This document shows positions 1 to 64,000 of a stretch of 64,000 nucleotides of DNA, piece after piece; position 1 is the first letter of the stretch; every line of letters begins with the position of its first letter. The DNA is taken from the NCBI GenBank assembly GCA_035530515.1, contig DATKUO010000139.1, forward strand, positions 1,917 to 65,916, given 5' to 3'. The DNA is from Bacteroidales bacterium. GTDB taxonomy: Bacteria; Bacteroidota; Bacteroidia; Bacteroidales; VadinHA17. Position numbers and translations under genes: made by a program. The notes beneath the pieces were generated by a model. That model saw only the letters and a list, made by a program, of their open reading frames with translations, did no database searches and had not been told where the DNA came from.

Positions 1-188
1 TACCCTGGCTCCTTTATTCCATGCTGATTGAGCTGCTTCTGCTGCTATTTTTTCAACCATAATATTATCGGTTGAAAATGGCAAATGATAATTATGTGCT
101 TCAGTTGCCCCCCATGGCAAAACAGCTAATTCAATATCCTGATCTTTAATTGTTTTCCAGTTCGTCTCTGCTAAAATAAATGGCCTCA
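1..188 (-). CDS. creatininase (creatinine amidohydrolase) family protein, N-terminal part; gene runs off the window
   Basis: My own reverse translation from the ATG (complement of 186-188) gives MRPFILAETNWKTIKDQDIELAVLPWGATEAHNYHLPFSTDNIMVEK. The LPxGxxExHxxHLPxxTD pattern is the creatininase-family metal-binding signature. This ORF is not in the supplied track because it is truncated by the window edge. Confidence 0.65.
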
Positions 189-342
189 TTTTTTCAAATC
201 ATTTTATGGATATTACAAATAATAATTAAACCGGTATCAATTCACGGGAAACCGCTATGTACCGGATAATAAAAATAATAAATTTCTTCACATTTGGGAT
301 ATAATACCCTTTTATGTAAAATACCAGGGAGACAGGGTCTGG

Positions 343-654
343 CTATTTCATCGGTTTCTTAAGATGTTCTATCTCTTTATCCTTGGCAACAATCTCCTTT
401 TCAAGTTTACCAATACTCTCATTCAGTTTCTCAACCTTCCCATTAAGTTTAGTTATATCTTCCTTTAAACCGGCAATCTGCTTATTTAATTCGGCTTTAT
501 CTTCTTCAAGACCCTTAATAATAGGAGTATAAACTGATTTTGCATAAAACCAGGCAGTAAGGTATCCAATTATTGCTGCAACCAGGAGTAATGCAATTAT
601 TGTAATTACTGCTCCTGTAACAGATTGTGCGAGTAGAATATATAATAGCTTCAT
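343..654 (-). CDS. small membrane-anchored coiled-coil protein (LapA-like N-terminus), function unknown
   Basis: 103-aa ORF with a hydrophobic N-terminal ~35 aa followed by a heptad-like K/E-rich segment (KAELNKQIAGLKEDITKLNGKVEKLNESIGKLEKEI). It starts 1 nt after the stop of the upstream OmpA-like gene, so the two are probably co-translated. Confidence 0.6.
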   Translation of the reverse strand: MKLLYILLAQSVTGAVITIIALLLVAAIIGYLTAWFYAKSVYTPIIKGLEEDKAELNKQIAGLKEDITKLNGKVEKLNESIGKLEKEIVAKDKEIEHLKKPMK

Positions 655-655
655 A

Positions 656-1168
656 TTATTTCATTTTAATTGATATTTCTGTTCTTCTGTTCATTGCTCT
701 TCCCTCTTCTGTAAGGTAATCACCCAGAGGTTGACTCTCCCCTTTTGAGTCTGTATTAATATTTGCCAAAGGGATTCCCTTTTCAACCAGGTAATTTTTT
801 ATTATTTTGGCTCGATTGAGCCCAAGAGAATGATTATAATCCGTTGTGCCTACCAGATCGGTGTGGCCGGTAATTAAAAGATTGGATAATGGATATTTCT
901 CAAGCCAATTCTTTAACTCAGATATTCTGATATCAGTTTGCGGATCAGTCTTGAATTTTACTTTATCAAACTCAAAATAGATCATCAGGCTCGGTGGTAT
1001 TGACTCATTAAGCTGCGCTAAAGAATCTGCCACATTAGTTTGTAATTCATAGATTGATTGTACCGGAACCGGTTTCCCCATTGCAGGTAATACTTTATCG
1101 GTATAAAGCCATGCGGAAATAAAACACCAAATCACGAATACAACAAATCCGGTAATAAAAATTCTCAT
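656..1168 (-). CDS. OmpA family peptidoglycan-binding protein with N-terminal membrane anchor
   Basis: 170-aa ORF with an N-terminal TM segment (IFITGFVVFVIWCFISAWLY). The C-terminal OmpA_C-like motifs are ITGHTDLVGTTDYNHSLGLNRA and NRRTEISIK. Confidence 0.8.
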   Translation of the reverse strand: MRIFITGFVVFVIWCFISAWLYTDKVLPAMGKPVPVQSIYELQTNVADSLAQLNESIPPSLMIYFEFDKVKFKTDPQTDIRISELKNWLEKYPLSNLLITGHTDLVGTTDYNHSLGLNRAKIIKNYLVEKGIPLANINTDSKGESQPLGDYLTEEGRAMNRRTEISIKMK

Positions 1169-1291
1169 TTTAAGATTTGTTAAGTTACAGATCAGTTAAT
1201 TATCCTACAAGTTAGGAAATTATAATAGAATTAATGGTATCAAAATCAATAATAATTAATACACCCAACAGGTTGGGCAAATTAGTCCTAC

Positions 1292-2869
1292 TCAATGCAT
1301 AACCTCTCTGGTCTCCTCCAGATATAATCCATCCCTCGATAACAGGTGATCAAGATTGGCCAGTCCGTAAACAACAACCGCTGTAACTATTGAAGTATGA
1401 TTCTGGTATTCAGGGATACTCTTGTTATACATGTCACGCTCTGTATGCCATATTTCGCCATAGTTAAAATCGTACCCTTTCGTATCTGCAGTTCCAAAGC
1501 TGATTGCCGGAATCCCATTTTTCGCAAAATAAGCATGATCTGAGCCACCAGCTGATAGAGGTCTTGGTCTGGGAGGTGTTGTTCGTTTTTTAAGAGTAAA
1601 CGGGAAGTCGGGATTGATGCTGTTAAGGGGCTCGCAAACCTTTTCAAAATCATCGTACATAGCTTCAGGAACCGTAAGACTGTTAGCTACAGTTGGGCCA
1701 CCATCGCGGTTGAAATAATTAGATATTTTATCCCATCTGTTTTCATTCCTCTTAACCCAACTCTTCGACCCCCAGAGCCCAAACTCTTCACCTGCCCATA
1801 GACAAACGAGGATAGTACGTTTAGGCTTCCCGCCTGCAGCCATTATCAGACGTGCAGCTTCCATTGTAGGAGTAACTCCTGAACCATCATCAACACCACC
1901 GGTTGCAACATCAAATGCATCGAGATGACCACCCATCATAACATACTCATCCGGATACTTTGTTCCTCTGATAACTCCTATTACATTATGATATTTTACA
2001 GGGCCCATCTTAAAATGGTTTCTTATATCAAATTCCAGCAGAAAATACCTACGCTCCTTAACCATCTGCTCAATAATCTTGTATTGCCTTTCATCAAGCT
2101 TTATGTCAGGCACTGTAGGGAGAGACTCAAAAGTCATCTTCTCGACATTTTTTCTGTCATATAAAACCCTTATAGGCACAGATGCAGACTGAATGATTCC
2201 CAGTATTCCTGCCTCGCACATCTGCTTATAAAAAAGAGCCGGCTCCTCCTTTAAAGGTGTTGTTTCTTTGGGCTCCTGGTCAGGGTTACTTCTGTTCTCC
2301 CTCACGATCTCCCTGTTGGCCTTAGCTATTTCTTCATTTTCAGCAATCACCTTTGCCCTGATTGAATCGCCTTTTAACGAATAATCAACAGGCCAGCCGG
2401 TATTTGTGCCACCAATAAGTACCCAAGCTCCTTTAAGGGCTCCTTTCATGCGATCAAAGTCGGTCTGGGTTAGAGGCTCCTTCAAAACATGACCTCTTTG
2501 TACCCCTTTCGTTCCTGATGTATATGAGGGAGTGGCAAAATGCAGGTCCATACCGTTTTCACTTAACATACGTCCAAACCATGGACCACGATTAAATCCC
2601 ACCGGTAAGGTCCCAACTTCATCCATCTGAACTTCAATTCCCCATTTTCTGAACTGTGAGGCGCACCATTCACCTGCATTTTCATATGCATCCGATCCTA
2701 TTAATCTCCCTCCAAAACGGTTGGTAAGAACATCCAGATGGTTCATGGTCTGATTATCTGTTTTCCCAATCTCGATAATTGTACTTATTACCTTACTCTG
2801 CTGTGCCGATAATGTTGAAAAACAAAAAATAAGAAGAAGTAAAATTGAGGTGTAGTAACTTTTTGCCAT
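1292..2869 (-). CDS. M28 family metallopeptidase (secreted aminopeptidase-like)
   Basis: 525-aa ORF with a signal peptide (LLLLIFCFSTLSAQ). Zn-ligand regions typical of M28 are present: GGHLDAFDVATGGVDDGSG and WAGEEFGLWGS. Confidence 0.8.
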   Translation of the reverse strand: MAKSYYTSILLLLIFCFSTLSAQQSKVISTIIEIGKTDNQTMNHLDVLTNRFGGRLIGSDAYENAGEWCASQFRKWGIEVQMDEVGTLPVGFNRGPWFGRMLSENGMDLHFATPSYTSGTKGVQRGHVLKEPLTQTDFDRMKGALKGAWVLIGGTNTGWPVDYSLKGDSIRAKVIAENEEIAKANREIVRENRSNPDQEPKETTPLKEEPALFYKQMCEAGILGIIQSASVPIRVLYDRKNVEKMTFESLPTVPDIKLDERQYKIIEQMVKERRYFLLEFDIRNHFKMGPVKYHNVIGVIRGTKYPDEYVMMGGHLDAFDVATGGVDDGSGVTPTMEAARLIMAAGGKPKRTILVCLWAGEEFGLWGSKSWVKRNENRWDKISNYFNRDGGPTVANSLTVPEAMYDDFEKVCEPLNSINPDFPFTLKKRTTPPRPRPLSAGGSDHAYFAKNGIPAISFGTADTKGYDFNYGEIWHTERDMYNKSIPEYQNHTSIVTAVVVYGLANLDHLLSRDGLYLEETREVMH

Positions 2870-2962
2870 TTTTTAGTGTGTTAAAATTTGCCTGACAGAT
2901 AATACAATTACAAGTTAAAAGCAAACTCTGAAGCGAGGATAAAATTCTTATTCCGGGTTTAA

Positions 2963-4198
2963 TCAAAATTGATAAATCGTACTCAGAAGGATTCTTAAAT
3001 TACTGACATTATTTGTGTTGGTAACCTTGCCACTGGTTTGCATTGTTCCATATGCTGCTGTTGTACTTTCAATTTCAGCTGCAAAAGTTAATCGCCCTTC
3101 CGTAAAAGTTACACGAGGAGAGACTCTGAACAAATGATCAATGTTATTTCCACGACCATATACAGCTCCAGTGATTTCTTCGCTGGCTCCAAGGTTTTTA
3201 CTAAAGCCTGTAAAGAGACCAAATGCTACTTTCTTCCCATTAGTGTTCATATCAGCCCAGAAATTAGCAGTATTCAAATTGGTATAGGTTTTAATCTGGC
3301 TAACAGAGTTTGTTCCGGAAACTGCATATCCTCCTATCATGACAAGGTCGCTTGCATTCTGACCATAGACTCCCATTACTGAGAGATTAACAGGACTCGT
3401 CTTAATTTTTACATTTGCATAAGCTGAAAAGCTGCCGATGGTTGCATCAGTTTCAAAATTTGCAGTTGTAACGAGCTCCGGTCTTAGTTTTTTATAATCA
3501 ACTCCTGCCCATCCTGTTATAACATCTCCCACCGGAATACGTGCCTGTAGATCAAAGCCAGGTAATCCGCTGTTGCGTAAATAACTGTTACTACTTCCAA
3601 AGGGACCTGAAGAGGTGAAATCACGTTGAGCGTATGCTGTAAGCAAGAGACTAATATCTCCAAGTTTCCTGGTAACTCTGACTTGCGGGTTTCGGCTGAA
3701 TGGAGTAAAGGGAGCCCCCGTATTAAAACTTAAGGTTAACGGATAGCTTTCAACAGGAAACATAGGATGCCAGTTCTGTCCAATAAGAAGTGAAGTATTG
3801 GACCAGTCCAGTTTAACAAAAGCATGCCGCAGTCTAAATCCATTAATATCGCTTTCGCTTGTGCCAAAAAATTCTGCCTCAATCCCTCCTGAAGTTTTTG
3901 CACCAAATGCATCTGGCCCACTAATAACTCCCTTAAGGCGTGTTTGAATATTAAGTATATGAAATTTTGGATTGTCATTTATATCATTCCCGGCTGCATC
4001 AAGAAGCACATTATCAGGGAAAAGGTAAAAATGTCCTTCCCTCAAACCATTTGCTGTACTTGATTGTCTCGTATCACGCAATATATCAGTCTTTACAAAA
4101 CCCGAAAATACAATCCCAAAATTCTGATCTTCCTTATTGTCCTGAGCACTAACTGATAAGGAAACAGCAAGTAAGAATACAATTACTAGTTTTTTCAT
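2963..4198 (-). CDS. outer-membrane beta-barrel protein (porin-like)
   Basis: 411-aa ORF with a signal peptide ending SVSAQ, alternating amphipathic strands throughout and a C-terminal aromatic residue (..STIYQF). No specific family could be recognised by eye. Confidence 0.6.
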   Translation of the reverse strand: MKKLVIVFLLAVSLSVSAQDNKEDQNFGIVFSGFVKTDILRDTRQSSTANGLREGHFYLFPDNVLLDAAGNDINDNPKFHILNIQTRLKGVISGPDAFGAKTSGGIEAEFFGTSESDINGFRLRHAFVKLDWSNTSLLIGQNWHPMFPVESYPLTLSFNTGAPFTPFSRNPQVRVTRKLGDISLLLTAYAQRDFTSSGPFGSSNSYLRNSGLPGFDLQARIPVGDVITGWAGVDYKKLRPELVTTANFETDATIGSFSAYANVKIKTSPVNLSVMGVYGQNASDLVMIGGYAVSGTNSVSQIKTYTNLNTANFWADMNTNGKKVAFGLFTGFSKNLGASEEITGAVYGRGNNIDHLFRVSPRVTFTEGRLTFAAEIESTTAAYGTMQTSGKVTNTNNVSNLRILLSTIYQF

Positions 4199-4354
4199 TT
4201 TTCCATAATATTATTAATGATCATTGTTTAAAGCTTATGTAGAATTATCTATTTATGTCATTAAAAAAACATCCACCAGAAATGATTGCCAATTGTACAA
4301 AAATAAATGCCAGGATTCAAAATAGGATATCTGTATTCGGGAACAGATCTCCCA

Positions 4355-4786
4355 TCAGGAAGACATTTTTTTAAACTTTTTAAGCAATTTGTCCTCATCT
4401 TCCCCATTTGCTACACCTTCCAGGAGAAGATTGATAAGACCCTCAATTACATCATCGTTAAAACCTGCAGTAACAGCATATCTTCTCATTATTTTCTTCT
4501 CCGAATCTGTAACTACATCATCTGCAAGTATCATTTCAGCAATGTTGTAAATCTGGTCAAATTTATCATTAAGACTATAAGGTGGATGATAATGATCATG
4601 GCTCTCCGAATCTATTAGTTTCTCAATCTCCGGATCGGTCAGCCCAAATTTCCTGCCCTCTTTGTGAAGCAACTCCATCTCTGACTTGCTAATTGAACCA
4701 TCAATCATAGAAACCTGAATAAGGTGGATATAATGCTCCTTGTTTACCCTTTTACCATTATGAGTAATAAAGTCTGAAAAATTCAT
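4355..4786 (-). CDS. TerB-like (tellurite-resistance TerB family) helical protein
   Basis: 143-aa acidic helical ORF with two repeated D-x-x-x-x-SEKE/SEME-like segments (DGSISKSEMELL and DDVVTDSEKKIM), as in TerB-fold proteins. The assignment is from pattern memory only. Confidence 0.45.
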   Translation of the reverse strand: MNFSDFITHNGKRVNKEHYIHLIQVSMIDGSISKSEMELLHKEGRKFGLTDPEIEKLIDSESHDHYHPPYSLNDKFDQIYNIAEMILADDVVTDSEKKIMRRYAVTAGFNDDVIEGLINLLLEGVANGEDEDKLLKKFKKMSS

Positions 4787-5027
4787 ATAAATTATTTTAA
4801 ATTACTGAATCACTGTCTATTATAAATTGTATTTCATGATCCTAACTTTAGAATCAATCCTTTAAAATATGACAGCAAGGTATTAATAAATTTGATTTTT
4901 TTATTCATAATAAATGTTAGTTAATAAAATAATAATATCGTTGTATCATGTTTTATAAAGGGAATAAATTTCATACTTTAACTGTCAAAATACAAAAGCT
5001 TTATTTATCCACTAATACGCAAGAAAA

Positions 5028-5696
5028 ATGAAAACTCTGAATAATTCTGGACTAATAATTTGTTTGCTTATTGGGGCATCAATATTTCAGGCGCCAATAA
5101 TGGCGCAAACATCTAAAGAAAATACTGTCCTTGACGAAAAAGTGAAAAAGTTTCTCTCTGATCATTCACGTCAATGGTATGATATGAATGTCCCGGCAGT
5201 TGACGGACAATTACTTTATGATCTTATTATTAAAGGTAATTATAAAAACGCACTGGAAATTGGCACTTCTACGGGCCACTCAGGAATCTGGATCGCCTGG
5301 GCTCTCAGCAAAACAGGAGGTAAGCTTATTACAATCGACATTGATGAGAGAAGGCATAAAACTGCTGTTGAAAACTTCAAACAAGCCGGTTTATCAGAAT
5401 ATATTGATGCCAGGCTTGCAGATGCCCATTCACTGGTAAAGGAACTTAAAGGACCATTTGATTTTGTCTTCAGTGATGCGGATAAAAACTGGTATAAAAA
5501 TTATTTTATAGATGCTGATCCTAAACTTATTGTTGGAGGATGTTTTACGGCTCACAATATTTCCTCCGGTGGTAGAGGATATGGCAGTGGACAGGCCATA
5601 TTCCTTGAATATATAAAGAGTATGAAAAACTATGAGACCACAGTTAATACTTCAGGCGGAGGATTATCCATAAGCTATAAAAGAGCTGAAAAGTAA
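5028..5696 (+). CDS. class I SAM-dependent O-methyltransferase (family 3, caffeoyl-CoA OMT-like) with predicted signal peptide
   Basis: 222-aa ORF. Motif I is ALEIGTSTGHSG, and GKLITIDID, DARLADA and FDFVFSDADK match the OMT family 3 layout. The N-terminus LIICLLIGASIFQAPIMAQ looks like a Sec signal. Confidence 0.7.
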   Translation: MKTLNNSGLIICLLIGASIFQAPIMAQTSKENTVLDEKVKKFLSDHSRQWYDMNVPAVDGQLLYDLIIKGNYKNALEIGTSTGHSGIWIAWALSKTGGKLITIDIDERRHKTAVENFKQAGLSEYIDARLADAHSLVKELKGPFDFVFSDADKNWYKNYFIDADPKLIVGGCFTAHNISSGGRGYGSGQAIFLEYIKSMKNYETTVNTSGGGLSISYKRAEK

Positions 5697-5708
5697 TATC
5701 TCCTGAAT

Positions 5709-7058
5709 ATGACAGACGATAATCTCCAGAGGAAGCTGGGACTCTTCCCTGTTACTAACATTGTAGTAGCCAATATGATCGGGGCAGGAATATTTACCAC
5801 TTCTGGTCTTCTTATGGCAGGGCTTAACAATCCCTTGTTAATGCTGGCACTCTGGGTAGCAGGAGGAATTATTGCACTTTGCGGAGCTCTATCGTATGGA
5901 GAGCTGGGAGCAGCAATGCCAGGAGCAGGAGGTGAATATCTTTTTCTCTCAAGACTATATCATCCAATATTTGGCTTCCTGAGTGGATGGGTATCATTTA
6001 TTGTCGGATTCTCTGCACCAATTGCGGCTTCAGCAATGGGTTTCAGTGAATATTTCTGCAGGGCATTGCCAATAATCCCTTTCTGGTTCGAAAATGAAGG
6101 GATCATGAGCCCTGTTGTCACCAAAACATTTCTTTCAGTTACAGTCATCCTGATTTTCACGTTCATTCATTACCGAGGAATAAAATCAGGTGCCCGTGTA
6201 CAGAATATACTCACAATAATGAAAATAGCACTCATAGTGTTACTGTTGCTGGCAGGGTTCCTTTCCGGAAAGGGAGATATGAGTAACTTCAGTTCAGGAG
6301 GCGGGGTCTCTTCAGGATTTGCCGGGTGGAAGACTATCGGTCTTTCTTTAATGTGGATTATGTTTGCCTACAGCGGGTGGAATGCCTCAACTTATCTTGG
6401 AGCCGAAATTAAGAATCCGTCAAAAATACTACCCCGGTCTCTCATTTACGGAACCGGAATAGTAATATTTCTTTACCTGAGTATCAACATATTGTATGTG
6501 TATGGGATCAACCCGGAGGAGATGAAAGGTGTAATTTCAATCGGAGGACTTGTTATGGGAAAATTATTTGGACAATCTGCCGATAATTTATTTTCACTTT
6601 TAATCGCCTTTGCCCTCTTTTCATCTCTTAGTGCTTTTATTATTATCGGACCAAGAGTTTATTATTCAATGGCCAAAGACGGATTATTCTTCAAAGCTGT
6701 AGCAAAGATCCATCCAAAATTTCAGGTACCTTCAAACTCAATTATACTTCAAAGCGCTATTGCCATTGTTCTCACACTATCCGGAACTTTCGAACAGGTT
6801 CTTACCTACATGGGATTTGCACTGGGCATATTTCCGATACTTACAGTGATAGGTGTTGTTAAACTTAGAAAAGACAGCCCCTTAGCACTCAGGTTACCAG
6901 GATATCCTTATACCCAAATATTATATATAACAACCGGAGTGCTTATTTTAGTTCTCGCATTTCTTGAAAGACCAATGGAATCAGCAATTGCATCAATTAC
7001 GGTGCTTGTAGGGATTCCTGCTTATTACATTTTCAAAAAGACTCGTAACCAAGGTTAA
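5709..7058 (+). CDS. APC family amino acid permease
   Basis: 449-aa ORF with about 12 hydrophobic segments. The N-terminal signature VANMIGAGIFTTSG is typical of the amino acid/polyamine/organocation superfamily. Confidence 0.8.
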   Translation: MTDDNLQRKLGLFPVTNIVVANMIGAGIFTTSGLLMAGLNNPLLMLALWVAGGIIALCGALSYGELGAAMPGAGGEYLFLSRLYHPIFGFLSGWVSFIVGFSAPIAASAMGFSEYFCRALPIIPFWFENEGIMSPVVTKTFLSVTVILIFTFIHYRGIKSGARVQNILTIMKIALIVLLLLAGFLSGKGDMSNFSSGGGVSSGFAGWKTIGLSLMWIMFAYSGWNASTYLGAEIKNPSKILPRSLIYGTGIVIFLYLSINILYVYGINPEEMKGVISIGGLVMGKLFGQSADNLFSLLIAFALFSSLSAFIIIGPRVYYSMAKDGLFFKAVAKIHPKFQVPSNSIILQSAIAIVLTLSGTFEQVLTYMGFALGIFPILTVIGVVKLRKDSPLALRLPGYPYTQILYITTGVLILVLAFLERPMESAIASITVLVGIPAYYIFKKTRNQG

Positions 7059-7137
7059 TTAAAACCATGTACTGATACAAAATAGGTCTGTCTTTTACTC
7101 CGTACCATATTTGATCTCAAAAGATAATGGTCCTTAC

Positions 7138-8649
7138 TTAATATTTACCGATAACAGAAAGTCCTTTGTCAATACGCTTAAGTGTCTCCTCCTTCCCGAT
7201 CCAGCTTATTATATCAAACATACGAGGGCCTCTCAATGTACCAACAATTACAAGTCTGAAAACATTCATAATTGCCCCGGTATTATATCCTTTATCCATA
7301 ATCCATTTTTTAACAACAGGTTCGGTTCTGACAGCTTCAAAGTCATCCATCTTTTCAAGCAAAGATCTTAATTCCAATAGAAGGCTTAACGAGTCCTCTT
7401 TCCATCTTTTCTTAATTACCTCCTGATCATATGTTTCCGGAGCCTTAAAAAAGAAATCCGTCTGTTCCCATATATCTTTTACAAAACTAACCCTTTCTTT
7501 TACCAGGCTGATAAGTACTTCAAGTCGAACAATGTCAATATGATATCCCTGAGCTCTCAGAAATTCCCTTAATTCAAGTGCAAGCTGATTATTACTCCTT
7601 TTCTGAAGATATTGATGATTAAACCACTTCGCCTTTTCAGGGTCAAAACGCGAACCTGACTTACCTACTCTATCGATAGAGAATGCTTCCGTCAGCTCCT
7701 TTATGGAAAAAATTTCCTGCTCTGTACCCGGGTTCCACCCCAGTAATGCAAGCATATTGACAAATGCATCCGGGTAATATCCCTCTTCCCGGTATCCTTT
7801 TGCTGTTTCTCCGTATGGCCAGAAGAGAGGAAATACCGGAAAACCCATTTTGTCACCGTCACGTTTGCTTAATTTACCTTTCCCATCAGGTTTCAGAAGT
7901 AAAGGGAGGTGAGCAAAATGTGGAGGATCCCAACCATAAGAACGATAAACCATAACGTGAAGAGGCAGTGAAGGGAGCCACTCTTCTCCCCTTATTACAT
8001 GACTTATCTTCATTAAATGATCATCGACAATGTTAGCCAGATGATAAGTTGGCATGCCATCTGATTTAAACAGAACCTTATCATCGAGTGTGCTGGTGTT
8101 TACTACAATGTTACCACGGATAATGTCGTCAAAATGAATATCCTCATTATGCGGCATCTTATATCGTATTACGTAAGGCTCACCCCTCGTAAGTTTTTCC
8201 TTCCAGACTGCTTCCTGTATAGAGACCGAATTGTCCAGAGATTCTCTTGTAGCTGCATTATAAATAAATGTCTGGCCTGCATTTTCTGATTTTCTTCTTA
8301 AGCTTTCAAGTTGTTCAGGAGTATCAAAAGCATAATATGCATCACCACTATCTACAAGGATATCAGCGTATTGCCTGTAAATTTCTTTTCTGTCAATCTG
8401 CCTGTAAGGGCCATAATCTCCGCCCTCATTAATTCCCTCATCAACAATTATCCCGCACCAATTCAAGGATTCCATAATATACTTTTCAGCTCCTTCGACA
8501 AATCTTGCCTTATCGGTGTCTTCAATCCGTAAAATAAATAGACCATCATTTTTTTTTGCAAAAAGATAGTTGTACAGGGCTGTCCTTACACCACCAATAT
8601 GTAAAGGGCCTGTCGGACTTGGTGCAAAACGAACTCTTACTTGTGCCAT
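7138..8649 (-). CDS. gltX: glutamate--tRNA ligase
   Basis: 503-aa ORF. The class I aaRS HIGH region is RFAPSPTGPLHIGGVRTALYNY and the KMSKS-equivalent is KLSKRDG. Length and layout fit GltX. Confidence 0.95.
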   Translation of the reverse strand: MAQVRVRFAPSPTGPLHIGGVRTALYNYLFAKKNDGLFILRIEDTDKARFVEGAEKYIMESLNWCGIIVDEGINEGGDYGPYRQIDRKEIYRQYADILVDSGDAYYAFDTPEQLESLRRKSENAGQTFIYNAATRESLDNSVSIQEAVWKEKLTRGEPYVIRYKMPHNEDIHFDDIIRGNIVVNTSTLDDKVLFKSDGMPTYHLANIVDDHLMKISHVIRGEEWLPSLPLHVMVYRSYGWDPPHFAHLPLLLKPDGKGKLSKRDGDKMGFPVFPLFWPYGETAKGYREEGYYPDAFVNMLALLGWNPGTEQEIFSIKELTEAFSIDRVGKSGSRFDPEKAKWFNHQYLQKRSNNQLALELREFLRAQGYHIDIVRLEVLISLVKERVSFVKDIWEQTDFFFKAPETYDQEVIKKRWKEDSLSLLLELRSLLEKMDDFEAVRTEPVVKKWIMDKGYNTGAIMNVFRLVIVGTLRGPRMFDIISWIGKEETLKRIDKGLSVIGKY

Positions 8650-8795
8650 ATAATGGTTGAATCAGTTTAAAATATGTTGTAAAGATAAGCAAACCTGATT
8701 ACATAAAATACTATTACAAAAATCAGGCTTTGAATAGTGGAATTGTATTAATTTAGTAGTTTAATAAAACTTAAAGATTAATAAAACGGACCTTT

Positions 8796-9830
8796 ATGGA
8801 GAAGATGAAAGCTCTTGTGAAAGCCAGGCCTGAGAAAGGCCTCTGGATGAAAGAAGTTCCTATCCCGGAACCGGGGCTTAATGATGTAATAATAAAAGTT
8901 AAGAAGTCTGCAATATGCGGAACTGATCTGCATATCTATGAATGGGATTCATGGTCGCAAAGGACCATCCGTACTCCAATGGTAATTGGTCATGAGTACA
9001 TGGGGCATATTGAAAAAATGGGTGCAGGAGTAACCAATCTCAAAATTGGTGAAAGAGTTACCGGGGAAGGCCATCTGGCTTGTGGCCATTGCCGCAACTG
9101 CCGCCGTGGAAAAGAGCATGTATGCGAAAATACCATCGGTATCGGAGTTCACATAGATGGATCATTTGCTGAGTATGTAAAAATTCCTGCCGTAAATGTA
9201 ATACCTCTCGACCCGAGAATTCCCGATGAATGGGCTGCAATCATGGATCCTTTTGGCAATGCAACCCATACAGCTTTGTCATTTCCACTCCTTGGTGAAG
9301 ATGTTCTGATTACCGGGTCCGGACTTATTGGAAGTATGGCTGTCGGTATTGCAAAATTTGCAGGAGCAAGATTTATTGTTGCCAGCGATCTAAGTGATTA
9401 CCGCCTCGATATTGCAAAAAAAATGGGAGCAACTATAACTGTCAACCCCTCGAAAGGAGAAAAGATCACTGATGCTGTTAAAAAGCTTGGTATGAGAGGA
9501 TTTGATATCGGACTTGAGATGTCGGGTTCACCAAAAGCATTCGTAGATATGATCAATAATATGTACAATGGATCAAGTATATCATTGCTGGGAATACTGC
9601 CATCAAACTTCGAGGTTCCCTGGAGTGATATTATCTTTAAGGCAATTACTCTTAAAGGTATATATGGTCGTGAAATGTGGGAAACATGGTATAAAATGGA
9701 ACAGATGATCATAGGAGGAATAGATCTGAGCCCTGTTATCACACATCGTTTCTCTATTGACGACTTTCAGAAAGGATTTGATATAATGGAGGAAGGAAAT
9801 TGCGGAAAAGTCATTCTTAACTGGGATTAA
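8796..9830 (+). CDS. tdh: L-threonine 3-dehydrogenase
   Basis: 344-aa Zn-dependent MDR ORF with catalytic-Zn motif GHEYMGHI and structural-Zn cluster CGHCRNCRRGKEHVC. It lies directly upstream of kbl, the classical tdh-kbl threonine catabolic pair. Confidence 0.9.
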   Translation: MEKMKALVKARPEKGLWMKEVPIPEPGLNDVIIKVKKSAICGTDLHIYEWDSWSQRTIRTPMVIGHEYMGHIEKMGAGVTNLKIGERVTGEGHLACGHCRNCRRGKEHVCENTIGIGVHIDGSFAEYVKIPAVNVIPLDPRIPDEWAAIMDPFGNATHTALSFPLLGEDVLITGSGLIGSMAVGIAKFAGARFIVASDLSDYRLDIAKKMGATITVNPSKGEKITDAVKKLGMRGFDIGLEMSGSPKAFVDMINNMYNGSSISLLGILPSNFEVPWSDIIFKAITLKGIYGREMWETWYKMEQMIIGGIDLSPVITHRFSIDDFQKGFDIMEEGNCGKVILNWD

Positions 9831-9831
9831 A

Positions 9832-9915
9832 AAAGTCGAAAGTCTTTAAAGCTGAAAGCTATTAAAATACAATTTATGATATTATTATGACTTTCGACTT
9901 TATAGCCTTTACAGA
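9832..9915. repeat. tdh-kbl intergenic inverted/tandem short-unit repeat
   Basis: AAAGTCGAAAGTC (9832-9844) is the perfect reverse complement of GACTTTCGACTTT (9889-9901). A second pair, AAAGCTGAAAGCTAT (about 9848-9862) and ATAGCCTTTACAG (about 9902-9914), is imperfectly complementary. The order is L1 L2 ... R1 R2, which is not nested. Confidence 0.8.
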
Positions 9916-9940
9916 CAAACTCACCCTCAACTAAAACAAT

Positions 9941-11131
9941 ATGTATTCAAATTATAAGAACCACCTGGTTGCGATTATTAAAGAGATTAAAGAAGCCGGC
10001 CTCTACAAGAATGAAAGGATAATTATATCACCCCAGGGTGCTGAAATTGAACTTGATACAGGTCAGAAAGTATTGAATTTCTGTGCCAATAACTATCTTG
10101 GACTATCGAATAACCCATCGCTAATTGATGCAGCTAAGGTTTCTTTGGATAATCATGGTTATGGGATGTCATCGGTCAGGTTTATCTGTGGTACAACAGA
10201 TCTTCATAAAGAACTCGAGAAAAAGATAGCCGGATTCTTCGGAACTGAAGAGACAATTCTTTACGCAGCTTGTTTTGATGCAAACGGAGGAGTGTTTGAA
10301 CCTCTTCTTACAAGTGAAGATGCAATAATCTCTGATGCTTTGAATCATGCCTCTATTATCGATGGCGTAAGGCTCTGCAAAGCACAACGCTACAGATATG
10401 AAAATGCTGATATGGAGGACCTGAAAGCACAACTGCAACTCGCACAGCAACACAGGTTCAGACTTGTTGTAACCGATGGGGTATTTTCGATGGATGGCAA
10501 TGTGGCACCCCTGGATAAAATAGTGGCGCTTGCAAATAAATACGATGCACTGGTTATGGTCGATGAATCACATTCAGCAGGTGTTGTTGGAAAAACAGGA
10601 AGAGGGGTTACTGAACTTTTTAATATTTCAGGAGAAGTTGAAATCATTACAGGAACTCTTGGGAAAGCATTTGGTGGAGCAATAGGTGGTTTCACAACCG
10701 GGAAAAAAGAGATCATCGAGATTCTGAGACAAAGATCGCGTCCTTACCTGTTCTCAAATTCCATACCCCCAATGGTTGCTGCAGCTGGCATCAGAATGAT
10801 TGAGATGATGACTGAAACGAACATTCTGCAGGACAAACTTCACTGGAATGCTCAATATTTCATTGCTGAAATGACCAAACTGGGTTTTGATATAAAACCC
10901 ACTAAGTCAGCAATATGTGCAGTCATGTTATATGATGCAAAACTTTCACAGGCCTTAGCAGCAAGATTACTGAATGAAGGTATTTATGTTATTGGCTTCT
11001 ATTATCCTGTTGTGCCAAAAGGTCAGGCCAGAATAAGGGTACAGCTTTCTGCAGCACATGAAAAAGAGCATCTTGATATGGCTATAGCAGCTTTCGAAAA
11101 GACAGGAAAGGAATTGGGTGTAATAAAATAG
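9941..11131 (+). CDS. kbl: glycine C-acetyltransferase (2-amino-3-ketobutyrate CoA ligase)
   Basis: 396-aa ORF of the alpha-oxoamine synthase family. It has SHSAGVVG and the PLP-lysine region GTLGKAFGG, and it is adjacent to tdh. Confidence 0.9.
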   Translation: MYSNYKNHLVAIIKEIKEAGLYKNERIIISPQGAEIELDTGQKVLNFCANNYLGLSNNPSLIDAAKVSLDNHGYGMSSVRFICGTTDLHKELEKKIAGFFGTEETILYAACFDANGGVFEPLLTSEDAIISDALNHASIIDGVRLCKAQRYRYENADMEDLKAQLQLAQQHRFRLVVTDGVFSMDGNVAPLDKIVALANKYDALVMVDESHSAGVVGKTGRGVTELFNISGEVEIITGTLGKAFGGAIGGFTTGKKEIIEILRQRSRPYLFSNSIPPMVAAAGIRMIEMMTETNILQDKLHWNAQYFIAEMTKLGFDIKPTKSAICAVMLYDAKLSQALAARLLNEGIYVIGFYYPVVPKGQARIRVQLSAAHEKEHLDMAIAAFEKTGKELGVIK

Positions 11132-11370
11132 ATGTAGATGGCGCAGAATCGATAGTTCTTGACAGCTGCAACAATGTTTTTAAAACCGGGAGGTCATTTA
11201 AAGTGGCACTTTGCACATATCATAAAAATGATGACGAAAATGATTTTACAAGGCTCATGCTTGAGCATGGATTCCAGGTTACTCCTTCAAAAGGGTATAT
11301 GATTCATTACTATGATAAGAAAATGAAAGCACCTTATCTGAGAAGAGGATTAATCAGAGCTGTAAGATAG
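11131..11370 (+). pseudogene. 3' relic of a SAM-dependent methyltransferase gene (no start codon, probable frameshifts)
   Basis: My own translation gives an open frame from the kbl stop to the TAG at 11368-11370: DVDGAESIVLDSCNNVFKTGRSFKVALCTYHKNDDENDFTRLMLEHGFQVTPSKGYMIHYY.., with no usable start. The classic MTase motif LKPGGHL is encoded at 11180-11200 but in a neighbouring frame, flanked by T5A4 and A3 runs. Confidence 0.4.
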
Positions 11371-11385
11371 ATCTGATATTTAAGA

Positions 11386-11413
11386 GTAGAGACGTTGCAT
11401 ACAACGTCTCTAC
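11386..11413. terminator. bidirectional hairpin between the methyltransferase relic and nrdJ (convergent)
   Basis: There is a perfect 12-bp stem, GTAGAGACGTTG (11386-11397) with CAACGTCTCTAC (11402-11413), and a 4-nt loop CATA. It sits 55 bp downstream of the nrdJ stop. No long T-tract follows. Confidence 0.55.
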
Positions 11414-11468
11414 AGTAACATAAATTGATATATAAATATTCCCTGAAACAGGGACCCCTATTACAAAT

Positions 11469-14078
11469 CTAGCCGCACTTTGACGATCCGCAGTCTTTAC
11501 AAATAAGACAACCTTCCTCATAAACCAGGTTCTCCGAACCACATTCACCACATTTGCCTTTTGCCTTTGTTCCGTTTGGAATATACTTTTTCAATGCTCT
11601 CTCCACACCATTCTTCCAATTGTTAATTGACTCACTATCAAGCCTGAGAGATATTATAAGGTTAACTACGTCTGATATTGGCATCTCATGTCTCAACACA
11701 CCTGAAATAAGTTTTGCATAATTCCAGAACTCAGGTTTGAACATGTGAGACAATCCTCCCATTGTTTTCTTATAACCATACTTATCGGTATACTGAAAAT
11801 CGTAACGAGTCTTGCCGTCCTCATCCCTGTTTTTAATAATTTTACCTTTGATTATGCTTTTCGGGATAGGGAATATCTCCTCATCGGCTATACCGGTGAA
11901 TATTTCATAAGGCCGGCTCTCTTTTAACCCGACAAAAGCTACCCACCTTTCTTCATTAATATTAAACCTTATCACATCACAATCAAGAACTTTAGGACGT
12001 TTTGGTTTTTCAGGACGTATATCACTCTTGCCAGCTATAAGAACCCCGTTTCTTGATCCATCGCGATAAACCGTCGCTCCTTTGCATCCCGATTTCCATG
12101 CAGTAAGATAGAGCTCGCTAACCAGCTCTTCTTTCGCATCTGCAGGCAGATTAATTGTAACGCTGATTGAATGGTCGACCCATTTCTGTATCGCGCCCTG
12201 CATCTTCACCTTGGCTATCCAGTCAACATCGTTAGCAGTTGCTTTAAAATAAGGCGATTCCTCAATTATCGATTCAATCTCCTCGTCTCCCATCCGGGTA
12301 ACCTCATCGGTGTCGTATCCGTTCAGTTTAAGCCAATCAATGAACTTATGGTGGAACACATTAAACTCTTCCCATGAATCTCCAACTTCATCATGGAATG
12401 TGATCTTTACATCTTTATCATTAGGATTAACCTTTCTTCTTCTTTTATAGAAAGTTGAAAAGACAGGTTCAATTCCGGAAGTTGTCTGGGTCATAAGACT
12501 TGTTGTTCCTGTTGGCGCTATTGTAAGCAGGGCAATGTTTCTGCGACCAAACTTAACCATGTTATTATACATAACCGGATCTGCCTCTTTCATTCTTAAT
12601 ATGAAAGGGTTATTTTTTTCACGCTCTGCATCATAAATTGCAAAGGCTCCTCGCTCTTTTGCCAGGTAGGTAGATGACTTATATGTTTCCAGGGCAAGGG
12701 TTTTATGAACTTCAACTGAAAAATTTGTAGCATCGTCGCTACCATATCTTAATCCGAGTGCTGCAAGCATATCTCCCTCAGCTGTTATGCCTATTCCTGT
12801 TCTTCTTCCTTCCTCAGCTTTTTTTCTGATATTCGTCCAGAGGTTCCTTTCAACAAGTTTCAATTCTTCAAGCTCAGGATCTCCATTTATTTTTGCAAGA
12901 ATTACATCGATCTTTTCCAGTTCAAGATCAATGATGTCATCCATCATACGTTGTGCCAAACCTGCGTGCTCTTTATACAATTCAAAGTCAAATTCAGACT
13001 TATCGGTAAAAGGATTATTTACATAACTGAACAGGTTTAGTGCCAGAAGCCGGCAGCTGTCGTAGGGGCATAAAGGTATCTCTCCACACGGATTTGTTGA
13101 GACAGTTTCATATCCCAGATCAGCATAGCAATCGGGAACGCTCTCTTTAATTATAGTATCCCAGAATAATACTCCAGGTTCCGCTGATTTCCAGGCATTA
13201 TGGATTATCTTGGTCCATAGCTGCACTGCAATGATGTCTTTTGCAAACTTAGGGTTATCTGATTTAATCGGATATTGTTGTCTGAAAAGTGTTTTTTCTT
13301 CCACTGCTTTCATGAAATCATCGGTAAGCTTAACAGACACATTTGCACCTGTAACCTTTCCGCTTTCAAGTTTGGCATCAATAAACTTCCCAGAATCGGG
13401 GTGCTTGATAGATATTGACAGCATGAGCGCTCCTCTTCTGCCATCCTGCGCTACTTCGCGAGTTGAGTTTGAATATCTCTCCATAAAGGGGACTACGCCT
13501 GTTGAGGTGAGAGCGCTGTTAAAAACAGGTGTCCCTTTTGGCCGGATATGCGATAGGTCGTGGCCAACTCCTCCACGTCGCTTCATAAGCTGAACCTGTT
13601 CCTGATCAATCTTCATAATACCCCCGTAGGAGTCCGAAGTTCCATCATTACCTATAACAAAACAATTCGACAATGAAGCTATTTGGTGGTCATTACCAAT
13701 ACCTGTCATTGGTCCGCCCTGCGGAACAATATATTTGAAATTTTTCAATACACTGTAGATAAGCTCTTCCGATAACGGATTTGGATATTTCTTTTCAATC
13801 CTGTGTATCTCACGGGCCAGCCTGTGATGCATATCGTCAGGTGTTTTTTCAAACAGGTTTCCAAATGAATCTTTCAGTGCATATTTGTTTGTCCACACCC
13901 TTGCTGCCAGTTCATCTCCATTGAAGTACTGTATGCTTTCCTCTACTGCTTCTTCGTGAGTAAAAACAGATTTTTTGATATTACCCCCTTCAACTGTTTT
14001 CTGCATTTCTGGTACTGATTGCTTTTTTATTGCCTTTTCAGTTGCAATAGCTGGTTCCTGGACAAATAATTCTTCCAT
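11469..14078 (-). CDS. nrdJ: adenosylcobalamin-dependent (class II) ribonucleoside-diphosphate/triphosphate reductase
   Basis: 869-aa ORF with an RNR barrel active-site region (STNPCGEIPLCPYDSCRLLALNL) and no class I R2 partner nearby. The C-terminal Cys-rich tail CGECGSENLVYEEGCLICKDCGSSKCG matches the zinc-finger tail known for many class II RNRs. Confidence 0.85.
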   Translation of the reverse strand: MEELFVQEPAIATEKAIKKQSVPEMQKTVEGGNIKKSVFTHEEAVEESIQYFNGDELAARVWTNKYALKDSFGNLFEKTPDDMHHRLAREIHRIEKKYPNPLSEELIYSVLKNFKYIVPQGGPMTGIGNDHQIASLSNCFVIGNDGTSDSYGGIMKIDQEQVQLMKRRGGVGHDLSHIRPKGTPVFNSALTSTGVVPFMERYSNSTREVAQDGRRGALMLSISIKHPDSGKFIDAKLESGKVTGANVSVKLTDDFMKAVEEKTLFRQQYPIKSDNPKFAKDIIAVQLWTKIIHNAWKSAEPGVLFWDTIIKESVPDCYADLGYETVSTNPCGEIPLCPYDSCRLLALNLFSYVNNPFTDKSEFDFELYKEHAGLAQRMMDDIIDLELEKIDVILAKINGDPELEELKLVERNLWTNIRKKAEEGRRTGIGITAEGDMLAALGLRYGSDDATNFSVEVHKTLALETYKSSTYLAKERGAFAIYDAEREKNNPFILRMKEADPVMYNNMVKFGRRNIALLTIAPTGTTSLMTQTTSGIEPVFSTFYKRRRKVNPNDKDVKITFHDEVGDSWEEFNVFHHKFIDWLKLNGYDTDEVTRMGDEEIESIIEESPYFKATANDVDWIAKVKMQGAIQKWVDHSISVTINLPADAKEELVSELYLTAWKSGCKGATVYRDGSRNGVLIAGKSDIRPEKPKRPKVLDCDVIRFNINEERWVAFVGLKESRPYEIFTGIADEEIFPIPKSIIKGKIIKNRDEDGKTRYDFQYTDKYGYKKTMGGLSHMFKPEFWNYAKLISGVLRHEMPISDVVNLIISLRLDSESINNWKNGVERALKKYIPNGTKAKGKCGECGSENLVYEEGCLICKDCGSSKCG

Positions 14079-14350
14079 AGTTTTCTGTTATTCTCTGATT
14101 TTAATGAGATTAAACGACCACTGATTTTTTCGGCGGGTAATTGCTAAATTAAACAAGCATTATCCCCGATGCAAGCCAAAATTTTTAAGTTTATTAACAT
14201 TTGGTAGTATAGTTATTAACTACTGCTTAACGACCTGATATTTTGCATTATATAAAAGCAGCCTATTCTGACATATGTAGTTATTTCACCAAAGTCATTA
14301 ATTTTTGAGGATTTTAAAATGTAAGGAACGGTCTGTAGCTATAGTATTCC

Positions 14351-14455
14351 TTATAAGCCTATCAAAATGATAATATTATTGCCACCGACTGCAGCTACTT
14401 CAAGAGCCCAATAAACATTTTCCTGTCCACGGACATCTGAAAAGTCAACATCATA
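14351..14455 (-). pseudogene. comM: relic of comM/yifB (Mg-chelatase-like AAA+ ATPase), about 34 codons plus stop
   Basis: My own minus-strand translation gives YDVDFSDVRGQENVYWALEVAAVGGNNIIILIGL*. The ComM/YifB family has D(F/L)xDVKGQExxKRALE(I/V)AAAGGHN(I/L)L(L/M)IGPPGxGKT at this position. The match stops before the Walker A motif, and the N-terminal and AAA+ parts of the gene are absent. Confidence 0.6.
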
Positions 14456-14565
14456 TTTCCTGTTTTCAGCGTTGCAACACCCTAATTTTAATTCTAAATT
14501 GATATCGTTTGTTATTCCCAAAAAACTTGTTTGTCAATATAATTAATTTCAATTATTTAATGTAA

Positions 14566-14756
14566 ATATTCCGGTGCGCTGCACCTCTATCCTTTACGAC
14601 AAACATTTATCTACAAATATTATTGTGCGCTGCACCTTTTGGCCTGTGCTACAATCAAGTCGTTGCAAATATAATGGTGCTCCGCACCTTTTGGTCTGTA
14701 CTACAATCAAGTCGTTTAAATATAATGGTGCTCCGCACCTTTTGGCGCCACCAAAA
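14566..14756. repeat. REP-like array: four tandem ~51-bp units, each with a GGTGC-NNN-GCACC hairpin
   Basis: The hairpins are GGTGCGCTGCACC at 14573-14585, (T)GTGCGCTGCAC(C) at 14625-14635, and GGTGCTCCGCACC at 14676-14688 and 14727-14739. Units 2-4 share ..AATATAATGGTGCTCCGCACCTTTTGGYCTGTRCTACAATCAAGTCGTT. The array ends in the palindrome TTTTGGCGCCACCAAAA (14740-14756). Confidence 0.85.
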
Positions 14757-14809
14757 TCATTTACATACAAATAGTTCGGTCATCTATACCTTTTATGGCA
14801 TAACACTAT

Positions 14810-14874
14810 GCAGCAGAGCTGCAAAATATTTGTAGAAATGCATTTGAAAAACATAACCACAGGTGCAGAGCACC
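14810..14874. repeat. two REP-like hairpins in the opposite orientation to the 14566-14756 array
   Basis: The hairpins are GCAGCAGAGCTGC (14810-14822) and GGTGCAGAGCACC (14862-14874). The reverse complement of the second, AAATATTGCGGTGCTCTGCACC, aligns with unit AAATATAATGGTGCTCCGCACC of the forward array. The second hairpin lies 8 nt from the RAYT-like gene stop. Confidence 0.75.
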
Positions 14875-14881
14875 GCAATAT

Positions 14882-15361
14882 TTAATCCCCTCCATAAATA
14901 TCACTAAAAAATTCAAACAGGTATTCCTGGTTAAATTCAACATTGTTCTTTTCAAGCATTTCCAAATACTCTTCTTTGAATCGCTTTTTTTTGTGATGTT
15001 CTTTCTGAGTTAAAATATATTTCACCACAGTGTCAACTTGGGACCGGGAATGGGTAAAAGCCCCGTAACCTTTTTGCCATTCAAATCTAAATTTAGATAA
15101 CCTTTCCCCTTTTATCCATGAATTAGATGATGTTTTAATTTCTTCTACCAGATCCGGGATCAGTTGATTCACATTATATCCGATTAAGAAATGAATATGG
15201 TCGGGCATTGCACCTATTGCCAGCATTTTATGCCGATGATTTTGGACAATTCCTGTAATATACATCTCCAATTCATCTTTCCATTCTTTTTTTATTAAGG
15301 CATCGCGGTTTTTCACTGCAAATACCAAATGAAAATAACATTGAGTATAAGTGTTTGCCAT
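14882..15361 (-). CDS. IS200/IS605-like HUH Y1 transposase homologue, RAYT-like (REP-associated tyrosine transposase)
   Basis: 159-aa ORF with the HUH motif in MPDHIHFLIGY, the WQKGYGAF motif, and the catalytic-Tyr helix VVKYILTQKEHHKK. There is no tnpB or second ORF. REP-type hairpins flank it on both sides. Confidence 0.8.
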   Translation of the reverse strand: MANTYTQCYFHLVFAVKNRDALIKKEWKDELEMYITGIVQNHRHKMLAIGAMPDHIHFLIGYNVNQLIPDLVEEIKTSSNSWIKGERLSKFRFEWQKGYGAFTHSRSQVDTVVKYILTQKEHHKKKRFKEEYLEMLEKNNVEFNQEYLFEFFSDIYGGD

Positions 15362-15606
15362 TGTGTTTTACATTTTAATTTTCGCATAAACGTGCCATAA
15401 AGGTAGCTTGCAACACCCAAATTCAAAAATCAATCCACATTAAATACGGGTTTCCGAAGCTATTTTTAAATAGTGCGTAAAACAGGTGGGCCCGTTAAAC
15501 ATTTTCCTGTCCACTGTTTAGCAAATTTTTATCATATTTATAAGGTTATAATTCATGGAACCGACTCGTGGTACAATTTAGATTATTATATTCCCTGTAA
15601 TTATTT

Positions 15607-15629
15607 ATGAAATCGCTCCGCGGTTTCAT
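15607..15629. repeat. degenerate REP-like hairpin on the 5' side of the RAYT-like gene
   Basis: ATGAAATCGCTCCGCGGTTTCAT has outer arms ATGAAA/TTTCAT. Its core CGC-TCC-GCG shares GCTCCGC with the GGTGCTCCGCACC units. Confidence 0.35.
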
Positions 15630-15660
15630 ATTAATGATAATAATTCATCTATGATTTAAA

Positions 15661-15694
15661 GAAAAAAAGAGGCTGTTAAGAATCTAACAGCCTC
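15661..15694 (-). terminator. intrinsic terminator of the TonB-dependent receptor gene
   Basis: A 10-bp perfect stem, GAGGCTGTTA (15669-15678) with TAACAGCCTC (15685-15694), has a 6-nt loop. On the minus strand it is followed by TCTTTTTTTC. It starts 23 nt after the receptor stop codon. Confidence 0.8.
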
Positions 15695-15716
15695 CAATAT
15701 TGAAAAACAAATCAGT

Positions 15717-18700
15717 CTAGTTGAAAATATATCTTAATCCAATCTGGCCTCTCCAGCGTGAAGAGAAATCACTTATAGACCATACATCCTGTGTTTGTGG
15801 TTTAAAAGCATAGGTTGGAAGGGATGTGCCTCCCTGTCGGCCCCTGTAATCAATAATTGTCTTATTAAACCCTGCTGAATAAACACGCCCCCAATCTTTG
15901 TTAAGTAGATTCCCCAGATTCATGATATCGAATGTAATCTGTAGAGTATTTCTCTTGTCATTTACATTAATATAGAAATCCTGAGCAATTCTTAAGTCTA
16001 ATTGATTTACAAAAGGAACATGAGCCCCATTTCTCTCAGCATAATCTCCTCTGCGTGTGCTTAAATAAGGTTCGTCTGCCAAAAATTCTTTGAGTGCACT
16101 GGCTTGATCAGCAGGAGCAGTTGTTATCGAACTAGATGTAACAAATTGTCCATTAGTAAGCATCCCGTCAATCTGAGCATCTGTAGGTATATATATTAAG
16201 TCATTCGCATAATATCCATCACTATTAACATCCCCATAATAGATATAGGAGAAGTTATATCCAGTTTGTCCACTATAAAAGAGACCTATTGAAGTAGCCA
16301 TGCTATTAAAATAATCCTTTTTATATGAAACAGCTGCTATTACTCTGTGCCTTGTATCAAAATCGGAATATGATAACTCTGGTGAGTTGGCTCCACTATA
16401 CTGCTCATTATATTTCCAGTTTGAAAATGCCTGACTTGATGTTCCTGCATTTATATCTTTAGCCATTCCGTATGTATAGGCAGCCATCAGATTAAGTCCA
16501 AAACCAAAATCTTTCTCAAGTTTACCTGTAATTGAATAGCTATAACCCTTGTTTGTATTAGTAAGATATACAACATTGGTAAAAGGAGTTGTTATTTTTG
16601 TATAAACTGGTCTGTTATCTATCCCTGGAAGAAACGTTGGTGAAAGTTCAATAGTAAGGTCTCTATAATCAATATCATTCATTTTTTTGGTATATATACT
16701 TTCTAAAGTTCCTTTTATACCATAAGGCAATTTCTGGTCAACTGCAAGATTAGTGCGGAATGATTGAGGAAATTTGAATTTAGGATCAACAACATCTATT
16801 TCACTGGAAAGAGCACTTGTACCAACTGGTTGATTATTTATATCTGAAGTAAACTCGAATCCTGGAGGAAAAGCACCTGGATTAGTAAAAGAATACCTGA
16901 TATATTCAACTCCTGTATTTGAAAATTGGTTTGACAACCATACAAAAGGAAGCCTTCCTGTAAATATTCCAGCACCACCACGAACCTGAGTTTTACGATC
17001 GCCTGTTACATCCCAGTTAAATCCAACTCTTGGAGACCACATAGGTACAGCCTCAGGCATTTGGTCAGTAGTAACTCCAAATTTTGTATAATTTGGATCA
17101 CTATTAAAAGTTGTATTTCCAGTAGGTTTATCAGGGAAAACAGGCAAGTCAACTCTTAAACCAATAGTAAGTTTTAATCCCTTTGCTGCATTCCACTCGT
17201 CCTGAACATATAATCCTAACTGGTATGCATTAAATGAAGGAGCCCATCGAGGAGAACCTGTAATTGATTCATTTGAGAACGAATATCCATATTCTTTAGG
17301 CAATGCTTCTGCAAGAGTTCCTACTGACATGAAATTATTAAAACTGCTATAAACATAAGCACCCATATTATCTCTGATGAAGAGATTTCTGAACCCAAAA
17401 AATTCATTATGTGTTCCAATAGTCAGGTTATGCTTTCCGAGAAACCATAGGAGGTTGTCTTCAATACTCCAAATATCCTGATCAAGTTCATTTGCTGAAG
17501 AGTATCTTTCACTTCCAATCTCTAAACTTCTGGATTCTCCGTCTATTTTATCAATTTTGATGTATGGGAATGGATCTCCCATTAATGAACGATAATCACG
17601 AACTCGTGTATATCCTATTCTAAGTTCATTGGCAATATTATCGTTAAAACGTGATTTTAATTCTGCAACCGTTGAATTAGTCTTATTAATAAATCTATAA
17701 CCAGCATTGTTAAAGGCAAGATAATCTCTGGAACGACTTAATTTATCATCAAGAGCATCAAGAAAACTATGACGCAACGTAAGTTGATGGTTGGCGTTAA
17801 TATTCCAATCCAGACGGCCGAAAAGTTTTGTGCTTTTTGTACTATTAATAAAGCTACCATAACCTCCTGCATCATAACCAGGTCCTATTTCTGCAAGTTT
17901 AGTTAAAATACTATCAAGCATTCCCTGACGAAAATTTGATCCATCACCTAAATCATATGTAGAGGGTTGCTCCTTTTTTGTCATTTCAGCATTTAAAAAG
18001 AAAAACAGTTTATTTTTGATAATAGGACCACCCACACTAAGCCCTGCCTGATAATCACTATAATTATTTAGTTTTGATCTGGTAGCATCAGGATTATCCG
18101 TTGGTGTTTTTGCGACAAGTCCTTGATTATTACCGAAGAAATATGCAGATCCGGTAATTTCATTAGTCCCGCTTTTTGTTATAGCATTAATTCCACCACC
18201 GGTGAAACCTCCCTGACGAACATCGAAAGGTGCAATAACAACCTGTATTTCCTGAATAGCGTCAAGAGAAATCGGTTGGGTTGCTGCCTGACCTCCATTG
18301 GTTCCACTACCAGATAATCCAAAAACATCATTACTTACTGCACCGTCAATCTGAAAATTATTATACCTGTTGTTTGAACCTGCCAGAGAGACGCCCCCTG
18401 ATGTTGTTGTTGCTTGTGGGGTTAGTCTTGTAAAATCATTCAGACTTCTTGCAATGGAGGGCATCTGCCCCATGTTTTCCTGAGTAATGTTAGTATTAGC
18501 ACCTGTTCTTCCTGAGTTAAAAGTATTATCAGGTTTGCCAACAACAATTACCTCACCCATTTGTACAACATCCTCAACCATTTTTATTGAAAAATCCAGT
18601 CTGTCACCTAACCTTAAAAATACTTTCTCTTGAATATCTGGTTTATATCCAATGAAAGTAACTTTAATTGAATACGGTCCACCTACATTAAGGTTTGGAA

Positions 18701-18911
18701 GGTGAAACATCCCATTAGAGTCTACTAGAGTACCATACTGAGTACCAGTAGGGCCGTGGATTGCTATTACAGTCGCCCCGGGAATCGGTTGATTCTTTTC
18801 ATCTACTACCCTGCCATTGATACCAGATGTTGTAGATCCCTGTCCATACATCATTACAGTAATGAACAGGAAGATCAGCATCGTAAACATTCGTTTGAAT
18901 AGCTTCATCAT
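15717..18911 (-). CDS. TonB-dependent receptor with N-terminal carboxypeptidase-regulatory-like domain
   Basis: Features are a signal peptide MMKLFKRMFTMLIFLFITVMMYGQG, the CarboxypepD_reg pattern GRVVDEKNQPIPGATV, a plug-domain region, a long beta-barrel and a C-terminal ..GLRYIFN. The track ORF extends to 18947, but I prefer the internal Met at 18911 because it begins a canonical signal peptide. No SusD partner is adjacent. Confidence 0.85.
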   Translation of the reverse strand: MMKLFKRMFTMLIFLFITVMMYGQGSTTSGINGRVVDEKNQPIPGATVIAIHGPTGTQYGTLVDSNGMFHLPNLNVGGPYSIKVTFIGYKPDIQEKVFLRLGDRLDFSIKMVEDVVQMGEVIVVGKPDNTFNSGRTGANTNITQENMGQMPSIARSLNDFTRLTPQATTTSGGVSLAGSNNRYNNFQIDGAVSNDVFGLSGSGTNGGQAATQPISLDAIQEIQVVIAPFDVRQGGFTGGGINAITKSGTNEITGSAYFFGNNQGLVAKTPTDNPDATRSKLNNYSDYQAGLSVGGPIIKNKLFFFLNAEMTKKEQPSTYDLGDGSNFRQGMLDSILTKLAEIGPGYDAGGYGSFINSTKSTKLFGRLDWNINANHQLTLRHSFLDALDDKLSRSRDYLAFNNAGYRFINKTNSTVAELKSRFNDNIANELRIGYTRVRDYRSLMGDPFPYIKIDKIDGESRSLEIGSERYSSANELDQDIWSIEDNLLWFLGKHNLTIGTHNEFFGFRNLFIRDNMGAYVYSSFNNFMSVGTLAEALPKEYGYSFSNESITGSPRWAPSFNAYQLGLYVQDEWNAAKGLKLTIGLRVDLPVFPDKPTGNTTFNSDPNYTKFGVTTDQMPEAVPMWSPRVGFNWDVTGDRKTQVRGGAGIFTGRLPFVWLSNQFSNTGVEYIRYSFTNPGAFPPGFEFTSDINNQPVGTSALSSEIDVVDPKFKFPQSFRTNLAVDQKLPYGIKGTLESIYTKKMNDIDYRDLTIELSPTFLPGIDNRPVYTKITTPFTNVVYLTNTNKGYSYSITGKLEKDFGFGLNLMAAYTYGMAKDINAGTSSQAFSNWKYNEQYSGANSPELSYSDFDTRHRVIAAVSYKKDYFNSMATSIGLFYSGQTGYNFSYIYYGDVNSDGYYANDLIYIPTDAQIDGMLTNGQFVTSSSITTAPADQASALKEFLADEPYLSTRRGDYAERNGAHVPFVNQLDLRIAQDFYINVNDKRNTLQITFDIMNLGNLLNKDWGRVYSAGFNKTIIDYRGRQGGTSLPTYAFKPQTQDVWSISDFSSRWRGQIGLRYIFN

Positions 18912-19064
18912 AAAATTAGGATTAAGGATTAATAAATTTTTTGACAAGATTATTGTAATTATTTGATTACACCGGGATTACATTTTTGTTAATTCCGGCG
19001 GAACAATTTACGTCTCTTTATAGGATACTAATCTATAAGGAAAAGATAAGTTTTTAACAAGTTA

Positions 19065-20312
19065 TTAGATCTGCTTGTTAATATCTTTGTGAAGAATTTC
19101 TTGCAGAATACTGGTGGTAGCTCCGGTATTTTTACTTATGTAATCAGCTACCGTTTTAGCTGATTTTAAGTATAATGGCTCATTTGTTAACCATTCATCA
19201 AGTATATGTGAAAATATTTTGAACGAATCGTAAGTCATTGCCCCTTTTTCATTAATTAAATCCATCGCTTCCCCGAATTTTTTATGCTCCGGACCAAACA
19301 TTACAGGTATTCCCCAACAGGCCGGTTCAAGTATATTATGGATACCTTTTCCAAACCCCCCCCCTATTGCAGCTATATAAGCATACTTATATGCTGACGA
19401 AAGCATTCCAATATTATCAATTATCAAAACTCTTGAGTCAGCAGTAGCTTCACTGAATTCAGAAAACCTGACTGTACCGACCTTGAAAAGTTTTTCAAGT
19501 CTTTCGATATTTGGTTTATCAATTTCATGTGGAGCGAAGACCCATTTCATTCTGTCTGGGAACTTATTAATATATTGAGCAATTATCTCCTCATCCTGTT
19601 TCCAGCTGCTACCGACCAGAAACAATTTCTCGTTACCACGGAACTGTGCAATCTGAGTAATATCCCTGGCTGTTTCAGCAATCTGAACAACCCTGTCAAA
19701 ACGGGTATCGCCTGCAAGTATAATATTTTCAATATCAATACCTGAAAGCAACTCGAGCGACGGCCTATCCTGGACAAAAATTATCCTGAACTTCTTCAGC
19801 ATAACCCTGAAAAATGATCCGTACCATCGGAAAAAATGTTGATCGGCTCTGAATATTGCCGAAATCAGATATAATGGTATATTATTATAATAAAGTGCTG
19901 AAATATAATTGTTCCAGAATTCATACTTGACAAAAATGACAAATTCCGGATTTATAAGCCTTACGAACTTTGAAGCATGTCCCGGAGTATCGGAAGGAAG
20001 ATATATAATGCTGTCTGCATGAGGATAATTTTTTCTTATCTCATATCCTGACGGAGAAAAAAAAGTAAGCACAATCTTTAATTCCGGAATCTTCTCTTTA
20101 ATAGCCTCAATTACAGGCCTTCCCTGTTCAAACTCACCGAGGGAGGCACAATGAATCCATATAGTACGGTCGCCTGGTTTTATATTATCTCTGATTTTTT
20201 CTGCCCATTTTTTTCGTCCTTTGATCAATAATGAAACTTTTGAATTAAATGGAGATACCAAATAGGTAAGAGCGGTAAAAACATATATTCCTATATTGTA
20301 TAAAAATTTCAT
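19065..20312 (-). CDS. waaA: 3-deoxy-D-manno-octulosonic acid (Kdo) transferase
   Basis: 415-aa ORF with the hallmark N-terminal region IWIHCASLGEFEQGRPVIEAIKEK and a GT-B C-terminal half. Length fits KdtA/WaaA. Confidence 0.9.
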   Translation of the reverse strand: MKFLYNIGIYVFTALTYLVSPFNSKVSLLIKGRKKWAEKIRDNIKPGDRTIWIHCASLGEFEQGRPVIEAIKEKIPELKIVLTFFSPSGYEIRKNYPHADSIIYLPSDTPGHASKFVRLINPEFVIFVKYEFWNNYISALYYNNIPLYLISAIFRADQHFFRWYGSFFRVMLKKFRIIFVQDRPSLELLSGIDIENIILAGDTRFDRVVQIAETARDITQIAQFRGNEKLFLVGSSWKQDEEIIAQYINKFPDRMKWVFAPHEIDKPNIERLEKLFKVGTVRFSEFSEATADSRVLIIDNIGMLSSAYKYAYIAAIGGGFGKGIHNILEPACWGIPVMFGPEHKKFGEAMDLINEKGAMTYDSFKIFSHILDEWLTNEPLYLKSAKTVADYISKNTGATTSILQEILHKDINKQI

Positions 20313-20346
20313 ATAATATGATTTGAGGTCTCAAAGGTAATAAAAA

Positions 20347-20474
20347 GGCACAACGGCACAATGGCATAACGGCATAACGGTGTAACGGTGTAACGGCATA
20401 ACGGCATAACGGCATAACGGCATAACGGCGTAAAGGCGTAAAGGCGTAAGAGTTCAACGGCACAAGGGTGTAAT
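20347..20474. repeat. tandem array of 16 degenerate 8-mers (GGCATAAC family)
   Basis: Read directly from the sequence: ggcacaac ggcacaat ggcataac x2 ggtgtaac x2 ggcataac x4 ggcgtaaa x2 ggcgtaag agttcaac ggcacaag ggtgtaat. Translation of this array produces the spurious ORF 20245-20463 (PLCRYAVTPLHRYAV..). Confidence 0.95.
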
Positions 20475-20496
20475 GGATATTTTGGATCAGGACAGT

Positions 20497-20853
20497 TTAT
20501 AAGGAACTTCTGGCTTTTATAAGTTTGGTAAGCATAACAGATATAATTTTACAATCATTTATTAGCTCCTCAGATTTGAGATTGCTGATATATCCAATTT
20601 CCTGTCCAATTATTATTTGCGTTAATAATTCAGCAGTAGATCCTTTCGCAATATAAAAGTGTCGCACATATTGTTTATCTGTATCAAGTTCATCCCCTTC
20701 AGATATATTTGAAGGAATACTAATAGCAGATCTTTGAATCTGATCTTTAAAACCATAATCTTTTGATAATACACTCGTCCGTGTTAGCTTATAGATTTTT
20801 ACAGCTAATTCTTTGGCCAGTTGCCAAACCCGAAGTTTTTGAAAGTCTCCCAT
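20497..20853 (-). CDS. four-helix-bundle protein (23S rRNA intervening-sequence protein / Avd family)
   Basis: 118-aa ORF. MGDFQKLRVWQLAKELAVKIYKLT...IQRSAISIPSNISEG...FYIAKGSTAELLTQIIIG matches the conserved pattern of TIGR02436/PF05635 proteins (L.VWQ.A..L...iY.lt, ..r.a.SIpsNIaEG, A.GS..El.tql..a). Confidence 0.85.
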   Translation of the reverse strand: MGDFQKLRVWQLAKELAVKIYKLTRTSVLSKDYGFKDQIQRSAISIPSNISEGDELDTDKQYVRHFYIAKGSTAELLTQIIIGQEIGYISNLKSEELINDCKIISVMLTKLIKARSSL

Positions 20854-20957
20854 TTTGCAGCGATTTAATATTTATAATATGTTCCTACCAAAAGTAATTC
20901 CACTTACTCTGTGTATTATTCAAATCTAAATAATAATCTTGAATTAATCATTTTTTA

Positions 20958-21048
20958 ACCGTAATTTGCTACTACCGTTATGCCTTTGCGCCGTTGTACC
21001 GCTGTGCCGTTGCACCGTTACGCCGTTGCGCCGTTACTCCATTACGCC
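20958..21048. repeat. tandem array of ~9-11 degenerate 8-mers (CCGTTATG family), reverse complement of the 20347-20474 units
   Basis: From 20975 the units read ccgttatg cctttgcg ccgttgta ccgctgtg ccgttgca ccgttacg ccgttgcg ccgttact ccattacg cc. Two more degenerate units precede them from 20958. CATAACGG, the phase-shifted left-array unit, is the reverse complement of CCGTTATG. Confidence 0.9.
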
Positions 21049-21118
21049 TCATTTTATTGATAAGAGTCAGGGTAATAGAAAATATCTCCTATTTTTGTAC
21101 TATAATACCTGATCGGTT

Positions 21119-22072
21119 ATGGTAAGACTAATTGCCCTTATTCTCTCTATCATTCTGCAGATAATTGCTGCATCTATTGCATTGAGATTTATGAAACTGA
21201 CAAAATACAGGCTCTCATGGATATTGCTCTCTCTCTCTTTTGTATTTATGGCTGTCCGTAAAATCATTCAGCTTTCTGAATATGTCCGTGGTACACCTTC
21301 CTATACATGGCAGATGATAGATGAATGGACTGGAGTTCTTGTTTCAGTTATGATTATCGGAGGAGTAGTCCTTATCCGCGAATTATTCTCTTCTCTCAAA
21401 AGGGCTGAAACTGATCGTTTACGTTCAGAAAAAAGAGTAATAAATGCAATTATAAACACCGAGGAGAATGAGAGAAAAAGATTTGCAAAAGATCTGCACG
21501 ACGGACTCGGTCCCATCCTGTCAACTGTAAAAATGTCTCTCTCGGCACTTAATACAAGAATCAAAGATGCTTCAGGAAAAGTTATCCTTAATAATACAAA
21601 CCACCTGGTAAATGAAGCTATCAGTACAATTAAAGATATCTCAAATAATCTGAGTCCTCATGTATTGTCGAATTTTGGCCTTGCCAGCGCTATAAGCGCT
21701 TTTACTTCTAAAATCAATCAGACTAAGGCTGTTAAAATTGATTTTAAATCAAATATGGAAAGCCAAAGGCTTGAAAACGAGAAAGAAGTTGTTATTTATC
21801 GAGCTGTTTGTGAGCTTATTAATAATTCAATACTTCACTCTGGTGCATCAAGGATTGAGATAGATTTAAACAAACACGAAAAATTTGTTACCTTGCAGTT
21901 TTATGATAATGGACGCGGTTTTGATACATCCACACTAAGCAAAGAAGATACAAAAGGTATGGGATTATCTAACATTGAGACACGTGTTAAAACAGAAGAA
22001 GGCGTTTTTATTCTTGAATCTACTCCGGGGAAAGGAACCAGCGCTCTTATCAAAATGATTGATTCTTATTAA
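21119..22072 (+). CDS. sensor histidine kinase (HisKA_3 / NarX-DegS type) with N-terminal membrane domain
   Basis: 317-aa ORF with about 3 N-terminal TM segments. The H-box is RKRFAKDLHDGLGPIL, and the HATPase_c motifs are NNSILHSGA, FYDNGRGFD and GMGLSNIETR. Confidence 0.85.
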   Translation: MVRLIALILSIILQIIAASIALRFMKLTKYRLSWILLSLSFVFMAVRKIIQLSEYVRGTPSYTWQMIDEWTGVLVSVMIIGGVVLIRELFSSLKRAETDRLRSEKRVINAIINTEENERKRFAKDLHDGLGPILSTVKMSLSALNTRIKDASGKVILNNTNHLVNEAISTIKDISNNLSPHVLSNFGLASAISAFTSKINQTKAVKIDFKSNMESQRLENEKEVVIYRAVCELINNSILHSGASRIEIDLNKHEKFVTLQFYDNGRGFDTSTLSKEDTKGMGLSNIETRVKTEEGVFILESTPGKGTSALIKMIDSY

Positions 22073-22088
22073 TCAGGAATTATTAATA

Positions 22089-22730
22089 ATGGGAAAAATA
22101 GGGATAATTATAGCAGACGATCACCAGCTGTTTCGTAACGGATTAAAAATATTACTTAATGCATTTCCCGAATTTGAGGTGACAGGTGAAGCATCAAACG
22201 GAGTTGAGTTTCTTAAAATATTGAAAAATACTGAAGCGGATATTGCTCTTATGGATATCAATATGCCTGAGATGGATGGGATAGAAGCTACCAGACAAGG
22301 ACTGAAAATTAATCAGGAAATTAAGATTATAGCTCTCTCTATGTATGGTGAGGAAGAATACTATTACAAAATGGTTGATGCCGGTGCAAAAGGATTCCTT
22401 CTGAAAGATTCTGATATTTCTGAAGTAAAAGAAGCAATTATTACTATTAATAAAGGTGGAAGTTATTTTTCACAGGAGTTGCTTTATCATGTAATTCAAA
22501 AGTTCAAGCACAGAGAGCATGAAAATAAATCAGCCAATCTGTCAAAAAGAGAGAAAGAGATCCTGTTTAAAATATGTGAAGGTCTTTCCAATCAGGAAAT
22601 TGCCAACACATTATTTATCAGCAAAAGAACTGTAGATAAGCACAGGGCAAATCTCCTTGGTAAAACAAACTCCAAAAACACCGCCAGCCTCATATTATTT
22701 GCCATTCGAAATAAGCTTATTGAGATATAA
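22089..22730 (+). CDS. response regulator, NarL/LuxR family
   Basis: The receiver domain has IIIADDH and ALMDINMPEMDG. The C-terminal LuxR HTH is LSKREKEILFKICEGLSNQEIANTLFISKRTVDKHR. I prefer the Met at 22089 over the track start at 22059. Confidence 0.9.
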   Translation: MGKIGIIIADDHQLFRNGLKILLNAFPEFEVTGEASNGVEFLKILKNTEADIALMDINMPEMDGIEATRQGLKINQEIKIIALSMYGEEEYYYKMVDAGAKGFLLKDSDISEVKEAIITINKGGSYFSQELLYHVIQKFKHREHENKSANLSKREKEILFKICEGLSNQEIANTLFISKRTVDKHRANLLGKTNSKNTASLILFAIRNKLIEI

Positions 22731-22747
22731 AAACAGATATATATAAA

Positions 22748-22797
22748 GTTGAAAAGGTTGAAGGAGTTGAAGGGTTGAAGGAGTTGAAGGGGTTGAA
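22748..22797. repeat. tandem 8-9-mer array (GTTGAAGG family), 6 units
   Basis: The units read gttgaaaag gttgaagga gttgaagg gttgaagga gttgaaggg gttgaa. Confidence 0.9.
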
Positions 22798-22824
22798 TAA
22801 CAGATATTAATATATTTCAAAAAT

Positions 22825-22887
22825 AACTCCAGGTACTCCAGGCTCTTTAGGCACTTTAGGCACTTTAGGCACTCCAGGCACTTTAAT
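22825..22887. repeat. tandem 9-mer array (CACTTTAGG / CACTCCAGG family), 7 units
   Basis: The units read aactccagg tactccagg ctctttagg cactttagg cactttagg cactccagg cactttaat. The array is followed by the small palindrome CTAAAGACTTTAG at 22897-22909. It is not complementary to the neighbouring GTTGAAGG array. Confidence 0.9.
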
Positions 22888-22916
22888 TAAAATAACCTAA
22901 AGACTTTAGTAAAGAT

Positions 22917-23282
22917 ATGGCTGAATCACATGACTTAGGTAAAAAAGGTGAAGATCTGGCTGTTAATCATCTTAAAGAATCAGGGTTTAAGATACTTTTC
23001 CGAAACTGGAAATGGGGAAAACATGAAATTGATATCATTGCTGAAAATAAGGATGTTATCGTTTTTGTGGAGGTAAAAACACGTACTGACGACTTTCAGA
23101 TGCATCCTGTAACGGCTGTTACCAATGAAAAACAAAAATCTATAATATGGGCCGCCGACGGCTACTTAAAAAAATTTAATGTTGATAAAGAAAGTCGCTT
23201 TGACGTTATAACTATAATTAAAAGTGGGGAATCGTACCAGATTGATCATATTGAGGGTGCCTTCTACCCCACTCTTAGATAA
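22917..23282 (+). CDS. YraN family (UPF0102) predicted endonuclease
   Basis: 121-aa ORF. GKKGEDLAVNHLKESGFKILFRNWK...EIDIIAENKDVIVFVEVKTR matches the YraN/UPF0102 PD-(D/E)xK-like pattern. Confidence 0.8.
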   Translation: MAESHDLGKKGEDLAVNHLKESGFKILFRNWKWGKHEIDIIAENKDVIVFVEVKTRTDDFQMHPVTAVTNEKQKSIIWAADGYLKKFNVDKESRFDVITIIKSGESYQIDHIEGAFYPTLR

Positions 23283-23626
23283 TGGATTATATGAACATCG
23301 AAGAGATTCGCGAATTTTGCATTTCAAAACCCGGTGTCACCGAAGGTTTCCCGTTTAATGAGACAGCACTGGTATTCAAAGTGGCAGGGAAAATGTTTGC
23401 TTTGCTTGACCTGTCAGAAGACAGAAGGGGAATAAGCCTGAAATGTGATCCTGGACTGGCCATTGAACTTAGGGAACAGTTTCCTGATGTTACACCTGCA
23501 TATCACTTTAACAAAAGCCACTGGAACACTGTTTACCTGAATGGTACTATTCCTGCAAAAGAAGTGATATCAATGATCGACCATTCTTTTAACCTGATAT
23601 CAAAAAGAAAAAAGAAACAAGGTTAA
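23282..23626 (+). CDS. MmcQ/YjbR family DNA-binding protein
   Basis: 114-aa ORF. IREFCISKPGVTEGFPFNETALVFKVAGKMFALL...YHFNKSHWNTVYLNG follows the YjbR family pattern. Its start overlaps the YraN stop by 1 nt (TAATG). Confidence 0.75.
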   Translation: MDYMNIEEIREFCISKPGVTEGFPFNETALVFKVAGKMFALLDLSEDRRGISLKCDPGLAIELREQFPDVTPAYHFNKSHWNTVYLNGTIPAKEVISMIDHSFNLISKRKKKQG

Positions 23627-23758
23627 TGGGATTTTCATCAAATAACTTTTTATAAAAGATTTTATACTCAATAAAAACATATATCAACTGTTTTTCTTAT
23701 GTTTTTTTTTATATTGTTGCCCTAAATTAACTGCAAATTCAAAATTAAATTATAAACC

Positions 23759-24859
23759 ATGAAAATCCGTTTCATCCTGGCAGTCATTATCTCTTTGATA
23801 ATATTGCCTTCATATGCTCAGAAAAAAACTGTTGCCACTCCTAAAGAAACTCAGGAGGAATACAAATTTACACCGGTAGTGGAACTCAAAGCTACTCCTG
23901 TTAAAAATCAGGCAGGGACAGGAACCTGCTGGTGCTTTGCAACCACATCATTCATTGAGTCTGAACTACTCAGGATGGGCAAAGGGGAGTATGATCTTTC
24001 AGAAATGTTTATTGTAAGACAAAATTATATTGATAAACTGAAGGATAACTACTTAAGGCAGGGAAAAGGTAATATTAATGAAGGCGGTCTCTCTCACGAC
24101 TGGATGAGGGTTTTCACTGAATCGGGGATTGTCCCCGATGAGGTCTATAGTGGCCTTAATTACGGATCACCAACACATAACCATAGTGAGCTGCAAAATT
24201 TTATCCACGCAGTCGCTGATGTTCCTGTTCAGCGAAAAAAGGAGAGTCCTCAATATCATGAAATTGTTAATGCAGTCTTGGATTCGTACCTTGGTAAGGT
24301 ACCCGACTCGTTTGAATATAAAGGTGTAAATTATACACCAAAATCATTTGCCGACAGCCTGGGTATTAATCCTGCCAATTATGTCGAGATTACATCTTTC
24401 GCTCATTTCCCTTTCTATACACTGGGACTACTGGAAATACCTGATAACTGGACAATGGAACGATTCTATAATGTGCCTCTAGATGAACTTATAGAGATAA
24501 TGGATTACTCACTAAATAATGGATATACAGTTAACTGGGATGGCGATGTAAGCGAAAAGGAATTCTCACACTCCAGGGGTGTTGCTGATTTTCCTGAATC
24601 AAATGTTAGCCAGCAGATGCGACAGGAAGGGTATGAAAGTTTTACAACTACCGATGACCACCTGATGCATCTTACAGGAATTGTGAAAGACCAGAACGGC
24701 ATGAAATATTATATAACTAAAAACTCATGGGGAACCGAAAGAAATCCTTTTGGCGGATATCTGAATATGTCAGAAAACTATGTCCGTGCTAAAACCCTAT
24801 TTATTATGGTTAATAAAAACGCTATTCCTGCTGAGATAAAAACAAAATTGGGATTATAG
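23759..24859 (+). CDS. C1 family cysteine peptidase (aminopeptidase C / bleomycin hydrolase-like), secreted
   Basis: 366-aa ORF with a signal peptide ending PSYAQ. The catalytic-Cys region is NQAGTGTCWCFATTSFIES and the downstream His region is HLMHLTGIV..KNSWG. Confidence 0.75.
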   Translation: MKIRFILAVIISLIILPSYAQKKTVATPKETQEEYKFTPVVELKATPVKNQAGTGTCWCFATTSFIESELLRMGKGEYDLSEMFIVRQNYIDKLKDNYLRQGKGNINEGGLSHDWMRVFTESGIVPDEVYSGLNYGSPTHNHSELQNFIHAVADVPVQRKKESPQYHEIVNAVLDSYLGKVPDSFEYKGVNYTPKSFADSLGINPANYVEITSFAHFPFYTLGLLEIPDNWTMERFYNVPLDELIEIMDYSLNNGYTVNWDGDVSEKEFSHSRGVADFPESNVSQQMRQEGYESFTTTDDHLMHLTGIVKDQNGMKYYITKNSWGTERNPFGGYLNMSENYVRAKTLFIMVNKNAIPAEIKTKLGL

Positions 24860-24863
24860 TATT

Positions 24864-24920
24864 GTCTTGCAGGTCTTATATGACTGTTCGACTTGCATGA
24901 CTTGCACGGCTTGCACGACT
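24864..24920. repeat. tandem 9-mer array (GACTTGCAY family), about 6-7 units
   Basis: The units read gtcttgcag gtcttatat gactgttc gacttgcat gacttgcac ggcttgcac gact. The array fills the whole spacer between two convergent genes. Confidence 0.85.
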
Positions 24921-24924
24921 AATA

Positions 24925-25914
24925 TTATTCTGCCAGTAGATTACACCCTCTAATATCGCTGCTATCAAACCTCCCAAGAACTTCAAATCCACCATCATCA
25001 TGAAGCCTTCCAAGATCCCCGGTGGCAATAAATGAACATGAGTTTATATTTGCCAGATCAATAATGTTTATCCCTCCTGTTTTTCCGGTTTCAGTATAAA
25101 TAAAAAGTGGATCTAGTGGATCTCTGATAACTACCTTCATCCATGGCGGACAATAAAAAATTCCTTCTCCTTTAGAATATGCCTGACTCATCAACTCAGT
25201 CATCCCATACTCAGAATGGATAGAAGAGAGATTGAATTTTTCCTTCAGAATACCATGAAGCTCCGAACGGATTAGCTCTTTTCTCTTCCCTTTCATTCCT
25301 CCGGTCTCCATTACAAGAACTCCGGAGAGATCAGGCAAATATGTTTCGGCAAGATCAAGCAATGCAAAGCTGACTCCCAGCAATAATACTTTAAGATTTG
25401 CCCCTTGTGCTTCCTTAACCGCATGAAGAAGCTCATCTATGTTACTTTTGTAAAATCCGCTAAGCGCGTGCTGGCTTCTTTTAATAAGGTTTTCAGCCAT
25501 ATATACAAGCGAAGAACCTTCTCTTTCAGTATATGATGGCAGTAAAGCACAAATTATATATTCAGAAGGATCTCCGTAAAAAATCCTGAAACTCTTCAAA
25601 AAACTCTCTTCATATAATTTTAAATCGGTAACAAAATGCTTTCCGGGGATAGTACCAGCAGAACCACTGCTCTCAAATATCATTTCAACAGGAAGGTCTC
25701 CTGTAATGATTTTCTGATTTCTGAAAAATTCTACCGGAAGAAATGGTATCAGGGAAGGATCATTGATTGTGACATGATTCTTTCCTAAACCTGTAATAAA
25801 CTTGTTATAAATAAGGTTTTTATCGAACTGGTACTTAAACACTTCATGTGCTGTTTCCCAAAAGTCATTCTGATTTCTGATATTAAAAATCCTATTCCTT
25901 AAAACTGCATTCAT
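24925..25914 (-). CDS. LuxE-like acyl-protein synthetase / acyl transferase family protein (adenylate-forming fold)
   Basis: 329-aa ORF. The N-terminal IFNIRNQNDFWETAHEVFKYQFDKNLIYNKFI and the SSGSAG adenylation-like loop resemble Bacteroidota proteins annotated as LuxE-family acyl transferases. The assignment is from memory of the family. Confidence 0.5.
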   Translation of the reverse strand: MNAVLRNRIFNIRNQNDFWETAHEVFKYQFDKNLIYNKFITGLGKNHVTINDPSLIPFLPVEFFRNQKIITGDLPVEMIFESSGSAGTIPGKHFVTDLKLYEESFLKSFRIFYGDPSEYIICALLPSYTEREGSSLVYMAENLIKRSQHALSGFYKSNIDELLHAVKEAQGANLKVLLLGVSFALLDLAETYLPDLSGVLVMETGGMKGKRKELIRSELHGILKEKFNLSSIHSEYGMTELMSQAYSKGEGIFYCPPWMKVVIRDPLDPLFIYTETGKTGGINIIDLANINSCSFIATGDLGRLHDDGGFEVLGRFDSSDIRGCNLLAE

Positions 25915-26480
25915 TTACCCGGGAAGGTTAATGACCCATCAGGCTGATAGACCCATTGAAAAGTACATTCGGCATAGCCTTTAGGAATACTGTCCTTAGA
26001 AACAGTGTTTACAATCCTGATTTTGGTATAGTGATCAGTTCCTGACCTGTATAACCATATCTGGTTTGGTTCAATTGAATCGGCCCAGACAACCCATTGA
26101 GGAACAGTTAGCGAAGTCAGATTTTTAAAGGCTTGTTCTGCAGAAATGGCATCAGTAAATTCACCAACCTTATAAAATGAATTTTTATAATTATTTGCTT
26201 GGAGAATTAAATTACTCAGTGTACCATCATTGTCGATAGTGATGTCAGGAGGGGGAGTATCGAGAGTTGAAACTAATTTTGCTTTAGAAAACAAAAACCC
26301 ATAAACAAAATAAGTCTGGATCTCTTTGTTATAATCTCCATGATTATTTATTTTGATAGTTCCTGAAGCAGTAGGGAAATCATCTTTCTTGCAGGATAGC
26401 AGGAAAACCATTATTATTATTCCAATTAAAAATAATTTTCTCATAATCAATGCAAAGATAAGATAAATACAGTATCTCAA
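25911..26480 (-). CDS. hypothetical lipoprotein
   Basis: 189-aa ORF with a lipobox-like VFLLSC after a hydrophobic segment. It overlaps the downstream LuxE-like gene by 4 nt (operon). No family was recognised. Confidence 0.55.
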   Translation of the reverse strand: MRYCIYLIFALIMRKLFLIGIIIMVFLLSCKKDDFPTASGTIKINNHGDYNKEIQTYFVYGFLFSKAKLVSTLDTPPPDITIDNDGTLSNLILQANNYKNSFYKVGEFTDAISAEQAFKNLTSLTVPQWVVWADSIEPNQIWLYRSGTDHYTKIRIVNTVSKDSIPKGYAECTFQWVYQPDGSLTFPGK

Positions 26481-26482
26481 AA

Positions 26483-26745
26483 TTGGATCAGGCAGACCAT
26501 TTCAATTTGCCTGCTTTCAGGAGTAAAGGATTGCTTCGTCGTTTCACTCCTCGCAATGACCGGTGTCCTTTATCAAGTTTAGTACAATCTCCTAACCAGT
26601 CTAATTTACCAGCATTGTCATTGCGAGCCCGACGCAGGGGGGCGCGGCAATCTTACGCTCAAATTTACTGAACCTGATCACCTTCTCAGCCGTTGAGCCG
26701 TCACTCCCTTTGACCACCGTAGCCTTAGCGAAGGTGGTGTGCGCC
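26483..26745. repeat. GC-rich repeat-bearing spacer with an inverted pair of GTCATTGCGAG...GCAATC units and further hairpins
   Basis: Unit A, GGATTGCTTCGTCGTTTCACTCCTCGCAATGACC (26528-26561), has as its reverse complement GTCATTGCGAGGAGTGAAACGACGAAGCAATC. This parallels unit B, GTCATTGCGAGCCCGACGCAGGGGGGCGCGGCAATC (26617-26652). Two more hairpins are CAGGCA-N13-TGCCTG (26489-26513) and CCACC-N14-GGTGG (26714-26737). The spacer is markedly more GC-rich than its surroundings. Confidence 0.8.
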
Positions 26746-28008
26746 CTATTCATCTCTTATCGCTGTAATCCCGGGCAGTTTCTTTCCCTCTAAATACTCA
26801 AGCATTGCGCCACCACCTGTTGAGACATAACTGACTTTATCAGCAAGTCCATTTTTGTTGATTGCAGCAACCGAGTCACCGCCTCCAATAAGACTGTAAG
26901 CTCCTTTAGAAGTAGCTTCAGCTATTGCTTTTGCAATAGCAGTTGTGCCTTTTGAAAATTTTTCCATCTCAAACACACCCATCGGTCCGTTCCAAAGAAT
27001 AGTTTTTGAATTTTCAATGACCGAAGAAAATTCCTTAATAGTTTTTTCAGCTATATCCAGACCCAGCCATCCGTCTTCAACAGCATCTACATCAGTAATG
27101 GATATATTGGCTTCATTATCAAACTTATCTGCATTTAAACTATCAACAGGCAGATAGAGATTTACTTTCTTTTCTTTAGCCTTTTCAATAAGTCTCAGAG
27201 CCAGGTCAAGTTTATCTTCTTCACAAAGTGAGTTGCCTATCTTTCCACCCATAGCCTTAATAAAAGTATATGTCATACCTCCGCCTATAATAAGATTATC
27301 AACCCTGTTAAGAAGGTTTTCGATAAGTAATATCTTATCCGACACCTTTGCGCCTCCCATAATTGCAGTAAAGGGCTTCTGTGAATTATTTAACACCTTG
27401 TCCATTGCAGCTAGTTCGCTGTTAATGAGATACCCAAACATTCTCTTATCATAATTGAAATAATCAGCTATAACGGCAGTGGTAACATGTGCACGATGGG
27501 CAGTCCCAAATGCGTCATTGACATATATTTCAGCATAACCAGATAGTTTTTTTGCCATCTCTTTCTGTCTGATCTTCATCTCTGCTTTTGCAGCTTTCTT
27601 CTCTTCATCTGTAACTGTCTCAGGCAGGATTGGTTTTCCCTCCTCTTCAGGATAAAACCGGACATTCTCAAGAAGCAGAATCTCCCCTGGCTTCATTGCT
27701 GCAGCCAATCTCTCTGTTGACTCTCCAAGGCAATCGTCGGCAAACATTACCTTTTTCCCAAGGTGTTTTTCAAGCACAGGCAGAACAGGTTTCAATGAAT
27801 ATTTTTCCATAGGTCCCTGAGGCCTTCCGAGATGCGACATAAGAATCAATGAGCCACCGTCTTCTATGATCTTGTTAATTGTCTTCAATGCTCCTCTGAT
27901 GCGTGTATCATCGGTCACTTCAAAAGTTTTTTTATCAAGGGGCACATTAAAATCCACCCTGACTATTGCCTTTTTCCCTTTGAAATTAAAGTCCTGAATC
28001 ATTTTCAT
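26746..28008 (-). CDS. pgk: phosphoglycerate kinase
   Basis: 420-aa ORF with RVDFNVPL at the N-terminus, the HLGRP motif and the C-terminal STGGGA(M)LEYLEGK motif. Confidence 0.95.
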
Positions 28009-28153
28009 TTTCCCTGTATTTTTATTTGACTAAATAATTTTTCTTATACAAACCTACTGCTTTTTTTGAAATATTCATTTAACGCTATCTGAACTTATCA
28101 TCACTTTTAATGTTTCACCTTCATAAATTATTGATTAAATTTGAAAAAAAATT

Positions 28154-28651
28154 ATGGCAAAAATTACATTTAAAGGAACTCCTGTAAATACATCTGGAAA
28201 CCTTCCCTTAATAGGGAGTAAGGCCCCCGATTTTTTACTTGTTAAATCTGACCTGTCAACCCTTTCTCTTGCTGAGCTTAAGGGGAAAAAACTGATCCTG
28301 AGCATTTCTCCAAGTTTTGACACTTCAATATGCGCAACCTCTGTACGTAAATTCAACCAGGTAGCAGCAGAAAAATCAAACACGATGGTTCTTGCAATAA
28401 CGAAGGATCTTCCATTTGCTCATGGTCGATTCTGCACTACTGAAGGGATTACCAATGTTGTTTCCCTTTCAGGATTCCGCGATACAGCCTTTGGCAAATC
28501 TTATGGCGTCGAAATCATAGACGGACCATTTACAGGGCTCTATGCACGCGGTATTGTTGTTGTTGATGAAAACGGGATTGTCACTCATTCACAGCTTGTT
28601 CCTGAGATAGCCCAGGAAGCTGATTATGATTCAGCTCTTGCAGCTTTATAA
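28154..28651 (+). CDS. tpx: thiol peroxidase (atypical 2-Cys peroxiredoxin)
   Basis: 165-aa ORF. The peroxidatic Cys lies in SPSFDTSICATS and the resolving Cys in FCTTEG. Length is typical of Tpx. Confidence 0.9.
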   Translation: MAKITFKGTPVNTSGNLPLIGSKAPDFLLVKSDLSTLSLAELKGKKLILSISPSFDTSICATSVRKFNQVAAEKSNTMVLAITKDLPFAHGRFCTTEGITNVVSLSGFRDTAFGKSYGVEIIDGPFTGLYARGIVVVDENGIVTHSQLVPEIAQEADYDSALAAL

Positions 28652-28705
28652 AAAGTCGGGAAACAATATTTATTTTGTATTTCCTCAGGGGAAAATAATT
28701 AGAAG

Positions 28706-29833
28706 ATGAATTTTTCACAGATACCTGGGCAAAAAGAGATTATTAAAAAACTTGTAAGGTCAGTTCATGACGAGAGAGTCAGCCATGCACAGATATTTGC
28801 AGGTCGTGCAGGATGTGGTAGTATGGCTCTGGCTCTTGCTTATGCCAGGCTTATAAGCTGTGAGAACCCTTCAGAAGATGACTCTTGTGGCGTCTGTAAG
28901 TCGTGTGTTAAATATGAAAAGTTAATCCATCCCGATCTGCATTTTGTTTATCCTGTTATAAAAGGGAAAAAAGCTTCAGACCCTGTAAGTAATAATTATA
29001 TAGAGGAATGGAGAGAATTTGTAAAAAAGTCTCCATATTTCACTATTAATAACTGGCTCAATTCTATAGAAGTTGGTAATGCCCAGGGTATGATCTTTGC
29101 TTCGGAAGCTTCTGAGATCATTAAAAAACTGAGTCTAAAAACTTTCGAATCAGAGTTTAAAATAATGATTATCTGGCTGCCCGAAAAAATGCATCAGGCA
29201 ACTGCTAATAAGCTTCTTAAAATGATTGAGGAGCCACCTGAAAAAACACTCTTTCTGCTCGTTTCAGAAGAGCCGGATAAGATTATCCCTACTATACTTT
29301 CGAGATGTCAGCTTGTAAAAATCCCCTCCTTCAGCAATCACGATATTGAACATTATCTCATGCAACGATTTAGTATTACCGAAGAAAAAGCTGTCGATAT
29401 TTCACGTGTTTCTAATGGTAATTTAACATGGGCTATTGAATTATGCGAAGACGAAACCTCTTCTCTGTTTAACCTTGACCGTTTTAAGAGTCTTATGAGA
29501 TTTGCATGGAAACGCGATATAATTTCTATCATTGGCTGGTCGGAAGAGATTGCTGCCACCGGAAGGGAGGCGCAAAAAAACTTCATCTCATTTTCTCTGA
29601 GAATACTCAGGGAAAACCTGATGTTGTCGCTCGATCAGATGAAAAACAAACTTGTATTTCTTGCCGGTGAAGAGGCCGCTTTCTCCGGAAACTTCCACCC
29701 CTTTATCAATCAGAATAATATCTATCCATTGACAGACGAATTTAACCTTGTCTATTCACATGTTGAAGCAAACGGGAATGCCAAGATAATCTTTCTTGAC
29801 CTTGCATTAAAAGTAACCAGACTCATCCGCTGA
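28706..29833 (+). CDS. holB: DNA polymerase III subunit delta' (clamp-loader AAA+ subunit)
   Basis: 375-aa ORF with HAQIFAGRAGCGSMALALAYA, the Zn module CGVCKSCVK, the sensor region SRCQ and LLKMIEEPP. Confidence 0.8.
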   Translation: MNFSQIPGQKEIIKKLVRSVHDERVSHAQIFAGRAGCGSMALALAYARLISCENPSEDDSCGVCKSCVKYEKLIHPDLHFVYPVIKGKKASDPVSNNYIEEWREFVKKSPYFTINNWLNSIEVGNAQGMIFASEASEIIKKLSLKTFESEFKIMIIWLPEKMHQATANKLLKMIEEPPEKTLFLLVSEEPDKIIPTILSRCQLVKIPSFSNHDIEHYLMQRFSITEEKAVDISRVSNGNLTWAIELCEDETSSLFNLDRFKSLMRFAWKRDIISIIGWSEEIAATGREAQKNFISFSLRILRENLMLSLDQMKNKLVFLAGEEAAFSGNFHPFINQNNIYPLTDEFNLVYSHVEANGNAKIIFLDLALKVTRLIR

Positions 29834-29907
29834 TCCATATACCGATAGTTGAATTAATACTTTAATTCACTATTTTTGTGGAATAATTAAAGAAGCATAG
29901 GATTTAT

Positions 29908-31059
29908 ATGACAGATAATGATGATTTTCAAGGGCAACCCGAGGAAGAGATCCGGATGCCTGATATTACATATAAGCCAGGATATAATAAATTAGATGCT
30001 TTCAACTGGCTAAAAGATCTGCCCGATGTTCCGGGGGAAAATGAGATAGTAGAAATCCGATTTAAAAATACACGTAAAGGATTTTACAGGAATGTTAATA
30101 ACCTACGGTTGGAGATCGGTGATGTTGTTGCAGTAGAAGCTTCACCCGGACATGATATCGGAAGAGTTTCGATGGTTGGCCATCTGGTAGATGAACAGAT
30201 GAAAAGACTCAAGGCTCATCCCTCAGCCGATGACATGAAAAAAGTATATCGAAAAGCGAAAGTCGTTGATATTCAAAAGTGGGAAGAAGCAAAAAAACTT
30301 GAGACTACTACTATGCTTCGGTCCAGAAAGATCTCTGAAGAGCTGAAGCTTAACATGAAGATTGGAGATGTTGAATACCAGGGAGATAAGACAAAGGCTA
30401 TCTTCTTTTATATTGCAGATGAAAGAGTAGATTTTCGTCAGCTAATTAAAGTGCTGGCTGATGAATTCAGGATAAGAATAGAGATGCGTCAGATTGGCGC
30501 CCGCCAGGAAGCAGGTAGAATTGGAGGGATAGGTTCATGTGGACGGGAACTCTGCTGTTCAACATATATCACCAATTTTATTTCTGTTTCAACAACTCAT
30601 GCTAAATATCAGGAATTATCCCTGAACCCCCAAAAACTCGCCGGGCAATGTAGTAAACTGAAATGCTGCCTCAATTTTGAACTCGATTGCTACGTTGATG
30701 CTCAGAGATCATTTCCTCAAAGAGATATACCTCTTGAAGCACTTGACTGTACAGCATATTTCCAGAAAATGGAAGTCCATAAAGGAGTGTACTGGTATTC
30801 AACTGATCAACATTCAACAGCTAACTTAATATCTCTGACGGTTCAAAGGGTAAGAGAGATTCAGGCAATTAACAGAAAAGGAACAAAAGTAGACCATCTT
30901 CAGGTTTTAAGTGAAGTACGTGATTCTGCTCCTGTTTCACAGGACCTTTTGAAGAATAATAGCCTTACACGGTTCGACCCTCCTGATAATAAAGGCCAGA
31001 ATAACAGGAACTCAAACAGAAGAAAAAACAAAAGATTCAATGATAAAAGGAATAAATAA
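29908..31059 (+). CDS. PSP1 domain protein (RicT/YaaT-like)
   Basis: 383-aa ORF. The PSP1 C-terminal domain pattern is RIEMRQIGARQEAGRIGGIGSCGRELCCSTY..CSKLKCCLNFE. It follows holB, as in many bacteria. Confidence 0.8.
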   Translation: MTDNDDFQGQPEEEIRMPDITYKPGYNKLDAFNWLKDLPDVPGENEIVEIRFKNTRKGFYRNVNNLRLEIGDVVAVEASPGHDIGRVSMVGHLVDEQMKRLKAHPSADDMKKVYRKAKVVDIQKWEEAKKLETTTMLRSRKISEELKLNMKIGDVEYQGDKTKAIFFYIADERVDFRQLIKVLADEFRIRIEMRQIGARQEAGRIGGIGSCGRELCCSTYITNFISVSTTHAKYQELSLNPQKLAGQCSKLKCCLNFELDCYVDAQRSFPQRDIPLEALDCTAYFQKMEVHKGVYWYSTDQHSTANLISLTVQRVREIQAINRKGTKVDHLQVLSEVRDSAPVSQDLLKNNSLTRFDPPDNKGQNNRNSNRRKNKRFNDKRNK

Positions 31060-31522
31060 ATATTCATTCGTTTTAATATTGATCTCCTCAATTTTACTGA
31101 CATCCTGCAACAGTAACGTTATATATACCGATTCTCAGGTAATGGCTGAAAAAACCTGGGGATTATTCGATTCGCCTGTTTTTAAAATACCTGTAAATGA
31201 TACAATTAACAGTAATAATGTACTTTTTTTTATCAGAACCGGATCATCATATCCCTATCGGAATATCTTCCTATTTGTTACTGCAACCTCCCCGGATGGC
31301 ACAAGCATAACAGATACCCTTCAATATTATCTTGCAGATGAAAAGGGGAAATGGTATGGTAAAGGATTCGGCGACATACACGAGCTTAATCTTCCATATA
31401 AATCAAATGTATATTTCCCGCTTAAAGGTACATATCAATTTAAAATTCAACATGGAATGCGGGATGAAGATCTTAAAGATGTCTATGACTTTGGGTTGAA
31501 AATAGAAAAAATCCGTAAATAA
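31040..31522 (+). CDS. gldH: gliding motility lipoprotein GldH
   Basis: 160-aa ORF with lipobox LLTSC. WGLFDSPVFKIPVNDT...YPYRNIFLFV...YYLADEKGKWYGKGFGD matches my recollection of the GldH family. The position after the PSP1 gene is the usual Bacteroidota synteny. Confidence 0.75.
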   Translation: MIKGINKYSFVLILISSILLTSCNSNVIYTDSQVMAEKTWGLFDSPVFKIPVNDTINSNNVLFFIRTGSSYPYRNIFLFVTATSPDGTSITDTLQYYLADEKGKWYGKGFGDIHELNLPYKSNVYFPLKGTYQFKIQHGMRDEDLKDVYDFGLKIEKIRK

Positions 31523-31532
31523 ATTTCCGGAA

Positions 31533-32246
31533 GTGGGAAAGAATAAACTTGCCAAATGGATTGAGTTTTCAGCATTCGATAATGTTATCCAACCCGAAAT
31601 CGGAGATGTTTCTGGCAAAAACCACCCTGTAAAAGGGAGATGGAATAATCAGATCTTCAGAAATGAAAAGCCAATAATTCTAGAGCTTGGATGTGGAAAA
31701 GGAGAATACACAGTTGGACTGGCTAATAAATTTCCTGATCATAATTTTATCGGAATTGACATAAAAGGAGCCCGTATGTGGAGAGGAGCCAAAACAGCCA
31801 GTGAACAGAAGCTGCCAAATGTTGCCTTCCTACGAACAAGAATTGAGTTTATTAATTCATTCTTCTCCACTAATGAAGTTGATGAAATCTGGCTTACCTT
31901 TCCTGACCCTCACCCGGGAGGGAGAAATTCAAACAAGAGACTTACATCCCCCAGATTCCTCAATTCATACCGCTTCTTGCTGAAAGACAAAGGATTGATA
32001 CATCTTAAAACAGATAATACCGAGCTCTTTGAGTATACAAAAAAAGTTGTACTACATAATAATCTGGATATTATCTTTTCGACCAGCGATCTCTATTCAG
32101 AAAACTTACATGATGACATCCTTTCAATTAAAACACACTATGAAAAGTTATTTATGAAGGAAGGATTATTAATTAACTATATCTGTTTCAGACTGGATAT
32201 AGAAAATATTATTGAAGATGACTCACCAAAAGCAAAAAGCAAATAA
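31533..32246 (+). CDS. trmB: tRNA (guanine46-N7)-methyltransferase
   Basis: 237-aa ORF with a GTG start, SAM motif LELGCGKGEYT, and FPDPH..KRL typical of TrmB. Confidence 0.85.
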   Translation: MGKNKLAKWIEFSAFDNVIQPEIGDVSGKNHPVKGRWNNQIFRNEKPIILELGCGKGEYTVGLANKFPDHNFIGIDIKGARMWRGAKTASEQKLPNVAFLRTRIEFINSFFSTNEVDEIWLTFPDPHPGGRNSNKRLTSPRFLNSYRFLLKDKGLIHLKTDNTELFEYTKKVVLHNNLDIIFSTSDLYSENLHDDILSIKTHYEKLFMKEGLLINYICFRLDIENIIEDDSPKAKSK

Positions 32247-32568
32247 CGACTTTTTCTCAAAGGTTTATGAAGTCACATTGCTCATACCTTATGGAAGAAT
32301 TACCTCGTATGGAGCTATTGCCCGATTTCTAGGTTCAGGAAAGTCAGCCCGTATGGTAGGTTGGGCTCTCAATGCATGCCATAACAACAATGAATTTATC
32401 CCGGCCCACAGAGTTGTTAACCGCAATGGACTGTTAACTGGGAAACACCATTTTGGTAATTCCTCAACCATGAAACAACTACTCGAAAACGAAGGAATCA
32501 TTATTGAAGATGACCGCATCATAAACTTCAGAGAAAAATTCTGGGACCCCCTTACAGAAGTGAAGTAG
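32212..32568 (+). CDS. MGMT-family DNA-binding protein lacking the acceptor cysteine (alkyltransferase-like, ATL)
   Basis: 118-aa ORF. IPYGRITSYGAIA, the helix-turn-helix region and IPAHRVVN stand where active methyltransferases have PCHRV. The 5' end overlaps trmB by 35 nt, or 29 nt if the Met at 32218 is used. Confidence 0.75.
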   Translation: MKMTHQKQKANNDFFSKVYEVTLLIPYGRITSYGAIARFLGSGKSARMVGWALNACHNNNEFIPAHRVVNRNGLLTGKHHFGNSSTMKQLLENEGIIIEDDRIINFREKFWDPLTEVK

Positions 32569-32572
32569 ATAT

Positions 32573-32751
32573 TTTGCAATCTGCTAAAAATGTGTTAAAA
32601 TTGCACCTTCTTTATATTTAAATTAAATAAAAATAACAACTTATTGCGGGTGCAGATGTTTAACCCATATGCATATCGCTGGTGCAGATTTGTAATCCGT
32701 ACCGTAACAGACAAAAAATATTAAGCATGGATTGCAAATCCGCGCTACCAC
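32573..32751. repeat. four copies of a REP-like element (GGTGCAGATTTGYAATCC family) in mixed orientation
   Basis: The copies are TTTGCAATCTGC (32573-32584, inverted), GGGTGCAGATGTTTAACCC (32648-32666), GGTGCAGATTTGTAATCC (32681-32698) and GGATTGCAAATCCGCGCTACCAC (32729-32751, inverted). The last contains the palindrome GGATT-GCA-AATCC. The last two copies can pair as an imperfect long hairpin. Confidence 0.75.
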
Positions 32752-32777
32752 AAATAAAATTTTAATTTAATTTTATA

Positions 32778-33881
32778 ATGATTTCAAAAGAACAAATATT
32801 AGAAGCCCTTTCAAAGGTTATTCATCCGGAGAGAAAGAGCGATATAGTTTCACTTGGAATGATTTCTGAAATTGATTCGAGTGACAGCGGGATTTCCCTG
32901 ACAATAACTCCAGAAAAATCAAATGATCCATTTATCTCATCAATAAAGAGTACAATAGTTAAGACATTAAAAGAAGATCTTGGACCCAATACAGTTATCA
33001 ACGAAATTATTATTCAACCGAAGGTGATTGTTGGTAAGCAACAGGAAAAACAACGGGAAATATTACCGGAAGTTACAAATATTATAGCTGTCTCTTCAGG
33101 AAAAGGAGGTGTAGGAAAGACAACAATAGCTGTTAACCTGGCTATTTCGCTGGCTAAGATGGGATATAGTGTCGGACTATTGGATGCTGATGTCTTTGGA
33201 CCATCAGTTCCAAAAATGTTCGATGAGGAAAAATTCAGACCTGAGGTAAGAAGGGAAAATGATATTGATTTTATAATTCCATTAACAAAATATGGCGTTA
33301 AAGTTCTTTCAACCGGTTTTTTTGTTGATCCGGCAGATGCAGTTGTCTGGAGAGGACCAATGGCTTCAAATTTTCTTAAACAACTTATTACCCAGGGCGA
33401 ATGGGGTGCTCTCGACTACCTTCTGGTCGATCTCCCTCCTGGCACAAGCGACATTCATCTGACTCTGGTGCAAGAGGTTCCTGTAACTGGAGCAATCGTT
33501 GTCACCACACCTCAGGATGTTGCTTTAGCCGATGCTATTAAAGGAATTTCAATGTTCCGGAGCGATAAAATTGATGTGCCCGTAATTGGACTAGTCGAAA
33601 ATATGTCATGGTTTACTCCTGCCGAACTTCCGAAAAATAAATATTATATTTTTGGAAAAGAAGGAGGTAAAAAACTTGCTGAAAAAATGAAAGTTCCACT
33701 GCTGGGACAAATTCCTCTGGTCCAGAGCATCTGTGAAGGAAGTGATAATGGTAAGCCGGTGGCTCTTGGAGATTCAGTGACAGGAGATGCATTTATGAAG
33801 CTGGCCGGTGAGATGATTGAACGGGTAGATCAAAGGAACAAAGATCATAGTCCAACTGTTAAACTACAGATAACTAAATAA
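32778..33881 (+). CDS. apbC: Mrp/NBP35 family iron-sulfur cluster carrier ATPase (ApbC)
   Basis: 367-aa ORF with an N-terminal DUF59-like domain, the deviant Walker A SGKGGVGKTT, and the LLVDLPPGTSD motif. Confidence 0.9.
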   Translation: MISKEQILEALSKVIHPERKSDIVSLGMISEIDSSDSGISLTITPEKSNDPFISSIKSTIVKTLKEDLGPNTVINEIIIQPKVIVGKQQEKQREILPEVTNIIAVSSGKGGVGKTTIAVNLAISLAKMGYSVGLLDADVFGPSVPKMFDEEKFRPEVRRENDIDFIIPLTKYGVKVLSTGFFVDPADAVVWRGPMASNFLKQLITQGEWGALDYLLVDLPPGTSDIHLTLVQEVPVTGAIVVTTPQDVALADAIKGISMFRSDKIDVPVIGLVENMSWFTPAELPKNKYYIFGKEGGKKLAEKMKVPLLGQIPLVQSICEGSDNGKPVALGDSVTGDAFMKLAGEMIERVDQRNKDHSPTVKLQITK

Positions 33882-33889
33882 ATTTCAAT

Positions 33890-34129
33890 ATGACAGATAT
33901 AAACAGCATAAGAGAGCGCGTTTTTAAGGCTTTGGAAAAAGTAAGACCTTATCTTCAGTCGGACGGCGGCGACATAGACCTTATTGATGTAACTGACGAT
34001 ATGACTGTTAAGGTAAAACTTACAGGTGCATGTAATGGTTGCCCCTACAGCATGCAGACATTAAAGGCAGGAGTTGAACAGGCAGTTATGAAAGAAGTTC
34101 CCGAAATAAAGAGAGTAATTTCTGCCTGA
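33890..34129 (+). CDS. NifU C-terminal domain protein (Fe-S scaffold/carrier)
   Basis: 79-aa ORF. LQSDGGDIDLIDV...LTGACNGCPYS carries the CxxC motif of Nfu/NifU_C. Confidence 0.85.
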   Translation: MTDINSIRERVFKALEKVRPYLQSDGGDIDLIDVTDDMTVKVKLTGACNGCPYSMQTLKAGVEQAVMKEVPEIKRVISA

Positions 34130-34154
34130 TAACGCACATCATCCCATTTTTATC

Positions 34155-34162
34155 TACCTTTG
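34155..34162 (+). promoter_or_regulatory. candidate Bacteroidota sigma-A -7 element (TAnnTTTG) upstream of porW/sprE
   Basis: TACCTTTG matches the published Bacteroidetes -7 consensus TAnnTTTG. No clear -33 TTTG element is visible, so this is a weak call. Confidence 0.25.
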
Positions 34163-34170
34163 AAATACTA

Positions 34171-36864
34171 TTGACAAGTTTAGTCAGTTATAGTATTAAA
34201 AGTCATTTATTGGCTTCACTCAAAACATTATATAAATACCTGGCATTTCTGGGATTATCCCTGATCCTGGGAAGCTGTTCGGTTGAAAAAAACACGGACA
34301 CAACCAGGTTTTATCATAGCATGACCGCTAGATACAACATCTATTTTAATGGTTATGAGAGCTTTAAGGCAGGGTTGGCTAAAATTACAAATGGTTATCA
34401 GGATGACTATGCAGATTTACTTAAGGTATTTGAATACAGTGATCCTTTAACGGTTTCAATGTGCTCATCCGACATGGAAAAAGCCATTCAAAAAGCCTCA
34501 AAGTTAATCACTTTAAAATCCATTACTGCAAAACCTGAACTAAAGGATAAACGCCAACTATCAGATAAAGAGAAGGAATTGCTTGACAGAAAAGAATTCA
34601 ATGAGTGGGTTGATGACAGCTATCTGCTTATTGGTAAAGCTCGTTTCTATAAACATGAGTTTAGTGAAGCAACATCAATCTTCAATTATTGTATAGCTTC
34701 AGCTAATGACCCTGCAATTAAAACAGAAGCTACACTCTGGCTTGCAAAAATTTATAATGAGACTGGAAACTACAATGAATCATTAAGATTACTTTCTGAG
34801 ACAGATATCTCAACTGATTTCACAAAATCTTTATTGTCAATGTATTATACAACGATGGCAGATCTCTTCATTAAACAAAAAAGATATTCTGAAGCCATTG
34901 ATCCCCTTAGTATATCCATTAAACATATTTCAAAGAAAAAAACCAGATACAGGCTGACCTATCTTCTTGCCCAGTTATTTGAACAAACAGGCGACGGAGC
35001 CAGAGCAACTTCACTCTATCGTGATGTTGTTAAAATGAATCCACCCTATGAGGTTGAGTTCAACGCAAGAATAAATATTGCTGACGTTTTTGATATTAAC
35101 TCCGGAAATCCTCTGGAAATAAGAAAAGAGCTGGAAAAAATGTTAAAAGACTCCAAGAATAAAGACTTTCAGGATCAGATTTATTTTGCATTGGGGAACC
35201 TCTTAATGAAAGAGGGAAATGAAACAGAGGCATTGGATCTTTTCAGAAAATCAGCAGCAGCTAATTCCAGTAATCAAAATCAGAAAGGCAGATCCTATCT
35301 TGCTCTTGCCAGTCACTATTATGAAAAACCCGACTATATGAAAGCCGGGAAATATTATGATAGCGCTGTCTTTTTCCTTAACCAGAAATATCCCGATTAC
35401 CAGGCATTAAAAACAAAATCACAAAGCCTGAATGTCCTTGTTTCACAGTTAACTATTATCCAAACTGAAGATAGTCTGCAAAGGATAGCCATGATGACTG
35501 AAGCTGAAAGAGATGCTTTTATTTCATCAATAATCGCTAAAATTTTAAAGGACGAAAGTGAGGGTAAAACGTCAGAATACTCTGATAGATACAATCTTGG
35601 GCAATTTTATGAGAACGAGAGGCGTTTTCAGGGTAATATTGAACAGGAAGGAAAATGGTATTTCTATAACCAGGCGGCTCTTACTTTTGGACGAACTGAA
35701 TTCCGTAGAAGATGGGGAGACAGAAAACTCGAAGACAACTGGAGAAGATCAAACAAAGCAATAGTAACTTTTTCTCAGATTTCAGACAACCCTGATGAAG
35801 TATCCCAGAACAGTACAGACTCTTCATCAACTATACTCGATTATAAAAACCCGGAATTCTATCTTATAAATCTGCCATTAACCGATTCCTTAATTAATAT
35901 TTCAAATGAAAAAACAGCCAATGCCTTGCTGAATGCCTGTAAGGCCTATGCTGAAAGAATATTTGACCTTGACAAAGCTAATGAAACATTAGAGTCGCTT
36001 AGCAGACGTTTCCCAGACAGTGACCTTCTCCCTGAGGCATTATATACTCTCTACAGGGTGAATAAAGAGACAAATAGTGCCAAAGCTGAAACTTACAGGC
36101 AGAGTTTACTCAAGAAGTATCCCGAAAGTGAGTTTGCAAGAATTCTATCAGATCCGGCTTACTACGAAAAGAAGATGGCTGACTTGAAATTGGCTGAGAA
36201 GCTTTATGAGGAGTCATACAATGCATATAATAATGAGAATTTTAATTACGCCATTACAGTTTGTGATGATGGTTTAATAAAATTTCCTCAGAATCTTTTG
36301 GCGCCAAAATTTCTTCTTCTTCGTGCCTATTCCATTGCCAGGATAAGTGATGAAAGAAGTTTTAAGGAGGAACTGAATAACCTTATCAAAACATGGCCTG
36401 AAACAGCTGAAAGCAAAAAAGCAGTAGAGATAATTGCATTCCTTAACAAGAAAATCCCTGAACTTAAAGTTGAAGAGGATAAAGAAATTGCTGCGGAATT
36501 ATATAGTGCAGATACAACTGCAACTCATGTTTTTGTGTTGATTATTATTGACCCTGCATTCAATATTAATCTGGCCACTTTTGATGTAATCAGCTATAAT
36601 ATTGATAATTACACAAATGAGAATTATCGTACCACAGGATTGCTTGTGGATAACAAATATATTATGATAACTGTTTCTGGCTTTCCCGATTATACGCAGT
36701 CACGCTATTATTTTGATGCCTTCCGAACAGATCAGTTAATCAGAAATTCATCAGAAACTAAGATGATGACTTTCATAATAAGCGATGATAATCTTAGTGT
36801 CCTTAATAACGATAAAAACCCCGGCCGTTATCAGCTTTTCTTCATGGAAAATTATTTAAAATGA
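34171..36864 (+). CDS. porW: type IX secretion system TPR lipoprotein PorW/SprE
   Basis: About 890-aa TPR-rich ORF with lipobox LILGSC followed by KNTDTTRFYHSMTARYNIYFNGYESF, the pattern I recall for the SprE/PorW N-terminus. It lies immediately upstream of porX. The track uses the TTG at 34171. The TTG at 34210 would give a more canonical signal peptide (M)ASLKTLYKYLAFLGLSLILGSC. Confidence 0.7.
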   Translation: MTSLVSYSIKSHLLASLKTLYKYLAFLGLSLILGSCSVEKNTDTTRFYHSMTARYNIYFNGYESFKAGLAKITNGYQDDYADLLKVFEYSDPLTVSMCSSDMEKAIQKASKLITLKSITAKPELKDKRQLSDKEKELLDRKEFNEWVDDSYLLIGKARFYKHEFSEATSIFNYCIASANDPAIKTEATLWLAKIYNETGNYNESLRLLSETDISTDFTKSLLSMYYTTMADLFIKQKRYSEAIDPLSISIKHISKKKTRYRLTYLLAQLFEQTGDGARATSLYRDVVKMNPPYEVEFNARINIADVFDINSGNPLEIRKELEKMLKDSKNKDFQDQIYFALGNLLMKEGNETEALDLFRKSAAANSSNQNQKGRSYLALASHYYEKPDYMKAGKYYDSAVFFLNQKYPDYQALKTKSQSLNVLVSQLTIIQTEDSLQRIAMMTEAERDAFISSIIAKILKDESEGKTSEYSDRYNLGQFYENERRFQGNIEQEGKWYFYNQAALTFGRTEFRRRWGDRKLEDNWRRSNKAIVTFSQISDNPDEVSQNSTDSSSTILDYKNPEFYLINLPLTDSLINISNEKTANALLNACKAYAERIFDLDKANETLESLSRRFPDSDLLPEALYTLYRVNKETNSAKAETYRQSLLKKYPESEFARILSDPAYYEKKMADLKLAEKLYEESYNAYNNENFNYAITVCDDGLIKFPQNLLAPKFLLLRAYSIARISDERSFKEELNNLIKTWPETAESKKAVEIIAFLNKKIPELKVEEDKEIAAELYSADTTATHVFVLIIIDPAFNINLATFDVISYNIDNYTNENYRTTGLLVDNKYIMITVSGFPDYTQSRYYFDAFRTDQLIRNSSETKMMTFIISDDNLSVLNNDKNPGRYQLFFMENYLK

Positions 36865-38414
36865 AAAAGATAAGAATCTTATGGACCGATGATGAGGTAG
36901 AAGCCCTGAAACCACATATCCTCTTCCTTGAATATAAGGGATATCAGATCGATACCTGTTCTAACGGGAATGATACCATAGATCTTGTAAGGCAGAACCC
37001 ATATGACCTAATATTTCTCGATGAAAATATGCCAGGGTTAAGCGGAATAGAGACGCTCAGGCTTATAAAAGAGGTTAGAACAGATATTCCGGTTGTGATG
37101 ATTACCAAAAGTGAAGAAGAGGAGCTAATGGAGACAGCTATTGGTTCGGAGATAGCTGATTATCTTATCAAACCCGTGAAACCCAAACAGGTACTTCTTG
37201 CAATAAAAAAGATTCTCGACCAACGCCGGCTGGTAACTGAAAAAACAACAACCGGCTACAGGCAGGAATTTAACCGGATCAGTAACATGATATCATCCGC
37301 CTCAACATACAGCGAATGGACAGAGTTATACAAGAAGATTGTATTCTGGGAATCTGAGCTGGAGAAGTCAACAGATCCCGGCATGGATGAAATTCTTAGA
37401 ATGCAGGAAAACGAAGCCAATAATTCATTTTCAAAATTCATGATTAATAATTATGTGGGGTGGCTCAATACAGAAAATACAAATAGCCCGTTGTTGTCAC
37501 CCTCCCTCTTTGAGAAAAAAATCTTTCCCCAGGTACATGAGCACAAACCGCTCTTTTTTATCCTTATCGATAATATGAGATACGATCAATGGAAAACAAT
37601 ATCCAGTGAATTATCCGGACTCTACAGGATCATAGAAGAAGATATCTATTTCAGTATTTTACCCACTGCAACACAATTTAGCAGGAACTCAATCTTCGCA
37701 GGATTAATGCCATCTGTAATTGCAGAGACTATGCCTGATTTCTGGATAAATGATGATGAAGAGGAAGGCAAAAACATGTTTGAAGAAGAGTTGTTTAAGA
37801 GCCAGTTAAAACGAAAAGGGCTAAATTACAGATGGTCATATAACAAAATCAGTAGTAGTCTTGAAGGGAAAAAGGTAAATGAGAAGGTCAGATCATTGCT
37901 TGAAAATGATATTAATATTCTGGTCTTTAATTTTGTTGATATGCTTTCGCATGCAAGAACAGAGATCGGAGTAATACGCGACCTTGCTGATGATGAGTCT
38001 GCCTATAGAAGTCTTACACGTTCCTGGTTTATTCATTCATCGCTTTTTGAATTACTGAGAACCCTTGCTTCACATCCGGTAAAAGTAATTTTCAGCACCG
38101 ATCATGGTACAATAAGAGTGCAGAATTCTGTAAAAATAATCGGCGACCGGAAAACATCATCCAACCTGAGATATAAAATGGGCAGGAACCTCAGTTATGA
38201 CCCAAAGAAAGTATTTGAGTTGAGGAATCCGGAGAAAGCGATGCTGCCAAAAACAAATATCAGTTCAAAATATATCTTTGCTCTCAACAAAGACTTTCTT
38301 ATATATCAGAACAATTATAACCACTATGCCAGTTATTACAAGGACACTTTTCAGCATGGCGGGATATCGATGCAGGAAGTAATGCTGCCGTTTGCTACTC
38401 TTGAGCCTGTTTAA
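36861..38414 (+). CDS. porX: T9SS response regulator PorX (receiver + PglZ/alkaline-phosphatase-like domain)
   Basis: 517-aa ORF with a receiver domain (ILWTDDE...LIFLDENMPGLSG...IKP). The C-terminal PglZ-type region is FILIDNMRYDQW..FNFVDMLSHART..STDHGT. Length and architecture match PorX. Confidence 0.8.
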   Translation: MKKIRILWTDDEVEALKPHILFLEYKGYQIDTCSNGNDTIDLVRQNPYDLIFLDENMPGLSGIETLRLIKEVRTDIPVVMITKSEEEELMETAIGSEIADYLIKPVKPKQVLLAIKKILDQRRLVTEKTTTGYRQEFNRISNMISSASTYSEWTELYKKIVFWESELEKSTDPGMDEILRMQENEANNSFSKFMINNYVGWLNTENTNSPLLSPSLFEKKIFPQVHEHKPLFFILIDNMRYDQWKTISSELSGLYRIIEEDIYFSILPTATQFSRNSIFAGLMPSVIAETMPDFWINDDEEEGKNMFEEELFKSQLKRKGLNYRWSYNKISSSLEGKKVNEKVRSLLENDINILVFNFVDMLSHARTEIGVIRDLADDESAYRSLTRSWFIHSSLFELLRTLASHPVKVIFSTDHGTIRVQNSVKIIGDRKTSSNLRYKMGRNLSYDPKKVFELRNPEKAMLPKTNISSKYIFALNKDFLIYQNNYNHYASYYKDTFQHGGISMQEVMLPFATLEPV

Positions 38415-38434
38415 ATAAGTATTTAATAAGTAGC

Positions 38435-38848
38435 ATGAAAATATTAATAAAGGATAAAAAGCATCTTGCTTCAGCTGCAAATAAGCTTCTAAAATATACA
38501 AAAGACAAAAAATTATTTGCATTTTATGGATTGATGGGCGTCGGTAAAACAACAATTATCAAAGCCATTTGTGAAGTTCTGGGTACCGTCGATATCGTAA
38601 CCAGTCCAACCTTCACTCTGGTTAATGAATACCGGACTATTAAAGAAGAAACTTTATATCATATCGATCTCTACAGAATCAGAAAACAGGAAGAGGTTTT
38701 TGACTTTGGTATTGAAGAGTACCTGACAGGCGATTCATATTGCTTTATGGAATGGCCTGAACTTATTAAAGAAATTCTGCCTCCCGAAACAGTTCGTATA
38801 AGAATTACTGTTGATGATAATGAACAACGAATACTTTTGATATCTTAA
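38435..38848 (+). CDS. tsaE: tRNA threonylcarbamoyladenosine biosynthesis ATPase TsaE
   Basis: 137-aa ORF with the P-loop GLMGVGKTT, SPTFTLVNEY and HIDLYR motifs. Confidence 0.9.
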   Translation: MKILIKDKKHLASAANKLLKYTKDKKLFAFYGLMGVGKTTIIKAICEVLGTVDIVTSPTFTLVNEYRTIKEETLYHIDLYRIRKQEEVFDFGIEEYLTGDSYCFMEWPELIKEILPPETVRIRITVDDNEQRILLIS

Positions 38849-38910
38849 CATCATCTCACTATACCAGGTATTACAATTTTTTTTAACTTTGAAGAAATAA
38901 CCCCTTCCTA

Positions 38911-40134
38911 ATGATGAATGACAGAGGAAAGAACGGAAAAGTTAGTTTTGGTAATACCGCTTTCATGCCAAAAGAAGAACTTCTGGAAACTGCAGTTAAA
39001 AACCGTAGAATTACGATTGGGATACCCAGTGACAAGACAGAAGATGAAAAAAGAGTGGCTCTTACACCAGAAGCAGTGAATCTACTTGTTGAAAGCGACA
39101 ATGAGGTAATAATTCAAAAAGGTGCCGGCCTCGGAGCTAATTACACAGATAAGGATTACAGTGAAAACGGAGCAATTATAAGTGACTCGGCGGCAAGAGT
39201 TTACAGTGCCGATGCAGTGATCAAGGTTGCACCTTTTTCCGGAAAAGAGACTGATTATCTTAAAGGGAATCAGGTTGTGCTGTCATATCTTAATGTCCTT
39301 AAACTTGATGAAGAAACCCTTAGCAAACTCATCAGGAAGAAGGTTACTGCTATAGCATTTGAGAAGATCCGCGACGATAATGGCGAAATGCCTGTTATCG
39401 AGTCGATGAGCGAAATATCAGGTATAACATCTCTCCTTATTGCATCTGAATATCTCAGCAATATGCACGGAGGCAAGGGAGTGATGCTTGGTGGAATTAC
39501 AGGTGTTACTCCTACTGAGGTCGTTATAATTGGGGCAAACACAGCTGGTGAATATGCTGCAAGGGCAGCTATAGGGCTTGGATCTACTGTTATGATATTC
39601 GATAGTTCGCTGCACCGGTTAAGAAGATTCCAGAATCTGCTTGGACAAAGACTTCAGACATCTGTCTTCCATCCCCAGGTATTAAAGAAAGCGCTTAAGT
39701 CAGCCGATGTGCTTATCGGCGCTATTGAGCTTGAAGATCTTCGCCCATGGTATTTCATAACTGAGGATATGATACGTAACATGAAAAAGGGAGCTGTAGT
39801 TATTGATCTGAGTATCGACCGTGGCGGATGCATTGAGACAACTGAATGTCGTCCCCTTAAAGATCCGGTATATGAGAAACATGGCGTTATTCATTTTTCT
39901 GCATGGAATCTGCCGTCGCGAGTGGCACGGACAGCCTCCATAGCGCTGAGTAATATATTCACCCCACTTCTCCAAAAAATGGCTGATGCAGGAGGGATTA
40001 CACAATTGCTTAAGAATGATCAGGGTGTACGCAATGGAGCCTATTTGTATAAAGGAATGCTTACAAATGAAACATTGGGACAAAAGTTTGGTATAATTTC
40101 AAAAGAGCTCGATCTGCTTATCTCCGCATTCTGA
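38911..40134 (+). CDS. alanine dehydrogenase family protein (AlaDH/PNT domain)
   Basis: 407-aa ORF. The N-terminal substrate domain has E.RVALTPEAV and the Rossmann motif is VIIGANTAGEYAARAA. Substrate specificity is not certain. Confidence 0.7.
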   Translation: MMNDRGKNGKVSFGNTAFMPKEELLETAVKNRRITIGIPSDKTEDEKRVALTPEAVNLLVESDNEVIIQKGAGLGANYTDKDYSENGAIISDSAARVYSADAVIKVAPFSGKETDYLKGNQVVLSYLNVLKLDEETLSKLIRKKVTAIAFEKIRDDNGEMPVIESMSEISGITSLLIASEYLSNMHGGKGVMLGGITGVTPTEVVIIGANTAGEYAARAAIGLGSTVMIFDSSLHRLRRFQNLLGQRLQTSVFHPQVLKKALKSADVLIGAIELEDLRPWYFITEDMIRNMKKGAVVIDLSIDRGGCIETTECRPLKDPVYEKHGVIHFSAWNLPSRVARTASIALSNIFTPLLQKMADAGGITQLLKNDQGVRNGAYLYKGMLTNETLGQKFGIISKELDLLISAF

Positions 40135-40137
40135 TCA

Positions 40138-41052
40138 TCAGATATATGTAAGGGTAGCTTTTTTACCCTTAATTTCAATTTTTGCCTGCTTGCCGATATA
40201 GAATGCCCTGTTATCAGCAATATGTCCGGCCGGAAAATTAAAAAAGAGAGGATAACCATATTCGCCTACAACACTATAAATAGTCTTTTCAATACTCTTG
40301 CTCCACGGAAGTTTTGCATCCTTAATATCGTTCATTCCTCCAATAACCAGTGCAGATAATCCTTCCAACTTTCCGGCAAGCTTAAGCGAGGTCAACATTC
40401 TGTCTATATGATAGTAATACTCTCCCACCTCCTCGATAAACAATATCTTCCCTTTGGTCTCCGGTTCTGCAGGTGTTCCTGCCAGGCTATAGATGAGAGA
40501 AAGGTTTCCTCCGGTCATTTCGCCAACTGCATTACTGGAATTTAGAAAATGACCTTCCCAAATACATGGATGAAGATCACCAAATAATGCTTGTTGCAAC
40601 GACCTTAGAACTTCCCCGTTTCTTGCATGACTACTAAAGTTAAGAGGCATCTCTCCATGCACTGAAATTATTCCATATACTTCATTTAGCCACATTTGCA
40701 GAACAGTAATATCACTGAATCCAACGTACCATTTTGGATTTATCTTCAAAGCTGAGAAGTCAACATTATTAATAATTTTTGAAATGCCATAGCCACCCCG
40801 TGAACATATAACTGCCTTAATTTCACTATCGTCAGTCATCTCCTGAAGATCGCATAATCGCTCTTTATCACTACCGGCAAATGATCCGTTACGTTTTAGA
40901 GCATTTCGCCCGACACGTACTTTTAAACCCCATTGATTAAGCACCGTTACTGCACCTGCAACCTTCTCCTCATCTATAAAAAATGAAGGTGATATTATAG
41001 CTACCTCATCACCGGGTTTAAGATATTCAGGTTGTATCTTTTTTGAAGACAT
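40138..41052 (-). CDS. LD-carboxypeptidase (S66 family, LdcA-like)
   Basis: 304-aa ORF. LKPGDEVAIISPS, RGGYG, the nucleophile region GFSDIT and a C-terminal GH.. fit peptidase S66. Confidence 0.8.
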   Translation of the reverse strand: MSSKKIQPEYLKPGDEVAIISPSFFIDEEKVAGAVTVLNQWGLKVRVGRNALKRNGSFAGSDKERLCDLQEMTDDSEIKAVICSRGGYGISKIINNVDFSALKINPKWYVGFSDITVLQMWLNEVYGIISVHGEMPLNFSSHARNGEVLRSLQQALFGDLHPCIWEGHFLNSSNAVGEMTGGNLSLIYSLAGTPAEPETKGKILFIEEVGEYYYHIDRMLTSLKLAGKLEGLSALVIGGMNDIKDAKLPWSKSIEKTIYSVVGEYGYPLFFNFPAGHIADNRAFYIGKQAKIEIKGKKATLTYI

Positions 41053-41188
41053 ACTATATTATATAATATGTAAATGTAATCGATATTGTTCCTTTTTACA
41101 ACTTCAAAACTCTGTCTTACTCGGATTCCCTTTGTGTAACTTAGTGTCTTTAAGTCTCACAGTCAACTTCGATAGTCTTTAAATTTAT

Positions 41189-41196
41189 TATCTTTG
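41189..41196 (+). promoter_or_regulatory. candidate -7 promoter element (TAnnTTTG) upstream of metG
   Basis: TATCTTTG lies 40 nt upstream of the metG ATG. This is a consensus match only. Confidence 0.25.
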
Positions 41197-41235
41197 TTCG
41201 ATTTTACAAATTGCTAACACCTCATTATCAGAATC

Positions 41236-43269
41236 ATGAAGAATTTTAAAAGATATCTTATCACTTCCGCTCTCCCATATGCTAACGGTCCAATTCATAT
41301 TGGCCATCTGGCAGGAGTCTATATACCTTCCGATATTTACACCAGGTACCTGAGAATGAAAGGCGTAGACGTTATTTCTGTTTGCGGATCTGATGAACAT
41401 GGTGTTCCTATAACTTTAAAAGCACGCAAAGAGGGTGTCTCCCCGCAGGAGATTGTTGACAGATATCATTCAATTAATAAAAAAGCATTTGAGGATTTTG
41501 GAATTGCTTTCGATATCTATTCCCGTACATCAAATAAAGTACATTACGAAACAGCATCCGATTTTTTCCGGACATTGTACAGCAAAGGTGAATTCACCGA
41601 AAAATCTTCCGAACAATATTATGATGAAGAGGCGGATTGTTTCCTGGCCGACAGGTATATAATGGGGACCTGTCCGCATTGCGGAAATGAGAACGCTTAT
41701 GGCGACCAGTGTGAAAAATGTGGAACTTCGCTAAGCCCTAATGAACTCATAAATCCCCATTCAACAGTCAGTGGAAGCAAACCGATATTACGTGAAACTC
41801 TTCACTGGTATCTCCCACTCGACAAATATGAAACATGGCTTAAAAAATGGATACTCGAAGATCATAAGGAATGGAAAGCTAATGTCTACGGACAGTGTAA
41901 GTCCTGGCTCGATCAGGGCTTGCAACCAAGGGCTGTAAGCCGGGATCTCGACTGGGGCGTACCGGTCCCTATTGAAGGGGTAACAGGTAAAGTACTCTAT
42001 GTGTGGTTCGATGCCCCTATTGGATATATTTCCGCTACAAAAGAACTGACTCCCGAATGGGAAAAATACTGGAAAGATAAAGAGACAAAGATGGTTCACT
42101 TCATTGGAAAAGATAATATTGTTTTCCATTGTATCATCTTCCCGGCAATGCTCAATGCAGAAGGAAGCTATATTCTACCTGAGAATGTTCCTGCAAATGA
42201 ATTTTTGAATCTTGAGAATGATAAAATCTCCACTTCAAGAAACTGGGCTGTATGGCTGCATGAATACCTTGAAGATTTTCCGGGGAAACAGGATGTTTTG
42301 AGATACTCCCTATGTGCTAATGCTCCCGAAACAAAAGATAATGACTTCACCTGGAAAGATTTTCAGGCAAGGAATAACAATGAACTGGTAGCCATTCTTG
42401 GGAACTTTGTAAACAGGACTCTTGTGCTTACCAATAACTATTATGACGGGAAAGTCCCTGAAAGAGGAAAGACCGATTCAAATGATGAATATGTTTTAAA
42501 TGAGATTGCCAGGTTAAAGAAAAATGTGGAGACCAGCCTTGAAGCATTCAGGTTCCGTGAAGCACTGAAAGAGGCAATGAATCTTGCAAGACTTGGCAAT
42601 AAGTACCTTGCCGATTCAGAACCATGGAAAGTAATTAAAACAGATCAGACAAGGGTAAAAACTATTATTAACATTGCCTTGCAAATAACTGTAAATCTGA
42701 CGATTGTTTGTGAACCCTTTCTTCCTTTCTCAATGGATAAATTACGTGGATGGATCAATCTCAATAAATTGAGTTGGAACGAAGCAGGGAAAAAAGATCT
42801 GTTACTTCCGGATCATGTAATCAAAAAACCTGGTTTACTGTTTGATAAAATTGAAGATGAGGAGATTACACGTCAGTTAGATAAGCTTATGTCAACAAAA
42901 AAAACCAATGAAGCAGCAGACGCTAAAATTACACAAGGTAAAGAGACCATAACTTTTGATGATTTCTCCAGAATAGATATCAGAACAGCAACGATTCTTG
43001 AAGCTGAAAAAGTACCAAAAACTAATAAACTGCTTAAACTCAGAATTGATACCGGTCTTGATATCCGTACTATTGTATCCGGTATTGCAGAGTATTTTGA
43101 ACCGCAAGCTATTGTAGGTAAACAAATTTCAATCGTAGCTAATCTTGAACCACGTAAGATTAAGGGAATAGAGTCTCAAGGGATGATACTTATGGCTGAA
43201 GATAAAGATGGGAGATTAGTAATGGTTTCCCCTGCCGATAATGTCAGTAATGGTAGTATGGTAAAATAA
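41236..43269 (+). CDS. metG: methionine--tRNA ligase
   Basis: 677-aa ORF. The HIGH region is [14 protein letters not shown], the Zn knuckle is [18 protein letters not shown], and the KMSKS-equivalent is KISTSRN. The C-terminal tRNA-binding (EMAP-like) domain is ..[20 protein letters not shown]. Confidence 0.95.
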
Positions 43270-43278
43270 GAATTTTAT

Positions 43279-44241
43279 TTATCTTTTTCTTGAAACCCAG
43301 GTTCCCGGGTATTTCTTTGAGATGCTGTCTTTTCTGATCATTGCACTGTTCAGATCGCTGCAACCCATTGCACTAACCCTGTAAAACCCATTTGATGCTC
43401 CTATAATTTCTGGAGTAAACCCTTCGGCCTTAAGCATATCGGCCTGACTAACAGCATTCTTATGAGATTTAAAGCTTCCTGTAATCAGACAATAAGAATT
43501 GACTTCAGATATAACAGGGACTATCACTTCCGGGGCTACCCGTTCTTCAGATATTGGCACTACATTCTCTCCAATTTTATTCAACACATCTTTTATCCCC
43601 TCATCAACAGCATTTTTATTATGTTCAAATTCAGCTGTTACAAGAGGACTAAGTGTAGCTGATTCAATTTTCGCCTTGAAGAGATCAGTTTTTAACGAGA
43701 CAAAAACCAGTATTGATAAGAAAGGAATGATTACAGCTGCTCTCCATAATATTTTCCTGATGGATGTCTGTTTTATAGGATCATTCCCTATATGTCTTAT
43801 AATCCGTTTTCTGACATCATATCCTTCAAGAGGCAAACACTGAAATGATTCAAGACCATACGAATCCAGATGGTAGTTCGCACTCATATCGGGTTCAAAC
43901 TGCACGTTGCCTTCCTGGTTATTGATAAAACTTCCGATATGATCAAAAACAACCTTCTCACCTCTTCCCAGTTTTTTTCGTAGCTCATCAACAAACTCCT
44001 CAACCAGATGTCTGGCGTCGCCATAATTAATGCCTGATGATCCTGATATCCTGCCAATAAGAAGGCCATCGTTCTGATTCAGGTTCCGGTTGAAGGATAT
44101 CTGCTTCACAGGTGGGAAAAATGTACTTGTACTCTTATCAATACGTGCCGGAGCATAGTTTCCCAGCAACCCACCAAAACCAGGGACAATAACACAGTCG
44201 TGTCCGAATAATAATTCCCGTATATGAGCTGTAATATCCAC
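43279..44241 (-). CDS. HU-like N-terminal domain / SPOR domain protein
   Basis: 320-aa ORF with a GTG start. The N-terminus LLFGHDCVIVPGFGGLLGNYAPARID resembles the HU-CCDC81 bacterial domain. There is a mid TM segment and a C-terminal SPOR-like region (CLITGSFKSHKNAVSQADMLKAEGF..). Confidence 0.65.
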   Translation of the reverse strand: MDITAHIRELLFGHDCVIVPGFGGLLGNYAPARIDKSTSTFFPPVKQISFNRNLNQNDGLLIGRISGSSGINYGDARHLVEEFVDELRKKLGRGEKVVFDHIGSFINNQEGNVQFEPDMSANYHLDSYGLESFQCLPLEGYDVRKRIIRHIGNDPIKQTSIRKILWRAAVIIPFLSILVFVSLKTDLFKAKIESATLSPLVTAEFEHNKNAVDEGIKDVLNKIGENVVPISEERVAPEVIVPVISEVNSYCLITGSFKSHKNAVSQADMLKAEGFTPEIIGASNGFYRVSAMGCSDLNSAMIRKDSISKKYPGTWVSRKR

Positions 44242-44474
44242 CTTAAGATCATTAGATTATTAATACAAATTTAACAAAAAATAATTACCCGCAATGAAAG
44301 ATCCTATTCAAGTCATGTTTTTATTGGAATTTTTTGCCCCCTGCACTCTCTTTTTTCACCCCCAGAGCCCCTGCAGTGTGCTAAAAGGAAGAGGGAATGA
44401 AACTAAAAAGAGAAGAGTTGGAGGTAAAAGTCTCTTAAAAATATTATCTTCGTATCTCCAAAATTCCAGTTGAT

Positions 44475-45605
44475 ATGAGAGAGATTCAGATGGTCGACCT
44501 GAGGGCTCAGTACCAAAGAATAGGGACAGAAATTGATATTGCCATTAAGTCTGTTCTTGCATCAACTGCGTTTATTAAAGGCCCTGATATTAAACTATTT
44601 GAAGATGAGCTCCGGGAATATATGGGAGTAACCCATGTTGTTTCGTGTGCGAACGGGACAGATGCTCTTTATCTCGCTATGATGGTTCTTGGACTTAAAC
44701 CAGGGGATGAGGTTATTACAACAAATTTCACCTTTATTGCAACAGTAGAGGTTGTTGCTCTGCTAGGCCTTAAGCTTACTATTGTTGATCCCGACCCAGG
44801 TACATTTAACATCTCTGTTGAAGCTATCAGAAAAGCAATAACACCAAAAACCAAAGTTATTGTTCCGGTACATCTTTTCGGTCAGTGTGCTGACATGGAA
44901 AGCATTATGGAGCTTGCTACGACCCATAAGCTTTTTGTTATAGAAGATGCCGCCCAGGCAACCGGAGCAGATTATGTCTTTCGCGATGGATCTGTAAAAA
45001 AGGCAGGGACGATCGGACATATTGGTACGACTTCATTTTTCCCGTCAAAGAATCTGGGATGCTATGGTGATGGCGGTGCAATATATACTAATGATGATGC
45101 TTATGCAAAAAAGCTACGAAGCATTGCCAACCATGGAATGAAAGTAAAATATCATTATGATGATATAGGTATCAATTCAAGGCTTGATACAATTCAGGCA
45201 GCAATCCTGAGAGTGAAGCTTAAATATCTTTCGCTCTTCAACACTGATAGAAAAAAAGTTGCGGATCTATATAATGAAGCTTTCATAAGGTGTGATTCAA
45301 TTTCTGCTCCCGAAAAAGTAAGTTATTCTTCTCATATCTATCATCAATATACCATCAAAATAATAAACGGAAGAAGGGATGAGCTAAAGAAATATCTCGA
45401 ATCTAAGAATATTCCATCAATGATTTATTACCCCGGGCCATTGCATATGCAGGAGGCCTACAAATACTTAGGATACAACGATAATGACTTCCCAATAACA
45501 AACACTCTTTGCAAAGAGGTTCTTTCACTACCAATGCATCCTGACATGGAACAGGATCAAATTGATTATATAATTCAGAATATCTTACAATTCTTCGATA
45601 AATAA
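44475..45605 (+). CDS. DegT/DnrJ/EryC1/StrS family PLP aminotransferase (WbpE-like, UDP-2-acetamido-2-deoxy-3-oxo-glucuronate aminotransferase)
   Basis: 376-aa ORF. The fold-type I sugar aminotransferase pattern shows the PLP-Lys region (TSFFPSKNLGCYGDGG). The WbpE role is inferred from the adjacent WbpD/WbpB/WbpA-like genes. Confidence 0.75.
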   Translation: MREIQMVDLRAQYQRIGTEIDIAIKSVLASTAFIKGPDIKLFEDELREYMGVTHVVSCANGTDALYLAMMVLGLKPGDEVITTNFTFIATVEVVALLGLKLTIVDPDPGTFNISVEAIRKAITPKTKVIVPVHLFGQCADMESIMELATTHKLFVIEDAAQATGADYVFRDGSVKKAGTIGHIGTTSFFPSKNLGCYGDGGAIYTNDDAYAKKLRSIANHGMKVKYHYDDIGINSRLDTIQAAILRVKLKYLSLFNTDRKKVADLYNEAFIRCDSISAPEKVSYSSHIYHQYTIKIINGRRDELKKYLESKNIPSMIYYPGPLHMQEAYKYLGYNDNDFPITNTLCKEVLSLPMHPDMEQDQIDYIIQNILQFFDK

Positions 45606-45610
45606 ATATT

Positions 45611-46189
45611 ATGAAAAAGAAATATTTTGCCCATAAAACAGCAATCATCGATGATGGTTGTAAAATTGGTAAGGGAACAAAGATCTGGCATTTCAGCCAT
45701 ATTATGACAGATTCTGAAATCGGGGAGAATTGTAATATTGGGCAGAATGTTGTCATCTCACCTGGGGTAAAGCTTGGAAAGAATGTAAAAGTCCAGAATA
45801 ATGTATCAATCTATTCCGGAGTTATTTGCGATGATGATGTTTTTCTCGGACCTTCTATGGTATTTACAAATGTAATCAACCCTCGTAGCGCAATAAAACG
45901 TAGAGACCAATTTCTTGAGACGATTGTCGAGAGAGGGGCTTCAATAGGAGCGAACTCAACAATCGTCTGCGGAATAATTATAGGAAGGTATGCATTTGTT
46001 GGAGCAGGCGCTGTAGTAACAAAAGATGTCAAGCCTTATGCACTTGTCTTGGGTAATCCTGCTCGTCAAACCGGTTGGATCAGCGAATTTGGGTATAAAC
46101 TGGATTTTGACGACAAAGGTTTTGCTTTCTGCCCTGAAAGCAGCGAGAGATATCTGCTTGAGAACGGGATTGTTTCTAAAATAATTTAG
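45611..46189 (+). CDS. left-handed beta-helix N-acetyltransferase (WbpD-like)
   Basis: 192-aa ORF with hexapeptide repeats throughout (IGKGTKIWHFSHI, IGENCNIGQNVVI, VGAGAVVTKDV). Size and context match WbpD. Confidence 0.75.
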   Translation: MKKKYFAHKTAIIDDGCKIGKGTKIWHFSHIMTDSEIGENCNIGQNVVISPGVKLGKNVKVQNNVSIYSGVICDDDVFLGPSMVFTNVINPRSAIKRRDQFLETIVERGASIGANSTIVCGIIIGRYAFVGAGAVVTKDVKPYALVLGNPARQTGWISEFGYKLDFDDKGFAFCPESSERYLLENGIVSKII

Positions 46190-46218
46190 TAGTTTTATGC
46201 GGCTTTAAAGGATTAAGA

Positions 46219-47178
46219 ATGAATAATATTTCAAAAAATTTTGGAATTATAGGTGTTGCCGGATATATTGCTGTCAGACATCTTCATGCAATTAAGGAAA
46301 CAGGCAATAACCTCCTGGCCAGCCTCGACAAATTTGATAGTGTCGGACGAATTGACAACTATTTTCCGGAAAGTGATTTTTTTGTTGAGTTTGAAAGATT
46401 CGACAGACATTTTGATAAACTAAAACGAACCGGGACTAAAATTGATTATGTAAGTATCTGTTCTCCCAATTATCTCCATGATTCGCATATCAGGTTTGCC
46501 CTGCGTCACCAGGCGGAAGCTATCTGTGAAAAGCCTATAGTCCTCAACCCATGGAATATTGAAGCGTTACAGGAGATTGAAAATGAGACCGGACATAAAA
46601 TCTATACTGTTCTCCAACTTCGGCTTCATCCTAAATTGCAGGAACTGAGGGAAAAGGTACTGAATGGACCGAAGGGTAAAATCTATGATGTTGATCTGTC
46701 ATATATAACCAGCCGCGGGAACTGGTATTCAATATCCTGGAAAGGTGATATCCAGAAGTCAGGGGGGGTGGCAACTAACATCGGTATTCATTTTTTCGAT
46801 ATGCTGATCTGGATCTTCGGTACCTCTAAAAAGAATATTGTTCATCTCTCCGAGCCAAATAAAGCAGCTGGATTTCTTGAACTCGAAAATGCAAGGGTCA
46901 GATGGTTTCTTAGCCTTGATTATAATGATATTCCTGATCATGTGAAGACAAATGGTCAGAGAACATTCAGATCGATCACTGTTGAAGGCAAAGAGATTGA
47001 ATTCAGCGATGGGTTTGCCGACCTGCATACACTTTCATACAAAGAGATACTTACAGGGAGGGGATTTGGATTAAAAGAGGCAAAACAGTCAGTCGAGACA
47101 GCATACACAATCAGAAATGCAAAACCTGTAGGACTTAAAGGAGACTATCATCCAATATTAAGAAATGTAAAAAAATAA
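46219..47178 (+). CDS. Gfo/Idh/MocA oxidoreductase (WbpB-like UDP-GlcNAcA 3-dehydrogenase)
   Basis: 319-aa ORF. GIIGVAGYIAVRHLHAIKETGN and DYVSICSPNYLHDSHIRFAL..AICEKP closely parallel P. aeruginosa WbpB as I recall it. Confidence 0.75.
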   Translation: MNNISKNFGIIGVAGYIAVRHLHAIKETGNNLLASLDKFDSVGRIDNYFPESDFFVEFERFDRHFDKLKRTGTKIDYVSICSPNYLHDSHIRFALRHQAEAICEKPIVLNPWNIEALQEIENETGHKIYTVLQLRLHPKLQELREKVLNGPKGKIYDVDLSYITSRGNWYSISWKGDIQKSGGVATNIGIHFFDMLIWIFGTSKKNIVHLSEPNKAAGFLELENARVRWFLSLDYNDIPDHVKTNGQRTFRSITVEGKEIEFSDGFADLHTLSYKEILTGRGFGLKEAKQSVETAYTIRNAKPVGLKGDYHPILRNVKK

Positions 47179-48467
47179 TGTATAAAAATCTTATTACAAA
47201 GGAGACGAAACTTTCAGTTATTGGCCTTGGATATGTCGGCCTGCCAATAGCACTTGAGTTCGCAAAACAAATCAGCGTTATCGGCTTCGATATTAAACCC
47301 GACAGAGTGGAACAGATGAATCGGGGTATTGACCCAAGTAATGAACTTAGTTCTGAAGCTTTTAATGATTCAGATATCATTTTTACAAGCGATCCTACGG
47401 TATTAAAAGATGCCTCATTTCACATTATTGCAGTACCTACCCCTATCCACAGAAACAATCTGCCCGATCTGACCCCAGTACTTAAAGCTTCAGAAACTGT
47501 TGGAAAAGTGTTAAAAAGAGGAGACTATGTAGTCTATGAATCAACCGTTTACCCGGGATGTACTGAAGACGAGTGCATTCCTGTACTTGAAAGATTTTCA
47601 GAATTAAAATGCGGCACTGACTTTAAAGTTGGTTTCTCCCCCGAAAGAATTAATCCGGGTGACACAAAACATTCTCTTACAAAAATCGTAAAAGTAACAA
47701 GTGGATGCGATGCCGAATCGGCAGAAAATATAGCAAAAACATACGAGCTGATCATTGAGGCCGGTGTTCATAGAGCTAGTTCAATAAAAGTTGCGGAAGC
47801 TGCAAAAATCATCGAAAATACTCAGCGCGATATTAATATCGCTTTTATGAATGAACTATCAATCATTTTCAACAAGCTGGGAGTCAATACGTATGAAGTA
47901 CTTGAAGCAGCCGGAACAAAATGGAACTTCCTTAAATTCTATCCGGGCCTGGTTGGAGGACACTGTATTGGTGTAGATCCTTATTATCTCTCTTTCAAAG
48001 TAAAGTCATTGGGATATCATCCTCAGATGATTGATTCAGGCAGGTTCATAAATGACAGTATGGGAAGGTATATTGGAAAGCAGACTGTCAAGAAAATAAT
48101 AGCATCAGGAAAGAACCTGAAGAGCGCACGCGTTCTTATTATGGGAATTACTTTTAAAGAAGATGTTACCGATATTCGTAATTCAAAAGTGGTTGATGTT
48201 ATCAGCGAACTTGACGACTTTGGAATAACAGTTGACGTTATTGATCCGGGAGCCTCTAAACATGAGGTTAAAGAAGAATACGGAATCGACATGAAGGAGC
48301 AACATTCTGGCAAATACGATGCCGTAATTCTGGCTGTCAGTCATGAAGAATATTTAAAACTTGATGAATCATTTTTTACGTCTATCCTGAATAATGATGG
48401 AATAGTTGTTGATGTGAAAGGTGTCCTCCGTGGAAAAATTAAAAATCATACTTACTGGAGTCTTTAA
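47178..48467 (+). CDS. nucleotide-sugar 6-dehydrogenase (WbpA/TviB-type UDP-N-acetylhexosamine dehydrogenase)
   Basis: 429-aa ORF with NAD motif VIGLGYVGLP and the catalytic Cys in GLVGGHCIGVDPYY. The GlcNAc-type substrate is inferred from the wbpB/D/E-like neighbours. Confidence 0.8.
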   Translation: MYKNLITKETKLSVIGLGYVGLPIALEFAKQISVIGFDIKPDRVEQMNRGIDPSNELSSEAFNDSDIIFTSDPTVLKDASFHIIAVPTPIHRNNLPDLTPVLKASETVGKVLKRGDYVVYESTVYPGCTEDECIPVLERFSELKCGTDFKVGFSPERINPGDTKHSLTKIVKVTSGCDAESAENIAKTYELIIEAGVHRASSIKVAEAAKIIENTQRDINIAFMNELSIIFNKLGVNTYEVLEAAGTKWNFLKFYPGLVGGHCIGVDPYYLSFKVKSLGYHPQMIDSGRFINDSMGRYIGKQTVKKIIASGKNLKSARVLIMGITFKEDVTDIRNSKVVDVISELDDFGITVDVIDPGASKHEVKEEYGIDMKEQHSGKYDAVILAVSHEEYLKLDESFFTSILNNDGIVVDVKGVLRGKIKNHTYWSL

Positions 48468-49496
48468 ATGAAAAAGAAAATCCTTGTTACCGGAGGAACC
48501 GGATATATTGGCTCGCATACAACTGTTGAACTTATTGAGAATGGATTCGATGTTGTAATTATCGATAACCTGTATAATTCTGAAGCTGAGGTTGTTGACA
48601 GGATTCATGAAATATCAGGAGTTAAACCGGTACTGGACATTTTTGATCTATGTGATAAGGAAAAACTCGATGGTTTCTTCAGTAATAATACAGATATCGC
48701 AGCAATTATCCACTTTGCAGCCTATAAGGCGGTAGGTGAATCTGTTAACAAGCCTCTTGAGTACTACCGGAATAATCTATTATCATTGGTTAATATTCTG
48801 AATGCAATGATACGCTTCAAAATTCCGGATCTGGTTTTTTCATCCTCATGCACCGTCTACGGACAACCGGAAAATCTACCGGTAACTGAAGATGCTCCGC
48901 TACAACCGGCAACTTCTCCCTATGGAAACACAAAACAGATTGGAGAAGCTATTATCAGGGATACTACTGTTTCTGATAAAAATATTAAAGCAATTTCGCT
49001 AAGGTACTTTAATCCGATCGGAGCGCATCAATCAGCTCTGATAGGCGAACTTCCCAGAGGAGTTCCGGAAAATCTTGTACCCTTTATTACACAAACTGCA
49101 TACGGTTTAAGAGATGAACTCAAAGTATTCGGAGATGATTATGATACCCCCGACGGCTCATGCATAAGGGACTATCTCCATGTTGTCGATCTGGCCAAAG
49201 CCCATGTTATAGCTGTAAAAAGACTTCTTGAAAAAAGAAACAAGTCAGATTATGAGGTCTTCAACCTTGGAACAGGTACCGGAGTTTCAGTTCTTGAGGC
49301 TATCAGATCGTTTGAAAATGTTTCAGGAATAAAACTGAAGTACAAAATAACAGGAAGAAGAGAAGGAGATATTGAAAAAATATGGGCAGATCCTTCCTTT
49401 GCGGACCAGGAACTAGGCTGGAAAACATTAAGTTCACTCGATGAAGCAATGAATACAGCCTGGGAATGGGAAAAGAAAATCAGAAATAAAAAATAA
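48468..49496 (+). CDS. galE: UDP-glucose 4-epimerase
   Basis: 342-aa SDR ORF with GGTGYIGSH, the catalytic YGNTK (YxxxK), and DYDTPDGSCIRDYLHV, which is typical of GalE. Confidence 0.9.
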   Translation: MKKKILVTGGTGYIGSHTTVELIENGFDVVIIDNLYNSEAEVVDRIHEISGVKPVLDIFDLCDKEKLDGFFSNNTDIAAIIHFAAYKAVGESVNKPLEYYRNNLLSLVNILNAMIRFKIPDLVFSSSCTVYGQPENLPVTEDAPLQPATSPYGNTKQIGEAIIRDTTVSDKNIKAISLRYFNPIGAHQSALIGELPRGVPENLVPFITQTAYGLRDELKVFGDDYDTPDGSCIRDYLHVVDLAKAHVIAVKRLLEKRNKSDYEVFNLGTGTGVSVLEAIRSFENVSGIKLKYKITGRREGDIEKIWADPSFADQELGWKTLSSLDEAMNTAWEWEKKIRNKK

Positions 49497-49501
49497 TTGA
49501 T

Positions 49502-50557
49502 ATGAAGAAAACCATTCTGATTACCGGTGGTGCGGGATTTATCGGATCTCATGTGGTTAGAAGATTTGTAAACAACTACCCCGATTATCTAATTGTTAAT
49601 GCAGATAAGCTTACCTATGCCGGCAACCTGGAAAATCTTACTGACATTGAATCAAAACAGAATTATGTTTTCGAAAAAATTGATATCGTTGACAAGGGAT
49701 TTACGATGGGATTATTTACAAAATACAACTTTGATGGAATAATACATCTTGCTGCCGAATCGCATGTCGATCGTTCCATAAAAAGCCCTGATGAATTTGT
49801 TTTTACAAATATTGTAGGTACAGTTAACCTTCTTAATTCAGCTCTTAACAGCTGGAAAAATTCTCCTGAGGGGAAGCTATTCTATCATATTTCTACCGAT
49901 GAGGTTTACGGATCACTTGGAAAAGAAGGGCTCTTCACGGAACTCACAGCTTACGACCCGAAAAGTCCTTATTCAGCTTCCAAGGCAAGTTCCGATCACA
50001 TGGTCAGAGCCTATAATCATACTTTTGGAATTCCGGTTGTAATCTCTAATTGCTCTAATAACTACGGACCAAACCAGTTCCCTGAAAAGCTTATCCCTCT
50101 GGTAATAAATAATATTAAAACCAACAAACCTATCCCGGTATATGGTAAAGGTGAAAACATCCGCGACTGGCTTTATGTTGAGGACCATGCCTCAGCAATA
50201 GACCTCATTTATCACAGGGGAAAAGTAGGAGAAACATACAATATCGGAGGAAATAATGAGTGGAAAAATATTGATCTTATTAAGCTTCTTTGCAATATAC
50301 TAGATAAAAAGCTAAGCCGGCCTGCCGGTACTTCAGAAAAGCTTATAACCTATGTTAAAGATAGACCCGGACATGATATGAGGTATGCTATCGATTCCTC
50401 GAAAATACAGAAAGAGCTTAGCTGGGCTCCAATACCTGACTTTGCTGTTGGACTTGAAAAAACTGTTGAATGGTATCTCACAAATGAAAGCTGGCTCCAA
50501 AGTGTCCTGTCAGGGGATTATGGCAAATATTACGATTTGATGTATTCCGGCAGATAA
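49502..50557 (+). CDS. rfbB: dTDP-glucose 4,6-dehydratase
   Basis: 351-aa SDR ORF with GGAGFIGSH, STDEVYG, YSASKASSD and RPGHDMRYAID motifs of RmlB/RfbB. Confidence 0.9.
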   Translation: MKKTILITGGAGFIGSHVVRRFVNNYPDYLIVNADKLTYAGNLENLTDIESKQNYVFEKIDIVDKGFTMGLFTKYNFDGIIHLAAESHVDRSIKSPDEFVFTNIVGTVNLLNSALNSWKNSPEGKLFYHISTDEVYGSLGKEGLFTELTAYDPKSPYSASKASSDHMVRAYNHTFGIPVVISNCSNNYGPNQFPEKLIPLVINNIKTNKPIPVYGKGENIRDWLYVEDHASAIDLIYHRGKVGETYNIGGNNEWKNIDLIKLLCNILDKKLSRPAGTSEKLITYVKDRPGHDMRYAIDSSKIQKELSWAPIPDFAVGLEKTVEWYLTNESWLQSVLSGDYGKYYDLMYSGR

Positions 50558-50696
50558 ATATTTTTATTTATTTATCCTTCTCATCTTCTTAATCAACTCA
50601 TTGCCCAGGGCTATTTTTTGTTTAATATGCTCCTTGATTGCGGCAACAACACTGTTAGATTCAAATTCTCCTCTTACCTGCTCAAAATCAAGTTTT

Positions 50697-52532
50697 TTAT
50701 TCCACAGTTACAGATTTTGCCAGGTTCCTTGGCTGGTCAACATCACACCCTCTTAATACCGCAATATGATATGATAATAATTGAAGAGGTATCACTGCAA
50801 GAAGTCCCGTAAATGCCGGAAGTGTTTCGGGAACTTCAAGAACATAATCAGCCATTTTTCTGATTATTTCATCTCCTTCTGTAACAATCGCAATTACAAT
50901 ACCTTTTCTTGCCTTTATCTCCTGTATATTACTGATGATCTTTTCGTAAGTATCATCTTTGGTTGCAACAACAACAACAGGCATATTTTCATCAATAAGC
51001 GCAATCGGACCATGTTTCATTTCAGCAGCAGGATAGCCCTCGGCATGTATATATGAAATCTCTTTCAGCTTAAGTGCACCTTCTAATGCTACAGGAAACA
51101 GATACCCTCTTCCAAGATAAAGTGCATTGTGAGTGTTTTGAAAAACTCTGGCAAGTTCAAGAGCCTGAGTATTGATTTCAAGCGCTTTCTCAATTTTCTC
51201 TGGGATTGAAACCAGTTCTGTAATCAAATCTTTATATACTGAATCGGTGATGATTCCCTTCTGATGTCCAATTTCAAAGGCCATCATTGCCAGCACCGTA
51301 ACCTGGGTAGTAAATGCTTTTGTTGATGCGACACCTATCTCTGGTCCTGCATGAGTATAAACACCCGCATCTGTTTCACGCGGAATGCTGCTGCCGACTA
51401 CATTACATATCCCAATCACTTCTGCTCCTTTTGCTCTTGCAAGTTTAATAGCTGCAAGAGTATCAGCTGTTTCACCGCTCTGACTTATTGCAATTACAAT
51501 ATCCCCTTTTTTAATAATAGGATTTCTATACCTGAATTCAGAAGCATACTCTACCTCTACAGGAATACGGGTATATTCCTCTAAAATATATTCTCCCAAC
51601 AATCCTGCATGCCATGAAGTTCCACATGCAATTATTACTATTTTTTCAGCCTTCGACATTGATTCCAGTACGTTGTGAAGTCCGCCAAGCATCACTCCGG
51701 AATAGTCAGGCAATACTCTGCCTCTGAAGGTATTGTGGATTGCCCTGGGCTGTTCAAAAATTTCCTTCAACATGAAATGAGCAAATCCCTCCTTATCGAT
51801 CTCTCCTATCTTTAAATCCAATTCTTTAACCTCCGGTTGTATCATCCCGGTTCTTATTGTTTTAAGGATAAGTTCATCTTTCTTTATAATGGCAATATCA
51901 TCGTCATTCAAATAGATAACCCTCTGAGTATATTCAACGATAGGCGTTGCATCGGAAGCAATAAAATTTTCTCCCTCGCCCACTCCTATAACAAGTGGAC
52001 TACCCTTTTTTGCAGCAAACAGCTTGTCTGATTCCTTTGTGCAGATAATCACCAGACCATAGGCACCTTCCACCCTATTTAGAGCCATTATAATTGCCTG
52101 TTCAGCAGTCAGATCGCCTTCGAGATAAAGATGCTCAATAAGGTTTGCCAGAACTTCAGTATCTGTCTGGCTGGTAAATATTATTCCCCTGGTCTCAAGG
52201 TGTTTTTTCAGACGGGAATAATTCTCAATAATACCATTATGAACAACTATAAAGCTGCCTTTGTAAGATACTTGAGGGTGAGCATTTAACTCGTTGGGTT
52301 CGCCATGCGTTGCCCATCGGGTGTGCCCCATTCCTGTTGTTCCGTTAAAATTTGATTTATTGACTATCTTCTCTAGATCCTTAACCCTTCCTGTACATTT
52401 AAAGATCTTCGTTTCGCCATTTACCAGAGCAATTCCGGCTGAATCATAACCACGGTACTCAAGTCGTTTAAGACCGTTTATTAATATTTCACGGGCAGGT
52501 TTCGAACCAATATAACCAATTATTCCACACAT
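50697..52532 (-). CDS. glmS: glutamine--fructose-6-phosphate transaminase (isomerizing)
   Basis: The mature N-terminus MCGIIGYIG requires Cys at position 2, so the start is at 52532, not the track's 52541. Two SIS domains are present, and the C-terminus is DQPRNLAKSVTVE. Confidence 0.95.
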   Translation of the reverse strand: MCGIIGYIGSKPAREILINGLKRLEYRGYDSAGIALVNGETKIFKCTGRVKDLEKIVNKSNFNGTTGMGHTRWATHGEPNELNAHPQVSYKGSFIVVHNGIIENYSRLKKHLETRGIIFTSQTDTEVLANLIEHLYLEGDLTAEQAIIMALNRVEGAYGLVIICTKESDKLFAAKKGSPLVIGVGEGENFIASDATPIVEYTQRVIYLNDDDIAIIKKDELILKTIRTGMIQPEVKELDLKIGEIDKEGFAHFMLKEIFEQPRAIHNTFRGRVLPDYSGVMLGGLHNVLESMSKAEKIVIIACGTSWHAGLLGEYILEEYTRIPVEVEYASEFRYRNPIIKKGDIVIAISQSGETADTLAAIKLARAKGAEVIGICNVVGSSIPRETDAGVYTHAGPEIGVASTKAFTTQVTVLAMMAFEIGHQKGIITDSVYKDLITELVSIPEKIEKALEINTQALELARVFQNTHNALYLGRGYLFPVALEGALKLKEISYIHAEGYPAAEMKHGPIALIDENMPVVVVATKDDTYEKIISNIQEIKARKGIVIAIVTEGDEIIRKMADYVLEVPETLPAFTGLLAVIPLQLLSYHIAVLRGCDVDQPRNLAKSVTVE

Positions 52533-52587
52533 AATGAACAAGCATTAGAACATAAGGCACGAAAGTAATAATTTTGGTTCACAAAAT

Positions 52588-53988
52588 CTAGAACTTAGTA
52601 TAGGTATATTCGAATTTAACAGGAGTTTTGCTGTTATTGGCTTTCAAAATGACATTCTTTATACCTCCATACTGGAATAATTCCAGCTCAGGCAGTACTT
52701 CATCAGTAGCATCATTAAAATACCCCTGTACAAATGTAGCCAGATTAAATTTATAGACATTATTTATTGAATCGATCCTCCCGTCAAAGAAGTCGTGATA
52801 CTTATCAATATAATAATCGGGGACCTCATATTTAGCCCCGCTTTTTGTCCTGTACCTCAGATATAGTTGAGGAGGGACCGTAGATGGTTTAAACATATCA
52901 CCATCCAAATAGACAGGTATTGAAAGTCTCGCTTTATTAACTCCAATATTATTGAAAGCCGGATCATCTTTCAATGTTTTAAGAGATGGTAACTCTATTT
53001 TTGTATATACACCGTTAAGCGACTGAAGGTAAGAAAGAGTGTCGAGAAAACCATCATTAATATGCGCTATTTTCTTCTCCGGACTGGCAGTAGTAAAATC
53101 GTGTGAATACTTGTTAAAAGAGGCGTTTTTATTAACAGCATCGAGAATGAACAGGAATTGTTTCAGTTCATCAGCTTCATCATGCATGTATAGAACTAAT
53201 ACATTATTATATGCTCCAGGAGTAGAGGGCGGTGTAAAACTTAACAAAACAAGTAAAGGGTCAGAACCAGGTGTTATACTAAAATATAATCCGTTGAAAA
53301 AAGATCTGAAATCATCTCTTGTATTACTGTAAAATAGTTTTGAAGTATCTCTTATAAGATAATTCCCGAATTCAACAGGCAGATCGATAACAATATTATT
53401 TATGGTATCGGGTGTCAATGCAGGAAGCTCAATATCGGAAATCTCATACCCAGTTAGAGGCACTACCTTGCTTGAATAATATGCAGAGTCGATATTAAGT
53501 TGCTCAGCAATCTCTGAAAGTTTTAAGGTATAAACATTGTCCGAGCCTCCCCCCTTAACATCAAGAAGAGTCAGGTATAACCTTACAGAATCAATTGTGG
53601 TGGGTTCAAAATTCCACTCACTACCCATTCTTATCTCAGTAACAAACTCTGCTGTAGTTGTGCCAAAATAGGGATCGTAAATATATCCCAGATACGAAAT
53701 GGAAGGATTATCAGTACGATCTAATTCATCATACATAGTATATGACCATGCACTTATTGTATCTGTAGACTGTATATCAACAAAATCACCTTTCGGAAGC
53801 AGTGCCGATCCGATTTGTGTTGGCTCCTCTTCACAAGAACTTAAAAAAAATGTTATGAGAGTAAAGAGTGTCAGAAAGAATTTGCTAAAGAGATGATGAG
53901 AAACAGAATAAAATCTGTGTAGTGATTGGGAACTATGATAATATCTTGTCATAAAAGTCATTATAGGCATCAATATATTCGGTCTCAT
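52588..53988 (-). CDS. DUF4270 family lipoprotein
   Basis: 466-aa ORF with lipobox FFLSSC. Its position between the short glycogen synthase and glmS is the conserved Bacteroidota location of DUF4270 proteins. The start is ambiguous (Met codons at 53988, 53970, 53961 and 53952), and all of them overlap the upstream gene. Confidence 0.6.
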   Translation of the reverse strand: MRPNILMPIMTFMTRYYHSSQSLHRFYSVSHHLFSKFFLTLFTLITFFLSSCEEEPTQIGSALLPKGDFVDIQSTDTISAWSYTMYDELDRTDNPSISYLGYIYDPYFGTTTAEFVTEIRMGSEWNFEPTTIDSVRLYLTLLDVKGGGSDNVYTLKLSEIAEQLNIDSAYYSSKVVPLTGYEISDIELPALTPDTINNIVIDLPVEFGNYLIRDTSKLFYSNTRDDFRSFFNGLYFSITPGSDPLLVLLSFTPPSTPGAYNNVLVLYMHDEADELKQFLFILDAVNKNASFNKYSHDFTTASPEKKIAHINDGFLDTLSYLQSLNGVYTKIELPSLKTLKDDPAFNNIGVNKARLSIPVYLDGDMFKPSTVPPQLYLRYRTKSGAKYEVPDYYIDKYHDFFDGRIDSINNVYKFNLATFVQGYFNDATDEVLPELELFQYGGIKNVILKANNSKTPVKFEYTYTKF

Positions 53989-54739
53989 TTTTGAATGAAA
54001 GAACCGGTTTATTAACTGTACTCACGTATTTGGTCAATTCCTCGTTTATATCTTCACTTCCGATAATTATCCCGTCAGAATATTTAATTGCCAATTTCGA
54101 TACATTAACAAAATCAGGGTTCTTAACCATTTTAAGGCTTTCACCATCTATTCCATCGAAACGCAGTTTATCGGCGAATGTTGATCTAAACGGAGTTTTA
54201 AAATCATTATTGTAAAGAGAATATATAATTTTGTAATTATTGAACAGAGGATCATCATTGTAAATACTCTTGAGGTAAACCGGCACCAGGGCTGACATCC
54301 AACCATGGCAATGAACAATATCAGGAGCCCATCTCAATTTTTTCACAGTTTCAATAACCCCACGGGCAAAGAATAAAGCCCTCTCATCATTATCTTCAAA
54401 TTCCTTCCCTTCAGAGTCGCTGATTATATATTTTCTCAGGAAATAATCGTCATTATCAATAAAATAGACCTGCATGCGGGCTGACTGTATCGAAGCAACT
54501 TTAATTATTAGGGGATGGTCGGTATCGTCAATAATTAAATTCATTCCTGAAAGCCGGATAACCTCATGCAGCTGATTCCTTCTTTCATTAATACAACCAT
54601 ACCTCGGCATAAAAGTCCGAATCTCTTTACCCCTTTCCTGAATACCTTGTGGGAGAAATCTTCCGATCTTCGACAAATTCGATTCACCTAAATATGGAGT
54701 GATCTCTTGTGAAATGAATAATACCTTCCTGCTTTCCAT
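53933..54739 (-). CDS. glycogen/starch synthase family protein (short, GT5 N-terminal-type)
   Basis: 268-aa ORF. KVLFISQEITPY...RTFMPRYG...DIVHCHGWMSALVP follows the Glyco_transf_5 pattern. The roughly 270-aa short form is common in Bacteroidota. Confidence 0.75.
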   Translation of the reverse strand: MESRKVLFISQEITPYLGESNLSKIGRFLPQGIQERGKEIRTFMPRYGCINERRNQLHEVIRLSGMNLIIDDTDHPLIIKVASIQSARMQVYFIDNDDYFLRKYIISDSEGKEFEDNDERALFFARGVIETVKKLRWAPDIVHCHGWMSALVPVYLKSIYNDDPLFNNYKIIYSLYNNDFKTPFRSTFADKLRFDGIDGESLKMVKNPDFVNVSKLAIKYSDGIIIGSEDINEELTKYVSTVNKPVLSFKNETEYIDAYNDFYDKILS

Positions 54740-54902
54740 TTATTTACCTACCTGTATATACCATCTCAATTTAAAGGGGCAAAGATAGTAATAAAAAATT
54801 ACATAATTAAATATCCTGATTGTGCAGTGAACACGAAATTTTATCTGCTCTGAAAGTTCTGGATTGAAATAATTTCATATAGGTTTGTATAAAATATGAG
54901 CA

Positions 54903-55760
54903 ATGGAGGTGTTTTGTACAGTTAACGAATTGCAAAACCAGATTAAAAAGAGGCATCTTGCACCTGTTGGTTTTGTGCCAACAATGGGTGCACTGCATGA
55001 AGGGCATCTATCTCTGGCTGCAAATGCTGTAAAACTATGCCCTTTAGTAGTTGTGAGTATATATGTAAATCCGACACAGTTTAGCGACAAAAAAGATCTG
55101 AATAATTACCCCAGAACTCCGGAAATGGATCTGGAACTTCTTGAAAAAGCCCTCAGGAAAACTGACATTGTTTTTACTCCTGAAAACGAAGAAATTTACC
55201 CTGAAGAAGATATACGGCATTTCTATTTCGGTAATCTTGATAATGTAATGGAAGCTCTTTACCGTCCAAACCATTTTAATGGTGTTGCAAAAGTGGTGAG
55301 CAGGCTTTTCAACATAGTTAAGCCCGATATCGCCATATTTGGGATGAAAGACTTTCAACAACTTGCCGTGATTAGAGAACTGGTAAGGCAGACCGGAAAT
55401 AAAGTGAAAATAATTGGTCATCCTATAGTACGGGAAAATGATGGATTGGCTATGAGCAGCAGAAACCGGCTTCTTGAGTCTGGTATAAGAAGAGACGCAG
55501 CCATTATCTATAAAACCATCTCCGCTGCCTCTGAAATGACTACTGAACACGATATTTCCGAAATAAAATCCTTCGTTGAAAACAGCATCAATAATGTCTC
55601 TGGCTTCAAAGTGGAATACTTTGATATTGTGGATGATACAGATCTTATCCCATTAAACAAAAGAGATGAAATCAATATAGATAAAAGATATTATGGATGC
55701 ATTGCTGTCAAAGCCGGTAATATAAGACTGATAGATAATATCGAATTTGGGTTGGTCTGA
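54903..55760 (+). CDS. panC: pantoate--beta-alanine ligase
   Basis: 285-aa ORF with GFVPTMGALHEGH, VSIYVNPTQF and FGMKDFQQ motifs. Confidence 0.95.
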   Translation: MEVFCTVNELQNQIKKRHLAPVGFVPTMGALHEGHLSLAANAVKLCPLVVVSIYVNPTQFSDKKDLNNYPRTPEMDLELLEKALRKTDIVFTPENEEIYPEEDIRHFYFGNLDNVMEALYRPNHFNGVAKVVSRLFNIVKPDIAIFGMKDFQQLAVIRELVRQTGNKVKIIGHPIVRENDGLAMSSRNRLLESGIRRDAAIIYKTISAASEMTTEHDISEIKSFVENSINNVSGFKVEYFDIVDDTDLIPLNKRDEINIDKRYYGCIAVKAGNIRLIDNIEFGLV

Positions 55761-55814
55761 ATCAAAAGGTTAATTACCTTTGCTGAGTAATTATTATCAA
55801 CAAGGTATCATCCT

Positions 55815-56165
55815 ATGTTAATAGAAGTATTAAAATCAAAAATTCACAGGGTTTCCATAACAGGTGCAAATCTTCATTATGTTGGGAGCATCACAATTGA
55901 TGAGGATCTTATGAATGCTGCAAATATAATAGAAAACGAGAAAGTCCAGGTTCTAAACTTAAATAACGGTGAACGTTTTGAAACCTATGTAATAAAAGGT
56001 GAAAGAGGCTCAGGAGAGATATGCCTTAATGGTGCTGCTGCAAGAAAGGTGGTAGTCGGCGATATTATCATTATTATGTCATTCGCCTTGCTTGATTTCA
56101 GGGAAGCGAAGACATTCAAACCATCTATTATCTTCCCTGATACACAAACAAATAAATTGATCTGA
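55815..56165 (+). CDS. panD: aspartate 1-decarboxylase
   Basis: 116-aa [26 protein letters not shown] carries the Gly-Ser self-cleavage site. It lies downstream of panC. Confidence 0.95.
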
Positions 56166-56167
56166 AA

Positions 56168-57181
56168 TTGAGGAAAGGAATTCTACAATCTCTGAAGTTT
56201 CTGGGTTTCCTTGCTGTCGGAATAATCCTTTTATGGTTTGCATTCCGAAATGTCGATTTTCCGAAGATTACTGCTGTTCTAAAGGAAGCTAATTACTCCT
56301 GGCTTATACTGTCAGTATTCTTTGGGCTTGCCGCTTTTATCAGCCGTGCCAGAAGATGGGCACTCCTTATTAACCCACTGGGATTCAACCCTTCATTAAG
56401 AAACTCGTTTTATGCATTGATGACTGGCTACCTGGCTAACATTGCATTACCAAGAATTGGCGAAATAACCCGTTGCGTAGCATTGGGGAAAAAGGAAAAA
56501 ATACCTGTCGATCAACTTATAGGAACCGTGGTTGTTGAACGTTCCATAGACTTCCTCTCCCTCCTTGCAATCATGATTTACCTGATATTCACCAGTGGGG
56601 ATCAAATAAACCTTTTCCTTAAGGAGAGCATTCTGGTTCCTATTCAACAGGATGTGTTGTCTATATTTGGTGTCACATGGATTCTCTGGGTAATACTTTT
56701 CTCTATTCTTATTATCTTATTTGTTTTGATGATCTGGTATAGAAAGAGCCTTCGAAAGGTTCGGTTTTTTTCAAAGATTTTCGACCTGGCAGGAGGAGTT
56801 ATTAACGGACTGAGAACAATTACCAATCTAAAGAGGAAATGGGAATTTATTTTCCACACAGTCTTTATCTGGATCAACTATGCACTTATGACATGGGTGG
56901 TCGTATTCTCCATCGAGAGTACTTCACACCTGACCTTTGAAGATAGTATTTTCCTTCTCGTTATTGGAGGACTTGCCATGTCGGCACCCGTACAGAGTGG
57001 ACTTGGTGCATTCCATTATATTATTTCCCGTGGCCTGTTGATTGTCAAGAATATTCCCCTGGAAGACGGACTTGTTTATGCACTTCTTACCCATGAATCA
57101 CAACTGATTATTGTCGCAATAATAGGAACTATATCCTTCTTTATAATTTTCAAAAAGAACAAGAAAGAAGAAAGTTCCTGA
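56168..57181 (+). CDS. lysylphosphatidylglycerol-synthase-TM-region family (UPF0104/flippase-like) membrane protein
   Basis: 337-aa polytopic membrane ORF. RARRWALLINPLG and the LPRIGEITRC motif are typical of TIGR00374/UPF0104 proteins. Confidence 0.65.
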   Translation: MRKGILQSLKFLGFLAVGIILLWFAFRNVDFPKITAVLKEANYSWLILSVFFGLAAFISRARRWALLINPLGFNPSLRNSFYALMTGYLANIALPRIGEITRCVALGKKEKIPVDQLIGTVVVERSIDFLSLLAIMIYLIFTSGDQINLFLKESILVPIQQDVLSIFGVTWILWVILFSILIILFVLMIWYRKSLRKVRFFSKIFDLAGGVINGLRTITNLKRKWEFIFHTVFIWINYALMTWVVVFSIESTSHLTFEDSIFLLVIGGLAMSAPVQSGLGAFHYIISRGLLIVKNIPLEDGLVYALLTHESQLIIVAIIGTISFFIIFKKNKKEESS

Positions 57182-57319
57182 TAAGGTTTGCTCACAGGCA
57201 TTCAAGTTTTTTCATTTGAACTTATTTGATTTTATAGAATAAATATTAATATCTGTTTGATTACAAGCCATTAAGAAACAATTATTAAGATACTTTAAGA
57301 TTTTTACGAATTATAAAAG

Positions 57320-57342
57320 CCCCCAATTGGGGGGTTGGGGGG
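57320..57342. repeat. C5-AATT-G5 perfect palindrome followed by a second G6 run, immediately upstream of radA
   Basis: CCCCCAATTGGGGG (57320-57333) is a perfect 14-nt palindrome. It is followed by GTTGGGGGG (to 57342), and the radA ATG is at 57351. Confidence 0.8.
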
Positions 57343-57350
57343 TAAACATT

Positions 57351-58712
57351 ATGGCAAAAAACAAAACAATATTCGTTTGTCAGAATTGCGGTGTCGAATC
57401 GGCAAAGTGGATTGGAAGATGCCCGTCATGTAAGGAATGGAATACATACCATGAAGAGATTATTGCAACCACCTCTTCCCGCGATACAGTTTTCGTAATG
57501 AACCAGGGAAAAAGGAAACCTGAACTTCTTGACAACATTAAAGCTGATGAACATGGCCGACAGAAAAGTGGTATTTCAGAACTCGACAGGATATTAGGTG
57601 GAGGTATTGTGGGTGGATCACTTATCCTTCTCGGTGGGGAACCCGGTGTTGGCAAATCCACTCTGGCACTTCAACTTGCCCTTGCCCTTAAAGGGAAAAA
57701 AATCCTTTATGTTTCCGGTGAAGAGAGCGAAGAACAGATAAGCCTTCGGGCCCAAAGGATGAAAAACACTAACCCTCAATGCTACATTCTTTGTGAAACA
57801 GAACTTGAAAGCATCATTGCACATGCCGAAAATATTAAACCGGCATTAGTAATCATTGACTCAATCCAGACTATAAGTAACGGAATGCTCGAGTCTTCTG
57901 CAGGATCGGTATCGCAGGTAAGGGAATGTGCCGCACAGCTACTCAAATATTCCAAGATAACCGGAATTCCTGTCTTCCTGATTGGCCATATCACCAAGGA
58001 TGGCACACTTGCAGGCCCTAAGGTACTGGAACATATTGTTGATGTGGTTTTATATTTTGAGGGTGATAATAATTATGTTTACCGGATACTACGTTCAGTT
58101 AAAAACAGGTTTGGAGCAACTTCTGAATTAGGTATTTTTGAGATGGTAGAGACAGGCTTAAGGGAAGTAGACAACCCCTCTGAAATGTTTATTAATCAAC
58201 ACGATGAAGCACTTAGTGGTGTTTCAATTGCTGCAACAGTTGATGGGCTTAGACCGTTTCTTATTGAAACTCAGGCACTTGTGAGCAGTGCTGTGTACGG
58301 GACACCACAAAGAAGCTCAACCGGTTTCGATATCCGAAGACTTAATATGCTGCTTGCTGTACTTGAAAAAAGAGCCGGTTTTAAACTTGGAATAAAAGAT
58401 GTTTTTCTGAATATTGCCGGAGGTATTAAAGTAAACGACCCTGCAATAGATCTTGCAATTATAAGTTCCGTATTATCCTCCAATTTAGACATCCCTATTG
58501 AACGGGAAATCTGTTTTTCCGGAGAAACTGGTCTTTCGGGAGAAATCAGACCCGTTTCACGAATAGAACAACGTATCAGGGAAGCGTCAAAAATGGGATT
58601 CAACAAAATATATATATCAAAATATCACCGGAATGTATCAATTAAAGGATTAAACATTGAAGTGATATCCGTTGCCAAGATTGAGAATCTTGTCAGATCG
58701 CTTTTTAGCTAA
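57351..58712 (+). CDS. radA: DNA repair protein RadA
   Basis: MAKNKTIFVCQNCG..CPSCKEWNT forms the Zn finger, GGEPGVGKST is the Walker A motif, a KNRFG motif is present, and the C-terminus is a Lon-like domain. The track start at 57327 (MGGWGVNI..) is read through the G-rich palindrome and is unlikely. Confidence 0.95.
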   Translation: MAKNKTIFVCQNCGVESAKWIGRCPSCKEWNTYHEEIIATTSSRDTVFVMNQGKRKPELLDNIKADEHGRQKSGISELDRILGGGIVGGSLILLGGEPGVGKSTLALQLALALKGKKILYVSGEESEEQISLRAQRMKNTNPQCYILCETELESIIAHAENIKPALVIIDSIQTISNGMLESSAGSVSQVRECAAQLLKYSKITGIPVFLIGHITKDGTLAGPKVLEHIVDVVLYFEGDNNYVYRILRSVKNRFGATSELGIFEMVETGLREVDNPSEMFINQHDEALSGVSIAATVDGLRPFLIETQALVSSAVYGTPQRSSTGFDIRRLNMLLAVLEKRAGFKLGIKDVFLNIAGGIKVNDPAIDLAIISSVLSSNLDIPIEREICFSGETGLSGEIRPVSRIEQRIREASKMGFNKIYISKYHRNVSIKGLNIEVISVAKIENLVRSLFS

Positions 58713-58759
58713 ACAACTAAGAAATCATTAACCCGGCTTGAACCCCTCGTGCAATTGGG

Positions 58760-58799
58760 CCGTTATGCCTTTGTGCCGTTGCGCCATTGCGCCTTCTTA
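58760..58799. repeat. solo 5-unit octamer array of the CCGTTATG family
   Basis: The units read ccgttatg cctttgtg ccgttgcg ccattgcg ccttctta. The first 22 nt differ at one position from 20975-20996 (ccgttatgcctttgcgccgttg). The last unit contains the PBP1A stop codon. Confidence 0.85.
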
Positions 58800-61145
58800 A
58801 TATCTCCCTCGGCTATAATTATACCGGCTTGAATTTTCCCTTTTTACCTTTTCACAATCGAGTTCCATGTTGAAATTAGAGGGACGTTCAAACTCATCAG
58901 CCTCCATGATTCCGAATAGAGGATCGGCATAGACTTTTTGAAGGAACAAGGCAAATACAGGTAAGGCCATATTGGCTCCCTGACCTTCTGATATCGTCTC
59001 AAAGTGAATTGACTGGTCTTCCCATCCGGTCCATACACCACCAACAAGGTTAGGCGTTACACCCATGAACCAGCCATTGGAATTGTTCTGTGTTGTTCCT
59101 GTTTTTCCACCAATCTGATTCCTGAAATTATAGGGCTCATTTCGCATCCTTATGGCTGTTCCTCTGGTAACAACATTCTGTAAGAGATTAAGCATCAGGT
59201 AAGCTTGTTCTTCACTTAAAACCTCTTCAATTTTTGGGGTGAACCTTGAAATAACATTTCCGTTTTTATCTTCAATACGGGTAACATACATAGGTCGGGT
59301 ATATACACCTTTATTGGCAAAAGTACCATATGCACCAACCATCTCTTCCAGTTTAATATCGGAAGTTCCCAAAAATATTGAAGGTACTGGATCAATAAAA
59401 CTTCTTATCCCCATCTTGTGCATAAGTGCGGATACAGCTGTTGGTTTGAACTGTTTCATTAACCAGGATGAAATATAATTTTCCGAATGAGCAAGCCCCC
59501 ATGCCAGTGTAACCATCTTGCCATGGTAAGCCCTTGGGCCTGAACTCCTTGGTGTCCATGGAACGGTATCTCCTGGCAAATCAAAAGATCTTGGAATATT
59601 CTCCACCTCCCAACATGGAGAATATCCGTTTTGCATTGCTATTGTGTAAAGGAAAGGTTTAATTGTACTGCCAACCTGCTTTTTTTGTTGGGTTATGGCA
59701 TCATATTTGAAATATCTAAAATCAGGACCTCCCACATATGCTTTGACATAGCCGTTATGAGGATCTTCTACCATAAAAGAAGACCTGATAAAATATTTAT
59801 AGTATCGAATAGAATCGAGAGGTGTCATTAAGGTATCCCTGTCTCCTTTCCACGAAAAGACTTTCATTTTCACGGGTGTGTTGAAAGCCAGCATTATCGA
59901 ATCTTCAGGAATACCTCTTGCTCTCATTATATAATACCTGTCACTCTGAAAAAGAGACCTCATAATTAAGTCATCAATCTCTTTTTTCGTAAGATCATCT
60001 GAATATGGTGGATTCTTAAACCCTTCTGCCCGTTTATAAAAAGCTGGCTGCATCTCTTTTGAAAGATGTTCGGTCAAAGCCTCCTCAGCATATTGCTGCA
60101 TGCGTGAATTTATAGTTGTATAAATCTTTAGCCCGTCTTTATATATACTATAATCCGTTCCATCCGGTTTCTTATTTTTATTACACCAGCCATAAAGCGG
60201 ATTGTTTTCCCATTCCCATAATGCATCGTCATACGATGATTGCTGTACATATTTGTTTCTGTCAGGTTCAGGCCTCCTCATTGTATTCCTGATGTACTCC
60301 CTCAGATAGGTGGCAAGTCCGGTATTATGATCCTCAACGCTGAAATCAACCTCTATTGGCAAGTTCTTCACTGAGTCTGCTACAGAAGATGTGATGTAAC
60401 CATATTTTTCCATCTGTGAGAGAACAACATTCCGGCGTTGCAACATAAGATCATAATTCCTCACCGGATTATATCTTGTTGACGCTTTAAGCATTCCTAT
60501 CAGTACGGCTGATTCCTGGAGATTCAAAGAGTCGGGAGTTGTATTGAAGTATGCCTTTGCTGCTGACTTGATTCCAATAGCATTATAACTGTAGTTAAAT
60601 TTATTCAGATACATGGTAATGATCTCTTCCTTGGTATAGCTTCGTTCAAGCTTTACTGCAGTCTGCCACTCTTTGAATTTAGAAACCCCCAGCTTCACCT
60701 TTTTCATTAAAGCAGAGGTTTTAGTTGTGTCTCTCGGGTAGAGTTGCTTAGCTAGCTGCTGAGTAATAGTGCTGGCACCTCCTGTGCTCTGACCCAGAAG
60801 AATTGTTCTGATTGCTGTACGTCCAAGACCTCGTAGATCAATTCCGGAATGTCTGTAATATCGTATATCTTCTGTTGCTATAAGTGCATCGGTAAGATAT
60901 GGAGAAAGATCTTTATACTCTGTCCATGTAAGGTTCTCAATACTAATCTTTCCCAGAAGAACTCCATCTTCTGAATAAACCTCTGCAGCCAGGTAATATT
61001 CCGGATTTTCAAGTTCGTCGAATGAGGGCATTGGCCCCAGTTTTTCCTTTGATATCAGAATAAATAATGTAATTATAAAAACGAACGGAAAAATGAATAG
61101 CGCCCAGAACCAAATCAGATATTTTCTGTTATTATTACTTTTCAT
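58797..61145 (-). CDS. mrcA: penicillin-binding protein 1A (bifunctional transglycosylase/transpeptidase)
   Basis: 782-aa ORF with an N-terminal TM anchor, GT51 motifs EDIRYYRHSGID and GASTITQQ, and transpeptidase SxxK in GSTIKPFLY with KTGTT near the C-terminus. Confidence 0.9.
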   Translation of the reverse strand: MKSNNNRKYLIWFWALFIFPFVFIITLFILISKEKLGPMPSFDELENPEYYLAAEVYSEDGVLLGKISIENLTWTEYKDLSPYLTDALIATEDIRYYRHSGIDLRGLGRTAIRTILLGQSTGGASTITQQLAKQLYPRDTTKTSALMKKVKLGVSKFKEWQTAVKLERSYTKEEIITMYLNKFNYSYNAIGIKSAAKAYFNTTPDSLNLQESAVLIGMLKASTRYNPVRNYDLMLQRRNVVLSQMEKYGYITSSVADSVKNLPIEVDFSVEDHNTGLATYLREYIRNTMRRPEPDRNKYVQQSSYDDALWEWENNPLYGWCNKNKKPDGTDYSIYKDGLKIYTTINSRMQQYAEEALTEHLSKEMQPAFYKRAEGFKNPPYSDDLTKKEIDDLIMRSLFQSDRYYIMRARGIPEDSIMLAFNTPVKMKVFSWKGDRDTLMTPLDSIRYYKYFIRSSFMVEDPHNGYVKAYVGGPDFRYFKYDAITQQKKQVGSTIKPFLYTIAMQNGYSPCWEVENIPRSFDLPGDTVPWTPRSSGPRAYHGKMVTLAWGLAHSENYISSWLMKQFKPTAVSALMHKMGIRSFIDPVPSIFLGTSDIKLEEMVGAYGTFANKGVYTRPMYVTRIEDKNGNVISRFTPKIEEVLSEEQAYLMLNLLQNVVTRGTAIRMRNEPYNFRNQIGGKTGTTQNNSNGWFMGVTPNLVGGVWTGWEDQSIHFETISEGQGANMALPVFALFLQKVYADPLFGIMEADEFERPSNFNMELDCEKVKRENSSRYNYSRGRY

Positions 61146-61263
61146 TTACTAAAGAAGTTTGGCCAAAAATAGTAATTAATAAAGAATCTTAACGGATTAT
61201 TTTGAAGTTTGGTACCTAATTGATTTACTTTGTCGTCTGATAAAAGAAAAAATATTTGCTGTA

Positions 61264-63567
61264 ATGATCGAAAATCTTGTAATTGTTGAGTCGCCTGCTA
61301 AAGCTAAAACTATTGAGAAGTTCCTGGGAAAAGACTTCCGCGTTGTCTCTAGTTTCGGGCATATAAGAGATTTGTCCAAAAAGAATCTTGGAATAGATAT
61401 CGAAAAAAATTTCACCCCTGATTATGAAATCCCGAAAGAAAAGGCAAAAGTGGTTAGTGAGCTTCGCAAAGCTGCTGCTGATTCAAAGAATATCTGGATC
61501 GCTTCCGATGAAGACCGTGAAGGAGAAGCTATTGCATGGCACCTGGCAAGTATATTAAAGCTCGACCTCTCAACCACTAAGAGAATCGTATTCCATGAAA
61601 TTACTAAAGAGGCCTTAGCAAATGCTATCAAAAACCCCAGAGAAATTGATATGAACCTGGTAAATTCACAGCAGGCACGCCGTATTCTCGACAGGCTGGT
61701 TGGTTTTGAAATATCTCCTGTCCTTTGGAAAAAGGTACAACCATCACTATCTGCTGGCAGGGTTCAGTCAGTAGCTGTAAGGCTTCTGGTTGAAAGGGAA
61801 AGAGAGATTATCTCCTTTCAAACAGAGTCATCATTCCGGATCACTGCTCTTTTCCGTATCAATTCAGGTACCGGAGAGAGTGCAGTTCTCAGGGCTGAAG
61901 CCTCCAAACGATTTTCTGATGAAAAAGAGGCTCTGAAATTTCTTGAGTTGTGTAATGTTTCAGAATATATAGTCAGTAGTATAAGTATCAAACCAGGGAC
62001 CCGATCACCGGCTCCTCCATTCACTACATCTACTCTTCAGCAGGAGGCTTACCGGAAGCTCGGCTTCTCTGTGGCTCAAACAATGACTGTTGCTCAAAAA
62101 CTATATGAAGCAGGTAAGATAACTTATATGAGGACTGACTCAACTAGTCTTTCCAAACTTGCTCTTGCACGGTCGCATGATGTGATAATTTTGGAGTTTG
62201 GTGAAAAGTATTCAAAAACGCGACAGTTCAAAACCAAATCAAAAGGTGCACAGGAAGCTCATGAAGCTATACGTCCAGCATACCTCAACAATACAACTAC
62301 TGTCGGAAGCCAGAACGAGAAAAGACTTTATGAACTTATCTGGAAAAGAACAATTGCTTCACAGATGGCAGATGCAGAGATGGAGAAGACCTCAATTTCA
62401 ATTGATATGAATAACTCTCCTGTTACATTTCAGGCTAACGGTGAAGTAATTAAATTTGATGGGTTCCTGAGAGTATATACAGAATCGACTGACCAGGAAA
62501 ACAATGATGAGGACAAGTATATAATCCCGCCTGTCAAAAAAGGATTGCCTCTTTGGTACAACAATATTACTGCTGCTCAGAAATACACAACCCCACCACC
62601 AAGATATACAGAAGCCAGCCTTGTTAAAAAGCTAGAGGAACTGGGAATAGGACGACCTTCAACATATGCTCCTACAATTTCAACTATTCAGAACAGGGGA
62701 TATGTTACCCGTGAAGACAGACCTGGTGAAAAACGGCAGATAAAAATTATTACGCTTGAAAAAGGAAACTCTGCATTAACAACAAAAACAGAAATCGCAG
62801 GAAAAGAAAAATCTAAGCTCTTTCCCCAGGATATAGGCATGATCGTTAATGATTTCCTGATGGAAAATTTTTCAGAAATCGTTGATTATCACTTTACTGC
62901 TGAGGTTGAGGAGCAGTTCGATGAGATTGCTTTAGGTAATCTTAAATGGACAGGGATGCTGAAGAAATTCTACTCACCATTTCATCAAACAGTGACAAAT
63001 ACTCTTGAGAAGAAAGAGAGAAAAACAGGGGTAAGAATACTTGGGAATCACCCTGAGTCAGGAGAACCGGTTACTGTAAGAATGGGAAGGTTTGGACCTG
63101 TAGCACAGATAGGCGATTCAGGAAACGATGAGAAGCCCAGATTTGCCAGCCTTGCAAAGAACCAACTGCTTGAAACAATAACTCTTGAAGAGGCATTAAA
63201 CCTGTTCCGCCTACCCCGCTCATTAGGCGAATATGATGGTAGTGAGATGGTGGTTGGAATAGGAAAATTCGGACCCTATATCAGATATAATAGTAAGTTC
63301 TTTTCATTAAAAAAGGGGGTGGATGATCCATATAATATAACTTTCAACAGAGCCGTTGAGGTTATCCTTGAAAAGAATGAAAGTGATAAAAAAAAGGTTC
63401 TGAAAGACTTTGACCACATTAGGTTGCTGAACGGCAGGTATGGACCTTACCTGGTTAAGGACAAAGTAAACTATAGGCTACCTAAAGGGACAGATGCCGA
63501 AAAGCTTACTAAAGAAGATTGTATAACGATTATTGAAAACAGTGATAAAACTAAAAAGCGTTCTTAA
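61264..63567 (+). CDS. topA: DNA topoisomerase I
   Basis: 767-aa ORF. The Toprim N-terminus is LVIVESPAKAKTIEKFLG, followed by DEDREGEAI and the catalytic-Tyr region ITYMRTDS. The C-terminal repeats lack Cys, as is common in Bacteroidota. Confidence 0.95.
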   Translation: MIENLVIVESPAKAKTIEKFLGKDFRVVSSFGHIRDLSKKNLGIDIEKNFTPDYEIPKEKAKVVSELRKAAADSKNIWIASDEDREGEAIAWHLASILKLDLSTTKRIVFHEITKEALANAIKNPREIDMNLVNSQQARRILDRLVGFEISPVLWKKVQPSLSAGRVQSVAVRLLVEREREIISFQTESSFRITALFRINSGTGESAVLRAEASKRFSDEKEALKFLELCNVSEYIVSSISIKPGTRSPAPPFTTSTLQQEAYRKLGFSVAQTMTVAQKLYEAGKITYMRTDSTSLSKLALARSHDVIILEFGEKYSKTRQFKTKSKGAQEAHEAIRPAYLNNTTTVGSQNEKRLYELIWKRTIASQMADAEMEKTSISIDMNNSPVTFQANGEVIKFDGFLRVYTESTDQENNDEDKYIIPPVKKGLPLWYNNITAAQKYTTPPPRYTEASLVKKLEELGIGRPSTYAPTISTIQNRGYVTREDRPGEKRQIKIITLEKGNSALTTKTEIAGKEKSKLFPQDIGMIVNDFLMENFSEIVDYHFTAEVEEQFDEIALGNLKWTGMLKKFYSPFHQTVTNTLEKKERKTGVRILGNHPESGEPVTVRMGRFGPVAQIGDSGNDEKPRFASLAKNQLLETITLEEALNLFRLPRSLGEYDGSEMVVGIGKFGPYIRYNSKFFSLKKGVDDPYNITFNRAVEVILEKNESDKKKVLKDFDHIRLLNGRYGPYLVKDKVNYRLPKGTDAEKLTKEDCITIIENSDKTKKRS

Positions 63568-63575
63568 ACTATGCC

Positions 63576-64000
63576 ATGGTAGACCTGAATGATTATTTTA
63601 ATCCTGTAAGTATAGAAGGTCCTGATTTTGAACATCTGACAGGACATGCTGTCTTCCCTCACAATATCTCTATTCATACTGAGAATACACCAATAAAAAA
63701 TATCAGTAAATACAAGGTCGCATTATTAGGTATCCCTGATGACCGAAACTCTTCAAATACTGGTTCATTTAAAGGACCCGACACCATCAGAAAAGAGTTA
63801 TACAGACTTGCAAAAATTCCGGGAAAATCAAAAATAATTGACCTTGGTAATATGAAACAAGGAGTCTCCTTTAACGATACCATAGCAGGCCTGACAGATA
63901 TCCTCTCCTTATTGATTGGGGAAAACCTGTTCCCCTTAATAATTGGTGGCAGCAGCTCACTCGTTCCTGCAATTGATATGGCCCTCACCCAACAAAAAAT
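63576..64000 (+). CDS. arginase/agmatinase/formimidoylglutamase family protein, N-terminal part (runs off the window)
   Basis: My own translation from the ATG at 63576 gives MVDLNDYFNPVS...KVALLGIPDDRNSSNTGSFKGPDTIRKELYRL...LIIGGSSSLV. The patterns GIP.D....N.G...GP..IR and GG.hS fit the ureohydrolase fold. The track's antisense ORF 63674-63988 is rejected in its favour. Confidence 0.65.
   Translation, partial: MVDLNDYFNPVSIEGPDFEHLTGHAVFPHNISIHTENTPIKNISKYKVALLGIPDDRNSSNTGSFKGPDTIRKELYRLAKIPGKSKIIDLGNMKQGVSFNDTIAGLTDILSLLIGENLFPLIIGGSSSLVPAIDMALTQQK

Follow-up and report, generated by a model that had tools for sequence, protein, structure and literature searches.

The locus described here raises the question of why a small four-helix-bundle gene lies between two inverted arrays of octanucleotides in an intergenic region of a Bacteroidales bacterium, and whether the gene and its arrays form one element. 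The stretch of DNA analysed, referred to as the window, comprises 64,000 nucleotides of contig DATKUO010000139.1, and all positions are those of the window.

Organization of the window locus

The original prediction had placed the gene and its arrays between kdtA and a two-component operon. Both neighbours were recovered by their profiles, and the features of the region are as follows:

19065-20312 (-): Kdo transferase gene kdtA (PF04413), which flanks the cassette
20332..20339 (-): kdtA -7-type box TACCTTTG, just beyond the 3′ arm and kept in empty and filled orthologous sites; putative promoter element
20347..20474 (-): 3′ arm, 16 units, C-rich GTTRYRCC on the sense strand (GGCRYAAC on the plus strand)
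20497..20853 (-): 118-aa four-helix-bundle gene (PF05635 / TIGR02436 / NF008912), from profile matches, AlphaFold2 and Foldseek
20890..20910 (-): leader hairpin AGAGTAA-GTGGAAT-TACTTTT, followed by a conserved AAATCGCTGCAAA directly 5′ of the ATG
20921..20928 (-): -7 box TAGATTTG of a putative internal promoter (TAnnTTTG type of the Bacteroidota), read from the sequence, between the ORF and the 5′ arm
20958..21048 (-): 5′ arm, about 11 GGYRYAAC-type octamers, G-rich on the gene’s sense strand, the innermost two degenerate
21090..21097 (+): -7-type box TATTTTTG of the histidine-kinase operon, from a by-eye alignment of 20 orthologous intergenic regions
21119-22730 (+): HisKA_3 kinase and LuxR-type response regulator genes, which flank the cassette
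58754..58793 (-): solo array of the GGCRYAAC family, five units without an ORF; radA and a PBP1a-like gene converge on the 84-bp gap that contains it

Within approximately 5 kb the locus is accompanied by genes for a TonB-dependent receptor, KdtA, the kinase, the response regulator, UPF0102, YjbR and a C1 peptidase. The 3′ arm begins about 22 nt past the stop codon of the gene. The insertion site has a conserved right junction, TTTTTATTACCTTTG, in empty and filled orthologous sites, and a conserved left junction, CAAAAATAGGAG, in the 20 intergenic regions aligned by eye.

The arrays themselves are as the first reading of the sequence described them, with some 16 octamers on one side of the minus-strand ORF and reverse-complement units on the other. 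The 16 consecutive octamers of the 3′ arm include GGCACAAC, GGCACAAT, GGCATAAC, GGTGTAAC and GGCGTAAA among others, with one irregular unit, GAGTTCAA. Tandem Repeats Finder (TRF) reports the left array at 20347-20449 (period 8, 12.9 copies, 90% matches) and the right array at 20973-21048 (period 8/16/24). The octamers follow one another head-to-tail without spacers, and thus do not have the layout of a CRISPR array. When GGCRYAACGGYRYAAC was searched at two mismatches or fewer, the window gave 25 matches against 0.07 expected, a number reached in none of 100 shuffles; the left arm (+) accounts for 13 of them, the right arm (-) for 8 and the solo array for 4. There are three arrays of the GGCRYAAC type in the 64 kb, all with units of 8 nt. 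Several other unit types in the window have no cognate gene within the 64 kb. Solo arrays and non-complementary pairs of arrays are also present.

TAnnTTTG is the -7 promoter consensus of the Bacteroidota. Boxes equivalent to that of the window gene (TATATTTG, TATCTTTG, TATTTTTG and TATATTTA) precede the ATG, on the ORF side of the 5′ arm, in loci L165, L173, L175, L177, L179, L181 and L186 of the survey described below. Because this conserved promoter-like box separates the 5′ arm from the ORF, the gene’s own transcript probably lacks the 5′ arm, and pairing of the arms as RNA would therefore need read-through from outside. The GTGGAAT loop of the leader hairpin recurs, as read by eye, on other stem sequences in L165 (CAAAGCAG...TGCTTTG) and L175 (GTCGGACAG...TGTCTGAC), and AAATCGCTGCAAA-ATG is kept in most close homologs.

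The four-helix-bundle protein

The assignment of the ORF to the PF05635/TIGR02436 family, made at first from its conserved pattern, is borne out by profile matches to PF05635 (E 6.4e-33, 113.6 bits, cut-off 33.8), TIGR02436 (E 8.3e-33, 112.9 bits, cut-off 24) and NF008912 (135.3 bits, cut-off 124). The AlphaFold2 model (pLDDT 90.1) consists of four long helices. Foldseek aligns it to 2GSC and 2RLD at a TM of 0.83-0.88 and an rmsd of 1.4-2.3, and to the Avd structures 4DWL and 8UB7 at a TM of 0.78-0.80. The entry 2GSC is Xanthomonas XCC0516, which with BT_0352 is a named reference for the bundle fold, and both 2GSC and 2RLD contain five chains. Sequence identity is 34% to XCC0516 and 11% to Avd.

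A family motif, GxxRxxxSxxxNxxE, has been published (PMC3936711). In the QRSAISIPSNISEG segment of the window protein, R40, S44, N48 and E51 are invariant in alignment A1 (R-x3-S-x3-N-x2-E), and the leading G is absent at the published spacing. Values of dN/dS between the window protein and its homologs (0.04-0.15) indicate strong purifying selection. A single-sequence search returned 13,288 clusters at 50% identity.

Structure comparison and PADLOC gave no nuclease fold for the window protein. PADLOC returned no match of any kind, and PHROGs gave one weak family of unknown function. Viral contigs yielded a single distant relative only, and the element is therefore not phage-borne.

Association of the family with arrays

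The survey covered 80 loci from many phyla with 85 homologous genes, in which TRF arrays of 7-9 nt were sought within 200 bp; 216 ORFs served as controls. The sample was seeded by the motif SIPSNI[SA]EG and so covers one PF05635 subfamily, not the Avd proteins of diversity-generating retroelements (DGRs). Arrays adjoin 74 of the 85 homologs as against 55 of the 216 control ORFs. Arrays on both sides were found at 44/85 homologs and 6/216 controls (Fisher p 1e-22), and arrays on one side at 30/85 and 49/216 (23%), respectively. In the remaining 11 homologs, for which TRF made no call, degenerate arrays are visible by eye. The expectation that four-helix-bundle genes elsewhere would be enriched for flanking inverted arrays thus holds. 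The description of the locus as a single small oddity does not, as it is one instance of a very widespread class.

Period 7 is dominant in the family at large (77 of 131 arrays). Among 36 pairs of arms with the same period, 30 reach a complementarity of 85% or more, compared with 5.8% of random pairings. The G-rich arm is the 5′ arm, read on either strand, in 33 pairs versus 4; these comprise gene-bearing pairs (23 versus 4), short gene-less pairs (9 versus 0) and one long-gap pair around a gene of a second subfamily. The arms are convergent, with the G-rich strand pointing inward, in the window and in 33 of the 37 skewed pairs elsewhere. In each of L177 and L178 a complete hairpin stands on either side of the gene, which is thus flanked by a C-arm and then a G-arm. 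Besides these homologs, the enclosed genes found were limited to another four-helix-bundle gene and a single small GIY-YIG ORF.

The elements occupy varied settings. Many are found within operons, examples being accB-accC of Xanthomonas and DUF5107/AP-endonuclease. The distance from the end of the 5′ array to the start codon is 9-14 nt in many loci of diverse origin. In a Vibrio copy the flanking unit is TCAGTTA, which is TAACTGA read on the opposite strand. Array length differs among samples in which the protein is identical. None of 189 loci contained the sarcin-ricin loop motif, and therefore no sampled copy lies inside 23S rRNA.

Unit type and protein subfamily

Homologs that are 74-87% identical carry GGCNCAAN arrays in every case, in contexts as unrelated as rbfA/trpS, epimerase/ileS, lptFG/START and DUF5107/AP-endonuclease, among others. 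Synonymous sites between these copies are saturated (dS 0.8-3), and no recent transposition was therefore caught. A logo built from 110 units of 5′ arms shows positions 4 and 8 of GGCNCAAN to be free and the others conserved, in the same way in both arms.

A second subfamily (L016 and L097, 60% identical) has GACTAAGN arrays in two phyla. The other gene on the L016 contig, 48% identical to the window protein, has GGTACAAA arrays. These two paralogs on one contig thus have different unit types, each matching that of its nearest homolog in another phylum. Likewise L038 (Desulfosarcina) and L069 (Nitrospirae), at 63% identity, have the CAAGGGTT type in common. Across the whole sample, protein identity and unit similarity are not significantly correlated (Spearman 0.03, reached by 82 of 300 permutations), and the signal appears only above about 60% identity, where shared descent could also account for it. 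On sequence comparison, the arrays appear to belong to the element and not to the host site.

The orthologous kinase/kdtA site

A comparison of the kinase/kdtA intergenic region, proposed at the outset, revealed that the block is not fixed across relatives. The window gene is present in none of 80 relatives, and at least three (L118, L126 and L158) have empty sites of 68-71 bp. Most of the 80 sites hold gene-less array hairpins, and in two relatives a second-subfamily gene is present along with the array type proper to it. Arrays without a gene are far more numerous than genes.

Comparison of the empty sites L118 and L126 (AGGAGT|TTTTATTACC) with filled sites shows T/A-rich junctions, which blur any short target-site duplication. 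The hairpins are bordered by A-runs and T-runs in the manner of bidirectional terminators, and further palindromes as well as nested arrays occur in their loops. After the G-arm, a GAAGAT-like motif is seen repeatedly, as judged by eye. No remnants of the window gene or its leader were found in the loops of the gene-less hairpins at this site; homology is confined to the arrays and the outer flanks. The notion that the gene-less hairpins are internal deletion derivatives is unsupported for this reason. Elsewhere in the 80 kdtA loci, GGCRYAAC double units occur only as isolated 16-mers with two mismatches.

Pairing and folding of the arms

The arms of the window locus are 71-82% complementary over longer pairs (35-75 nt), in several registers. 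When the order of units in one arm was shuffled, the alignment score hardly changed (44 observed, 42.8 +/- 2.9 shuffled, z 0.43). Complementarity is therefore at the level of the unit only, which agrees with the initial description of arms that match unit by unit and not base for base. A weak unit-by-unit correspondence of the arms was seen elsewhere, in L165 and L166 (z about 2.5). Folding of 20330-21070, which had been suggested as a check, gave a long terminal stem on both strands, with pairing above shuffled controls (z -6.9 on the minus and -10.6 on the plus strand). Inspection of mismatches between the arm consensus units for a G:U bias, a sign of selection at the RNA level, found none, as they are mostly purine-purine or A-C.

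Relation to described systems

The resemblance to intervening sequences (IVSs) of 23S rRNA, noted from the start, extends to the repeats. In Coxiella burnetii the rRNA element has a 28-bp terminal stem, the length of four heptamers, and, upstream of the ORF, two to three tandem GACAGAT units whose number varies among strains; RNase III cuts the element at the first repeat (PMC4990558). The window locus likewise has terminal inverted repeats with a PF05635 ORF in the loop. As in the IVSs of Leptospira and C. burnetii, a gene of the S23p/PF05635 family is carried in a stem-loop, and array length is variable here too. Unlike them, the window copy lies between divergent promoters, has arms of 11 and 16 octamers and has a promoter-like box of its own. 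The ORF of the Coxiella IVS is reported to be decaying, whereas the window protein is under purifying selection. The flanks are kdtA and the histidine kinase and not helix 25 or 45 of 23S rRNA. Rfam searches of 19900-21400 were empty at E values up to 1, and in the window as a whole no family passed its gathering score, so that no rRNA was found, and the placement of the element outside rRNA stands.

The arrays are also akin to dispersed repeats, namely Xanthomonas GGGAATC, cyanobacterial STRR/GGGGATT and possibly Beggiatoaceae TAACTGA. Studies have described such heptamers as short intergenic tandem units of variable copy number, often in convergent pairs with the G-rich strand inward; GGGAATC occurs at 186 Xanthomonas sites, with 70 convergent inverted pairs (PMC4692102). 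In X. campestris the accB-accC gap contains the XCC0516 ortholog, bounded exactly by GGGAATC x4.4 on one side and CCCATTC x4.3 on the other. The heptamer papers treat the repeats as G-quadruplex-forming or regulatory and leave the four-helix-bundle gene unmentioned, and one reports having found no link to mobile elements. The window unit differs in being 8 nt long and in having no runs of the G-quadruplex type. One survey found PF05635 genes in cas loci, and the Coxiella paper notes heptamers in one element. Apart from the Coxiella heptamer and cas-locus papers, the literature search found no paper linking PF05635 to tandem arrays, and no general description of the gene-plus-array cassette.

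In REPIN-RAYT systems, a small gene lies between inverted short repeats that are also dispersed as gene-less doublets; each repeat type goes with its own gene lineage, and transmission is mainly vertical over the long term. The gene enclosed here differs from RAYT in encoding an all-helical Avd-like protein with no known catalysis and not a Y1/HUH transposase. The arms differ from REPINs in being tandem 7-9-nt units and not single palindromes of about 25 nt. Avd has the same fold, forms a pentameric barrel and binds a defined RNA within the DGR ribonucleoprotein. Unlike a DGR, the window has no reverse transcriptase and no template or variable repeats, and the architecture is another. A resemblance to ToxIN lies in the tandem repeats beside a small gene and in a possible recognition of repeat RNA by the protein. 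ToxI repeats are approximately 36 nt long, as opposed to the 7-9-nt units seen here, and the present arrays stand on both sides, inverted, around a gene without an endoribonuclease fold or a PADLOC match.

Interpretation

It is proposed, at about even confidence, that the window locus is a complete copy of a widespread and ancient cassette made up of a PF05635 gene and its cognate arrays. The association across the family, the complementarity and polarity of the arms, the match of unit to subfamily, the polymorphism and the purifying selection are observed. Studies have reported that the arm stem of IVSs is cut by RNase III and that the DGR homolog Avd is an RNA-binding pentamer. The cassette would consist of a gene with its own promoter, encoding a putative pentamer, nested between convergent 7-9-nt arrays specific to its lineage. 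The arrays would travel with the subfamily across contexts and phyla, with the GGCNCAAN consensus outlasting synonymous saturation, while copy number would change rapidly by slippage. They would also persist as gene-less hairpins at many intergenic sites. The pentamer is presumed to recognise the unit as RNA or single-stranded DNA, at about one unit per subunit. This cognate interaction may maintain or spread both arrays and gene in a RAYT-REPIN-like manner, for instance if the loop is copied by gene conversion into dispersed arrays that share its unit type. On read-through host transcripts the paired arms may insulate or excise the cassette, and the G-first polarity may avert long C-rich RNA that would load Rho.

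One alternative is that the hairpins are generic host structures, similar to terminators, insulators or REPs, in whose loops the gene lands or survives without any functional link. The persistence of gene-less arrays at the kdtA site in most of the 80 relatives speaks for it, as do the solo arrays, the non-complementary pairs, the palindromes and nested arrays in loops, the terminator-like A-runs and T-runs, and the frequency of one-sided arrays beside control ORFs. Such a passenger would not be expected to show a near-universal link to one protein family across phyla, nor would the unit type track the subfamily instead of the host, as it does for paralogs on one contig; beyond the second four-helix-bundle gene and the GIY-YIG ORF, no other family was found enclosed. 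This reading is considered unlikely. A low probability is also given to the proposal that the arms serve solely to form a double-stranded RNA stem for RNase III excision of a selfish cassette, the protein having an unrelated role and the tandem design allowing register-tolerant pairing. The strong predicted stems on both strands, the cleavage of the Coxiella element at its first repeat and the many copies within operons are consistent with it, and where the 5′ array ends close to the start codon both arms must be co-transcribed. In the window subfamily, however, the promoter-like box is conserved inside the 5′ arm, and, because the promoters on either side of the site diverge, transcription from upstream is not expected. 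Mismatches recur regularly because two of the eight positions in the unit vary freely, while the rest keep a set sequence beyond what complementarity needs; the mismatches between arm consensus units lack a G:U bias, and shuffling the order of units leaves the pairing in the window just as good.

It could also be envisaged that the transcribed C-rich 3′ array, or both arms, sequesters or regulates the protein as a neutralising or autoregulatory RNA, in the manner of a type III toxin–antitoxin system. Tandem repeats do adjoin a small gene that is under strong purifying selection, and the 3′ array, so close to the stop codon, lies on the gene’s own transcript. The short units, the lack of a nuclease fold or PADLOC match, and two-sided inverted arrays that also occur without the gene make this very improbable. 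The origin of the gene as an orphan avd, left behind after loss of the reverse transcriptase and the template and variable repeats (TR/VR), can be dismissed almost entirely. It is suggested by the likeness to the Avd fold and by PF05635 being the commonest Pfam family in DGR neighbourhoods. It is effectively refuted by housekeeping neighbours without a reverse transcriptase, by the absence of a TR/VR-like pair among the window’s direct repeats of at least 50 nt (52-nt modules at 14591-14796 and one chance-like pair), and by the array architecture, not a DGR layout, in all sampled relatives; identity is also far lower to Avd than to XCC0516. The initial verdict that the locus is not a DGR is thereby upheld.

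The cassette proposal can be carried further, at a strength that is tentative and below even. Non-DGR PF05635 pentamers may be trans-acting partners of dispersed STRR-type repeats, with each lineage recognising, maintaining and spreading its own unit, and the rRNA IVSs may be accidental insertions. Such a system would be comparable to REPIN-RAYT, with a non-nuclease, Avd-like scaffold. In its extreme form, array synthesis would start from a break in the centre of the hairpin and proceed inward, with C-rich repeat RNA from the 3′ end of the gene itself as the template. This would account for the G-rich strand always having its 3′ end towards the centre, as in telomeres, and for the nesting of newer array types within older ones.

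Significance

The arrays break metagenome assemblies, as three contigs of the sample (L002-L004) terminate within the 3′ arm. Elements are found inside operons such as accBC and in cas loci, a placement that may explain their scoring as CRISPR-associated in genome surveys. Two puzzles have stood for decades: the role of the conserved ORF in rRNA IVSs, and the origin of the 7-8-nt tandem repeats that abound in cyanobacteria, xanthomonads and many other bacteria. Should gene and arrays prove to be a single system, the two would merge into one testable question, for which the solved structure of XCC0516 and a tractable organism are available.

The window locus

The element lies in a Bacteroidales metagenome-assembled genome, flanked by a Kdo transferase gene and a HisKA_3/LuxR two-component pair. 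Its parts, with the arms named on the sense strand of the gene, are as follows:

20347–20474, plus-strand reading: 3′ arm, 16 head-to-tail octamers (GGCACAAC, GGCATAAC, GGTGTAAC, GGCGTAAA and others)
20497–20853, minus strand: four-helix-bundle ORF of 118 aa between the arrays, with a clear match to PF05635, TIGR02436 and NF008912
20958–21048: opposite array (5′ arm), about 11 units, reverse complement of the octamer at 20347–20474

Across the whole window, the double-unit pattern of the octamer occurs 25 times against 0.07 expected. The arms can pair in many registers (71–82% over the longer pairs), and a long terminal stem is predicted for either strand (z −6.9 and −10.6). Pairing is not above that of a control in which the unit order of one arm is shuffled (z 0.43). 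The complementarity is thus at the level of the unit and not base for base, as the original prediction had accurately described it. The AlphaFold2 model of the protein (pLDDT 90) superposes on XCC0516 (2GSC) and BT_0352 (2RLD) with TM scores of 0.83–0.88.

Other repeats occur in the window. A solo five-unit array of the GGCRYAAC family (58754–58793) has no ORF and occupies the gap between two convergent genes, radA and one for a PBP1a-like protein; units of this type are thus dispersed through the genome. At 22747–22885, directly upstream of a YraN/UPF0102 gene (22917–23282), a 33-nt AT-rich spacer lies between two neighbouring arrays, GTTGAAGGR x5 and CTYYAGGCA x6; the two arrays are mutually non-complementary and differ in type from GGCRYAAC. 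A solo GACTTGCAY x3.6 array (24889–24920) occupies the short gap between a C1 peptidase gene ending at 24859 and a convergent ORF ending at 24925. Four to five copies of a ~52-nt module, in most of which TTTT follows a short GC hairpin (GGTGCGCTGCACC or GGTGCTCCGCACC), are found at 14560–14796 in the 800-bp gap between minus-strand ORFs 11469–14078 and 14882–15361; they have no Rfam match.

Array association across the family

Relatives were sampled by a scan at one genome per species, giving 80 loci (35–59% identical) from Clostridia, Acidobacteriota, Pseudomonadota, Desulfobacterota, Planctomycetota, Verrucomicrobiota, Bacteroidota, candidate phyla and others. As the seed was the SIPSNI[SA]EG motif, the sample represents that large subfamily and not DGR Avd proteins. 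With one sequence as the query, 13,288 clusters (50% identity) were reached. Short-period arrays (TRF) number 137 within 300 bp of the genes, against 117 in the rest of the sequence, which is six times larger. Both flanks carry them in 44 of 85 family genes and a single flank in 30, with 11 having none; the corresponding figures for 216 control ORFs are 6, 49 and 161 (Fisher p 1e-22). Degenerate inverted arrays are visible by eye at 11/11 of the genes scored without one. The period is mainly 7 (77 arrays), then 8 (30), and units of same-period arms are at least 85% complementary in 30 of 36 pairs, against 5.8% of random pairings. The 23S sarcin-ricin motif was found in none of 189 loci, so that “23S rRNA intervening sequence protein” names a rare location.

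Several loci are unusual in form. In Vibrio salinus (L017, 3913–4411) a perfect TCAGTTA x9.7 array adjoins the gene, with ACTGAAAC x4 downstream; the TCAGTTA unit is the reverse complement of TAACTGA, a repeat reported to be abundant in Beggiatoaceae. The sole small gene outside the four-helix-bundle family seen enclosed by arrays is a 102-aa GIY-YIG-like ORF (MPWLYILKCSDDSYYTGST..., family assigned by eye) between short 7-mer arrays on a Syntrophaceae contig (L020, 2697–3233). L177 and L178 (870–1810) depart from the usual nesting: a complete gene-less hairpin stands on each side of the gene, both in direct orientation, in the order G-arm, loop, C-arm, gene, G-arm, loop, C-arm. The loops of the two hairpins are near-identical in L177 and divergent in L178. 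One 1445-aa protein (P0387) matches the query in ten separate stretches and is possibly a tandem fusion of bundles. Three short contigs with the identical gene (L002, L003, L004) all end within the 3′ array, which suggests that such arrays break short-read assemblies; many homologs from the protein search lie on contigs of 1–2 kb.

Unit type and gene lineage

Homologs 74–87% identical to the window protein occupy unrelated contexts (rbfA/trpS, epimerase/ileS, lptFG/START, DUF5107/AP-endonuclease, Por-tail genes, PAS kinase), and all are surrounded by arrays of the GGCGCAAC/GGCGCAAG/GGCACAGC type. These copies are old (dS 0.8–3), with dN/dS of 0.04–0.15 indicating strong purifying selection on the protein. 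The unit logo GGCNCAAN is identical in both arms (218 units); its positions 4 and 8 vary almost freely. Since neutral sequence would be randomized at such dS, the unit must be constrained or continually regenerated. Its fixed and free positions fit sequence recognition better than mere pairing. Array length varies among samples with identical protein (5′ arm 14 to 20 units, 3′ arm 9 to 16), which fits slippage.

In these comparisons, unit type tracks gene lineage rather than host. The sharpest case is a second PF05635 subfamily. Melioribacteraceae contig L016 carries two genes: the first, 48% identical to the window protein, has GGTACAAA-type flanking units, and the second, flanked by GACTAAGA, is 60% identical to an ORF within GACTAAG-type arrays in a relative of the window organism (L097). 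Desulfosarcina (L038) and Nitrospirae (L069) proteins that are 63% identical likewise have CAAGGGTT-type units in common. Over all pairs, unit similarity increases only above ~60% protein identity.

The orthologous kinase-kdtA site

The window gene is present in none of 80 orthologous metagenomic loci in which kdtA is 67–81% identical and the kinase-kdtA arrangement is kept. At least three sites are empty (L118, L126, L158; 68–71 bp), with the junction ...ACAAAAATAGGAGT|TTTTATTACCTTTGG... in L118 and L126. TAnnTTTG is a promoter consensus, and both conserved junctions hold outward-facing boxes of this type, read as putative divergent promoters, one for the kinase operon and one for kdtA. At precisely this point, most of the other relatives have a hairpin without a gene, with the G-rich arm towards the kinase and the C-rich arm abutting TTTTTATTACCTTTG. 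Such hairpins may be deletion derivatives or landing sites; their loops hold no detectable remnant of the window gene. Unit types at the site include GGCRCAAC, GGACTAAG, TAAAGCCTC and GGTTCAGC.

In L097 and L098, a second-subfamily gene lies at this site between GACTAAG arrays. Arrays of the GACTAAG type are nested within remnants of GGCRYAAC arms. The nested loop elements (L086, L089, L100, L097, L099, L127) are either arrays of another type (GACTCAC or GACTAAG) or perfect, unrelated palindromes (e.g., GTAGAATCGCAATGCATTGCGATTCTAC in L100), with older array remnants outside. Given this nesting and the unrelated palindromes, hairpin centres seem to be entry points where new material arrives.

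Arm polarity

G and purines predominate in the 5′ arm and C in the 3′ arm (GC skew +0.42 vs. −0.38, p 5e-15), the G-rich strand running 5′ to 3′ towards the element centre. As an inverted repeat has the same polarity on both strands, this is a property of the arms, independent of gene orientation. G-first pairs predominate 23 to 4 around genes and 9 to 0 among short gene-less pairs; adding the L016 pair that encloses the second-subfamily gene across a long gap, also G-first, brings the count to 33 to 4. In Xanthomonas, 70 GGGAATC pairs are reported in this same “convergent” arrangement (PMC4692102). A possible explanation is that transcripts, from whichever side they arrive, would reach the G-rich arm first, so that a long C-rich, unpaired, Rho-loading stretch would never be exposed.

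Published relatives

The Xanthomonas campestris ortholog of XCC0516, the pentamer solved as 2GSC, lies between GGGAATC x4.4 and CCCATTC x4.3 (L187, 1424–1872). The repeats on either side are those treated as quadruplex-forming in PMC4692102, where the four-helix-bundle gene is unmentioned and no mobile-element link is reported. Gene and arms are inserted between accB and accC, within an operon encoding two proteins that work jointly. Surveys record PF05635-type genes inserted in cas loci (PMC3936711, PMC10910872). Searches of the literature outside subscription journals turned up no general statement of PF05635 genes between inverted oligomer arrays.

Interpretation

One rival is that the arms serve purely at the RNA level, as a stem for excision by RNase III. 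In Coxiella, the terminal stem of the intervening sequence is 28 bp long, two to three tandem GACAGAT heptamers lie upstream of the ORF, their number differing among strains, and RNase III cleaves the element at the first repeat (PMC4990558). Close homologs of the window gene have a leader in common that follows the 5′ arm and comprises a TAnnTTTG-like box, a small hairpin (loop GTGGAAT or GTGCTAA) and AAATCGCTGCAAA before the ATG. With this putative box on the gene side of the 5′ arm, the transcript of the window subfamily would carry the C-rich 3′ array only. Many lineages outside this subfamily have a 5′ array that ends 9–14 nt upstream of the start codon, and copies lie within operons, which makes co-transcription of both arms probable there.

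The gene could also be a passenger in generic hairpins; the tracking of unit type with gene lineage counts against this reading. A type III toxin-antitoxin-like pair of gene and arrays is an unlikely alternative. The window-protein model also superposes on the DGR protein Avd (TM 0.78–0.80, identity 11%), which is reported to form a pentameric barrel and to bind a defined RNA element of the DGR ribonucleoprotein; a DGR remnant at the window locus is effectively excluded.

The window locus very probably belongs to a coherent, widespread cassette class, made up of a gene and its cognate convergent arrays, of which rRNA intervening sequences are a special case. With moderate confidence, the arrays are putative cis elements recognized by the encoded pentamer; the overall reading, array recognition included, stands at about an even chance. 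The cassette may have spread when its loop recombined into dispersed arrays of matching type, a route that would need no transposase and would fit the cognate pattern.
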